Shown here piece by piece: positions 1 to 64,000 of a stretch of 64,000 nt of DNA. The DNA is from Klebsormidium nitens (lineage: Eukaryota; Plantae; Klebsormidiophyceae), in the NCBI GenBank assembly GCA_000708835.1, contig DF237313.1:28934-92933 (forward strand), written 5' to 3'. Position 1 is the stretch's first letter. The number at the start of each line of letters is the position of its first letter. Under the pieces are notes generated by a model that saw nothing but the letters and a program-made list of their open reading frames with translations, was not told where the DNA came from and did not search any database. The position numbers and the translations under genes are program-made.

Positions 1-132
1 CTTTCCGAATGGCGCTGCCTTTCCATTCCCGAGCACTATTCTTGCTGTCACCCATACTGTTGCAACCGCCCACTTTCATGAAGCTTCAATTTTGCAGAAG
101 TTAGCTTAGTAAAGTAAGCTGACCAGCCCGAA

Positions 133-223
133 ACGGGTGGGGTTAGTTTGGGGGTTTAGGGTGGGTACGGGTGTGGAGCAGGTGATTTTGTCGGTTAGAT
201 TTCTGTGTTAATGTCAGAGCTTA
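133..223 (+). repeat. Dispersed G-rich intronic repeat, copy A (telomere-like/G-quadruplex-forming)
   Basis: ACGGGTGGGGTTAGTTTGGGGGTTTAGGGTGGGTACGGGTGTGGAGCAG...GAGCTTA aligns by eye with 34406-34495 (roughly two-thirds identical). Confidence 0.6.
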
Positions 224-281
224 CTTCTGCTAGAGCGTACTTTTGCTAAACTGAAGAGACATCTCTTTTCGCCCGCCCCAG

Positions 282-3200
282 CTGGACCAGTGCCGGCGCG
301 AGGCCGCCCAGAAGCACCTGGATCTTAACGCGGCGCTCGAGAACAACGGCGCGCTCGGCGCGCGCAACGAGGAACTAGAGCGGGAGCTCGCGCAGCTGCG
401 CGCGGACGCGCTCCTGAAGCCGCTCGAAGCCGCGGAGGGCGACGTGGCGCGGCGCGAGGGGGCGGGGCTCAGTGTGAAGGAGCTCGAGGAGGAGCTGCAG
501 GAGGTGCGTGGGATGATGACACGTGGCGACATGGGCGAGCTATGTGAAATGGTTTTGAGAACTTTGGCTTGACGAAAAGCGGGTGTTAGGCGGAAAAATA
601 GGCTGAAGATTTTGTGCCGAAGAAACGGGGATAGGCGAATGCTTCTGCCGATTCGTTTGACGTTGTTACGCTTCTGAACCTACGGGGAATTGTGAGGTGG
701 ATCCTCGCACTTTTTGAAGGGACGGTAAAAGGCAGTAAATTCTGTTCTTCTTTGCTGCAGGCGAACAAGCGGATTGAAGAGGAGACGACTCAGCGGCGCG
801 CCGTTGAGAAGGACCTCTTCAACGCCCTCAACGACGTCTTCGACCTGCAAACGCAGCTCGAGGTGAGTCTTCCGAGAATGGCAGAATGTGACAATCTGGA
901 AGTCCTACCATTTCGCTATATCGCGCTTTCGTTTCGGTTGCAACTTTACTGTTTTCCTGTGCAAGGAAGATCACCCTTTCTACATGCAGCGAATAATTTG
1001 CAAGTTTTATAGAGGGGATCTCGATCCCCCACAGGGAAGAAAGATGGCATTATGCGGTTGTTCTCAAATCATGCAACTTTATGCGGGTGTTCTCAAATCA
1101 TGCAACTTTATGCGGGTGTTCTCAAATCATGCAACCCATGTAGGGACTGAACGAGTCGTGTCATGTTGCAGAAAGAGAAGGAGGCTTCCCAGGACCTGGA
1201 GGTCGTGCGCGCCCACGTGGCAGACTTGGAGGAGGCCGTCAAAGCCGCAGAGGTGGGTAGATTCTCGAGATCGAAGGCCATCCTTGACGGGACACGCTGA
1301 TTGACGGACAAAGACCTGCTGTATGAGATCAGCTCACTCAGCACACGCAAGCCTACCTTGTCTTCCGTTGCTCTAGCGAGTGAACTGCACCAATTCAGAC
1401 TGGGTGCCGATTGGGCATGCTCCGCGAATATGCAATTTGACGTCCTGCGAAGACGCGTTTGGGAGCGGCCTCAAAATGCTGACGTGTGCCTGACGTGCAG
1501 GCGGCCGCGACGGAGGCGCGTGCGGAGTGCGAGGCGCTGCAGCAAAAGATGGCCATCGCAGAAGAGGCCCACGTGGATGCCCTGCGGGAACTGGCGGAGG
1601 CGGCGGACTGCCAAGAGCAAGGCTGGAGGAGCAAGGTGCGTCATTGGTAGCCTGATCTAGTGCGGACGCATTTCGACCGAAAGCGGCTCTTGCAGTCCTA
1701 CGGCATTCATCGCGAGAGTTTTGGGACGGGCTCAGACGAAGCTGTACATTGTGTGCCTTGAAGTGGGCATCGAACTGAAAGGACGGCAATACGCACTTTG
1801 TAACCCTGAAAGTTTACCTCCTCAATGGACGAACGATTTGAGGCGGTACGATGAAGGAGGCGCAAATTATATAGGCATGGTCACCGCACACTCTGATATC
1901 GCGTCGCTTCTGATTGTAGGGGTACTGTTTCCTGTGCTGCCAAGCAACCAACAGTAGACAGACAGAGACAGCCGCTCTGAGTTTCTGAAAGAAGTCGTCG
2001 TATATTCGAACGTCTCTCCTCCTTGTATCAGTCCGTAACAACAACTGTAAAGCTTCCCGCTCTCTTGCTTAAGATGCTTATCACCTCCGAAGCTTACAAC
2101 CTTCGGCACGCCCACCTTCCACCATTTCAAGCCCTTCTCCGACTTTTTCACGTTCGCAAACTTCGCTTGTCTTGTTTGACAGGAAGCGGACTGGGTAGGC
2201 GACATGAAGAGCCTGAGCGGCCGCCTTCTGGACGCCCAAACTGCCCGGGAGACCGCAGAAGAGCAGCTTGAGGGGCTCACGCGGGACCTGGAGACGGCGG
2301 TCACGGCGGCAGAGGAGCATCAGAGCAACGCCGAGAAACTAGAGGTGAGAGGAGGTTACGCCGTGAGGCCCGCGTACTTTTCATGCTGTGCGGAGCTTTG
2401 CGTGGCGACATCTGCGTTCTTCACTCTTTGGTTTCATATTGCCTTCATTATAGAATACAGTGGAGACTGTTCCGGCGCACGCCATCCGTTGCTTTCATCA
2501 GTAGACTCAGGGATATCAAGCGACAAACACCGGGTACTTATTTCTCAAACGTAGCAAGCTCTTCACCTATCCTACTCATCTCGCATCTCGACACCTTGAT
2601 TTTTCCATAAAAGCAAGGGGAACAAAAGAGGCCACAAAGATCTCAACCACCGTCATCGCCCTCTTGACTAGGCCCGCCTCTTGGCTCGGACGTCCGACTT
2701 CCAGCGCCAGCTGTCCGCCCTGGAGGAGCGCCTTTTGGCGCGCGACGAAGAAGTCGAAATTCTACAAGAGGACCTGGAGCGCGAGGAGGGTTTGAGGGCT
2801 TTAGAGGGCGACGCGGCCGTCGACCTGGCGGTGCGGCGCGTGAAGAGCGCGGCCAAGGCGCAGATGCGCCAGCTGGCGCGGCAACTAGAGGCGGCGATGA
2901 AGGAGGCCGCGGAGAGCCAGTGGCTCAAGCAGCAGCTGCAGGAGGGCTTCCAGGACACGTGGCAGAAGCTGCAGGTGGGGTCCTCTGCCGTTTTCGTGTC
3001 GATAATACGTAATCCTAACCCATTGATCAAACTTTTATGAATCAACCATTGGTCTAATGCAGAGGTCGCTTCGAGGTTCACTAGTTTCATGTGAAGTTTG
3101 CTTTCCGCACGTTGAGTGATTGGATTGTCGATGATTTGAGTCTGCATCTCATCCACTAAATGTCTCGGCTCTGCTTCTCGTCTGTCATCGACCACCATTC

Positions 3201-6200
3201 GCTAGGACCAACATCGCGCAATGGGTTCCATCCTAGCTTTCAGAAATCTTGTCATCGTTATTATCTCCTCAAAGATACGTTTTGTGTCGAGACTGTTCAA
3301 TATGATTTCAAACGCAATAGCAGAATCGCGGCAAACGAGTCAACTTTGCTGGCCGAGGACCTACACTGTCTGAAACATTTCAGCATGTTGCTATCAGGAG
3401 CGCGAGGCCGAGATGGACGCCCATCGCTCAGAGGCCGAGACCGCGGCCGCGCTCACGATCCAAACCCTGGCGGCCGATGCCGACGCCGCCTTCGAGGAGG
3501 GCCGCAAGATCCGCCTCGAGATGGACCGCACCCTCAAGCAGCTGCAAACCCTGGCCTGCCACGTGGCAGCCGCCGAGGCCGGCCGCGACGCCTCGGCCGA
3601 GCGCTGCCGCGCGCTCGGGGTGGCGCTCGCTGTGCTCGTGCAGTCGCGCGAGGTAACGTCATCGCGGGGACACGTGGCAGCACGGGACGGCGAGAACGAG
3701 GCGTGGGAGGAAGCTTTAAAAGCGGCGTTGGCGGATCGGGATAAGGCGCTGGGTCTGGTGGAAGAAGCGAGGAGAAAGGAAGCGGCGGCGGTGGCTGTGG
3801 CGAGGAGAGAGGCGGAAGCGCGCGCGCGCGCGCTGGAGGCGGCGAATGCGCACGTGGAGGAGATGAGGGTGGCGCTGGCAGAGGCGGAGGAGATGGCGGA
3901 CGCAGCGGAGGTAAGGTCGAAATTTCTCGACATTCACTGCGGTATGTTATGGAAGTTGAAAGATTGGAATCTATCCGAACAGGCCTTAAGATTCCAGGTG
4001 CCACTTGGGCAATCGACGGCTTTGGCCAAAGCCCTGAAAGCGATTGAGGCTTTTTAGACGAGAGCGCGGTCTATGAACAATCTAGGTATCCGGTCATTCG
4101 TCAACGTCCTGAGATCGACCAGCCGTCCAATCTCTTCCATCTCTTCCTCTTTGGTAAATATCCTAACAACCCCGACACTTCATCATTTTATCAGCTCGCT
4201 AGCCTGCTTCGTATTCCTTACCAAGGTTTGGTTACATGTTATTGACCGTTCTTAAATACTGTGGTCTTTCGGTAAAAGGTTCACTTTGCACTGGTATCGG
4301 CTGTTATTGAAATTCGTCGTCCTCTTGGCGCAGTTGAGCAAGCAGCGCGTGTTAGAAGAGGCCGGCCGCGACATCGAGGAACAGAAGGCGCTGATCGCGG
4401 CCGCGGAGTCGGCTGTGCGGGACGCCCAAGAAGAGAGAGAAGAGGTCGAAGAAGTGCTTTGGGGAAGCCTCGAAGCAGAACGCGCAAAGCTCGCGCACAA
4501 AGAAGCGGAGCTCCAAAGTTTGATGCGCGACACGAACGAGGAAGTCGAGAGCGCGCGGAGCGAGGTCGCCAAGATGCGCGAGAAGCTGGGTTCCGCCCGT
4601 TCCGCGGCAGAACGGGCGGAGGAGGAAAGGGCGGAACTGGCGGCCGCGGTGGAAAAGATGCGCGGCCGCGAGCGCGCGCTGCGGGAGAAGGAGAAAGAGT
4701 TGGCGGAGAAGGAAAGGGGGTTAACGGAGCGGGTTAAGGAGATGGCGGAGGAGTTAAGGGAGAAAGAGGAGGCCCTGTCGGCGGCACAGCGGCAGGTGGA
4801 GGCCCAGAAAAAGGGCGTCTCCGGCCCGAACAGGGCCCCCGTGCTGCGGGAGATCAGTAATGCGACGCCCAACCACCGGTACTGCGACGCCGTCAGCGAG
4901 ACGTCGATGTTTTCGGACGCGGAAAACGTGCCGTGGGGAGGAGAGGAGACCCGGGTTAACGACCAGGAGGGGGACAGTTTGCGGGCGGTGAACGCGGAAT
5001 TAGAGGAGGTTAACCAGGAAATGGAGCAGCGGGTTAGTCAGATGGAGGAGGACTTAACCGCGCTGCGGGCTGAGCTGGCGGCGGCGCACGCGCAGATTGC
5101 GGACGTCCGAACGGAGAAGACATACGCGGCGCAGGATCGCCACATCGCCGCGTCCCTCGTGTCCGAAAAGCGCCACGCGTGGCTGTTCGGCCAGGTGTCC
5201 GAAAGCGCTCAGAAGGGACACGTGTCCGCAAGCGAGTCCGAACTGAGGCGCGAGCTCGAGCAGGCGCGCGCGGAGCTGCGGCGGCTGGAGGCGCTCCGGT
5301 CGCCGGGCGGAACGGACACTCCGCCGGCGGAATTCCGGCTGCACCGCGGGCGCGCTCGGACGTCTCCCGACGGGCATTCCGTGGTGATGACGGATGACGA
5401 GACGCTGTGTCAATTTGAGGGGGAGGGCTTCCCTGGCTTCGACGTGGCGGCTCATGAACAGACCATGGCGGATCAGCTCAGCGAGGTGAGTTTGAACGGT
5501 CCGAAAAGCATAGGATATCGGGATGTCAGCATAGGCTATCGGGGCGTCCGGTCACCTAGTTCAAATCTCTCTTCGTAATGACGCTTTGTAACCTGGTCGG
5601 TTGCATCAAGAGCGTTGATTGGAGCTTTTATTCGTTGACATCACTTTCTGGTTGGTGCACATCGTAACCTGCAGCTTGACATTTCTCGACTTTCGTCCCT
5701 TTCTCGCTCTCAGCTTGATGTTCCGCTTTTGAAACTTTCAACCTGTTTCAATTCCCCGAGTGCTTGGGCGAGAATGGAAGTTTGCGAAAATGCATTTTCA
5801 ATGGTTGAAGCAAAGCTCCTAACGCTCAGTGGCTGACGTAGTGCTGACGTCACCTGCAGGTGACGAAGCAGCTGCTTCAGACCATGGCGGAGCACGCGGC
5901 CCGAGAGGCTGAGGTGCAGGGGACGCTGGACCGGTTGGCGACGGCAGAGAAGGAGAAGCAGGCCGGGGAGCGCATCATGCAGTCGCTCGAGCAGAGGTGC
6001 GGGCCAAATCTCGCCTCACTTTTAGCCGGGGAGGTTGAAGTGTACCGATTAGTGTTCATGCTTGATAATTATGCAGAGGGCTTTGCAAAGCAGGCCGGGG
6101 AGCACATCATGCAATCACTCGAGCAGAGGTGACCGCGAAATCTCTTTCTTCTACTCCTAGCAGAGAGGATTGGAGTGCACCGATCATTATGATTCAGCGC

Positions 6201-9200
6201 TTATGTTTGAGAAGTATGCTGGGAGCTTCACAAACAGGCCGGGGATACAATTCATGCAGTCGCTCGAGCGGAGGTGCGGCTCAAAGTCGTGGGATATGCA
6301 GACGACAAGCTCACGGAGGAAAGCTTTTGGAGGACGGAGGATTCTGCCCTCTGTCGGACCGATGATGCTATGCGTTGCTTTCTCGCGGGCTCACCGACTC
6401 TCCATTTTCCCTCTCTGTTGTGGCTTGGACGTTCTACCGATCCGCATTTACATAGACGTTCCATTGACTCACACTCAAAAAGACGTATATTAGTCCCCTC
6501 TAGTGCCAGGGTGTAGATTTGTTGCTGTTGTCGCCAGATTAAAATCACACAGCAGGAGATGGACAGGAAGAAATGTGTTTTGTGCAGGCGGGACCGCATC
6601 CGATGTTCTGGACCACAACTTTACTCAACAGTTGGTTCTGAACTCTAGTCCCCCTCTCGCTTTCTCAGATGTTTGCCCTCCGAGGCGGGCCAAGACTCGT
6701 GTATCATGTAATATTCAACCGGACACAACGTTCGTCGACTCGCACGTTGCGAAAGCTCGTTGAGCGGTATACCAAAGATTCGTACAAGCGGAGATCCATC
6801 TCTTAGCGGTTTCCCGCACTCTACTCAGGCTGGGCGACGCGACTGAGGAGCTGCAGCGGCTGGTGGACGCCCAGAAGCACAAGGAGGCGGAGGTGCGCGA
6901 GCTGCGCGCGCGCCTGTCCAACCTCGAGTCCGAGCACGACGCCGCGCAGGCCGAGATCCAGTGCCTCGAGGAGCGGCTGCTGGCGGCCACCGAGGGGATC
7001 GCCTGTGAGTGTTCTACGCTTCTGGAGGAACGCCCCGATCGGGAATCGTTCACTGACAGGGCTGACGATCTGAGCTTCATTTTTCCTGAATTCTGCGGCA
7101 CGTCCGGCAGCTGGCCGGACGATGGGGTGGCTCCATGCATTTTGAAAGTTTAGACAAAAACCGTACATTCCTGAACAATGTACTTGGTAGCCGATAAAGT
7201 GAACCCTAACTCTGCAGCGTCCGACGGTCAAGTTCGGCGGATGTACCGACGACAAAAATGGCTCCATGCACCCTCTAGTCTTATATTAAACCCCTAAACA
7301 TGAGACCCATATACTCCCTGAAACCTTGGTAAGCCAACAACTTGACTTTTGAACTTTTCCCGCGTCTGAAGGCAAGTCCGGCGGGTGGCCAAACGAAGGG
7401 ACGGTTTTTTTCGCACCAACGACGAGATGGCTTTTTTCGCACCCTGGGGGAATATAATAAGATCTTCTAAAACATAACCAACAGCTGACAACCGGTTTTC
7501 GAATCTGCAGCGTCCGGCGACAAGTTAGGTGGTTGGCCAGACGACGAGGTCGCCGCGGACGAGGCGAAGCTGGACTGCATGGAGGAGGCGCAGGAGCACC
7601 GCGACCGCGAGATCGCGGCGCTGCGCGCGCGGCTGGAGGCGGCCGAGAAGGAGCACGAGCGGGGGGGGCTGCACCTCGAGGAGTTCCTGGAGGAGAACGT
7701 GGCGCAACCGAAAGCGCAGATGCAACAGGTGAGTTGGGTATCAATTTTGTTTTGAACGATTATTTTCAGCTTTACTAGGAGTCAGGGCAGGAGCAGCGAA
7801 TAAAATCATGGAGGAGAACGTGGCCCCTTTGCGAAGTGCGGTTTCCCCATTTTCCCAATCCACTTGGTAATCTCACACCCTAAGCGAGAAAACCTCGTCC
7901 AAACTTTTCCACCTGCTGCATCTGCGCCCCAAAGATGCAGGCGGATTTGCGTGTTATTGGGCGGAAGCTTTACTCAGCCGTTTGGAAAGGTGTGTTTCTC
8001 CATGTCGCTACATGGCCTTCTTGCTCGTGCTTGAATGAGGGAGAACGACCGATCCTAGGGGATCGAATCCTGTTTGACAACAGGATACGTCGAGAGAAGT
8101 CGGCACAAAGTGCTATGCTTGCCGTCGATTGATTACTGTCTTTCCTTACTCTTATCATCCGAAAGTAGGACCTAATGTCGTCTTCAATCCCCTTTTGCCA
8201 GGTGTCCACCGAGCAGCACGAGAAAGCCCAGGCTGTGGCGGCGCTGCAGGCCCGGTTGAATGCCGCGCAGGAGAGCGAGTCCGCGCTGGAGGGCCGCGTG
8301 AAAGAACTAGAGGCGGCGATCGAGGAGAAGACGCGCGAGGTGGAGCAGGCGGTGCAGGACAAGGGGGGGGTCGCGGCGGAGGAGCTCGTGGCGGTGAGTT
8401 GAACGAGCCTTGGAGGTCTTTGTGACCTTTGCGAAGCTTGTGACACCTTATCGGCACTCGGATTTGTGTTTGTCAGGATTCTCTACCATAGAAGATGGTG
8501 TCTCCAAGCCGCGCGAAGAAAGAAGTCTTCCGCTGGTTCTTGGATGTTGTTTGCGTCCTTTTCCAGTCGCGTTAGCCTGCGTGGAGATAACGGTTTGGTA
8601 AATCAGAACTGCCTGCAGATGAGAAAAGAGAAATGCAGTTTGGAAGGAAAGCGAGGTCGAGATTGGTCAGACATCCAAGACGAGCAGGGTTAGAAGAAAA
8701 ATACAAGTGGAACGAGAAACGAAAGAAGCCACAATACGTTTTTGTAGATGCTGCAAGAGCGCCTCGAGGAGGCGTCCGCCCAGCTGCGCGCGACCGCGGC
8801 CGCGCTGCAGCAGAAAGAGCGCGAGCAGGCCGCGCTCGCGGACCAGCTCGTGGGGGCGGAGCGGCAGCACAAGCGGGACCACGACAGCCTGACACGTGTC
8901 CAAAAAGCGGCGGGCAAGGGGGAAGAGGAGAGGGCGGCTCTCGGAGTGCAGTTGGACGAGGCCAAGCGGAAGAGCGAGAGCGATGAGAGGAGGTTGAAGG
9001 AACTAGAGGGGGAGCTGGAGAAGTTGCAACTAGAGGTGGGGGAGAAGAGGGAGGAGGTGGCGAGGCTGGAAGAGCGGCTCGCCGAGGTGAGGAGAGACGT
9101 GGTTTTCTGTAGTTTCATTTTCGGCAATGGGTCGAAACCGTTGGCCAAGCATCTGTTGCTTGATTTGGAATTGATGAGCCAGTGACTGTGTGGACGTCGC

Positions 9201-12200
9201 TTTCCACGAAAAGAAATTACATGCTTTTCAACCGACGGCGGTCACGTGTTTTCTAACCCGAGACCCATTCAAATTGTGTGGAAAGGTCGTAAGGCAGAGA
9301 CGGAACGGGGATATAAGTTGGGGTTGACCAGCCCGTAAATCAACCTAGTCATGGTTCCGGTCAAGAGGCCGAAGAAGGAGATTCTCCTGATCGATACGTT
9401 AAGAGCCAATCTAGTACATCAAGAGGTTCTCGACGACTTCCAATGATCTGGACACAAGTTGGTTTCTTGCGGGCTCACAAGGCAAAGAAATAGTGTACAT
9501 GTTGTGACGGACGAACTTATCTACGGGTACTCACCTAACAGTCAAGCGTGCAATTCCTAGCAATGTTAACAGCGTCAACCCTTCGACTCTTCTCCTATCA
9601 ACTTCTTTAGTTGCAGCATCTCAATGTAATTATGAGTTTGTACTGCTAAGAAATTTCACTATTGTCGTGTCAACGGGAGGGCAGGTAGGGGTACCGAAGC
9701 ATTGAATTAGCAATTTAACAAGCTTATGTGCGTGTCTCTTCTCCGCAGTTGGAAGAGAGCGCGGCGGCCGCCGAGGAAGCCGCCAGCGAACACGTGGCGT
9801 CTCTGGAGGGCAGTCTTGCCGCGGCCGCCCGGGAGCGGAGCAGCCTGCTCGCGCAGTTGGCGTGTGCGCAGCGTCAGGTGGAGGAGAAGGAACTAGTGGA
9901 GCGGGAAGCGCGGCAAATGGCGGAGAGCACCAAGGAGTATTTGGAGGAGCAGGAAGCAGAGGTGGGCATTGACCAAACCTCTTGATGCTCTTTCTTTTCA
10001 TATCAACCAATCAATAAACGGATCGGTAATTTGCAAATTTCCTTTCGATCCGTTCGGGATGGACGTACACGCGTACACGTGTTGCTTGGTGGATTGGCTC
10101 AAGATTGATATTCGCTCCTGCTGAGTGAGAGACCGATTGCAATCAACATGCTTCACAGCTTTATCGTTCTTGGGAGAATGTTTTTTTCAACCTAACAACC
10201 CCTGGCGTTGAGCCATGTCTACATAACCTTTCAAAGCACGACTCGGAGAAATTTTCGCTGCCACAGACTTTCTTTTGCTGCCTCGTTGAGCTCTCTTGCA
10301 AGGGGGCAAAATGCCAAGCGGAGGATCTCTGTTACAGATGGACAGAAATTCTGAAATCCATTGAATGCGGGTTTTGATGCTATCCCCTCTTGCAGACGGA
10401 GGAGCTGAAAGCGAAGCTCGCCGAGACGGAGCGTCACGCCGCGAGCCTCCAGTCCCAGATCGCCCACGCGCTCGAGCAGGCCGAGCAGCAGAAAAGCGCG
10501 CGCGCCGAAGCGGAGCGCGCGCTCGCGCGCGCCCGCGCGCAGCTGGCGAGCGTGCGCGAGGTCGCGGAGGGGAAAGGCAGCGAGATCGCGACCGTTCTGC
10601 GCGAGCTGGGCGAGGTGCGCGCGAAGCTGAGCAAGCTGGAGAGCGCGCACGACGGGAAGGAGCGCGAGCTCGCGCGCGCGCGCGAGGCGGGCGAGCGGCT
10701 GAAGGCGGCGCTGGAGGCGAAGGAGAGGGAGCTGGCGGGGATGCGCGCGCGCGCGGTGGGCGCGGCGAGGGAGGCGGAGCACCAGCAGATCGTGCAGGGT
10801 TTGGGCGCGAGCATCAAACGACTGCAGGGGCAGGTCAGGGACGACACTGTGAGCCGGTCTGGGCGGGGGCGAAAGTTCTGGAGGCTTTCCGAATATGTTG
10901 TTGAGTGGATGTCCTCTGTGAAAATCAAGAGAAGGGGTCTTGCAACGAGTTCAACGTTGCTCGCTATCCCTCACCGCAGCACAAGAGCTTGCACAGTTCA
11001 GGTTGATTTGAGAATTTGACATTCCTCTTAGTTAAGCAAGTGAGGTTCTGGATCGTTCAATACTGCCGTGCTTAAGGTACTCACTAGCAAAATGCATGGT
11101 GTCGTCTTATTAAGGACTGTCTGTCTTCATTATTTGAAATCTTATGTCCCTTTGATATTTTAGGTCGCCGAGATTGCTTCCCCGACTCGCCGCACACCCG
11201 CTCCCGCCGCCACACCCGGCGCACTCTCCCACCGTCGTTCCGCTGCACCCGCAGCCGAATCCGGCTCGCCAAACGGAAGTCCGTCCAGGGAGGCCGACGG
11301 AATCGCCTCCAAGTTGAACGGCTCACCCGCGATCAAGGGCGCTGTCCGGAGTCTGGAGGAGCAGTTGCGGATCCAACGGAACAGGGTGGCGGAACTGGAG
11401 CAACTGGCGGACAGCAGAGAAAAGCAGGTCAGCAGTCGAAAACCTGAGTTACGGGCTTGAGGGTTTGTGAGTAGCGCGCCGAGATACAATAAGTCCGCAA
11501 GTAAGGGCAAGTCAGCCCGTTGCCCGTGGAGATACTTCTGTGATAATCTGAAACGAGCACAAGAGTCTCTTTGTATTCAAGCTTTTTAGGAAGCAAGTGA
11601 GATGTTGGGACCAAAAAAAATGGCGGAGCTTCCTTGCGCACCCGTCTGCATGAGGACGTCTTTTTCGGTGCAGCCGAAAAAGGACCCAAATCAAGTCACC
11701 GTTAAGGACCCTTTCCTTTCCGCGAAGAGCCTCCCGTTCGGTCCTGCCTTCATACGTCCAATGTTAAGAATCTTCGAAGCTGAGAGCGGAAGCAGAACTC
11801 CTAGCAAAGGCATATGCCCAAGCTTTCTTCAACCCGTTTGCAGCTGTTCGCTCTGAACGTCCTTTCGGTGGATCTGTTGCAAGTTTGAGCCACTGTTAGG
11901 GACCTCCTCATTTTGATGGATCTAAACCTCCTCTAGACCCTCCCTTCCGTCCTTTCTTCGAAGCGATGCACGAAAGCAGAAGTCCTAGTAGAAGTGTATT
12001 TCTAAGCCCCCTCCTCCGCTTGTTTGCAGCTCTTCGCCCTGAACGCGCGCCTCGCGGCCGCGGAGGGCCGCACGCACGACATGGTGCGCGACATGGTCGG
12101 CCTCAAGATCACGCACGCATCCCAAACCCCGCCGCGGCCCCAAACCTCGCCGAATCCCGTCGTGACGCCCACCGAGGCCGCGTCGCTCTCGTCGTCGCGC

Positions 12201-15200
12201 CAGAGCGGCCGCGCGTCCCTGGCTGGGGGGATCCCCCGGGTGCTCTTCGGGCCGGGTTCCACGCGGAACAGTCTGCCCGGGGGGCCGGCCCAGGCGCTGA
12301 GGGCCAAGGAACACGAGCTACAGGAGCTGCGGCGGCAGATGGATGCCTTCCTGGCGGAGCGAGAAGAGTGAGGGGGCGAAAGTTTCTGATGACTGGATCG
12401 AACCGATTGCAAAAGATCTCAACCAGTTGAAGCACTTTGCGAGAGTTGTAGCGCTGTAAACGTATGAGCTCGTCTGCGAAATCTGTTGAATGTGCCCTTG
12501 CCCTCTTCAACTCTTGACCTTCAAAATGGATAAAGGAGACCAAAGTGACGGAATTCTGCTCTCTTCCAAAGGCCCATAGCTTCGAGTGCGACCATCCTAT
12601 CAACCCTCGACTCAACTTTCTTCGATGAAGCCGAGAAGACGAGTGAAGGCCGATCTCCCCTCTCCTTGAGAATTCGGTAAGCTTAAGCTTCCATTCCTCA
12701 GTACTTCAATTCTTCGCTTGCCAGGTGGCTCGAGGAAATGAACCGGCGGCAGGCCGAGGCCCTGGCCGCGCGCGTCGCGACCGAGAAACTAAAGCGCAGC
12801 CACGAGGCGATGAGTGGCGAGAACGAGCAGCTGAGGGAGCGCAACGGGGGGCTGACGAAGAAGGTGACGTCACTCGAGGCGGAGGTGAAGAAGCTGTCGG
12901 GGCAGCAGAACCTGAGCCAGAGGATACACCACCACGCCAAAATCAAGGTGGGCCCCGCTCCCCCGGATTAGGGGCCGGGCGCTGTTGGCCAGCTACAGTG
13001 ACACGGGCCTTGAAAACGATTTGTTTTCACCTTCAGGTTCTTCTGTCAGAGAACGATCGAAGGGCCTTAAACCACACACGGGTCAATTCCTCCATTCTTC
13101 TGTTGAACTAAACCGCTTGTATCAGGCCTTGATATAAGCAGATTTTGGGCCATCTATTTTCTGGATGATAACAGGGGGCATGAAAGTAGGTACCGTAACC
13201 TTAGGTATGTAAGGTGCCGGAAGCAACGGTGAGGGTTGGGAGATGCGAAGCGGTAGAGTTGTTTCAGATATCGCTTCCCGGGTTTCTGCGGTGCAAACCA
13301 CATTTCACACGCTTTTTAGCAGTCAAATCAGGAATACGACGAGGTTAAAGGGGCTCAACTTTTCTCTCCCGCTGACGTCACCCCTGCCACGTGGCGCAGG
13401 AGGAGAACGTGCTGCTGCGGCAGAAGGTGGAGGCCCTCGAGGCGCGCGCGCGCAAGGACGCGTACCACCACCAGCGGCTCGCCGAGGAGGTGGCGCGCTT
13501 CCGCTCCGAGCGCGGCCTTCCGCCGGACATCAACGTGGACGAGGAGCGGAGACTGCGCAAGAAGCTGGAGGTGAGGGCGACACCGAGGCTTGGGAGCTGC
13601 GGGCATGGTCGCTGAGAAGGAATGGCTGCCACTTTGAGCGTGTATTTGAAGAGTCATTTGGGAGAGTCGCGAGTGGTCCGAGGTGCGAGGCTCTCGCTGA
13701 CTGCGCAACGTTCAGAGGCGGAGCAGAAGGAGGAATGGTGCAATTTTTCGCAGACCATCCGAGATGATAAGGGCTCTGCTTATACTTCGAACGTGTCGCT
13801 CACCGATACAAAGTGGGCCTGCGGGTCACAGTCTACAAAGCCGTTTACAGCATCTCGAACTTCTGAGTGGACAATGGTTTTTGCCCTCAAAATTTTCCCT
13901 GACACCAACCCTCTGACCCAGTTGCGCTCAGGAATGAGAGCCATCCGCCGGCCGCCCAGCAGGACTCTTTAGAAGCTTTTTTTTCGCCGTAAGAGACCTT
14001 CAGTTGTCTCCGCTCGTCTCTTCACCCTTGTCCCAAGCCGTACTTATTCCGGTTTCTCAGGAGGAGACCCTCCAGCAGATCTTTCTCATTGTGTTCCGCG
14101 CAGTTAGAAATCTCAACTAAGTTTGAACCTCTCGTAACCCTTGTTTAACCTTGAGCCTTAACCCGGTCTTGCAGGAAGCTCAAGAAGAGACCCTCCAGCT
14201 GGCGGCCCAGCTGGCGGAGCTTTGCAAGAGCGTTTCCCGGGCGGCCGTCGGCATGCCCGTCGGCGCAGACGTGCCCAGCGCAAAGGCTGCCATGGACGCG
14301 GTCAACCGGCTGGTGGCACGTGCCGAGGCGTCCGAACGGGAGCTCGCGGACCTCAAGCTCAAGGTACGTACCGGGGTCCGAATCTGCTTACTTCTCTCGA
14401 AGTGGGTGTTTGATTCCTGTTTGTGCTGTTGTTAGGGCAGAGATTTTCTGGCTAAGTCTCGAACTCAGGGTTCGTATGTTGGTCCAAAATCCGGTTTGCG
14501 TCCCATCCCTCAACATCTGTAATCAATTGTTTGTTTTTGTCTGACTTCTTAGGGCAGGCTTTCTGTGGCAACAATTGTGATTGATTCCTTGTTTTGTGTA
14601 ATGTCTTAGGGCAGAGTATCTGTGCAAAAGAGTGTGTGGCGAGGCGCCCGGAAGGGGGCTAGCGGACCTTAAGGTGTAGGCCTGTAGGACCTTCCAGGAC
14701 TTTTAGTAGCATGGAATTCGTGCCTGCTCTTTCTTTGCTTTGGAGCATTGGGTGACTTTCGTCGCTGCCCAAATGGCGCTGTCTCGTCCTTGTCAGCCTC
14801 TCCGCCTTACTGTGTTGTCAGGTCAGGAGCGTTTGTGATGTGTTTTCTTGCTTTCCGACGCGGCTGCGGGACGATGGTGAATTGCTCTCCTTGAGGAAAC
14901 ATGAAGCAAGCGGCCCGAATTGTGATAAAGGCATGAATTTCACATTTCGTTCGAAGCTACTGTTTACTTTCTTGGTAACAAGCGTGGTCAAGAGAGTGGC
15001 CGACTGGACTGGCTCCTTTTGTCCTCTTTCGCCAAATCATTGAAGGGCTTGGATACTATCGAGTGGATAAAGAGTTCGGAGTCAGGTAAGGGGATCGTAC
15101 TTCAAGATTTTGGATATGCTAGGGACATCAGTATGAACACAGCAAACATCTGGTCCGAGACATTGGACCCGCCGTTAGCTGCAACGATTGAATCGCTTTT

Positions 15201-15329
15201 CTCTCTTTCTTGCAGGCTAGGATCACGACGGAGAAGAGGCGAATTGACGAGCTCCGGACAATCACGACCCCTCAAAGGAGCGCGGTCTTTGCGCCATCGC
15301 CCGATCGATCCCCAAGAACACTCCGTTAG
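282..15329 (+). CDS. KIN12: POK1/POK2-type kinesin-12, 3' portion (coiled-coil stalk and tail); 5' end and motor lie upstream of the window
   Basis: 21 GT-AG exons joined by hand with consistent phases: 282-503, 761-862, 1172-1252, 1501-1635, 2183-2344, 2672-2974, 3398-3910, 4334-5485, 5860-5996, 6829-7004, 7511-7728, 8202-8393, 8748-9086, 9749-9961, 10396-10833, 11164-11427, 12030-12367, 12725-12947, 13400-13570, 14175-14363, 15216-15329 (TAG). Product is E/A/R/L-rich coiled coil with motifs RVAELEQLADSREKQLFALNARLAAAEGRTHDMVRDMVGLK, EWLEEMNRRQAE and KLSGQQNLSQRIHHHAKIKEENVLLR, which match my recollection of plant POK1/POK2 tails (HMMR/KIF15-like C-terminal motif). Confidence 0.9.
1050..1135. 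repeat. Intronic minisatellite, 29-bp unit x3
   Basis: Unit TTATGCGGGTGTTCTCAAATCATGCAACT repeated three times with one substitution. Confidence 0.95.
5960..6290 (+). repeat. Tandem triplication (~130-145 bp unit) of an exon 3' end plus donor site
   Basis: CAGGCCGGGGAGCGCATCATGCAGTCGCTCGAGCAGAG|GT at the true exon end (5996) recurs ending at 6128 and 6273 with substitutions; the two spacers are also similar to each other. Confidence 0.9.
7088..7545 (+). repeat. Decayed duplicates of an acceptor site plus exon 5' end
   Basis: True exon start CTGCAG|CGTCCGGCGACAAGTTAGGTGGTTGGCCAGACGAC (7511) is echoed at ~7212-7270 and more weakly at ~7092-7140; both echoes end in GGCTCCATGCA. Confidence 0.75.
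14411..14672 (+). repeat. Three degenerate acceptor-like repeats in the last intron of the POK-like gene
   Basis: T-rich tract followed by TTAG|GGCAG at ~14436, ~14553 and 14609; first and third also share TGATTCC(T)TGTTT. Confidence 0.6.
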
Positions 15330-17332
15330 GAAATTAGACAGTTTGCTAGAAAACCGACTTAAAAGCTGACAAGAAGGTCGATAGAAAAGGAAAAGTTGCC
15401 AGTAACGTCGTTTTCCAATCCGTCAAGTGGAGTAAGGGGCAGCTTGACAGCTGTTACTGTTGTTCGTTTCTGCACACAGTTTTCGTGTGCGTGCAAGTGT
15501 CGTGCTTTGATGGGCACTCTGTTGACCACACAAGCTGCTCAAGCTTCTTGAAACGAAGGTTATCCTCGCGCGTGTCTCCCTGAGCGAAGGCTATAGACAT
15601 AGACTTGATGCACCCGCGCCGTGCAATGTGTCACGCCCCACGCACGCGTCACTGCGAGTGGGTTATGCACACCTGATGCTTGTCATGTTTTCAAAGACAT
15701 TGAGTACGAGGGACTGGAGTGCAATCAAGTCAACGACAATCGCTAGATCTGCGTCGGCACGGCATGCACACCTACAGCAACCTATAATCACATGAAGGCC
15801 GTAATAGATGAGAGTGTAAGCCTCGTGTATACACACTGACTAATACGGTTATATAGACTCTTGAAAGACGATCTGCTGATTTGAAGCGCTTGCACGTCCA
15901 TAGCGCCAGCCTGCTAGGAAGATTCTGCAAGAAAGCTTTGTCGATACGATCGTAGGGGCCAGTCAAAGTGCAGCAAATGCGTTCAAATTACCAGTGCAAG
16001 TCAATCGGCGGACATGCTTATATTGAGGCCGGAACGGGCTGGCAAGCTAGTGCGTCTGCTAACACCAGAAGCAATGCACGCAGCTTCAGGCTTTCAGCAT
16101 TTTTTGCTTGATTCAATCCATCGACTCTGACCGACACTTGGGCTGCATATGTCTCGCTTTGCTTTCCGTATGGGCCCGAGCGAAAGAAGCTTGAACTTTT
16201 GGAAGGCAGCTCGAGTGGATGAAGCTGCACGTGCCCTTAGTTGCTACATCTGCTCATGTTAGAATGTGTAAAAGCATCTGCGGAAGAGTCGCTTCTCCTG
16301 AAACGAGTGGCGGTAATGAAGATATTGACAATCGAGCGCAGATATCGCGGCCTCGATCTCAGCCGCATGCTCTACCGTGTTTTAAGGTTGGAAGTTCCGA
16401 CCACTTTTTGAACAAACACAGTCCTCACTGTCGGCGTAGAGCATTCTGTTCTCCCGTATAAGAGCTACACGCACCTTGCCGAGCAACACGTTAGCAAATT
16501 GCTTCTTTCGAGACTGCAGATCTAATGGCTTTACTGCTCCTATTATACATGTTGCAAGAAGTTTTGAACACTTCAATACATTGAGCGAAATAATCCGACC
16601 TTGTCTGAGGTTCAGGCAGGACCTACCATGAACCCAATTCTACAGCCCGCTTCCTCCAAAACCATCTGGAGCAATCTGGAGTTGCCTGATTATTATATTC
16701 TTTTGTAAGTGGCCGATATAATGCGCTTCGAGAATATAATGTATCCACGACACGAAGGCTAAGCGCCTGGCCCCAAACCAAACAAACAAGGGTTCGAGTC
16801 ATGGGGAGGACTCCACCCTTTTTGCCACCTTTTTTTGCCTAGGCTTTTCGGTCCCATGCACTCGATAGGCACATGGCATTCAAGCATTCAACTCTCCATT
16901 TCGATCGGGTCGCGTGTCATATAAGAGAGGGTTTCAGATTTCAGTAGAACCTACAAGGTATATGACGTCAGAATCATCATATTTTCATCATATACTACTC
17001 CGCGCTTATAATGACCGCTCCGTTAAAATGCAAAAATGGACTAATTGGCTGCTGGGGATACTAATTAGTTGCTTGCAAAGCTTTTGTGCAATGCTTGTAA
17101 GGGTGCGAACTTCGTCCGGTAGTATTGCGGTTGATGGTACGGTGTTCAGAGGCATTGAGGCACTTTTAAAAATTCTCTCATTAAGCTGCCAAAGCAAGCC
17201 AGACTGACGGGGTAACTCGATGGCTGAACAACACATCAGACTTGTTTCATGCAAAAGGGTATATCCACATGGGACGAAAATGGAATGATCTTAAAATTCT
17301 GAAGAGGATAGTTGGTTTAAATGAGTGTTTAT

Positions 17333-17525
17333 GGGAAGACGGCAGAGGAGTGGTTCCTAAGCCTCTGGGGCGTTGCCCCGGCCAGAGAGAGCTCCCGAAG
17401 GAGCCCCCCCTGCCAGACGGAGGCCCTCGGCCTCAACGTCGGGGGATCACCCCCAGCGAGCAGACACCCCCCGGGAGGGGCTCACGGCGGAAGGGTAGAA
17501 AATTCTACGCGACTTCTTGCTATCT
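17333..17525 (-). ncRNA. Candidate structured non-coding RNA, copy 1 (~190 nt, unassigned family)
   Basis: 158-nt core 17334-17491 is 155/158 identical to 27280-27437 and contains five hairpins; it lies downstream (minus strand) of a TATAAA and a GCCCACAA box. Strand and ends are inferred from the promoter, not observed. Confidence 0.55.
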
Positions 17526-17552
17526 GATGCGACACGCCAGCATCCGTCGAGC

Positions 17553-17690
17553 TTTATACGGTTGCAAGAAACGAAGCTTTTGTGGGCTACATGGACCCGG
17601 TAACGTCACCTGCCGTCCAATCTGTCAAGTGGCAGGATCGGACGGCAACGAAGAGGTTTCCCTCGACACACGACCGCTGTCCGCGGTAGA
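17553..17690 (-). promoter_or_regulatory. USE-like/TATA promoter module, copy 1
   Basis: On minus strand: GCCCACAA (17580-17587), 21 nt containing TTCTTGC, TATAAA (17553-17558); upstream GCCGTC...GACGGC inverted repeat and CAGCGGTCG box. Same order and spacing in copies 2 and 3. Confidence 0.55.
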
Positions 17691-18970
17691 TCGACGCTGC
17701 GAATTAGCACGATCCGAGCAACTTCATGGAGGCCGAAGGCAAAACAAGGCTACAACAAGGGTTTCCTTTTGCTATACAAGACTGCAGAGTAGGATTCCTT
17801 ACGAGAATGATGAGACATCTAACATAGAATTAGACGAGACCTGTAGTGTGAGACCTGACCGTTCCGGCTTGAGTAATTTTTGTGGCGTAGTTGAGTGGAT
17901 GCTAAAGCATCGCAGAAGCAACGTGGTAAAAGTACGTTTCTCTACTGAAATCGAGTTACTGCCCGGCATGCGACCATAAACTGAATTCCTTACTTGAGCA
18001 ACGTCGTGGCACCACGAGAGTTGCAAATGTGCTCATTGTTTCATTGAGTTGCCAACAAGAATTACCAGACGGTGGAAGTTTCAAAGCACAAGGCTACTTT
18101 AGTCACTCTCAAAATCAACGCTCTCTCACCATTTTTAGTACTGCAGTAGGCTCAATTGAAGCAGTTTAAAGAGCGCAGAAAACCAGAGCAAGGAAATCTA
18201 CGAAATTAACCTCTTAAGATCCACGTCAAAGTAGCCCTGCTGGGCTATTGTCATGCCATCGTTCAGCAGCTCAACCATCATGTTGAAGTGGTACGGATTG
18301 GCGCGTTGAAGACTACAATGAAGTGGATCTCGCCCCCAGTCTTCAAAGTTGGCCTGCCAGGCAACATGAGAACAAGCTTCAGCACAAGCATTCTTGAAAG
18401 CACGCTTCTATCATTTTTAAAGTCGTCGTGAAGGCGGACCCCAGCTTGTGCACTTCGAACCTCGCGGGAGCTGATCACAAAGATGATCATAACGGTAATC
18501 ATTGTGTGCGCGTGACATACGAGCAATACATGCCATGACAAAACCCATTACGGGAAGCTTTGTACGCTTCAACGCTCTATGTTAGATCGAACACCGTTGG
18601 CAGCGTGGCTCGGCTGAGATTTTCGAACAATTGATGATCTATTTCTACATCGTTTTGGTTGTTCTTCATGAGGCCACGTCTAGCATTGAAGTGCATCGAG
18701 TCGGAAGCACTCTGAATCACTGCCAATGCTTTGCTAGGGCATCGATGTTGTTCTGCTTTCAAGTGGAGAGCAAAGTGTACTTTGACCACCATTTCGACTG
18801 CCAAGCGGGGCCGGGTGACAACAGATGGGAATCGGTCGATTCTTCACCTGCCCAAGAAAACCCGAGCTCATTCTTAACCCTTGCACGATCAACTGATAGG
18901 AAGTAACTCAACGAGAGTTTCAAGGAAACTGAGTGCTCTTAAGTGTCCGACTTCCACCAGCCTGAAACTC

Positions 18971-21900
18971 CTAACACCAAGCCGCTTGAATTGCAACAAC
19001 AGGCACCCGCTGGGCGACGGCCTGCCACGCGTCGACGGTTTGCCACGTGTCCCCAGTCGCTTCCTCCTTCTCGAAATGGTCAACAAACTTCCTGGCTCCA
19101 CGAACCGACACAACGTACCCATCGAAGCAGTCATTTGTCAGCGTCCCTTCGACCAGACTCTTGCTGACGTCCTCCACCGCGCAAGGGTACACCCTCTGTG
19201 CCAGGTCACACTCCGTCCGCGCGCGCACAAAGTTGCTCCACCCCCCTACCAGGAGGAGATCGTAGTTATCCATGTCAACCAGCATGTTGCACTGATTGAG
19301 GCGGTTAAGATCCATAAGATCGGTAGACAGGGCTTCCTTAGCCCCAAGCACTAACCCGGCTTCGAACCCGTCGAGAAGACCGGGGTCGCTCAAACTAGAG
19401 GCGCCGGAAGTAACTTGTTCTGCAGAATCGGCAGAGCTTGATGGCTCCCCATTAACGACCCTCTGAGCTTCATTACTAGCGGCTTCCGTATCAGCTAAAT
19501 TTTGCGGCTGCGCTCCTTCAGAACTGGGCCGCAAGAGAATCTTGTACGCGGCCACTCGCGCATTGCCCGAGTCATGGGTCGTCAGCCCGAGGCTCTCCAG
19601 ACGTTTCACGGCGCCTGTCCTTTCTCCACTGGAGCTCCGCCCTCTGCTTCTATCTCTTTCTTCCACTTTGAATTCGTTGCCGGATGCGCGCACTTCGTCA
19701 TCGCTATCCTTCTCAACCGTTTCGGTGCCACCAAACCGGCCCTTGTCTTGTTTCTCTGATCCGTTGTCGTACGCTAAGAGAGCAAGGAGTCGGTCCTGCG
19801 CCCTGAATTTCGCCATTCCTGGCCGTTTCTCCACTTTATACCGCACCAATCCTTGGAGGCCGCGTAGCACCCCCGTCGTATACGCTTTCATCCCGTTCAG
19901 ATCCGGACCCAACACTTCGTCCGCATACGCATGCATCCGGTTGACCATAGCGTCCGCCTCCTCTCCGTTCGCCAGAACCCACTCAATCGCCGCCGTCAGA
20001 TTGCTCAGGTTGTAATCGACGGGCACGAAATGCTCCCACGGCCGCAGTCCCAGCTCATAATACTCCCAGCACGGAGTCCGCTGTTTCAGCAAAACCGTCC
20101 CCATGTGCAATTCGTGCTTCAACCGGTTGGCCCACCCACAGTTGCCCTCCACATGGATCACTGCCCGGTACGCCTCCTGCTCCGCCCGGGACAACCGCGG
20201 CCGTCCACGTGTCACCATCCCCGCGGCCCACTCCCGAAATCCCCCTACCTGGTCCGTGTCGGACAGCATGACGTCATACAGCTCCGGCCGCGACCCCGCG
20301 CGCACTAGAAAAACCAGCCGCTCGCGGCCGCAGCGCTGCCACGTGTCCTCGCTGACCGCCACCTTGTCTCCACCCCACCCCCGGTCGTCTGCGTCTAGGA
20401 AACAGCCCCGGCCGCCGCCCCCCCGGAAGACCGCCTTGCGGATGCGCAGCGCGGGCGAGTGCGCGGCGCGCGCGGCGCGCGCGTCCTCGAACGCGGCGGC
20501 CCATCGGCGCGGGGGCCCGTCCACGTGCTCGAAGTAGGGGAAGGGAATGTCAGCGGAGCCGTCGCAGGAAACGACGTTCAGGATCGGAAGGCTGACGTCA
20601 GCAGCGTCAGACACTCTGGCGGGGTGATGCTGTCTCTGAGTCACGATGCAGTCCTGGGCGTGGAGAAGCGATCATTATGAGAAGAAAATGGAACTCCTGC
20701 GTTCTACATCTCAGCCGAAAATGTTCAACGGTTACCACAGCTGAAGATCGACAGACGAGAATGCACCAACCCAGCGTCTGCAAGAAAGGGGGTTAGTCAG
20801 CAGCTTCGAACGGACATTGAGGTCATTTTTCCAGCCGTTTGTACCTCGTATTATCAGTGCATCGTTGCTGCAAAACCACGTCACTCTTCTGGCCCACCAA
20901 AAGCCCTCCGCGTCTACCGTTAATGTCAAGTCGCACTTGAACCATCTACGAGATCTTTCACCCGAGTGTCTCTCCAGGGCTTTTTTCCGTGACCTGCAGT
21001 GCTTTCAAAACAGTATACGCCTATCTTCGAACGTCATAGTATTACCCCTCGGAGGGCGAAAAAATGGACAAAATGGTTCCTGACCGCCACAGGTTACGAA
21101 TGAAAGCTTGACTATCAACCGGTGCCATTCCATTGTCATGAATACGGTGGATTGAACTACGACACACCCCTACGGAGGATACGATTATAGAGAAACAGAG
21201 AGACACTTTGAAACGGGAAGTATTCCTCGTTTCGACGCACAGTCATTTGAGAAGCTTCTCACGTCGTGTAGAGAACAGATCCTGCCAGGCTTTGATTCTG
21301 TTTAGAGGACTTCTGATAACAGCGCCATGAAGCGAATCTGTTTCGAACATTCTTTTGAGGGATTGCTGAATAACGTGACAGATGCCCGCTGTAATTCGGG
21401 TTCAGATAGTGGTTCAGATGAATTAGATCTCAAAGTAAATCTCATAACAAGCTGCAACTCCATCTCAGATAGATATATCGAGTTAGGGATGACTGGAAAC
21501 ATACTTTGAAGCGGGTAGGGTCCGGCCAACAGTCAAGTGCGCGCGCGCGCGCTGGCACCCACCTCTTGGCACAACAGGAACTCCACGTCACCTCCATCTT
21601 CAATGTCCCGCATTATTTCGCTGATCAGTTCCAGTCGCATGTTGTACCGGAAATGCATAAATTCCCAAGGAAACCTCCCTCCCCTGTGCTCGTAATACAG
21701 CTTGCCTTCAATAATCTGTACGTCCCGGCACGATTCCCGGTCCCCCGATCGAAGCCCACTTGCGTTGTGGGAGCGGAAACTGGGTCTAGTGAGTACTCCT
21801 CAAGAGCCTGTGTGACCATTTGTTGGATCAGGGGAGAAAGGGGAGTGAGACTCCCCAGAGCGATTCGCTTGTCAAGGCTCGGACGAAAGTGGGTTCCAGC

Positions 21901-22065
21901 TGGCAACCTTGCGATTGATACCTCTCTCAGACGGGCATTCAGTGGATTCATAATTGAGGTGAGCGTTGTGAAATAGCTCCTGGAGATGAGGGACAGCACT
22001 GTAATAGCGGCCACCCAGACTAGCCAACTGCAGACATAGCGCGCGGGCTTGGCAGCCAGAGCCAT
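18971..22065 (-). CDS. Glycosyltransferase family 90 (CAP10/KDELC/POGLUT-like), type II membrane protein with C-terminal extension
   Basis: Exon 18971-20653 has AVIHVEGNCGWANRLKHELHMGTVLLKQRTPCWEYYELGLRPWEHFVPVDYNLSNL (GT90 core). Upstream exon 21563-22065 gives an N-terminal TM anchor (WLVWVAAITVLSLI) and CRDVQIIEGKLY...DVEFLLCQE, joined in phase 0 to DCIVTQR. The upstream exon needs one frame change near 21742-21746. Confidence 0.85.
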
Positions 22066-23399
22066 GGCGCCACCTAATGAAGTATACGACCGACTGGCCC
22101 GAATGAGCCCGATCGGTTCGCTTAAGGGTCTCTCAGACATATGCCAGATCTAGGCACAACTGCATCATCGCCTCGTCGTTTTCAGACTACGTCAAATCAG
22201 CGGCCTGCGTTCCGCTCTGGGCAACGTTTGAACGGAGCTCGCACTGGATCTTAGTTGAGGGAAGCGCCAGATTCGTCAGAAAGGAGCGTTGGTCGGCAGT
22301 AAAAGGGGTCGAGAAAGGACTATGCTACTGTTCGCCGGAATGATTGTCGCTATGCCTACGTGATGCTGTCGTTTCCAAATGATTCCGTTCCGTTTGTGCC
22401 TGGAAGATACGTACGGCCAGCATGGGTCAGCTGAGCGTTATTCGGAAGAGCTGGCAGCGGAAGAGTAGACGATTCAAACTCTACGAGCTGCTTCGTGCAC
22501 TTGAGAGGCCCTGCTTAGCTGAAGTCACCTGTCTTTTCTAACAAAGCCAGGAGATTCTTCAAACAAGAAAGCTATCATGTTTGTTCTTGCTCGCTCGCAC
22601 GTTGTCAGAAGGTCACTTGTCGAGTCTCTCTGTTTCTCAGTGCACTCCCGTCTAAGGGGGTGAAAGACGACGTGATTGGCCGGCGGTCGCTGTCAAATTG
22701 ATTGTACGGATATGCAGAAAGAATCAAACATGATCAAACATGAATTGTGGCTGGTTATACATGGCCTTCTGATGTAAAGCACAGTTCAAAGTCTGATTGA
22801 TTGCACTATGTTTGAGTGTGGTCCTATAGCTACTTGCTATTTTCTAAGATTCCATATAATGATTCAAGAGTGGCCCAAAAGACACAGATGATGTGATTGG
22901 GGATCTCGAAGGCCGGAACGCATCACAACTGCCCTTCACCTTTGCCCGGGGGTATGATTCATTGTGTTGATGTCATGATTGGGTGATCGAGGCATACGAA
23001 CATCCAAGATTTTTCCCGCATCTCGGGCAATGGTTCACGGTCCCTGAAGTGCTTCAGCAACTGGTCCCGTCGGACCGAGCTGTGAAAGTTTCGTGCCGGT
23101 GACAATCCCACCTTGGTAATGCCGAGCTTCTTTCCTTTCTTCTAATCTATAAATTCGATTCCAACACCTTCTCCGGCTGTTCTGGAGAGAAAAACATCAG
23201 TAGATTACCATGGGAGCGATCAATCCCCTCTGATTTCCATTTATTACAGCCCGTTAACGGCCAGCTGGCAGGTTAGGACAGCACCTAGCACATGCATTTG
23301 CATCTTTCTCGGTGCAGGTTGGACCTAAACAACGTTCAGTGCTTAGTATGTTCGTGCTAGCGAGGGACTGTACGCCTGTTTTAGAGTACTGCATTTGAA

Positions 23400-23615
23400 C
23401 AAGACTGTTGAGGTAGCCTTATCCGGTCCTCCATTTGCACCAAAGGCTCGCACAGACATGCCGAGTCTCTCCGTCGCTTTCTTCATCGAGGTCAGCGGTC
23501 GCATATCGAGGAAACCTTTTCGTGGCCGTCAGATCTAGCCACGTGACAATTTGGACGGCAGGTGACGTTACCGGTTCGTTTCGCCCACAAGACCTTCGAT
23601 TCTTGCAATCATATA
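23400..23615 (+). promoter_or_regulatory. USE-like/TATA promoter module, copy 3 (inverted; downstream part lost in assembly gap)
   Basis: CAGCGGTCG...GCCGTCAGATCTAGCCACGTGACAATTTGGACGGCAGGTGACGTTACCGG...GCCCACAA (23583-23590) N21 TATA (23612-23615), then Ns; aligns with the reverse complement of 17553-17760. Confidence 0.7.
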
Positions 23616-24290
23616 NNNNNNNNNNNNNNNNNNNNNNNNNNNNNNNNNNNNNNNNNNNNNNNNNNNNNNNNNNNNNNNNNNNNNNNNNNNNNNNNNNNNN
23701 NNNNNNNNNNNNNNNNNNNNNNNNNNNNNNNNNNNNNNNNNNNNNNNNNNNNNNNNNNNNNNNNNNNNNNNNNNNNNNNNNNNNNNNNNNNNNNNNNNNN
23801 NNNNNNNNNNNNNNNNNNNNNNNNNNNNNNNNNNNNNNNNNNNNNNNNNNNNNNNNNNNNNNNNNNNNNNNNNNNNNNNNNNNNNNNNNNNNNNNNNNNN
23901 NNNNNNNNNNNNNNNNNNNNNNNNNNNNNNNNNNNNNNNNNNNNNNNNNNNNNNNNNNNNNNNNNNNNNNNNNNNNNNNNNNNNNNNNNNNNNNNNNNNN
24001 NNNNNNNNNNNNNNNNNNNNNNNNNNNNNNNNNNNNNNNNNNNNNNNNNNNNNNNNNNNNNNNNNNNNNNNNNNNNNNNNNNNNNNNNNNNNNNNNNNNN
24101 NNNNNNNNNNNNNNNNNNNNNNNNNNNNNNNNNNNNNNNNNNNNNNNNNNNNNNNNNNNNNNNNNNNNNNNNNNNNNNNNNNNNNNNNNNNNNNNNNNNN
24201 NNNNNNNNNNNNNNNNNNNNNNNNNNNNNNNNNNNNNNNNNNNNNNNNNNNNNNNNNNNNNNNNNNNNNNNNNNNNNNNNNNNNNNNNAG
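23616..24290. other. Assembly gap (675 N)
   Basis: Continuous run of N; ORFs spanning it in the ORF track are artefacts. Confidence 1.
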
Positions 24291-24292
24291 AG

Positions 24293-24354
24293 ATGACTCA
24301 TAACCGGTCATGACCGGTAGCATCATATCATATGATGGTCCGGGACCAGGTCCC
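24293..24354. repeat. Cluster of four adjacent short palindromes at the gap edge
   Basis: ATGA-C-TCAT (24293-24301), ACCGGTCATGACCGGT (24303-24318), CATCATA-TCA-TATGATG (24321-24337), GGGACC-A-GGTCCC (24342-24354). Confidence 0.85.
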
Positions 24355-25145
24355 ATAGAAAGCTTGCTGATGAGAAACTTGACATCTCATATTACAGTCA
24401 TGTTAACTGGCCTGGAACATTACTGAAGGTTTGAGCATGACATCACATTCGACATGAAGCAGAAACTTTCAATCTGCGACGCTTCAAACTTGCGAAAGAG
24501 AAGGCTGCAGGAGATGAGCATACTCCTCCGCTCTTCGTGTGTGCGCGAAGGAAGCTCGATGGGACTGTGTAATTGAAGCCCGTACTATTGACTGTCTCAT
24601 ATTATTTGTAGAAATACTCGTATCTTCCTAAACCTTGCTTTGGTCAGTGGCGGTGTTGACAAACGCGCACGACCACGGCAAAAAATGCGTCTGATTGAGC
24701 AGCCTTCCGACAAATTCTTTGCCATGTTTTGCCAGTGGAACTTGCGATGCATGTTTGAACAAAGAGCTCTCGATCTTGTTTGAAATCATGCAAATCATGC
24801 GACTTACAGTCTTACACTCCTGTGCCTTATCGAGCAAAATGTCTGGATCATGCTTATAAGTAGTGGTTGGTTGTTGGTCCTGCCTCTTCCCTGCTCTCCG
24901 GCAAGCGCGACTCGCGGCGCGCTCGCGCCTGCTGGTGGCATCCACCGCTTCTACAAAAGCCTCGAATTTGTAAAAGCTCCAAACCCGCCAATATTTATCG
25001 GCCGAAGTGCGGCCGCGTAGGCCGGTGCACCAGGCCCAGGGTGGCGGCCATTCTACCGAGGGCGCTCGATGTAGCAGGACGCATTCCAATTAGCAGCGTT
25101 CTTTGCAGAGTCCGCGAACAGAAGAAGCGCTGCTGAGGCGCCGCA

Positions 25146-26175
25146 ATGGCGACCCGCAGTCTCTTGAGGTCCTGCGCGTTTTCAGCTCTATCGCTTGTCC
25201 TCATCTTTGCGGTGTTTGTTCAGGAAGGGGCTTCGCTGACGCTTGAAGTCACTGTTCACGTGGATGGCAGCACCAGCTTGCCTGACCCGAGTCTCCTGAA
25301 CGCCTTCCTGCGGAACCAAAGTGGTTTGCTCAACCCGCTGCTCCCTGACCGCCCTCCAATCCAGCTGCAGCTCTGCAACTCCAGCGTTTATTCCCAACCC
25401 TTTTATTTTTACACGCTGCAACACCCGGGAAGTTGCGCTAGCGCTCCAGGGTTGATAAGGAGCAAACCGAAAGCTGCAAGGACGCTTGAGGCAATCTGGC
25501 TAGCATCAGCGGCAGTCATCTTGGTTGCGCTAGCTCTTGCGTGCCTGATCAGCCGTCGGTCAAACTTGTCAGCTGAAGATCTGGCAGACGGCGCGTTGCG
25601 CTGGTGCTATAAGCTGGTGCCCGGCGAACCTGACCGCAGAATGACCGCAGACGACCTTAGTACTTGGATGATTTTCACCTCTTTGCCGGTGCCTTTTGTG
25701 CTAGGCCCCCTCTGCTTTGCGTACGTCGCCGTTGACAAACTCCTCCCAGCCCCGTTACCCGTCCAGCGGCCACAACGTTACGCTCAGCCTTTGCAACATC
25801 AGGAACGCCTTTCAGGTCTACATAGGCTTCTCAGACAGTTGTGACCAAGTGTCGGACTCTCTCTATCCAGGAGTCAGCCTCCCGCAGGTCGAAACGATTG
25901 TTTACAGCGATGACCACACTTTTAGCCAAGGCTGGGCACTGACCATTGTCCTATACTGTGCGGGCGTGGTCACTTGCGCCTTCTGGCTGCTCATCGCCGT
26001 AGGGGCGCTTCTTTACCTTGCGAGAGTCGTGAACTTTCTCTGCCAATGGAAACGGCCTCAGGCCAAAGTGCACGATGTTGAGATGCAGGACGCCACCAGC
26101 TTGTCAGACTCAGATGATGACGTAACGGGTGACGCAATCGGTAGTGGGTCGAATGTGGAAGGTCGGACGGGTTAG
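25146..26175 (+). CDS. Intronless putative membrane protein (signal peptide plus about three TM helices) split by a single frameshift; function unknown
   Basis: ORF 25146-25844 has a signal-peptide-like start (FSALSLVLIFAVFVQEGAS) and hydrophobic segments; overlapping ORF 25717-26175 in the +1 frame continues with N-X-S/T sites, another TM segment and an acidic tail. Removing one base around 25707-25740 joins them. Confidence 0.6.
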
Positions 26176-27278
26176 CGCGGCTGCTCGTTGATCTTGGGCT
26201 TGAAGCAGGCTTGACGCTGGTAGATGATAAGCGATTGAGCTCAGCGAAGGCAGAGAACCACGTCAGTGATAGGTCGATAAGAGGGGAGTAGGATCACCTG
26301 TAAGCAAGCGGTAGATTTAAGATCCAAAACTAGAGGTCTTCATGGGCGGGCGATACAGAGAAGCGAGAAAAAGAGGGGCAAACTTACGTCTCTACGCGGT
26401 CACGCGAAACATATTTTAACGTGAAGGCGCGGTTCTTGACCTTTATTGCTTCTGAGGAATTTTAGTACCTTGGCTCTGACTTTTGATGACCTTCAACTAG
26501 TTATAAGAGGCCTAGAAACCGTTTCATTGGCGGTTATATCTTGGCCCTCTAGCCGTCAACTTTCCGTAGTCTACGTGAAACCGTTGACGATCAACATGAT
26601 GCTGCTTCTGTCCTTTGCTCACGTCCCCGACCCATTGAAGCGCATTTGTTTTGACGCCTTTCAGTGCTTTATGAAATAGGCCGAGTAGCACGATATGGGC
26701 GTCACATACATGCACCTTTCATGTACCAGCACTACGTACCAAGAATTTTCGAACAGCCAGCGGCTTCGTATTGGAATCCATGCGGATAAATAGACTACGG
26801 AAGAATCAGCCTCCCAATGACTGGTGCAATAAAAAGTCGATGAAAGCGGGCAATGGTCGAATCGGAAAAAGTGTCTTCATTGAGCCGCTTCTTGGGTGGA
26901 TAATCCACCATGTTTAATCCGCTTCTTACGTTACACGTGTTGGATGAACACAGCTATCTATCTCGTTTTAAAAAATCAATTTAGCAGCTTAAACTCCCAA
27001 TATGTGATTTGCAGTCCCGACTCGGAGCAACATCTTAGCAGTATGCTTATTGCCTCGCCGCTTCAAATATACTTGTCAATGGTCCCCTCCAACATAGCAA
27101 ATTGTCGCTCTTATTTATATGGATATTGAAGCGCAGCCAATATCTAGTAAGAGGTAAACGCTTGAACTTGAGTCCTGGCTGCGAGCAGCCCCTCATATCA
27201 TTCACGTGTCATTGGAAAGTGAGAGACATAGTGGTCTTGAAAGCTCAATAAGTTGTGGTTGTTCCGATAGAGTAGAAT

Positions 27279-27474
27279 AGGAAGACGGCAGAGGAGTGGT
27301 TCCTAAGCCTCTGGGGCGTTGCCCCGGCCAGAGAGAGCTCCCGAGGGAGCCCCCCCTGCCAGACGGAGGCCCTTGGCCTCAACGTCGGGGGATCACCCCC
27401 AGCGAGCAGACACCCCCCGAGAGGGGCTCACGGCGGAGGGCGTTCCAGCCCTTCAACGCGACGTCTCGCTATCT
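27279..27474 (-). ncRNA. Candidate structured non-coding RNA, copy 2
   Basis: Core 27280-27437 near-identical to copy 1; putative start AGATAGC (27474) lies 32 nt from the first T of TATAAA (33 nt in copy 1). Confidence 0.55.
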
Positions 27475-27500
27475 GCAGAGCCAGACAGCAGTTGTCGACA

Positions 27501-27625
27501 TTTATATGGTCGCAAGAATCGAGGGTCTTGTGGGCGATGTAGGCCGGTGACATTAGCAGCCGTCCGATTCCCAGATGGCAGGATCTGACGGCTACGAAGA
27601 GGTCACGCGCGACCGCTGTTCACGG
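27501..27625 (-). promoter_or_regulatory. USE-like/TATA promoter module, copy 2
   Basis: Minus strand GCCCACAA (27528-27535), 21 nt with TTCTTGC, TATAAA (27501-27506); upstream GCCGTC...GACGGC inverted repeat and CAGCGGTCG box retained. Confidence 0.55.
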
Positions 27626-28938
27626 CGTCCAAAGAAAGACGGAGCGCATCAGTGACGAAGCAAATCGTACAATCCAACAAGACAAGAGAAGATAAAGTTG
27701 CTACCCGCCCAACTCGAAGTGTTACATGGCACTGCTAAAGCTTCACAATCCCTTGATACGAATGCATGATGTGTGAGTCTGAGCCGGACCAAAGCGGGTC
27801 CTGCTCGGAAGATGCCCACCCTCTGCCTCTCGGTCCTCCGGTCTCACTTCAAGGATGCAAGTTCAATGAATGACTTTCGATCTCCTGTAAGATGAAAAGT
27901 ATGAAGCAGACAGGGTTGGTGGAACTTGTACTATCTGCTGCGCATCCGAAGTGCAGTCTGATTACGTTGACAAGAATGACTTTGGCTGCGGATGAAAGCT
28001 GCAGAGAATCTTCGGATGCGCGTTTCAATGCTGCATGGAAGTAAATGAAGTACGACACGAGTCAAAGTCGTCTCTTTGGAATTACATCCAAGGTGCATTA
28101 AATTTGAACAGGCAACTTGGCGCCTTCTCTCGAGACGGGCTCGCCTGAGTGGCCAGTTCCCCGTCGTACTCAAAGACGCATTGTCCTCCCACCAAGCGGG
28201 CACAGTTCGCTTGCTCTCATTCAGGACGACGTGCACGTACGGGATAGGGCTGCATACGGACTCAAGTCCTGAGAATTTTGACCAAAATCGACAGTGACGG
28301 GCAGCTTCTGCATGCGCATTCACGACGATTGGCATACCATGGCCGGCATTGCCAAATCAAGCATCACCGTACTGAGGCCGGCTTTGCATATTGACAGAAG
28401 CATAATATCACAGTAGTATCATCACTGCTCCATCACTGCATCTATATACGAGCATGCAGGGTGATTGTTGAGTGGCCACATCGGCCGGATGCATACGTTA
28501 CAGCAATTAGCGAGTATGCGCAATTATGTGGCCATCGAGTAATCAGCAGTGCATGCAGTGCACAGCTATGTACGTGCTGTGCACAAATTAGTTCTGAACG
28601 TCCAAACCAAGCTTCGAAATCGAAAGAGCAGGCCGGTGACCCGCAGATTCCCAGCTTCCGACCGTCAATCGGATGCATCTAGCGTTTCGAGCAAAGTTTT
28701 CAAAACAGGCCCGCACTCTTGAATATGTACAATTGTTCGCTCCATCTTGCTTCAAAGCCGTCCATCTCATGCCAAGATACCTTCTCGTCGTTCTGCCCGT
28801 CAATAGGCGCCTCACAACTTCGATCACGCCAACTTACTACCCAGCTCTGAACAGTTTTTCGATTAGCTGCATTTGAGCTTCTGCACAGCCATGTGTCATC
28901 GTGACCACAGCTTCGAAGCTTGGCTGCCTGCCTATACA

Positions 28939-31900
28939 TTACAAAGATTCACTGCCAAGGTGAGACGAGTGAAGCAGCTGGGAGTTCTGGTCGAGCCCCG
29001 CCGTCAGCCACATGCGTTCAATCTGCACAACTTGGATAGCGGCGATTCAGAAGGGTGAAGAAGCGAAGTCCGACCACTTTCGATTCTTTGAATCAATTCA
29101 ATCGTTGAAATGGAGACAACAGTCTCTGTGACTATGGGTCCGCATTCCAAGCGTAAGAGGACGCCCTGGTAAGGCAAAGGTTTTCCTCAATTCTAATCTC
29201 TCAATCGCGAATGCTGTAAGGGACCATCCTGCCTGACCTTTCCGAACCCATTGGTTGTAACAATTGTTTGCAGTTGAGGAGACCGTAGAAGCAGGTCAAG
29301 AAAGACGCAATGTGTCCGATTCGAGAATCGGTCTTTTGGAAGAAGCCAGTACTTCTCCAGCAATTCGAGGGGCCAGCTCTTACCTCGTCGTATCTGAGGC
29401 GGCTGAGCCGTAACGGCCTGCCCCGCTTCAAGAAAGCGTCCTCCTGGAAAGACACGCGGTACGACTGGGTTGATAGAGCAGCATCTAAGTTGTACAACGC
29501 AGATCAGCAAGCGAACCAAAACGGTTGTGTATGTAATTCGCAGTTTTTCAAGAGAGTAAAGAAACTTGCTGTACTGGAAATTAACACTTGCACACACCTT
29601 ACCGAGAAAGTGACCGGATTCTACAGCAAGAGTGTTTGACACCAATGTTCTGCAGGCTCCATATCGTTCTGCATCATGTCCTTCAGAGATCCGATCGAAA
29701 GAACATGGGCACTTTCAACGCTTTGTAGCATCTTTTCAACTTCAAAAATCATCCTTGACAAGACTCGCCGCCTCTGACACCAAACTAAATGCTTTCCAAC
29801 GTTTAGCGCAAAGACACGAAGACACGCGCCGCACCCCCTCACCTCGCCGTGGACGTCTAGATAGATGGACGGCGCCATGCAGGCGCGGTCGCCCCTCAGG
29901 ATCAGCATCTGGGTCGACCGGAGCAGCAGAAAGATACCGATGCCCATCCCACCTGCAGAAAACCACCTCTATTAGCGACTGTGCCAGAGTGATTACAGTG
30001 AACACAAGCCAACTTTTGACAGCAATTGGACGGGGCCCGACTCGTCACAGGATTTTAGCAGTAAGAAGAAGGAACGGTGGTCTGTGAAGGAAGCTGCGAA
30101 GACTGATGACGAGCAAGCGCTGCACTTGAACGCGCGAAAGAAGGCAGAGCGTCCGAGGGAAGGGGGTTCGCTGATCCGAGAGTTACTGCAGAATCAGGCA
30201 GACTGTCACTTTCACATCGGAACGGATTGCTGTCAGGATGCGCTTCCAGATCAGTCTGGACATGCGAGAGGGAGACGAAGGATTGTTCTACACGGAATGG
30301 ATAACGGAGATCGATTCTCACAGATGCCCGCCCTGAGGAGGTAGAGGTTGAAAGGAGGCACTCACACTCAGCCGCGTGTCGGGAGCACTCCCCTCGGCCC
30401 TCCACGTGGCAGCACTGGCTCTTGCAGCACACCAGCGTGCCGCACAGCAAACACAGCGCCGGCTCCCTGCACCAGGAGACGTCAGACCCACACGTCAGTT
30501 CTGACGACACCTTTGAGCGGCGCGCTTAAGGAGTCCTTTGACAGCCCCCGTACCTCAAAGAAGCCTCGTTTACGTCGCGGGAGATTGTATACATGCTTGC
30601 GGACAGGAGGGACTGATTCGGCTGTCGTAGGAAAATTTGCAGTGGATCTCACCTTGGCACCGTCCCGCATCGTCCACATTTGCGGTTCATCTCGGCCAGA
30701 AGCAGCTCCTGCCAACAACAAAAGTGAGCATCTCAACCAGAGGACCAGAATGAAGCGGAAGATTGCAGCCTGTTGTGCAAGCACGCCACATTTCTGGCGT
30801 CCAATCATTCCCAAAGCATCGGCCTGACTGATCGGGCTGCCTAAGAATCTCCCAGATCCGAAGCCGCTAGACTGCGCTGAATGTCAATCCTTCTCCTCAC
30901 ATAAGACGATGACGATGAGTCAACCATTCCCATGACTAAGAGGTCTGGGCTTGACAGTTCAACGCTTGTCTTCTCCATAGCCCATACGTAGGCCTACTTC
31001 GCATGCAAGTGCGTTTGTCTGAAGCGAGTACGCACCTGGAAGACGTCCGGCAAGTCGACGAGCTTGAGCTGCGCACGGCCTGAGAGGAGGAGGTGACGTG
31101 GCACGACCGGCGCTGTTGGCGGCATTACTGCAAACAAGCAGGGCAAGTTTTGAGCAGACTGGACTTGGAGAAATCGGATTGACTTGCAGACGGTGGAAGA
31201 TCATGGCTTCCAACGAGCCCCGCTGACGGTCAGAGCGGTTGCCTTCTGCCGCCTCTACAGCACCACAGCCTAATGTCACCTAGCCCAAACACACTTTGGA
31301 TCGCGGGGAGAAAGATTGGAAAACAGCGTGCCCAGCACTTGGCGACGAGCAGCGTGTTGTTCTCAACCCGTCTTTCAGCAAAGAAACAGATCAGCGGCGT
31401 CTGCTTAGCTGCAGAACGATTTTAGAGCAACTCAAAAGCCCGTTGTCTCACCTTGTTTCGAAGGTGGAGCGATCCCCATGGCTTGAAGGACAGATGGAAC
31501 GGGAGGCAGGCCCAAGTAGCGCTCCCAGTACTGGTAGCTCATAAGGTCACCTGCAACTCAGAAAGAGCGGCCTTAGAAGAATGCTTGCAAACATGGAACC
31601 AGTTCTTCGGTGGTTGTCAGGCTGTCCGACTGGTTTCATACTTTTAAGTGGGAATGGATGCACTGCCCTTTGAACCGCGGTTGATACAGAACCATAAGGG
31701 AGAATTGCGCACTGTGTGGCTGCCTGCTTCGAAAACCCTTGCATTGTGGATGGTCCAGAATTCCGGTGCTTGCGCTGCAGCAGATGGCCAGGAAAAGCGA
31801 ATGGGGTCGCAACGACGTGTTCCACTTTACGACTTCCCATGAGCATTTTTGAGGGTGGCAATGTCTAGATTCCGCACGGGTTCTGCCTCACTAGAGTGAA

Positions 31901-34900
31901 AAAGAGAATCCTTGATTAACGTCACCTCATATAGCACGGCCCGTCATTGCGCTGATGAAAAAAGAGAGGACCCCTTGAATCACACGGGGTGGCCCCCTTG
32001 GAATGTCAGTTTCTGAAAGCAATTCCAAAATGATGCACGCGACTGACCGTCCAAAGCGCCCGGCCCAGAGACTGGCGGCAGGCGTCCGCTGACGACATGC
32101 ACCTGCATAACATTCGCAAGGAGCGGTAAAAGACTTGCAAGAGCGGTAAGACAATTCGCAAGAGCAATGAGAATGGTTTAAGGACGAGATCAGTGGCGGA
32201 ACTCAGAAAGAGAAGCGGGACGAGAGGCTTGACCGAAAACCGCAGGATTGCATCTCCTCAGATTGAGTGATCGTCGACTCAGCTCATTGACAAAGACTTG
32301 AATCAGAGAGCAAAATCGAAAGAAAAAGGCGAAGTCGATGATAATATTGGCCCCATCTACAATGTCGCATGCTAGAGAGCAAGAAAACCAGAGCTTTACG
32401 TAGAGAGAAGCACCACGTTGGATCTGCAAATCGTTTAGGCGACGTCTTTCGTACCAGTATTGCCGCTCTCCTGAGAAAAGGCACCAGCGCGGCTTGCACG
32501 ACGGCCATCAGAGCTAGGTCCACGGGAGCGGGTTCGTCCGCATCGGACCGCCGAAGCGCGGCGGCTGCGAGGAATGCTTGCGCTGCGGCCGCGTGATATG
32601 CGACGTTGACCATCGCGAGGGCGCCGGTGTGAGAGGGGAAGCCCACGTGGGTCTGCAGACGAAAGGGCGTAGGTTAAGGTAACCAAAGATGGTTAGACGG
32701 GAGGGTGTTAAATTCAATGGGAAGGCACACGTGGGTGTCCAGCTGCTGGGTTGGTCGAAGCCGGATGGTAATGTTCTGACCAACTTTAGCTCACACAACT
32801 TGACGCTCCTTACTTTGCAGAAGTCGGCGAGCAAAACAGGCATGACACACGAGACGCTCGGGTACTTTGACCCTTAGACAAACTGGAAGCAGCTTTTGAA
32901 GCGAATCAGTGAACAGAAATTTGCTAGGGCTCGTAGCATTGCAACCCTACAGTGCTCAGACCCCAGAAAAGTGTCTCCGACTGTCAATTGCTCCTTGAGA
33001 GGCTCCCTCAGTAACGGAGGCTTGATTGCCTGCACGTAAATGTTTGTGAGGAAGCTCTCGCCAAGAAGCCCAGAGGATTTGGAAGCAAGCTTTTCAGTTG
33101 CTGGCACAGCCACTCTGGGCAGAATAAGCGCATCGTCTCTACCTGAAAGAGGAACACCAGGATCCAGAACGGGTCCTGTTCCAGCGGCGACTCGTCCGAC
33201 GCATCCTCTTCTTCCGTCCCCTCATCTGGTGCCCCCGAGGTCGCATCCATAGCCGCGGGAGAGGGATCCCCCGTTACATCCCTTTCTTCGAGTGGTTGTT
33301 TGTCTACTTTTTGGGGGCCGTTTGCTCCAGCACGAACTGCCGCTTCGCCATCCGAAAGCGCAGCATCTTTGCCTTTCCGATCGAGAGGACCTGACGCTTC
33401 CTTCGCGCTAGGTTCACTTCCCAGCCTACCCCTGAACTGGGCACCAAACTCTGGGGCTGCGTTCGCTGTCGAGCTGACCCCACTTGCCGCCGCGACCCTT
33501 TCCCCGAGGCTGTCACTTTGACCGTTATCTGGCACCCCCATCGGACCTGTTGCGTCATCCCCATTCCGACCCTTCGGATTAAGCCCACCGCCACAGACAG
33601 GGCCAGCCCCAAGCGCCGCCTGCCAGTCTAGTATACCCATTTCCCTTTGCATAAGGGGTTCCTCGTCGAAAGTGGTGGAGAGGACCGCTAGCTTGGCCAG
33701 CGCGCGCAGCGCCCGCCAGTGCGCGCTCGCGCCCCCCCACAGCTCCAAGAGCTCGCCTTCTACCTGGTCTGAGGAGGTGCCACGTGGCGCAGCCCCAGAA
33801 CTGCCACGTGTCTCGACCTCGCAGTGGACGACGTTGGCGGCCAGAATGGACCACAGCTCCTGCAAGAAATTGAGAAACCAGGTGTCGTGACTGAGTTCAG
33901 CGCTTTTCCGCGAAGCTAAACAAAAGTAGGCACACGACCGTACTTTGCAGACTGCCATGTTTGATATCAAAGACACACTTGAACCCGCAGCTCAGCAGAC
34001 ACCGGATACTTGAGCGTGGAGTACGATTCTAGATTTGCTTCGTTCCTTCCTTTCATATTGCCCGCTGTGGTCACTCTGTTCTGTCTCTCCTACTTGCTCC
34101 CTTTTAGTAAAACTCTCGTCTAGTAAACTACACTGGAAGTCATGTGATGGTTGCCTAAGGAAACACGTGTTATAGGCAGCTTGACTGATGGCAAGACTGT
34201 GCAAAAATCTCGCAGCGCTGACTTGCACCTACCCGCCATACGAACGGAGGGCTGGCCAAGTCCGGCGCAGGGACGTCCGGTTGGCTGTCCATACGCAGGA
34301 TGCGGCACTGCGAGCACAGTGGACAAGAAGAAGGGTCAGCTATAACCGATCAAACACAAGGAAGATAATAACAAGCTAAGATAATAAGAAGGTAACCGCA
34401 CTGGGACGGGTGGGGTTTAGTTAGGGGGTTATGGTGCGTAGGCGTGCGGAGCAGATTCTTTTTTAGTTTAGGGTTCTCGTATTAGCCGGAGCTTAGAATT
34501 GTCAGATTTTTAATACCTGATCGTTACCTATATCGACTCAATGTCGTTGGTCTCTGTTAGAAGTGCCAATTGAGGATTATTCGTGGCAAAGCTGTTGCGG
34601 ACTTTGTCACCCTCTTTCCAGCTCCTGGGATCTGGCGATGAGCAACGTGGTTGTTATACAACAGAACCTGCGCTAAAAAAGCTTTTACTGACCAGGACGT
34701 TCCAGCCCTCCGACTTTGCTGACACGCGGCTCGCGAATGCTGGATGGCGCTTGATCAAGTACTGACCGGAAGCGTCGAAGTACTCAGCGTGGCACCCTCG
34801 AAAGACAGTTGACCTGAGCATCCTGCTTTGAATAGTACGTTGTCCTGACCCGACTCAGCAAATCGTTGACCGCTGCTGTTGAAAGGCCACTTTGAGAGAC

Positions 34901-37900
34901 TGTGAAGCACAAGTCGAAGCGCGTACCTGCCCCACAAACAGTTGACACCAGTTTTCGTACTGCCGGAACTTTGCGTTCCAGAACTGGTGCAGGGCAGGGT
35001 CTGCACTTTGGGACAGTCCCGCTAGAAGCCCAGGGAAATTGGACGCTGGAAGTTGCTCGGACGGTGCGTCCGATTCAACGGTCCGAACAACCGGGGGCTC
35101 GGTTTCCACGTCGGGCAGCAGAAAGTTGGAGAGGCGGCGGCAAATGGGGCACAGGTACTCGACGCGAGCCAGGTTGATGATGCCATAACCTGGACATTTG
35201 ACAACACGCTGTAGGGTTTTGGAGATTCTCAGTTTGAATCCATCAGGGCAAAGTATGGACGCCAGTCGCTCAACTACATCTCCTGAACCGCAAGATTGCA
35301 AGTGGTGGGGTTGCTGTTGCAGAATGGTGAGGAGATTGAACGTCACCGTGTTGGAAGCATCCAGAAAGTATTCGCAATCACAGCCGAATCACATTCCCTG
35401 CTCAAAGAACGGCCGGTTGTCTTTACAACAGCAGGCCCTCGGAGCCCCCACCAAAAGAACGCTCCTTTGCCCATCAAAAGAAGGATGGTTTGTAAGTCAG
35501 CCAACTGACGTTGCACAGTCATAGCTTGATGAAGAGGAAAGAGCTGATCACAGTCAATATGCACTTTCATGCGGTGGCAGAAAAAGTAGACTTGGCGGTT
35601 GCTGACCTTCATAAACCCTGCCGCTGTCTCGACTGTCCCCGAGCGCCTTCACATAGCGCTGGAAGCATTCCATGTGCATCTGCAACAGAAGAAGCCAAGG
35701 AGCTAGCATCAGCGAAAAATTAGATAAACCTTCGTTTGGTTACAAACACTCGGTGCTTTGCGGTGCTGATCAAGCTCGGTCACAATATGCAGCAACAGCA
35801 ACTCTGCTGCCTATGTCGATTGTGATCGGAGGTGGGGCGCAGTCAGTCAGCACAGGACCGGATTCGTCCCACATGACCGATGTCTCACAGGGCTGATCTC
35901 GAAAGGCCAAACTGTCGAAAAGGATCTGTCCAGCTTACTTGATGACCGCAGCAGCCCACGTGCTCCCCAGTAGCGTACAAATCCTCGCCACGTGTCCCAT
36001 CGACCGTGCCTTCTTGAGCCAGCACCGAACAGAGTATCCGCTCCGCCCCTTCCCCGTCTCTTTCGCAAGTCGCCTGCTCCTCGGCTTGCTCCAGAGTCTC
36101 GACTCTCTGCAGCTGCTGACTGGCTTTGGCGGGTATGTTGCTCATTTGGATGAAGGCAATCCAGCCCATGGGGCTAGGGTTCATCTCTTGCTGCAGCAAC
36201 AGATAGGAAGGTTAGTTGCGGGGTTAAGTTAACCAGAGGCCGAGTCAAAAAGTCAGCTTGGAGCGTTCTTGTCACTTCCTGGGCCGGTCCTGCTATGGGG
36301 CCACTATTTGTCACGTTCTGCTGCAAGAAACTGGCTCAAGATCAAATGCATCTGACAGACCAAAAACCCGTCATGTAGAGACTGCGGTTCTGCTCTTCTC
36401 TTGTAGCAGCGTGCAATTCTGCAAAGGCATCTCGAAGATGCCCATAGACGGAGTGGATTGTACCTGACCGACAACAATCATGAACCTGGACTTATCAAAC
36501 AACAGAGCAGTTTCAACTTTCAAGCAAGGTATTGAAATATCAATCTGCATCGGTCACATTCAGAGGTATGCAAATAAATACAATAATAAGAACAGGCACG
36601 GCTCTTTCTCCACTCACGTCGCCAAGACAGAAAGCACACTCTCTGTGCACACGCTCGTGGACGCGCCCCGATGGCCCCGGTTCTTGGTGGACGGTTTCTC
36701 CAACGCGGACGGCGTTATCCTGTTGCGCCGCACCGAAAGTAGCTTCCGTTCCCGAAGGCCCCGCTTCCGAAGCCGTTCGCGACTCGCTCAGGAAGGCCTT
36801 CTGCCTGCAGATTAAGTAAAACTATCTTCACGAACCGACTTTGAGAAGGTTGCTCACTTAGACTCTCCAGTCCCAATACACCTGGATGCTTTAACGTGAC
36901 AAGCTGCTGTCCCTGCCTCCTTGACAAGGGCAGAACTGTAAGGGCTTCTCCCAAAAAGCGCAAGCCGGATGGCGAGGCCTTTTGCATTGCAAGCGAAGGT
37001 ACAAACGAAGAGGCCGTGCTCGTTTGCAACTTCTAGCTACGCACTTCAAAGGATACGTTTGAGGTTATAAAACGGACTTGCAGCCCAGCTGGTGACGCAA
37101 AACCCCGCACCTTGCGGCGAAGTCCGCTAGAATAGCTGCCTGCCGTTGCTTCTTCAGCTGGCGCTGCGACTCGGCGTCTGGAGAGGAAGTGCTCGCCTGG
37201 ACACGATCAAGCACGACAGTAAGATCAGATGATCGGACACTTGCAGATCCTCAAAGCTCCACGGCCATCGGTAAGCCTTACTTATCCTTGATCTGTGTAA
37301 ATTCTGTGAAAAATTTCTGCCCTCAAAGCACCATCGCATGAGTCCTTGGTGAGAGATAGGAGAAGGCGCCATAGAGGCAGATAATACTGGACATGACGGT
37401 GTAATTCAAAGCTCCCCCTCTGCTCCTTTTCGTTCTCGTGAGGAGCTGAGCTGCCCTCGTAGAAGGCTCGCCCCGCTGGCGCCTTCAACTAAGAAGCACT
37501 GCCGACCCCATTTGGAACCAAGAGCTTGATGAATTAAGCTCGGTCCGCAAGGCAGCAGACATGAAGCAAAAAGTCCCGCGCTTTACCTCTGCAGTCGCCA
37601 GCGGAGCTTCGGTTTTGCCGATGTCCACAGTGAGCGCTTTCGTCGTCTCGAACACGTACTGTACGGAATCCAGCAGGCCTGCAATCGAAAGTAACCCTCG
37701 TCAAAGCTTGGCATAGCAGCCATTGATCAATCAGAGTGCGAACCTCGACATTAGCATCGCAATGCACAATAGGACAGGCCACATTTGGTGAACAAAGGAA
37801 AACCTGGCTGACAAGTGCGTTTGAGGTATCTTGAATCTTGGCAGACATGGATTATGGGCGAGACAGAAACCATTGGTAGCCGCAATCAGGGGACACATTA

Positions 37901-40900
37901 GTAGCTGGCCGAGGCATGCGCGGGGATCTGATGCAGCTCTTGGTCTTTAAGAAGTTTGATTCGAGGAAGGGGTTGTCGAAATCTCTTTATCCACGTTAGT
38001 TGGTCAATGACGAGACACAGTCGAAAGGGAGCAAGTCCCTAACAGCTGCTTACGGTTTGAGTTGGTCGCCTGCCGAATGCGCCTGAACAGATCCAGCATG
38101 CTCCATCCGTCGCTAGTCCCGCCTGCCCCTCGGCGTATGTTGACGGCAATGTCATTCAACGCGAAGTTGAGGAAAGGCCAAAAGGTGGAAGGCTCGTGGG
38201 GAGTGCACGATCGATACCGTCGGTTGCCTGGTCCTTGCCTGTGGAATAAACCGAACGGGCAGTATGTCGGAGATCACCAGTTCTTGCTCTACTTAAGACA
38301 CCAGAATTGGATTGTAATGCCGCTTGCAGTTTACAGGACGCACGAGCTGAAAGTGTTTCAAAAAGCTGTGTTGGTTCACTTCTACTGCTGTGTCCTAGAG
38401 TTGGGGCCTTTGTAGAAGAAAAGCGTGTATTACAGGCTGAAAAAAGCCGTGTATAAGCACCAGCCTTTCAGAACGCCAAGTCGCAGCCCCCCCCTCATCT
38501 CGACGAGCAGGCTCCCTTGAACTTCAACTACCAACAAGACTCCACCTACCCACTGTGTGTAGAGTGCCTAACTAAATAAGGATGAAGTTACAGGCTGCCA
38601 TGTGTGCTCTGCATACCGGTCATCAAGGGCCGCGGTCGTGATGAGCTGAGAAACCACCACGCCAAGGGATTTCCCGACCGTGGAGTTGGTCTCGCTTTCC
38701 AGAAGCTGCAGCGACTGGTCCAGGGCCACGTAGAGGAACCGATGGAACACCTGCGGCCGGAAATTCGTCATTAATCAGCCGAGGAGGGAACACCCTTATG
38801 TTTGCTTGAGTGGTAAGGGACGGCAATAAAACCATGATAGCTACAGTACGGCAGTCACATGCCACTTGGATGAGTGAGATCTGTTGAGAATGAGACTTCC
38901 TTTCGTCTTGAAGGCGACGGGGGGCCCAAAAAATCATGAGTGCAACTATGACTCTCAATGCCACAGAGAGGGATTCTCGAGACGGATACTGTACAGAATA
39001 TTGCAATAACGGCGGAGCCTTTATCAAGCATGCTTGAGACACTCTCCATGAATGCGTCAGCTTCGTTCCAAACACCTCAGGGAAGAAGCTGGATATGTCC
39101 TTTTTGTCTCGACAACCCACCTGACTATGAAGAATGTTGCAGAGGGTATCGAATGGGGGTTGTGCTGCTTCTAGCGGCGGCAGGCGCCAGTAGGAACCAA
39201 GTTTGCCAATGTCTACTGCACGTGACTGCAATGAGTAACAAAGATCAGTTTGATATGCGTTCAAAATGTCAATGCTCGCACGCAACGTGTTGAAATTGCT
39301 GGCCCTTTCGATAAATTCAAGACACAGGTTCACTTTATCCAAGGCTGCTACCTCCAGGAACCTGAATCTTATTTACAAAATTCGTGAGCAACTTCTCACC
39401 AGCGCCTCTTCTAGGTCGCCCTTGGTGTAGTGCGCAAAGAGCACGTCGAACTCCCGCCAGCACTCGGGCTTCAACCGGTAGAAGCCGCGCTCTTGAAGCT
39501 GCAGATCAGAAGCGAAATGAACGCGTCAGCTGGTGGACAATAAACGCCGGAACACGAGCGGAGAGCGCCATACGGTGGCGTTCAAGTCGAAGCGACAGAA
39601 ACAAGCTCAGAAGGACCCTAGGCATCGCATTCAAGTAATCCAACACTGCACGCTGTTTGTGGGGGCATCCTCTTCGGAAGTGTGCTCCTTCGCGAAACGT
39701 ACAAAGAGGACAAGCCTAAAACACTTAACCGCGAACTTCGTAGATCAGTAACATCAAAAAGGGCAATCCTAAAGCGTTAGCCTCACCTTGGGCACCACGT
39801 AGGTGGCCACACTGCGGAGGACCTCTTCCAGCCGTGCGTGGCTGGACAGAGCCTGAGGCAGGAAGTTGCTCAGCTGCAAGAGGGCGCAAACATAACGCAC
39901 TTCAGTTCCGAGCCCTCACTCAACCGGACCAGAAGATTTACGCTGAGAATCCGCAAGTTCACAGTGATCGCCATGGAAGTTTGTCAGCAGGGCAGAGTAC
40001 GTTTAACAAATGCTATAACGTCAAACAGGGTCCTAAATGGATCCCTGATTTATATGTACATGCCATGGAAAGCCTACTACGGTATGGCCTATGAGGCCAC
40101 GGCGTCAAAAGGAGAAGATGATCATGCTTGATAGATAGATAGAATTACAGTCCGTTCACTAATCATAAAGATCCCTTTGCAAAGGCAACTGGATAGGAAT
40201 ACCAGCTGCTCAAACGAGGATGTTCCAACTGCAGTCCAGGCCCCAGCAAGGCCTCAACTTGCGCGGCTTACCGTGCTGTATGTCATGTCCTTGCAGCACA
40301 ACCACTGGATGACCTCGTAGCGCACCAGCTCGATCTGCACGCCGCGTGTCAGCGATGACGTCAGCAGCGGACGGGCTGAAAAGCCAACCTTTCTGTACAG
40401 AGGAAAGATAGAGGACCCGTGCCCGAATCTTTCGACCTCTACAACAGCCGGAGCTGTCCGGATCTCACAAGAAGACCCAACACTGAAAGTCCAGCATAGA
40501 CAAACGGCTCTATATACGTGCCGAGCAACGTCGTGAAGATGCAGATATCATTCTCCGAATGTCCTTGTCCAGTTCCTCGGCCGCAAGGATCGAAACTTGG
40601 TCAAAGCTTGGTCAAGCAACCTTGAAGTCGACAGGGGTGATGGAAGGGAGGCGTTGATCAACGTGTCGTAGACATGCGTTCACTAACAGAATGATGAGTG
40701 AGAAAGGAGTGCAATCTGCCTCTGCTTGAGAACGACCTTACCTCTGACATTGCAATGTATCTCCTTTCTCTCACAAGCTGCACCGGAGGGAGGGGCAGTC
40801 AGAAACGAGGCACCGTCTCTACTGAGTCTGTAACCACATCTTCCAAACAAGGCAGCTGAAAGTGTTGAGTGCGTTGGATGGCTCCAGCACGAGTAAAGTT

Positions 40901-43900
40901 GCCTTTACTGGTTCCCCAACGTTCCGTTGAGTATCTGGCAGTGATGTTCAAGCAGCCTTCCTGAAGCAGCCAATCTCAAAACTCCCTTAAAGACCATGCT
41001 ATGGTCCACAAAATACGAAGTTCCTGAATCTATGAACGCTGTACCTTTATCGGCGTCCTTCTTTGATAGTTCCACCTTCCTCACCATACCCAAAGGTGAC
41101 TCACAACTCTGAATGGACTTTACACAACAAACTCAAGCGACGGAATTTGACGATGCAAACTGGTTTTCTCCGGATCAAACTCTTTCCGCAATGGCGGCCA
41201 AAGGGCCGTTTTACCTCTGTATCTTCTACGCCCGCTAGATCTGGGGCTTTGCTTCCACCGTTTTCTTGCTTCCCGCAAGAAGAGAAGAGAAGAATGGAGG
41301 CTTGCCTACTTACCTGTAGGATCAGCCGCAGCACTTCGAGCATGCGGGCGAGGGTGGCGCTCCGTATCTGGGGGTCGGAGCTAGAGGGGTCGGAACAGGG
41401 CCTGCCGTCCTTCGTTAGCAGGTCCGCCACCTGATACGCCGGAATGTGGAGTCAAATTGCCGCCAAAAGCCGACAAAACCCCGTGAAAGAAGGACAAGAA
41501 CGTGATCGACGCAACACTGCCCAGGTCCTCTTGCAGACAGTCTTGAAGTCGTAATTCGCCAACGTCGATAGACGCCTCTGCCCCAATGTGCTTCCAGGCC
41601 TTGGAATCTTTCAGCATGCTTGGTCATCTGTGTTCGTCAATTGATATAAACTCGTATGAGAGCGACCCTTCACAGCCATGTAGCACGCACCCCTCTGTAG
41701 AAAAGATGCAGGCAATCAAGTAAGTTTCCCGACAGTTGCACGCCGGTGCTTCACCTTGTAGCGCTCCAAGATTTGAAGAAGCAGCTCATCGGAGTCCTCG
41801 CCCCCAGTCGCAATGCTGAATTGGACCACGAGCACGTCCATGTCCATCGTCCTGCAAACGAGTCGGGAGTCAGCAACACAAAGTGCACGGTTACCGGCAA
41901 AAGACGAGCGTGAGAGGCAAAAACGGCAGAAAACTCATCCAAGTTTGGATAGGAATCTCGCACACAACTTTTAAAAGACAGCCTGAGTTAGGAGCGCAAA
42001 GGGAATTCGACTTGGAAGACGAAAGCTCGTCGCAAGCTGCTATTGTTCATAAGCAGCGATATGACTCAGATAATGCTGGGGTTGACCTCGAAATCAAAGT
42101 TGTTGAGTGCTAGAACTTGAAGAACGAGATTCTTGGGCCACAAGGCGAGCAGAAAGATGCATACACGCATCGGAATTTCCAAGCGAGACTCAAGGAGAGA
42201 TTAGGCGTCCTTTTTTGAGGTCTTCCACTAGGATACAAAGTTGAAGTAGCTGAAGAAGGCGCAAACGATTTGGCGTCGCTGACCAAGGAGAAGAAGCGAA
42301 GCTAAGTCTCGTTCAATCTTCTGGGAAGGCATCCCGAAACACTCTCATGCCAAATGGTTTTGAGAGACACCGGAGGGGCGGCTCACTGCTCATTCCAGTA
42401 GGCGCTTTGGTAGACCCGCTCCAGCCGTGCCAGATCCTCGCCCTGGTTGCGCCACTGGCGGCCCCGAATCTGTCAGGAAAAAGTGATATAGGCGTTCACC
42501 ATCTCTCAGAAAAAGCGCCCCACATCGTTCCGGCACATCCTTCTGTCCGTAGAGCGTCATTCGCTTCTGTACTGGGGCCTGAAAGATTCTTTGCCATGCC
42601 AAAAGTTCGGAATCTTTTAAGACAAGATTCTCGAATTGCTCGTGATGGCAATGAAGCGAAGCAGGTAGAAGCGAGAGCGGCTGCGTGCGTCATTGTCATC
42701 GAACACGCTGTCTCAGCGGCAGATATTGTGGGAAGGGGTCTTCAAAAGGACGGCGTTGTGTTGAAGTCTTTCCAGAAGCTCAATCAGAAAGCTCAACCTC
42801 ACCTCAGCCATCCAGAACAGGATACGGAGAGGGTACTCCATCAACTGGCCAGCCTGCACGATACAAGATTAGAGTCAGCTGATGGTCTCAGACTTGCCAA
42901 ATGACTTCAGCAACGTATGTGGGGCTGATGACAAGCTCATCAACAAGTGCTTAAAGATAAAATCAAAGATAAAAGTGAATATGGGAAGAAGCAAGAAGGA
43001 CATTCAAGTAGCTTCTTTTCATCCGAGCCCCTGAGAATGGGCCTTCTCCAATGCAACCTACCTGGCTCGCTGCCCAGTGCTTGCCTGCCACACCTGGCGG
43101 CTCCGCCAGCTTCCTCTGCGACTCCACTTGACTCGCCAGGGTTTGCAAGCATGCACGTGCCTCAAACTGGTCAGCCACGCCTGCTGACGTGGCAAAGTGC
43201 AGGAGCTTGGCGAGGACCATGCCGAAGGCGCGGTGCAGGGGGAGGTGCAGGGACATGCAGACGCCCGAGAAGCCGAGCCGGGAGTTGGGAGCTGAAGACA
43301 GGTAGTCCTGTGAGAGGAAAGGAAGTCAGGATGCTTCCGAAGTACTTGAGACCTGGTAAGCTTTAGGTCCGGAATCAACCGATTGGAGAGGACAGATTTG
43401 TAAGAGATTGTGCGCAGTTTTCGGTGCTTTTAGTAAGCGTCAAGCAGTAGAGATCGCTGGCGACTTCGGAGCAGATCCGCAGTCGGCTGAAGAGGACAAT
43501 CCTTCCGACGTTGTCCTGAAGAAGTCCTCAAAGCACGAAGAGAAGGTTGCGCAGCGAGTTTCTCAAAAAGACTTCACAGAACATACCAAAAATTGTTCCT
43601 ACATCATAGCATCTGTTTCAAAGGAACTGAAGGGAAGTTCCGCCCATGCAGGAACGTCACAGTGTTTGTCGGTGCCCTATTAGACGGCACGCAAGGGGCG
43701 ATGTGGTGCAGCGAAGGAGAAGGCGCAAGAAAGCGCGTTGCTGTTCCACGACCTTCAAATGTTTCCAAAAGTTACAATTCCCTGGACAAGAAACCAGCGG
43801 CATCCTCACACTGATATAGAACCTCGCCAGCATGGCGTGCATGACGGTAGCCGCGCTATGCAGCGCAGGGAACAGTAAGCGGCGTGAGGCTCCGGCGAAG

Positions 43901-46900
43901 CCAGGCGACTCTTGGGAAGGGTCGCACCCCGTCAGAAGCTGGGTCATAAGGCTGGTCATGTACGTCTGGATGAAAACAAGAGGACGGGTCTCAATGAATA
44001 GCATCGGAAGGACGGGCTCAGTTCAGCAGGTTCAGTGACCCTAGCTTGTACAGGCGCAGGCAGGGAGCAGCAGCTCGGTTCTTATTTCCGAATGCAAGTT
44101 CTTTGGATGTGCCGATTTGCAGACAAACGACACTGCCGTCGCCTGCCCAGCAAGACCACAAACAGAGCTGCACTGGGGCGGTTTGCAGCGATTCCTATTC
44201 GTCCGATAGGTTTGTCGAGCCGAAAGCTTTGACGGGTATCGAAGGGGAGCGCAAAGCAGCCAGTGCAAATCGCTCTACTGCAGGCACCCACTGAATGCTG
44301 ACATGCAAACCGGGAGATAACACAACATGCAACATTACACAAGGCCTACAAAACCAAGGAGAAGATGTCGGCCGAGGCAGATGTGTCCATACAGCAGGGC
44401 ACGCTCAGAGGAGTCGAAGCGCTCACCTCCATTGCTACCGCGTGCATCCAGCCAATGTCCTCGTCCAGATCACGAAAAGCAAGGTGGTGAATGGGATGCA
44501 TGTTCTGCACGGACAGTGCGAAGGACACGGGCTGGTAAGAGGTCGGCAATCAGCATACTGCCAAAAAAGCCCCAAAAAAGCCCCGGCTGATCGGACCGCC
44601 GTGTCTTTTGACAACAAGTTGCACTCCAGAGTATCGAAGATGCCGTCCTTGTTCATGACGCGACGACGAAAGTTGCATGCCAAGCAGGTTTTCCTCACAG
44701 GGACACGTCTCAGAGCACATTCGTAACCGACGGCCAAAGATCTTATCTTCATGACTCTGTAATTAAAGATGGTGACACTCTGCTGCAGCATGCGGCAAAG
44801 CAGTATTAGAATCAACGGGGTCAGACTATTTACCGGCCACCGATTACACAGCTGAGCCCTAGGTCTTAGGGGGTCCAACCTACAGCTACATTCGAGAGCC
44901 CAAAGTCAACCCGTCAGGTTGAAGGTACTTGAGACGGTTCTAGGAAAACTTGATAATCGCCTGAAAGCCTTACCTGGAGCGTCTCCAGCAGAGCGAGGTA
45001 GCCGTGGAGCAGGTCGCTGCGCTGCACGAGGATGTAGAGGCCCACCTCGTGGTGCGACACGATCAGCCGCAGGTCGCTGAGTGGCCGCGTGTACAGCTGC
45101 GTTGCACAGGTAGCTCGTCAACACGGATGGTGCACTTCAAAAGCTCTATCGTGAACAGACTAGGAGAGGAAAGAGGACACGAAAACAAAGTCGAGCAGGT
45201 GTCGAGCGACATTGTTTGTGCTGAGGACTGAGTGCTCGGTCTGCGGGGTAATCAGTAACGCGCACTCATTACAAGTGAGGTAAGAAAGCAGAATATCGGC
45301 CAGCGCACCTTCAAAGACCCCCGTAAAGCCCTGTTCCGTACTTGAGCTCTCCATGAGATCGGGCTGTTACCAGAATGCAGTTGATACTCATTGTCTGAAT
45401 GATTTGTAAAAGAGTCTCACCAATCGCGTACGGGGCGTACGGCGGAAGTAATTCTTTTCATGTATGCCTTCGAATGCTCACCCTGTTTGCGATGACATCA
45501 TGATTGCAGTTGATCATGTTCGTGTCTCTGGAAGGACGTGTGGCAAAAGCGGTGTCAGCAAGAGAGCAACCTTAGCGCGAGACGGCGCGTCCAAAGAGGG
45601 AACAGCATCAGCCGCAAGCAGCCAATGTTTCAGCGACCTCTGGAAAGCAGTGTCTACAGGCAAGTGCGCAGCCAATTGAAGCCTAGCGTGAGCAAAACCT
45701 TTCAGACTGGGCAGATGCGAAGTTGCTAGTACTGCCCGTACGAAAACCCTCACAAAACAAAGCGGGCATGCAACAGCATGAGCAAGGTCTGGAGGTGCGC
45801 AACGGAGGGCTTACGGGTCCATAGCCTTTTTGAGCAAATCGCGAAGGACGTGGAGAAAGCAGTCGAGAAGACGCTCCTGCTTGATCAGATCCAGCGTAAT
45901 GCTCTCCACGTTGATCAACTGAACCATCACTGCACGAAAAGGGCGCTAGATATTATTTTCCATAACCCCCTCTTTCTGACGTGCAGAAGTACATGCAACG
46001 CGTGTATTGGGGACTTGAAAACAGGTTAATGCTGGAGCTTTCGAAGGGCCAAGTCCGTCGAACTGGGAAAGTTCCCGGTTGGAACACCAGTCAACATGAG
46101 GCCAACTCCGACGAAAAACATGTACGGGCCTGTCTGCTCTTTGACTTTCGAGAAAGAGACCGAGAGCATGATATGGCTGACAGCGGAAGAGCCTGCCAAC
46201 AAAACTCAGGACGTCCCGTGACTTGGGTGTTACGAAGAATAAAATGGGAGAGAGTTGCCGCCCTCTTCCGGTTCCAGTAGTAGCACTTGGGGCGCTTGAA
46301 CATTGCACGAACACAGACGAAAGCAAGCAAACATTAGAGATTCGGAAGAGTATCAAATCCTGCGCTTAATTTCGGCAGGCGCTCGACTCACCTCTGTCGA
46401 GGCACGAATCAAGCAGCTTGAAGGCGTCCTCGTTGTGGACGTTGTTGAGCACCCAATCAGCGTAGTTGCGCAAGAGCACCCGCGAGAAGGACTTCTTGAA
46501 CTGGTGGTTGTACAGCATCAGCAGAAATAGCGTCGTCTCCTGCAGAACAAACGGTTACGTGGTTCTGAACACTGCATTCGCTCAGCGTATGGTGTCCGTG
46601 GAGCATAGCGAAGATTTTAGTCGGCCCTGGAAAGGAAGAAACATGCGCAGGGGGTTCAAAAGCTTTCAAGAATCTCCAGCGCACCGTCCAGCCAGATCAT
46701 TCTAACGGCCACTTTCAAGAGCTCGACGAGTCGCCCGAATGGATCCCGGTTCTTCGCTGCCCTACGTGACCCCTTCGGTTGAATCAACGTCAGATCAACA
46801 ACGTGGGAAATCCAGCAAGTACTTGAGAACGGAACGAGACCGTTTCAAGGACCTCCTTGCATGCGAGTCCCTGAAGTAGACCCTGTGCCGCTTAGCGATG

Positions 46901-49395
46901 GTGGTTTAATTTCCTGTCCGCAGGTAAAAGATGTCGGTGAGACGCACAGACATTTTCAAGATAAAGCTCACCTCCTCTGCCACGCTGGGAACGATGACGA
47001 AGTTCTTGAGTAGGACGCTGAGAGGAGCGAGGGGCCCAGGCTGCACAGGGAAGCAGGGAAACGTCCGCTTTGAACGCTGCTTTCAGAAAAGGATGGAGAA
47101 TGGAAAACAAAGGAGATCGACTGAGGCTGATTTCTTTGGTCGTTCTTTCGACCAAGAAGCACGGTCTTTTGCGAAAGGATGTGCAATTCACGTGACCAAG
47201 CATGAGCCCATGGCTTGCAGCACGATGCCATCAAAATGAACAAGGCGAGGCCACTGCGCCAGCTTCCCAAGTGAATCGCCAAGCTTCGATCCAAAATGGC
47301 ATTGCTCACCTATATATCTGCACTTGATTCAGCTTCTCATGATTCTACGGCGACGGTCCAGCCATGCCCCTTCTCCAGTCAACCAAAAAACGTTTTTAGA
47401 TCAATAAACGACCAGGGTCCAAGTTGCAAACCCGGAAAATCCCCCTTGAGTGTCGCTTCCGAGAGGAAGGTCGGCCAACTTGATCAAAGGTCCTCCTTCA
47501 TGTCATAATTGTGTCAGAAAATGGACAACCTCACCTGAGGCTCCAAACTCCCTTCTGCGGAACCCCCAGCCATTTCCCGGCAGACGACCTCGCGGAGTGC
47601 CGGAACGCTACAGATCTGCGACAAACGGAAAAAGCTTCTCGAGTTTGGCCAGAGTAACTGCAAGAATTCCACATGAAGTGACAAGTAAACTGCCTCCGTA
47701 GCTCGTAGCTTTCAGATGGGAGGACTGGTTTGGGTGAAAGAATAAGCACGGTGAATCACGACAAAGGTCCCTCGCAATGGCATCACGCACGAATCTCCCA
47801 AGATTCGCCCTGGAAACTTTCAGGCGCATCTGAAGGCCGTCAAGTTGTGTCATGATGACAACGCACCTGCTGCAGCCATTTCAGCACGAGCTCAGTGCCT
47901 TCTGAGACAGTGGTGATCCCCAGTTCCAGCAGGCTGACCATCCCCACCAGCCGGGCCAAGAGCAGGGACACTGGAATCAGAAAAAGAACTTGGTCAAATC
48001 GTGAATGAAAACTTTATTCACAAGTAACGAACAGATACAACCAGGGATGCTTATTCTTGCCAAGAAAGCATAGAAAAGTGTGAGCACCTTGGACATTCAT
48101 GCTGAATAGATGATTGGGGCAGGTGTCAAGCATGTATTTGAAGATTGGTGAGATGTTTCTAATCCACCTTGTTCTGTCATTCTCGTGTTCTGCTAACATG
48201 GGGCTTCCTGCACCATCACGCGGACCATGAGAACCAAGGGTTTTTCCTGCCTACCAAGCTTCTGGAAGACCGCAAGGGTCCGTTCTGGAAGCACTTCGGC
48301 GGCTTGCTCGCGGTGAGCATGGAGGGAGCAGAACCTGCGGAGGCAAGCAGGCTCGTCGCACTGATGGCCTGACTCCAGCTTCTCTTTTCAGAAGGTTTCA
48401 TTGCATGGCAGGGAGCACTTGATTGTAAGACCATGTTTCAGTGAAGCAGCAAGGCTTCGTGTCTCCAGAGGATAGGTTTGAGTACTTCCAAGCCTTTGGA
48501 AGCTCTTGAAAGCAGCTGTCAGCAAGCCTGCACAAACTCCTCACTGCCTCTCGAGAGATATGTTGTAGATTGGAGTAAGAGGCCTTACCCTTCCTCTTTG
48601 AGTGACACAGGATCTCCACAATCGCAACACCCGCCTGCGGCGCTGCGGTACATGATGTAGTCATGCTTGACGTGGGGGCCAGCCTTGAAGCACTCCACGC
48701 ATATCGCGCTGGAGTCTGTCACTTGGCAGTCTCGGCACCTGAGGGGTGCAAGATCCGTCAGCCTTACAATTTTGAGAAAGCATCAGCATTGCTTAGTGTC
48801 TGTGACAATCGCGGGGTTGAGTGCTGAACTTGGTCTGCACATAATCAGAATATGTTTGGTGTCCATCTCAGGCGGTGTGGCAGCGAATGTGCATTTTGCA
48901 AAGAAGTACGCTTAAATACTTCATAAGTGCGTGCCCCTTTAGGATGTCCAGGCTGATGCTTTTGCAAATCTTGCTTTGGGGGACTTTCAAGTTTCATGCA
49001 ATGTTCAGTCAACCAGTGCAACTAGAAACCTCGACCAGCTAGCTGAAAAGTGGGACAAACAGAATCTTCCGAGAACCAGAATGATGGTGGTCGCACCAAC
49101 AAAAACGAAACCCTTCTCCCCAAGGTGCGTCTCCAACAATGGAAACTTCTCAGAAGCAAAGCCCAGAGGAATGCACCAAGAGTTTCCTGACTAGATCAAC
49201 AGACCTGTAGGCAAAGCTGCCTGCTCTCCACACTGTAGTGCATGGGGACCGCTCGACGCTCCTCAGCTGGGCGAGGTACTGTGCGAGTGGCAGTCCATTG
49301 CTGCATTCACTTGTCACTATCTTCTCCACCAATCCTAAGCCAACACGGGCATCGTCCTTGCTCCTCCAAGGCCTTGTGAAAAGCTCGTCATCCAT
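28939..49395 (-). CDS. UBR-box, RING-H2 E3 ubiquitin ligase of the UBR1/2/3 (PRT6-like) family, multi-exon
   Basis: Exons 49205-49395 and 48589-48738 join to CTTVWRAGSFAYRCRDCQVTDSSAICVECFKAGPHVKHDYIMYRSAAGGCCDCGD (UBR box). Further exons give LMEYPLRILFW (~42800-42850), RGRQWRNQGE (~42400), EVIQWLCCKDMTYST (~40300), CCGH (~35950), EYLCPICRRLSNFLLP (~35130), DPFWILV (~33170), VPFLRRAAIL (~32460), LCLLCGTLVC...CSRHAAEC (~30400-30470), GIFLLLRST...YLDVHGE/EDAFLKRGRPLRL, and last exon IERMWLTAGLDQNSQLLHSSHLGSESL* ending 28939. Not every internal exon was resolved. Confidence 0.92.
34406..34495 (+). repeat. Dispersed G-rich intronic repeat, copy B
   Basis: ACGGGTGGGGTTTAGTTAGGGGGTTATGGTGCGTAGGCGTGCGGAGCAG...GGAGCTTA, homologous to 133-223. 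Confidence 0.6.
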
Positions 49396-50302
49396 CTTTG
49401 GCAACTTGCTCGCTCAATCTGCAAGCTTTGCTGCACCACCAGGTCCTTTGCTCCAGAAAGGAACGGACGGCTCAAGCATTTCATAAGGACAACCGAGGGG
49501 CATCTGTGAGCATCTGAGCAACCTCCTCTCGACGATGTCTTCAAAGGTTTTCAGCCCTGTGAAATGAAGGGAGCCCTCATTCAGCGTTCGTCATGGAGGC
49601 CACAATGCTTCCTGAGCTGACCCTCAAAACCCTAATTCCTGGACAGCAAACTAGACATGAGTGCATGTAACTGTCGAAGCGGTAAGGGCTGACCTCAAAA
49701 CCTGGCCTTACCTTATTTTTGACCATATTTGACCACGTTCTAGCAACGTTCACACATCAACGGTGTTAGCCATGCCTCGATCCTATCGTACGGCCGACAG
49801 ACTCTAGGAAACGGCTCGTATCGCGGTACGTGACAATGCAAATGCAAATGGTGGAAAATGGTGCAGGCAGCAGGACAGTCTTGCCAGGACCCTGCCACTG
49901 GACCGCATTCGAACCCTGGCATGTTGCGGACGCCATTGAATCATAATGGGCAGAGGGTGCCAGAGCCTGAGGCAGAAGAAGTCTGACAGTGAGAGCATAG
50001 CCGCAGCGCAGACTGCGGCAGAGCGTGGCAGATCGTCAACAATCAACGTGCGCAACAAGGAGACAGCTGCCGTTCGTAGTCCTATATACCCACCAAACAT
50101 CAGGGAGATTGCTCGTTTTAGCTGCGCTGAATGTGCGGGCGATCTGCATCAAAGGAAAGGTTTTTGTAGGGTGATTTAGACTGAGCTGCGAGCAGGACAA
50201 CTTTCTGTGAATCTCACTTTTGGCTCGAAATACGCCAATTGCAGAACATGCACCTGCCGAGTTGACCCGCTCGAATAAGCCAGAGGAAGATCCTCCTGGG
50301 CC

Positions 50303-53300
50303 ATGGCATCTCGCCAGATAAAGCGATCAGCATCGGCTCGAGGCCTCTTTTCAGAGGCAACAGGTGCTGAATCACCAGGTAGAGCAGCCTCTCCTCGGCC
50401 GCACAAAGGTTCACCGACCATGGCTCGCAACAAGGGCGTGCCAGCTGTCGGAGGGGGCGTGCCAGCTGTCCCCCGGCGAGCTAGAATGGGGCCAGAGAAT
50501 GTTGCCCCAGGAGACTCACCAAATGGTCTGAAGCAGGCCAGGGAAGGCAGCCCTGAGGTCGGGAAGTATAGAAACGCAGCCATGAATGAGTCCCCCGAGA
50601 AGGAGCTGGGTGGTCCACTGGTTGAGACCAGCAGCAACCGGCCGTCTCCCAGCAAAAGGAAGCTTGAGTTCACGGCAAAAGCGAGCGCTGCGGACGTCAA
50701 AGCTGCAGCAGAAGGAGCTGATCTGGCAGGGCAAGATGACAAGGGGGTGAGAGTACTTATTAGAGTAAGACCAATGAGCAAAGCGGAGATGGTGAGTCAG
50801 TCCGAGCAAGGGTTGGTGTTAGACAGGGACTGCTCTTTGATAGCTGATGGCCAGACCTACACATTTGACACTGTGGCTGGGGAGCAGACGACGCAGGCAG
50901 GGATGTTTGAGATTGCGGGCCGGTCGGCAGTGGAGAACTGCCTAGCGGGGTTTAACAGCTCCATCTTCGCATACGGCCAGGTGAGGCAGCAAGACGCGAA
51001 TTCAGCACGCATGTGGTTATGTTTATTGAGACATAAATCTCGTTGGACTTCTGACAATTGAAACGGGTTTGCTATACTTAAGTTGATGCTGCACCAGCAC
51101 TGCATGTGTGATTCAAACGAGGACTTGCCAAGCCTAAGGCATCCTGTGGAATGGCCAAAGCACCTCTAGAAAATTCAAAGAGGAGATCAAGGCAAACTCT
51201 GGTCCACTGACTGAACTATCTCACCTTCCTTCAGCTCCTTCTGATTTCCAGAGAGAGTAGAAGATATGTATGGCAACCATTCAACTAAGTTTATCAGCAT
51301 TCACAGGCAACAATTTGCTAACAAAGCTTCACAAGTTGTGCGCAGACAGGAAGCGGCAAGACGCACACGATGACTGGGCAGATGGACGGGAGCGAAGCGA
51401 GGGGCCTTACGCCCCGTGTCTTTGAACATATGTTTCACCGGATCACAGAGGTGCGGTGGCGTCACGTTTGTTTGATTGTCAACATACTCAAAGATACAAA
51501 GAGCATCAAGAAGCATGAAGACCTTTGAGAACAATAAAAGATAAGCAGGCGTGCAAGTCCAGATCTGCAATCTTTTTCTCACTCTTGCACCAAAAGCTGG
51601 CCGTTCATTTGTTTTATTGCGTTTTCTGGTGTATGTGACTCAAGTGAGAAGTTACACCAGGGTTTTACCGTAGTCTGGGAGAGAATGTGACATGGAAATA
51701 ATCTGCAAATCTGCAGGAAGAGAGGGCAAACGTTGACCGAGAGCTGAAGTTCATCTGCAAATGCTCGTTCCTGGAGGTAAGGGCTGGAAGGGAACACCGA
51801 TTGGTGGGCGTCTATGCTGTGGGCTCATGTCCACTGCCCAATCTGTCAACCAGCTCTTGCACAATCAGCCACAATTACACCAGGCCAAATGTGGTTTGGT
51901 TTGGTGTATGTACATGCAAACGACTTCCATAGGTCACGTTTACTGCAATAGGTTTATGCAGTTGAGTGGTGATGATCTGCTTCGCTTCCTTGGCGGCTTG
52001 TTTGACGTCCATCAAGTCATTGCTCAGCTTCTATGAAAAAGCACATTCATTAGCGCCGTGGCGTTCTGTTTGAGCAGATCTACAACGAGCACATCACGGA
52101 TCTGCTGGAGCCCTCCTCCAAGAACCTGCAGGTTAGTGGGCTACGAGAGTCGATAAATCTTACTTCTTCAAACACATGACGAGAAGGTGGTGGCAGTGTC
52201 CCAACTTGTTTAAAGCAGCAACAAGCCATCACTCAAAGCGTCATCTTTCCTTCTTAGAAAGCCGAGTAGATTAGATCCAGTCCAGCATGGCAGCTTTTTG
52301 GAGGGCATAGATTTGAATCAAGAAACTTCGGTTCTGACTTTCAAGAGGTGCGTTTGCAGATTCGGGAGGACAAGAAGAGCGGGATATATGTGGAGGGTCT
52401 CCTGGAGGAGATCATTGAGACTGTGGATGACATGCAGAAGCTGATAGCCAAGGTGAGCAACCATGCCTTCCCCCCAAGCTCGTAAGTTCAGGCCTTTGAG
52501 CAGAACATTAATCACTGTTTTTGCTCAATACTTATCAAAGTCCGCCCAAGGCTTGCCTGTGTGAATAGAAAGCTTACCCCGTGGCAAAAGTTCACCCTGA
52601 GCCCGTCATCCACTATTTTATTTTCGCTGTGTTTGTCTTTATTGATCTCTCGACGGTCATTCAACTCAGCAAAGAACTGATCTGAAGTGGCAAGGTGTGC
52701 AATGTTCAACTGAGGGAAGCTTTCAGAGCGCTTACTCAGAAGGCCGTCTCAATTATTGTACAGGGCACTGCGAACCGGACCGTAGCTGCAACCAACATGA
52801 ACTCTGCCAGCAGCCGCTCGCACAGCGTGTTTACCTGTACCATATTGAGTCGCAATAAGGTACGATTGCTTTCCACCATGTCACCCATTTGCTGCCATCA
52901 GAAAGGCAAAATCAGAATTTGAACAACAGCCACGACTGCAAGCGTGACTCCACCAGAGCCTAAAGCTGTCAGAATGACGTTGTTACATGCTTGCCAGAAC
53001 AATATGTTCAGATGTTCAGAACTTTACTGGTTTTGTACGAGTGCCTTCAGAAAGCAACGGCCCGTACCCAAGGTAGAGTGAGTCTGAGAATCTTGTTGGG
53101 CTTGTTGTAAAACAAACTCAAGCTAATTGGTCAATAATTTCAATGCTGCCAGGGCTGCAGAGCTTGCTCAATTTCTCCAGAGACCCGTCTCACGACTGGA
53201 AAGAGAGCATTTCTTGTGCAAAAGCTAGCTGCTTCTCTGTTGCAGAATGTGTCCGACGGCACTGTCAACGTCCGGCGCTCGCGGTTGAACCTTGTAGACT

Positions 53301-56300
53301 TGGCCGGATCGGAACGGTGAGTTCACCAATGTTGTTGGCTGGCTTCACATGGAAAGACGTCATCTCGAATTAGTTAGCTCGTTACAATTTTCAACGAATG
53401 ACAAGATAATGTTCAAATACAGATGGCACATCCTAGTGAGGTGACGACTTTCCATAAGGCTTCGGAGCTTTTATTTGTTTTAAAGCGCATCGCTCGAACC
53501 CTCGGCAAACACGCCGTCAGTCATTGGCCGGGCACTTTGAAACTAGAATTGCGGCAGTTCAGCTTTGCATTGCCTGTCTGCCCTGCAGGCAAAAGCTGAC
53601 TGGAGCCCAGGGTGACCGGCTCAAGGAGGCCAGCAAGATCAACTCGTCCCTTTCGGCGCTGGGGTGAGCTTGCAAACTCTCGTATGCTTCTTCTCTTGAG
53701 TGCGTTAGCAGCTGCTCATTCCGTAGTCTGGCCTGTGGCAGCCCGTTTGCAAATGATGAGGAGAAAGTCGCTCGAGGAATCGCCTCTGCAGATCAGAAGG
53801 CCGGCAGCAAATGGCCTCCAACTTGAGTTGCACAACGTGCTATGCCTATGGAGCTTTTGGGACTATATTGGGTGGTCCTAGGTTGAAGCACGACCTGCTC
53901 AGTTGCTGACGTGAGGCCCTAGCTTCGACAGGCACAAAAAAGAATCCCCCTCTCCCTGAAGGTCACTGCTCTGCTGCTTGACACCTTCCGGACCCTGTCC
54001 AATCACGAGTACGTGCTTGTTGCGACTTGTAGGATATGCAGCTTTTGCCATACTATCGGTTAGCCGTCTCAAAGTTTACGAATTGTGCTGTGCAGCAACG
54101 TGATCAAGGTTCTGGCGGAAGTCGCGCAGACGGGCCGGCAGAGGCACGTGCCGTACCGGGACTCGCGGCTGACGTACCTGCTGCAGGAGTCGCTGGGAGG
54201 GAATGCCAAAACCGTCATGATTGCCAACGTCAGCCCTTCCAGCAGGTGAGAAGACACGTTTACGAGCAACTTGAGAGAGTAGTTGCTCAAATCACCTACG
54301 CAAAGTAAGATTACGATCGAAGCATTTTCTGTCAAGAAGGCTTTGGAAGCGGTGTTTCAGTTACCGGGCTCCGTTACAAGCCCCGTCTTTCGAGCTCTTG
54401 AAGCCTTTTCGTTGTGCTCATTAAACACACTACTGACTGCAGCCTTCTTACCGCCTGGAAAAGCAAACCGATGTATGCAGCCTCCGTGCGATGAAGGACA
54501 ACTGCTTCCAATCTAGAGTCAAAGGCACTTCTGAAATGATCCATAACATGCACAGCGATGCTCTGCCCGCTTGGGACACAGTAAGTAAGCTGACGAGTTT
54601 TTCCCTCTGCTTGCTGTCAGCTGCTTAGGCGAGACCGTGAGCACACTCAAGTTCGCCCAGCGGGCGAAGGCTGTCCAAAACAAGGTGAGGCTTGCATACA
54701 CTCCTTTCAGGGGTGCGCTAGCGGGCTTCGTCGGTTGTTGCCCAGGATTGAAGTTATGACTGTACGAGCTGCCCTTCCTCAGGCAGTGTCGGCGCTATTC
54801 CTGGACCCGCATCCCGCCTCGTTAAGCAAGTGTTATTGATCTATCTTGCGGCTTCTTTCAACATAAGATCATGTATGGACTGGCCTCGAGCTCGTCTGTA
54901 GGATGTAAGCGGGCCGCTATTAGGTAGCCTGCAACATTCGAGCGGACGGCGTTAGCTATTTTCGTGCTCACGTCCGACCACTATTGCCTTTGTCCAGGCT
55001 GTCGTGAACGAAGAGACGACCAATGACGTGAACGTGCTGAGGCAACAGATCCGGCGACTGAAGGTAAGCGCGAGCTGGCCACAGTTGGAAGTGCGAAGCA
55101 CTTCTTCTCACGCTTCAGGCGGACTCTGCTCCTCCAGATTGCTCTGATTGTCGTAAAGATCCGTGCAACCGTGCCAGAAGGTCTTCTAAGATCAGGCCTT
55201 TTAAAAGCCTTTCCCTAACCCCACTTTTCAGGACGAGTTGCTGCGCATGAAGACTGCCCCCCCGCCCCGCTCGCCCTCCCCCGCTTCCCCCGACGGCCAT
55301 CCAACAACCCCCGCAGCGCCCGCCACGTCAGACGGGTTATCCTCCCCGTCAGAGGCGTTTAGCCCCGAGGTTATGGAGCTAACCGCCAAGATAACCGAGC
55401 TCTCTCAGGAGGCGCTGCTGGCCGAGTCCTTCCAGGGTAAACTCACGGACGTTCTGGGGACGCCGAACCGCAGCCCCGAGGAGAACATCACCACGCGACG
55501 GCGGCGCCAGTGGGCTGACGTGGCGCGTGACGTCAGCGAGGGATCCCCGCTCGAGTCCCCGGTGCCGGCAGCTTCTCCCTCGCCCATCAAGATCCGGCCC
55601 TTCCCCGTCTCCCCCGAGGGCTTCGAGGTGCTCGCCGACAGCCCCGGAAGGATGAGGCGGCGGATTCCGGGCGGCGGAACGGAGGACGGAACGGAAACGG
55701 AATCGGACGACGACGAGCACAGCGACAAGGAGAACTCGGCGGGCTTCCAGGTGACCCCCGGGTCCGAGGAGGTGCAGCAGGCGTATTTACACCGGCTCCG
55801 TTTCAGCACGGAATCCGATCTGCCGCAGTGCGTGGAGTCTCCAGAGTCTCCGCTGTTCGGCCGCGACCGACGGAGCAAGTTGCGGGACCCGAGCCAGGAG
55901 AAGAACCTGCTGCTCACGCCCCCATTCACACCGGTGCAGTCGCTGGAAACGGGCGAACTAGAGCAGGGGGCAAACCGCTCTCCCGTGAGCCCCGCCGAAG
56001 TCGAGCAGCAGCTCCGGGCCGCGGTCGCGGCGGGTGACGTCAGCGCGACGAAAAGCGACGTCAGCGCGAGGGACGATGACGTCGTGGGGGCGAGAAGGAG
56101 CTGCCAGTCGGAGTCGTTCTTCAGCAGCAACGACAACGTGGAGGAGGGGCTGACGTCACCCCGGGGCGTGTTGCCGAGGGGGGGCGCGCGCCAGTCTGTG
56201 GAGAGCGTCGAGGCACCCCCCCGGGAAGCGGCGGACCTTTTGGCGGAACCGGAAGTGCCGCAGACTCCAGTAACTCCCGGGTTCGGCAAGTGGCAGCGGT

Positions 56301-59300
56301 GGGCGAAAAAGACGGAGGGATCCCCCAGTGGAGAAAGCACTCCCGTCAGAGAGCCGTCCGGATCGCAGCTATCGGACGCTTCCCCGTCCCCAAAACGCTG
56401 CCACGTGGCGGCTCCTGAGTCGCCGGCCTCCTCGCCACCCCCCAAGCGCGCGCACCGGGCCGTCACCTTCCCGGACGACGACCCGCCAACCGAAGCGCAG
56501 CAAACGGCCGCTGACGTCACTCCAGGGTCTGGAGACGTCAGCGACCCGGGTCTGCAGATGGTGGTTAGGGTTGACCGGTCGGTTCAGGGGCCGTCGAGAA
56601 CTAGTCTGGCGGGGTCCGTGGCGGAGTTGTTGCTGGGTCCCGACGCTGTGGGGCTTTCGGACGTACAGCTGCAGGCGGTGGAGGGCGTCCTCGCAGGGGC
56701 GCTGAGGCGGGAGCAGGTCGCCGAGGAGCAGGCGGCGCAGCTGGAGGGGGAACTGGAGGCCATGCGCCGCATCGTGAGTGGCCAGACCGCTCTCTTCTGC
56801 TTGGGCCGCTCCAAAAGGGAAAACAGGAATAATTCGTGGTTGAGAATCGAATTGTGTCGGGCAGATAGTCGTTCCCATTTTTCGTAGGTGGCGCCTCTGA
56901 CAAGCGTTCTTTTCGTCCAGGCGTCGTGCCTTCAAGGCTTCCGCAATAGACGCGAAGGTGCTTACATGATCACGGAAATTGGGAAGCCCATTTATGTGTT
57001 CAGTCTGTGGGCAGACGGAAATCTACTTAGTCTGCGGAACTGTTGCTCGGACCCGATGTGGCTCTAAAACTCCCTTGCATCGGTGGTAACTTGTCGTCTG
57101 ACTCTCCAATCATCTGACTTCAGAGAACGTTCGAAAAATAACCGCATATTCCGCCCCCAATTCAACGAAAAAGAGCTCTCCAATCCCTTCCGCCCCTCCA
57201 TAGTTTGCCGACTCCTGCTCAAAGAATCTTGAGTTGGAGCTTAAGCCCCTCTCTCTCAGGTGCGCGAGTACGAGCACGACTACGAGTGCAACAAGCGGCT
57301 GGTGGACTGCCGTAAGAATAAGGACCACACTTTCTCGACTCCTGCGCAAACAACTTCCAGTAAAGGCTTACAATTCTTCGCTCTTAGGTGCGCGAGTACG
57401 AGCACGACTACAGGTGCAACAAGCGACTGGTACACTGCCGCGAGGACAAGACCCAAACTCTTTCGCCTTCAGCTCAAAGAACTTCCAGTTTTTTAAAAGT
57501 TGCAAGGTCTCTTTTTTGTCCACTATTAAAAGTCTAGCAACCTCTGCCTCTCAGGTGCGCGAGTACGAGCACGACTACGAGTGCAACAAGCGGCTGGTGG
57601 ACTGCCGCGAGGACAAGATCGCGCGCCTGGAGCAGCTCGCGGACGGCGTGCTGGCCGAGTCCGAGTTCCTTGTCCGCGAGCGTGCGGCCGCGCAACTAGA
57701 GCGGCGCGCGATGCAGGAGAAGATCGACCGCCACCCCGAGGTCACGCGATTCGCCATGGAGAATATGCGACTAGTGGAGCAGCTGCGCAGGTGGGCGCAA
57801 TTAGAAACTTAAGCCCGTATTGAACATTGATGGGATCGCGTGTCATGAACGTGGGTCTTTTTTGTGGAGACGTGTGCCAGTATTCAAGTTTGCTGGCAAT
57901 CATGAAGGCGGGTCGAAGGTAGGAACGCGGCGCAGGTAAAGGAAGTTGGATAGAGAATGACAATCGCATGCTTTTCTGCACTCTTACAAACCTCAACCAA
58001 TAATTCTGACGTCTAACGAGTTCAAATGGAAGTTCTTTACAACAGGGCGTAGCAAGTCCGCTTGCACTCCAGGCAATCCACGGTTCTGGGGCCCCAAGTA
58101 GGTCGTATCTTCAATCTGGTCCGTGATAGAAAGATCTGGACTTCTTGAGTGTGCATTTTACTGAGCATAAACTCCGACGCCTACTTTCAAGACGAAGCTC
58201 CCCGGTCTGCACGTCAAGTAAACCATGATGTCTGTTTTTGATCGAGAACTCGCTCAGTGCTGTAATGGCAATGAGCGAGGAGTACAAAACCCAAAAGTTA
58301 GCTTGCCGTTCTGCTATTCTTGACGCTTATTCTCTCACAAGCTCCCGCACACTGTCCCTCAGGTACGAGGACTTTTACGGCTGCGGCGAGCGGGAGGCCC
58401 TGCAGAAGGAGGTGCAGCAGCTGCGCGACCACCTGCTCAAGGCGCTGGAAACTGGGCCCGTCCTGACAGGGCCTTCTTCCTCCCCCGTGCGCGCGATTGA
58501 ATCCCAGCCGTCCGATGCACTCGGGACGGATCCCGGGCCGTCGGATCCGCGCTTGGCGAGCCTGGAGGCTGACGTGGCGTACTATAAGGAGCTGGCGGAG
58601 GTGCAGCGGAGGGAGGCGGAAGAGGCGAAGCACACGCTGGGGGGGGCGATCGTGTCGAACGCCAAGATGGCCAGCTTCTTCGAGGAGATCCAGGTAAAAG
58701 TCCTAGGGCTCAGCTTTGTGCCAGATTTTCTGAAGGGATTCTCAGTTTTAAGGAGATTCAGGTACGGACCTTGCGGGGGGGCAAGGGTTTGCTCGTATGT
58801 AAGAACCCGAAGGGGTTCTCAAAGTCTGCACCTAATACAATTCGCGAGGGGCTTGGCGTTGCTAAGGGTGTGAACGTCTTAGGAAGTTTCACGGCGATTG
58901 AGGGTTTCGGAGGAGTTGAGAGTTCCACTGATCGCTTGTCAGCTCTCTTGTCCTCACTTGCATAAGACGGTCGGTGCGGTGCTCATTGACATTCAGACAC
59001 CGAGCAGGGCTCGGACTCAGAATGTCAGAAAGGGCTGTTGCTCTGAGCATTGGGTGCTCAACATTCTTCCTGGATTTGCGCAGTTGCCTGGAAAATGCCG
59101 GAGAGGACCTGTGACGAGACGAATTTCGGGTTCAAACAGATAGGAGTAGCCGCGTTAGAAAACCCTTCTTTCTCACGTTTTCCTGCCTTCCCCGTCATTC
59201 TCGCAGAAAGAGAACGACCGGCTGCTTCAGAAGCACCGCGCCATCCGGCTGGCGACCGCCCACATGGTTTCCGCTGCCACGGAGCAGCACGGAACGGACC

Positions 59301-61123
59301 CGGAATCGCAGTGGCTGCAGGCGCACGCGGCCGAGCTCGCGGCGCTGCGCGCGGACGACAAGGAGAACCTTCGGGAAATTGACGGGTGAGCAGGTTTCGG
59401 GAGGTCTCAATTACTTCGAAGCACTAGATGCGCGCTTGTGAAGGAGGAACCGCGGGAGGGTGATGTGTGAGAAAAGCCGACATGGCTCGCGAGACACGTT
59501 TGAGTGCATTTGAACTCAAAGTATCGTGGTCGACAGTGTAAAACTTCTCTTCATCGTTGGGCCGTCCAATCTTAAGCAGGGTAAAGCACCTCTGCCCGGA
59601 AGGAGCTTGGAAACTCGAGACTGTCGACCGGTGACTGAGCCAAGCTCGGTGTGTCTCTCCGCAGCCTCCAAGCGCAGCTTCGCGACGCCCGAGAAGCGGT
59701 ACGCGCGGCTGGGGAGCTCACCACCCGGCTGCACAAGGCGGAGGAACGAGCCCAGGCCTGCGAGGTAGGCGGCACTTGCGGCCAAGACAACACCCACTTG
59801 CTTAAAGCATCGACTCTGTTCAAGTAAACGTTGCGGCCGAATCCAGTGGGTACATATCGAAGCAACGAATCCAGGGGTTCCTTGTTGAGAGCCGCATGGA
59901 GAAGGCCTTTAAGTTTATTCGAGACTCTGCAAAGTCGCCGCCAGCAAAGCGTGGAACTGCTGAATCCCAATCTATAATCACAGCAGAGCACAAGACGATA
60001 TGTAGCCTGGATGACTAGTTCTTTCTCTTGTCCCCTCGTTCTTGAGCCCCTTGAAGATCGCATTCGCAGCTTGGCCCGCTTGACCGGGTACATGTCTTCT
60101 GAAAGACGAACGGACACTCTCTTGGCTCACGCGTTCCGAGCTTCGCATGTGCAGGAGGTTTCCGGCCGCACCGAGCAGACCGTCAAGGAGCTCCGGCGGA
60201 AGGCGGAACAGATGCGCCGGCAGCACGCACTGGAACTTGCGGGCGCGGAGAAGCGGGTTCGAGAAGCACGCTCCAAGAAGGTGAGCATACTCTCTCGTTA
60301 CCGATCCAGGGACGTCTCGTGACGGAGAGTGAGGTTCTCGAGCGGGGAAGAGCTCGGTTCGCAGTGTGGCTGGCTGGCATACACTTGAGGCGCCACTTCT
60401 GCGCTTGCTTAAGTTAAAGCCGTTCTTTGACAGTGGCCCCGCAACGAAAACTCGGAGCTTTTTACGTTATGCCTGCAAACGTGAAATCGCATCGACCGTG
60501 CTTTTACAGCTTGCACTCCTTCACGCTATATTCGACTTCTGGCTCTTTCCTTGTCATCATTGTCTCTGGCGCAACCAGTGTTTGTTGTATCTACCTTTTC
60601 GAGATAAAATGTCTTTCTACACTCTGCAGGGCACCGTGTGCCAGCAACCGCACCTGTTTAGCTTGCACTTTTCGAAGTTTACTCGAACTCTCTTCCTGTC
60701 CGTCTTGTCTGACCCATGTTTGTCGTGGCAGAATGGATACATGACACTTGGCCTAATCTCCTGCAGGGCACCGTTTGCCAGATGTGCCAGATGTCGGAGC
60801 GCGTCGTGTTCCACCTGCCGGAGGGAGGTGACGACTCCAAGCCCGTTCAGAAAGTTTTGCACCGGTCCCAAACGGAGCCCGGGCGAGCGAGCGGGGCCAA
60901 GTCGAGCAAGAAAGGGTTCTGGTTCTGGGGGAAGGGAAAGAGCAAGGAAGAACCGGGTGAAGAAGAGGGTTCGGGCAATCTGGAGTCTTCTCCTGAGGAG
61001 AGGGAGAGCATGGCGTCGAATCCTCCCCGGGAAGAGGGGACTTCGGGAGAAGTTGGCACCGAGATTGCGGAGGGTGCTCGGTTGGACAACTCGCTGGAGT
61101 CGCTGCCCCTAACCCCTCGGTAA
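50303..61123 (+). CDS. KIN12: Kinesin-12 family motor protein with PAKRP1/KIN12A/B-type tail, 18 exons
   Basis: Phase-consistent exons: 50303-50980, 51346-51450, 51717-51776, 52078-52131, 52360-52452, 52764-52859, 53246-53316, 53589-53663, 54096-54245, 54621-54684, 54998-55063, 55232-56773, 57555-57790, 58363-58693, 59207-59385, 59665-59764, 60155-60280, 60767-61123. Motor motifs [30 protein letters not shown]; stalk [10 protein letters not shown] and [11 protein letters not shown]; tail [23 protein letters not shown]. Start codon could also be 50321 or 50420. Confidence 0.95.
57250..57620 (+). repeat. Triplicated acceptor plus exon 5' end
   Basis: AG|GTGCGCGAGTACGAGCACGACTAC(GA/AG)GTGCAACAAGCG... 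at 57260, ~57388 and the true exon start 57555. Confidence 0.95.
60620..60790 (+). repeat. Duplicated acceptor of the terminal exon
   Basis: CTGCAG|GGCACCGTGTGCCAG at 60630 and CTGCAG|GGCACCGTTTGCCAG at 60767. Confidence 0.8.
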
Positions 61124-61556
61124 AGGCTACAGGAGGTGGTCAAGGATGGGACTGTCCTCTGGAAAGCGAAATTTTACCAGGTTGATTAGATTCTCTATAA
61201 CTACTCCCCAGCTACAGTTAAAGTATTCGAAGAAACCAGCACGCTTCGGTTCAGAATGTCAAGGATTGGTTTACCACAGCTTTATACCCCGTGGTCTGAT
61301 TTATTTTCTGAAAAGTTTGAGTCCTCTGTCTGGCCGGCAAGCCGGCCAGCCCTGCCAACAGTTCATTGCAGTGCATTCACATGTGCATTGGTACAACGAC
61401 TACGGTATCTACTTCTTTCGCTCTTGCAAGTCGACTTGACTCGGCCGTTGATGCAAAGACGTTGTGTGATTCCTTCACTCTGAATTAGAGAACGCTTATG
61501 AGACGGTTGTTCGCAAATCGTACAATTCTGTGCGAGTCTCATAAAATCAGGTGTAT

Positions 61557-61642
61557 GCTCTACTATTAGGTTATTTTTTGACAACTAAGACCTTAAGGCT
61601 CTACTATTAGGTAATATCTTGACAATTGAGACGTAGCTTAAG
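61557..61642. repeat. Short imperfect tandem duplication (41/45 bp) downstream of the kinesin gene
   Basis: GCTCTACTATTAGGT...TTGACAA...CTTAAG occurs twice in tandem. Confidence 0.8.
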
Positions 61643-62853
61643 GAAATTTCTTCGTCCTCTGTGTGCATGACGGTTGCCTCAAGCATGCAATTGTATCCAG
61701 TTAGGCTGCACAAGCTATAGTGCATGCATGTGGCCTCACCGTAGCTACGTATATGAAGCACAGTGTATGCACTCAATACATGATAATGATGCGGGCCCAG
61801 GTGACAATCACAAGTGTACAGCTTGATCATTCAGCTTAGTATATACATAGCTGGCGCCTGTAGCTCTGCTGTATGTTTCGTCGAATCTCTCACGCATGTA
61901 TATAAACGGTTTGCAGCTTTGCAATATATATGGTAGTATAGTAATCATTCAGTGCATGATATACGGAACGGACTTCGTGCAGAAGTTTGCAACCGACTTA
62001 GCCCGCCAGTTCGCGAAGGGCCCAAGTGGAAAGCCGATGCATATAGGTAGCTTGTTCCGGCAGGACGTACATTTGCATAAGATCCGGCCTCTAATAGGAA
62101 GACGTGTTGTTAGGTATTGCATATGCTGTTGCATGAGTTGCAGGACTTGGATGAATCTAGTCACATGGAACATGGCAATCGGTGCCAAACATTGTTAAGT
62201 TCTCCGGAGGCCGGCCCCATGCCTTGTGCAAGGGCATCATATAATACGAAGTATCCATATATATATGCCAGCAGGCATTGCATGTTTAAGTGGGATCAGT
62301 GATTTGCAGTCACTGGCCACAGGCCATGCAGTTGTTCTTCATAAGTAACAAGCAAGCTCGCGTGATGTGCACTACACAGTTGATCTGCGGAGAAATTGTT
62401 ATAAGCTGCACTTGAAACATGCCGTAGAATAGCAAACTACGAAATCATGATGCGAGACCACTTTGTATAGATAACATGTGATGCAGGATTGCGAGCTCGC
62501 TGGGTGACTCTGCTCGGCGAATCTTGTACTCTTCCGCAAAACAACGGTTGTCTAAGGCGACAGCAGGTCTCATGCTGATCAGATTGTGCGAATGACCGAC
62601 TGCTCATAATCCTAGCAACAGATGAAAATGACGCTCTGGTGCAAACTGCCACGGTACTTCTGTCAAGTCGAATCTGATCTGAAGAAACCATTCCTGTCCG
62701 TACTCCACAACTTTCGCCTCTTTCTTTGTCTTTGGAGAACTTAGGCGATGCATCTTTGAGCTTCAGGTCATGCAATCTGAAAGGGGAATCCGCACAAAGA
62801 TAAATGAATGATGCTGTGTTCAATTTACAATGTTGAATCCACAATTGGTCAAC

Positions 62854-63769
62854 TCATCTAAGGCTCTTCTCCACAGCTTCGTACCCGTCTCTTCTACCCA
62901 GCATCCCGCTCTCTTTCAAGTCCGCATAGTACCTGCATCAGGAGGCCGAAGGACAGCCGCTCTGTCAGTCTACACCCGAGAGGCAACCTGCCTATGCATA
63001 CCTCTTTGCACAATCCTGGACGGCGACGATATCCTTGGTTGCGTGCACCTCCATCCTAGTCGTTATGTTTCAACCAAGATAAGCTTTCAAGCTTGACTTA
63101 ACTTCACCCACAAACAGGATTCAATCGGCAAAGCAGTCAGGGCTCAGAATGAATATGAGGAGACTGAAAATGAAAGAAATGAAATAGTACACGATACTTA
63201 CAGTCAGATTGACAACAAAATGGGTTAGAAAGGGTGCTCGACGATTACTGTCGGATCGACAAAGCAATGGTACGCTATCAGCCAGTCGTGCCTACTCAAT
63301 GGGGAAAGCACAGAGTTCAAGGACCAAATCGAAGCCAGAAGGTCAGCACCAATCAAGCTAGTACAACAGGCTCACAGGCATGCACCTGTGCCATCATCAA
63401 AAGTATGTTGCTGCTGATCCACAAAGTCTTCAAAACATTGATATGCCGAACTGTTCTGCTTCGGGTCATTCACTTTAAAAAGATAAGCGGAGGAAATGAG
63501 CAGAGCTTGATTCTTAAAAAGGCAGCTCGTTACTGAGTGGGCGCTGTTTACACGTTATAAGATCCTGTACTTTGAATAACTTACTTTTGATGATGCGCTT
63601 CCGTTGTCCAGAATCCATAGGGCTTCACAGGCTGGGCCCATGTAGCTTTTAGCTTTTCACATCTATCTCTCATTTCGTACAGGTGCTGCCTTGACTTCTC
63701 ATCCCTTTCCTTTGGGTCTTCCATCCAGCGCCGTATCATGTGCTCCGAATACTCCAGGATGAATGCCAT
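62854..63769 (-). CDS. Small (87 aa) conserved green-plant protein of unknown function, two exons
   Basis: Exon 63585-63769 MAFILEYSEHMIRRWMEDPKERDEKSRQHLYEMRDRCEKLKATWAQPVKPYGFWTTEAHHQ, GTAAGT donor, CAG acceptor, exon 62854-62932 KYYADLKESGMLGRRDGYEAVEKSLR*. Resembles a small plant family I recall with MEDPxERD, RPYGFWT and GRRDPYD motifs; I cannot name it. Confidence 0.8.
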
Positions 63770-64000
63770 GGATGACGCTTGCGTGCACCCACCGGCAGCG
63801 GGCTCACAGAACGGATAATATTGCCCGCTGCTTGCGCCAATCAATACAAGCTTGGAGATCAGTACTTTAGACAGTCTGCAACAGCAAGAACTTGGAAAGA
63901 AGGCGTCACTTTCAGAAGACAGGCGTCTCTCTGGCTCTACACCTTCCCTTCTCAGCCTTCTGCTGAAATTTGAGTTCTGTTCAAACTTCAGTCTCGAACC

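Follow-up and report, generated by a model that had tools for sequence, protein, structure and literature searches.

The window analyzed here, a 64-kb stretch (64,000 nucleotides) of the Klebsormidium nitens scaffold DF237313.1, carries three copies (n = 3) of a unit of about 430 bases, all of which are intergenic; no called gene overlaps any of them. Their neighbors are a kinesin gene that ends near position 15329, the GT90 gene KFL_003640080 (18971-21613), and a PRT6/UBR1 gene whose 3' end lies at 28939. Copies 1 (17331-17759) and 2 (27277-27681) are found on the minus strand; copy 3 (23405-23615) lies on the plus strand and is represented only by its upstream part, since its body falls into an assembly gap. 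With these limits, the three copies described in an earlier note on this DNA were recovered, and a blastn search of the 64-kb window detected none beyond them. The borders of copy 1 were derived from local alignments, with the 5' edge placed at the common CTTGTTG and a sharp 3' edge at 17331; the unit consists, in this order, of a distal upstream part, a conserved upstream block, a promoter module, and a transcribed-looking part. When read by eye, all three copies have the motif (C)TTGTTG/CTGTTG in common, 63-88 nt upstream of the CAGCGGTCG block, which supports a unit length of about 430 nt.

The three segments of the unit differ markedly in their degree of conservation. A comparison of copies 1 and 2 yields 97% identity in the core, 74-87% in the promoter region, and no similarity in the flanks. 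In the core itself (17331-17494 versus 27277-27440, both on the minus strand), 159 of 164 positions are identical, and three of the five differences fall into the 158-nt stretch that had been singled out previously. The greater divergence of the promoter side is evident from local alignments (74-80% upstream identity), and the abrupt loss of similarity at the 3' side occurs at the same nucleotide in both copies, within 2 nt of the end given in the earlier note. Directly 3' of the copy 1 core follows a G-free tract (17299-17330, minus strand), with the first G at +32 and the first TTTT at +35. As had been described, copy 3 is interrupted immediately after its TATA by the assembly gap (23616-24288), the expected site of its remaining part. 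The left side of this gap is the copy 3 promoter, and its estimated size of 673 N would accommodate the approximately 228 nt expected 3' of TATA; its right side (24289 onward) resembles no segment of the element. Two pairings of the copies were considered and rejected. Copies 1 and 2, which are 9,946 bp apart in the same orientation, do not represent the two LTRs of a single element: the interval contains the GT90 gene and an inverted third copy, with no gag/pol, and apart from the core the two copies agree at only 74-80%. Copies 3 and 2 are likewise not the terminal inverted repeats of a DNA transposon, as conservation would be lowest at the outer ends and the interior is free of transposase domains.

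The 64 kb contain exactly three instances of a promoter module of the form GCCCACAA-N21-TATA (17555-17587, minus; 27503-27535, minus; 23583-23615, plus), with zero expected by chance (100 shuffles). In copy 1, the USE-like GCCCACAA is located at 17580-17587, 21 nt before TATA, and a TATAAA box was identified by motif scan at 17553-17558; the corresponding elements are found at 27528-27535 and 27501-27506 in copy 2, and at 23583-23590 and 23612-23615 (TATA) in copy 3. Both GCCCACAA and its CCCACA core are invariant in the three copies of the window and in two further paralogue promoters retrieved from public contigs; CGCCCACAAG is present in both of these additional promoter pieces. The heptamer AGATAGC follows the start of TATA after 33 nt in copy 1 and after 32 nt in copy 2 (27468-27474), exactly as noted before; the weakest conservation is observed in the roughly 25 nt that separate TATA from AGATAGC, and it increases again at AGATAGC. 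Further upstream, a conserved block in copy 1 (17597-17686, minus strand; 80-87% identity between the copies) harbors CAGCGGTCG at 17671-17679 and the inverted repeat TGCCGTCC...GGACGGCA at 17611-17647, a hairpin with little covariation.

The earlier note had read this module as an upstream sequence element (USE) plus TATA of the type used by plant snRNA genes. The CCCACA core at a fixed distance from TATA is in line with this reading, but the putative USE matches the plant consensus RTCCCACATCG at only 7, 6, and 6 of its 11 positions in the three copies. Spacing is also at variance with it: in Arabidopsis, a USE-TATA distance of 23-24 bp characterizes genes transcribed by Pol III and one of 32-34 bp those transcribed by Pol II (PMC8287931). 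The distance in the Klebsormidium module, the same in all three copies, is 21 nt counted from GCCCACAA and 19 nt counted from the 11-mer; it equals neither Arabidopsis class, and Klebsormidium may follow another rule. Judged by its sequence, the GCCCACAA motif could alternatively be a Site II-like RGCCCA element (PMC4660826). A motif scan did not detect the plant 3' box CA-N3-10-AGTNNAA directly after the core of copies 1 and 2, and a Pol III-type T-run is likewise missing there, with no TTTT before +35 in copy 1 and none within 100 nt in copy 2. A scan for bacterial promoters and terminators, irrelevant for this alga, returned nothing.

The core of copy 1 (17331-17494) is predicted to fold, when read as minus-strand RNA, into approximately five GC-rich hairpins followed by a 3' tail that ends in CUGCCGUCUUCC. 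Its minimum free energy structure of -89.1 kcal/mol is identical to the centroid; the plus strand reaches -74.1 kcal/mol with a z-score of -0.1. By these predictions, good folding is limited to the minus strand, with modest z-scores that range from -1.8 to -2.5. The predicted 5' part of the RNA (17495-17525, minus strand) begins with AGAUAGC (17519-17525) and continues with the copy-specific hairpin GUAGAAUUUUCUAC, which contains UUUU; copy 2 and a related organism have a different hairpin, GAAGGG...CCCUYC, at the very same site. Variation among the paralogues and the relative provided a test of the fold, in which 12 of the 18 differences found in contigs could be placed and the other six, located near contig ends, were left out. 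None of the 12 variants breaks a predicted base pair, an outcome that was reached in 1% of trials with random transitions. They include a compensatory double change from G-C to A-U at 17412/17382 and three G-U/G-C switches, and the remainder are situated in loops.

We compared the element with established RNA classes. No match above the gathering score of Rfam 15 was obtained in the 64 kb, and even at E ≤ 10 copies 1 and 2 produced only sub-threshold noise from miRNA and archaeal snoRNA families, in agreement with the previous impression that the hallmarks of familiar RNAs are missing. An Sm site (RAU3-6GR), whose absence had also been pointed out, was found by motif scan in neither copy 1 nor copy 2, and the same is true for the box C/D snoRNA/U3 boxes UGAUGA and CUGA. 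The template of telomerase RNAs of the Pol III type in Viridiplantae spans one telomere unit and at least 1 further nt, which for Klebsormidium would be CCCTAAAA or CCTAAAA (PMC8287931). No permutation of such a template is present in copies 1 and 2. Because these motifs are absent, we reject telomerase RNA, Sm-class snRNAs, and C/D snoRNAs/U3 as identities of the element. RNase P/MRP was discarded as well, given that neither a GAAAGUCC-type CR-I (by eye) nor an Rfam match was found, and so was SRP, for which the helix-8 motif (by eye) and an Rfam match are both missing. ARAGORN reported no tRNA in the window and A/B boxes were seen by eye on neither strand, so that a tRNA-derived SINE was rejected too. 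A plus-strand coding exon (ORF 17242-17979) was dismissed in view of an in-frame stop in copy 2, a 1-nt deletion in a paralogue (Y, see below), and a lack of homologues; when two open plus-strand frames of element-bearing contigs were used as protein queries, a single, meaningless low-complexity match resulted.

Public contigs extend the family beyond the window. They derive from four sets of four studies, are probably RNA-seq assemblies that are not on record as RNA, and reveal neither the ends nor the strand of a transcript. At least two more paralogues (Y and Z) and one copy from a related organism were recovered from them; the latter shows five differences in 140 nt. Paralogue Y was encountered in three studies and is free of G over the 30 nt available beyond its core, and paralogue Z retains an AGAGG/CCUCU hairpin stem with an altered loop. 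Within 17100-18000, contigs cover only 17176-17651; hence, the element is enriched over its flanks. One contig is exact to copy 1 over 17356-17609 and thus reaches 84 nt upstream of the predicted start, across TATA and GCCCACAA; past the 3' boundary of the core, contigs continue for 155 nt in copy 1, for at least 346 nt in Y, and for about 600 nt in Z. Since contigs span promoter and downstream sequence in this way, a discrete RNA of about 195 nt is a candidate only. The earlier proposal of a functional multi-copy ncRNA gene therefore fares unevenly: the multiple copies and the conserved, strand-specific structure behind a looser promoter stand, but the contigs overrun both predicted ends of the RNA.

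Taken as a whole, our judgment leans slightly toward a lineage-restricted, multi-copy family of genes for a structured ncRNA. The three copies would be members of a Klebsormidium-restricted family of small structured ncRNA genes, represented genome-wide by five or more promoter variants. An external promoter in every unit would be made up of a distal block with the GCCGTC/GACGGC inverted repeat, GCCCACAA, 21 nt, and TATA; transcription would probably start about 32-33 nt after TATA, at AGAUAGC, and proceed along the minus strand of copies 1 and 2 to yield a presumably discrete RNA of about 195 nt, or perhaps of about 230 nt if the G-poor tail is included. In the folded RNA, a 5' domain whose hairpin can be exchanged would precede a series of GC-rich hairpins, with CUGCCGUCUUCC as the tail; like snRNAs and other small RNPs, the molecule might serve as a scaffold to which proteins bind. 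We favor Pol II as a guess for the polymerase, because the core is not followed by a T-run, UUUU occurs inside copy 1, and contigs extend past the core; the small separation of USE and TATA, on the other hand, is more reminiscent of Pol III genes in flowering plants. More tentatively, the family may constitute an undescribed RNA class specific to the Klebsormidiophyceae: abundant small RNAs of nucleus or cytoplasm, capped but not polyadenylated, with snRNA-type promoters and an RNP of their own. Protein would bind to the invariant row of hairpins and to the CUGCCGUC tail, and the exchangeable 5' hairpin would differ by paralogue.

As the main rival to such a gene family, we considered a non-autonomous mobile module, solo-LTR-like or of another kind, an explanation that we regard as unlikely. 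The variable half would in this case be U3, with enhancer and TATA, and the structured half R-U5, a leader selected on active master elements of which the copies in the window would be dead insertions. A unit of about 430 nt with sharp edges and unrelated flanks that occurs in both orientations fits this scheme, and the transport of its own promoter to new sites between two sharp edges has the look of a mobile element. Copy 1 starts with TGTTG and ends with CA, but copy 2 terminates in TA, and target-site duplications, of which the earlier note had seen none, scan at chance level with inconsistent termini (about four five-mers expected per copy; one and three found). The distance of about 230 nt between TATA and the 3' end is shared by many LTRs, contigs span the "promoter" half and then enter unlike sequence, as LTR-containing RNAs would, and an assembly break of the kind seen inside copy 3 is typical of repeats. 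About 11 nt past the core end are common to paralogues Y and Z, yet neither has a PBS-like TGG downstream. Pfam searches of the ORFs between and around the copies disclosed no gag, pol, or transposase domain, with an ordinary GT90 gene between copies 1 and 3, and core-pattern scans of metagenome, viral, and prokaryote collections gave zero matches. The strongly non-uniform divergence (97% versus 74-80% versus none) also speaks against mobility: recent insertions should have intact duplications, and old ones require that the core was maintained at its site.

Two further explanations leave the units immobile and alter the extent of the transcript. The element might furnish promoter and structured 5' leader of longer Pol II ncRNAs, with the core as their first domain, locus-specific 3' parts, and no discrete 195-nt RNA. 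The contigs that run far past the core, the lack of a terminator or 3' box behind it, and the TATA-type promoter architecture agree with this proposal; we nevertheless deem it improbable, since the similarity of copies 1 and 2 stops abruptly at one nucleotide and no gene or conserved ORF lies downstream. Moreover, poly(A) selection would recover a small RNA gene only through its read-through transcripts, and overlapping or antisense transcripts may have been fused within contigs. Very improbable, in our view, is transcription of the entire conserved 320-355 nt from further upstream, with "USE" and "TATA" as RNA sequence instead of promoter. It can draw on the contig that is exact over 17356-17609 and on paralogue pieces that span 17594-17651, on the complementarity of the upstream GACGGCAG to the 3' CUGCCGUC (by eye, copy 1), and on the z-score of -2.5 for a 360-nt fold. 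Conservation, however, passes through its minimum between TATA and AGATAGC (about 25 nt) and rises at AGATAGC, as expected of a transcription start; in the related organism, the contig sets in about 9 nt downstream of the predicted start. The upstream hairpin shows little covariation, and further upstream a conserved promoter is missing.

No other algae are as closely related to land plants as the streptophyte algae, whose ncRNA repertoire is, to our knowledge, almost unexplored; a literature search returned no description of such an RNA in Klebsormidium. For three Klebsormidium species, strand-specific total RNA-seq with rRNA depletion is reported under PRJNA700859 (PMC8287931). If the ncRNA gene family is real, it would represent a new RNA family without an Rfam relative and probably a new RNP in the plant lineage. 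It would also provide a second data point, after the work on telomerase RNA, on USE/TATA promoters before land plants, and would bear on whether the choice between Pol II and Pol III by spacing had arisen by then. Should the units prove to be a mobile promoter-leader module instead, they would still be of use as a repeat at which the reference assembly breaks and from which read-through transcription is driven beside host genes.

Among known systems, the closest parallels in gene architecture are offered by plant genes of the snRNA type (type 3, with USE and TATA: U1-U6, U3, 7SL, MRP, and telomerase RNA), whose promoter rule is summarized in PMC8287931. Like these genes, the Klebsormidium units are small, multi-copy, and intergenic; they have a putative external promoter in which a CCCACA-containing element and TATA are separated by a constant distance, a predicted start about 30 nt downstream of TATA, and a predicted RNA that is far better conserved than its promoter. 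In contrast to these genes, the Klebsormidium element matches the USE at 6-7 of 11 positions, has a spacing of 19-21 nt instead of 23-24 or 32-34, and is devoid of a T-run, 3' box, Sm site, telomere template, and Rfam match. Plant solo LTRs resemble it in length (about 430 nt), internal TATA, variable 5' and conserved 3' halves, and the TGTTG...CA of copy 1; it departs from them in its non-uniform divergence, the missing terminal CA of copy 2, and the absence of target-site duplications and of a nearby TE body. AtR8 is a single-copy gene. Together with BoNR8, it defines a Brassicaceae-restricted Pol III ncRNA of about 260 nt that was found by promoter prediction (PMC7151572). The Klebsormidium RNA would similarly be structured, confined to one lineage, about 200-260 nt long, and without an assigned molecular function, and it too was picked out by its promoter; the two are unrelated in sequence, and AtR8 is a validated Pol III transcript, whereas the Klebsormidium family is known from sequence, has at least five copies, and lacks a terminator. 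The Class I RNAs of Dictyostelium are multi-copy, lineage-specific small structured RNAs of about 42-65 nt, with an upstream element in common with snRNA genes. They are much shorter, fold differently, and belong to an unrelated lineage, but they share with the Klebsormidium family its multi-copy, lineage-specific, and structured character and an snRNA-like upstream element.

Three occurrences, and exactly three, of the GCCCACAA-N21-TATA module were found in a pattern search of the 64 kb (copy 1, 17555-17587, minus strand; copy 2, 27503-27535, minus strand; copy 3, 23583-23615, plus strand), and none are expected from shuffled sequences. GCCCACAA is a candidate for the upstream sequence element (USE) of plant snRNA-type promoters. 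The three copies described in an earlier note, which had proposed an snRNA-promoter-type gene for a non-coding RNA (ncRNA), are therefore real and all carry this module; blastn of the window revealed no others. Local alignment places the firm limits of homology at 17331-17686 (copy 1, minus strand), 27277-27644 (copy 2, minus strand) and 23469-23615 (copy 3, plus strand), and finds no similarity between the flanks of copies 1 and 2. Since CTTGTTG/CTGTTG is common to all three copies 63-88 nt upstream of these limits, the sequence suggests a full unit of about 430 nt, the length that the earlier note had given.

All three copies are intergenic, and the annotation calls no gene over any of them. 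Coordinates in the window equal those on scaffold DF237313.1 minus 28,933. The annotated neighbors are a kinesin gene ending near 15329 (plus strand), the GT90 gene KFL_003640080 (18971-21613, minus strand) and a PRT6/UBR1-type ligase gene with its 3' end at 28939 (minus strand); the minus-strand ORF 18971-20644 is 100% identical to KFL_003640080, a Klebsormidium nitens GT90 glycosyltransferase. A 32-nt direct repeat starting TGCCACGTGTCC, with a CACGTG G-box core, lies within the GT90 gene (19041-19072 and 20337-20368, 1.3 kb apart) and may reflect either a repeat within the protein or chance. The 7.3 kb from 21613 to 28939 are devoid of annotated genes and contain a GC-rich stretch (24800-26000; GC 0.56-0.58) and a plus-strand ATG ORF of 232 amino acids (25146-25844) without a Pfam match, which could be an unannotated gene. 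Copy 3 is interrupted right at its TATA by an N run (23616-24288; estimated 673 N), into which the approximately 228 nt expected past the TATA would fit; the right flank of this gap has no similarity to any part of the element. Short-read assemblers break at repeats, and a break exactly within a repeated unit is typical.

Between copies 1 and 2, 159 of 164 positions are identical in the GC-rich hairpin core (17331-17494 in copy 1), 25 of 32 in the 5' part after AGATAGC, 42 of 57 in the segment from the USE to the start, and about 80% in the upstream block. The contrast between the core and the USE-to-start segment bears out the conserved transcript-like part behind a looser promoter that had been proposed from the sequence, and the previously noted position of AGATAGC was reproduced (33 nt from TATA start to AGATAGC start in copy 1, 32 nt in copy 2). 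Within the unit, conservation reaches its minimum in the approximately 25 nt that separate TATA from AGATAGC, and constraint climbs at the latter; we therefore place the putative transcription start there, and this start-type profile leads us to interpret the unit as a gene driven by an external promoter.

The core folds on the minus strand with -89.1 kcal/mol, the MFE structure being the centroid, and on the plus strand with just -74.1 (z = -0.1); this strand specificity stems from the longest hairpin, which has three G-U pairs. The z-scores of the whole-transcript folds are modest (-1.9 and -2.5). Twelve distinct variant positions, taken from public contigs and the comparison of copies 1 and 2, were placed on the copy 1 fold, and no pair is broken by them: paralogue Y, known from public contig sets, carries a compensatory G-C to A-U change at 17412/17382, positions 17386, 17387 and 17388 are G-U/G-C switches, and the other seven fall into loops or single strands. 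Six further differences, each about 30 nt or less from a contig end, were left out of this mapping. Zero breaks resulted from 12 random transitions in 1% of 20,000 trials, a value that is indicative only, as the sequences are related. The 5' hairpin is swapped and not mutated (GUAGAAUUUUCUAC in copy 1 versus GAAGGGC...GCCCUCC in copy 2), which argues for a structural rather than a sequence constraint. The core is followed by a G-depleted C/A/T tract (17299-17330; 27243-27276) without sequence similarity between the copies: 31 nt are free of G in copy 1, as are the 30 nt read in paralogue Y, a depletion matched by only 6 of 63,258 35-mers in the window; copy 2 has four G in 35 nt. This tract may be where transcription terminates, or it may form the tail at the 3' end of the RNA.

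Rfam 15 yielded no match in the whole window at the gathering score and only noise for copies 1 and 2 at E<=10, in keeping with the absence of known-family hallmarks noted earlier. Motif searches of the element likewise upheld the reported lack of an Sm site and of a telomere template (CCCTAAAA, CCTAAAA, CCCTAAA), and detected neither C/D boxes nor a plant 3' box; ARAGORN found no tRNA in the window. There is no T4 run within 100 nt after the copy 2 core; copy 1 has its first TTTT at +35 after the core and an internal UUUU. A long plus-strand ORF over copy 1 was rejected as coding, given an in-frame stop in copy 2 and a 1-nt deletion in a paralogue.

Twenty-four runs labelled Klebsormidium nitens or a relative were screened with a 601-nt query, parts of which were present in ten (maximum 37% of query words); RNA is on record as the source for none of these ten. 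When four runs from four studies, all contig sets, were aligned to 17100-18000, coverage was limited to 17176-17651, and this enrichment of the element over single-copy flanks argues that the sets are RNA-seq and not whole-genome DNA. One contig matches copy 1 exactly (17356-17609) and spans TATA and GCCCACAA. Paralogue Y (aligned to 17335-17456) occurs in three studies with ten differences and the 1-nt deletion; paralogue Z is the same as copy 1 upstream of 17356 and differs in the last-hairpin loop and tail, yet retains the stem AGAGG/CCUCU and GCCGUC despite the altered loop. A related organism has five differences in 140 nt; its 5' hairpin belongs to the same type as that of copy 2 and has the better stem (GAAGGG/CCCUUC). 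Two further promoter fragments, about 85% like 17594-17651, both run on into CGCCCACAAG, so that GCCCACAA is invariant in five promoter variants with differing surroundings. Searches of metagenome, viral and prokaryote contigs recovered no copy. Public contigs also join the copy-1-identical 17356-17609 to a non-reference 3' tail and flank, and a separate contig supports the reference junction 17176-17385; this discordance reflects either a very recent duplicate elsewhere or an assembler path through the repeat.

We lean towards the view that the three copies and their paralogues form a new, lineage-restricted family of structured ncRNA genes. The start-type conservation and the intact fold partly support the snRNA-type gene originally proposed, but the contigs overrun both predicted ends, with some extending 155 to approximately 600 nt beyond the 3' boundary of the core. 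These extensions could represent read-through together with transcripts from the opposite strand or from upstream that were merged because the contigs are strand-blind, one longer transcript, or LTR-type RNAs containing U3. The downstream extensions would suit a core that is the leader of a longer RNA, which we consider improbable, and transcription of the whole unit appears more improbable still.

A mobile element, solo-LTR-like or other, is unlikely, if less so than a leader. It would account for sharp boundaries on both sides, flanks that are unrelated, copies in either orientation, a TATA inside the unit, the TGTTG...CA ends of copy 1, and the approximately 11 nt past the core common to paralogues Y and Z. 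However, target-site duplications occur at chance level only and with inconsistent termini, in agreement with the earlier note, which saw none; copy 2 terminates in TA, paralogues Y and Z lack a TGG-type primer-binding site after the core, and divergence is strongly non-uniform. No TE protein is encoded nearby, as 18 ORFs, 16 of them around or between the copies, contain no gag, pol, integrase or transposase domain. Recent insertions should display intact target-site duplications, whereas old ones, with the 97%-identical core conserved in place, would imply host function or concerted evolution.

In the proposed ncRNA gene, a distal block (CAGCGGTCG plus a GCCGTC/GACGGC inverted repeat) would be followed by GCCCACAA, TATA and a start predicted near 17519-17528 (copy 1) and 27468-27476 (copy 2). 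The resulting RNA, read from the minus strand, would measure about 195 nt and might carry an added G-poor tail. By analogy with snRNA-type genes, we expect this RNA to serve as a scaffold for a small RNP. The inverted repeat is probably a protein-binding DNA element, since it displays little covariation. Each unit contains the octamer CTGCCGTC / GACGGCAG in three places, once in either arm of the upstream inverted repeat and once as the final conserved bases of the core (17611-17647 and 17335-17343 in copy 1; equivalent places in copy 2); a single factor might mark both promoter and 3' end, or, if transcription includes both, the 3' tail could base-pair with an upstream arm. Just upstream of GCCCACAA lies GTGACGTT, a TGACG-type bZIP/as-1-like site (copy 1, 17602-17609; copy 3, 23563-23570), mutated to TAATGTC in copy 2. 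The lack of a T-run, the internal UUUU of copy 1 and the downstream-running contigs favor Pol II; the USE-TATA distance, being short, comes closer to the 23-24 bp of Arabidopsis Pol III genes than to the 32-34 bp of the Pol II class (PMC8287931). GCCCACAA could instead be a Site II-like RGCCCA element, as in Pol II promoters of snoRNA and ribosomal-protein genes (PMC4660826), although copies 2 and 3 have CGCCCA, at odds with RGCCCA.

A literature search found no description of such an RNA, and the candidate belongs to no described family. Its closest known counterparts are the plant type-3 snRNA-style genes and the orphan RNAs found via such promoters. It would operate in the manner of a plant type-3 gene, yet departs from one, or cannot clearly be matched to it, in the USE consensus, in the class of spacing and in the terminator or 3' box. 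Among the orphan RNAs, the candidate Klebsormidium family can be likened to AtR8 of the Brassicaceae, a lineage-restricted Pol III transcript of approximately 260 nt with a conserved structure that was found via a type-3 promoter (PMC7151572).
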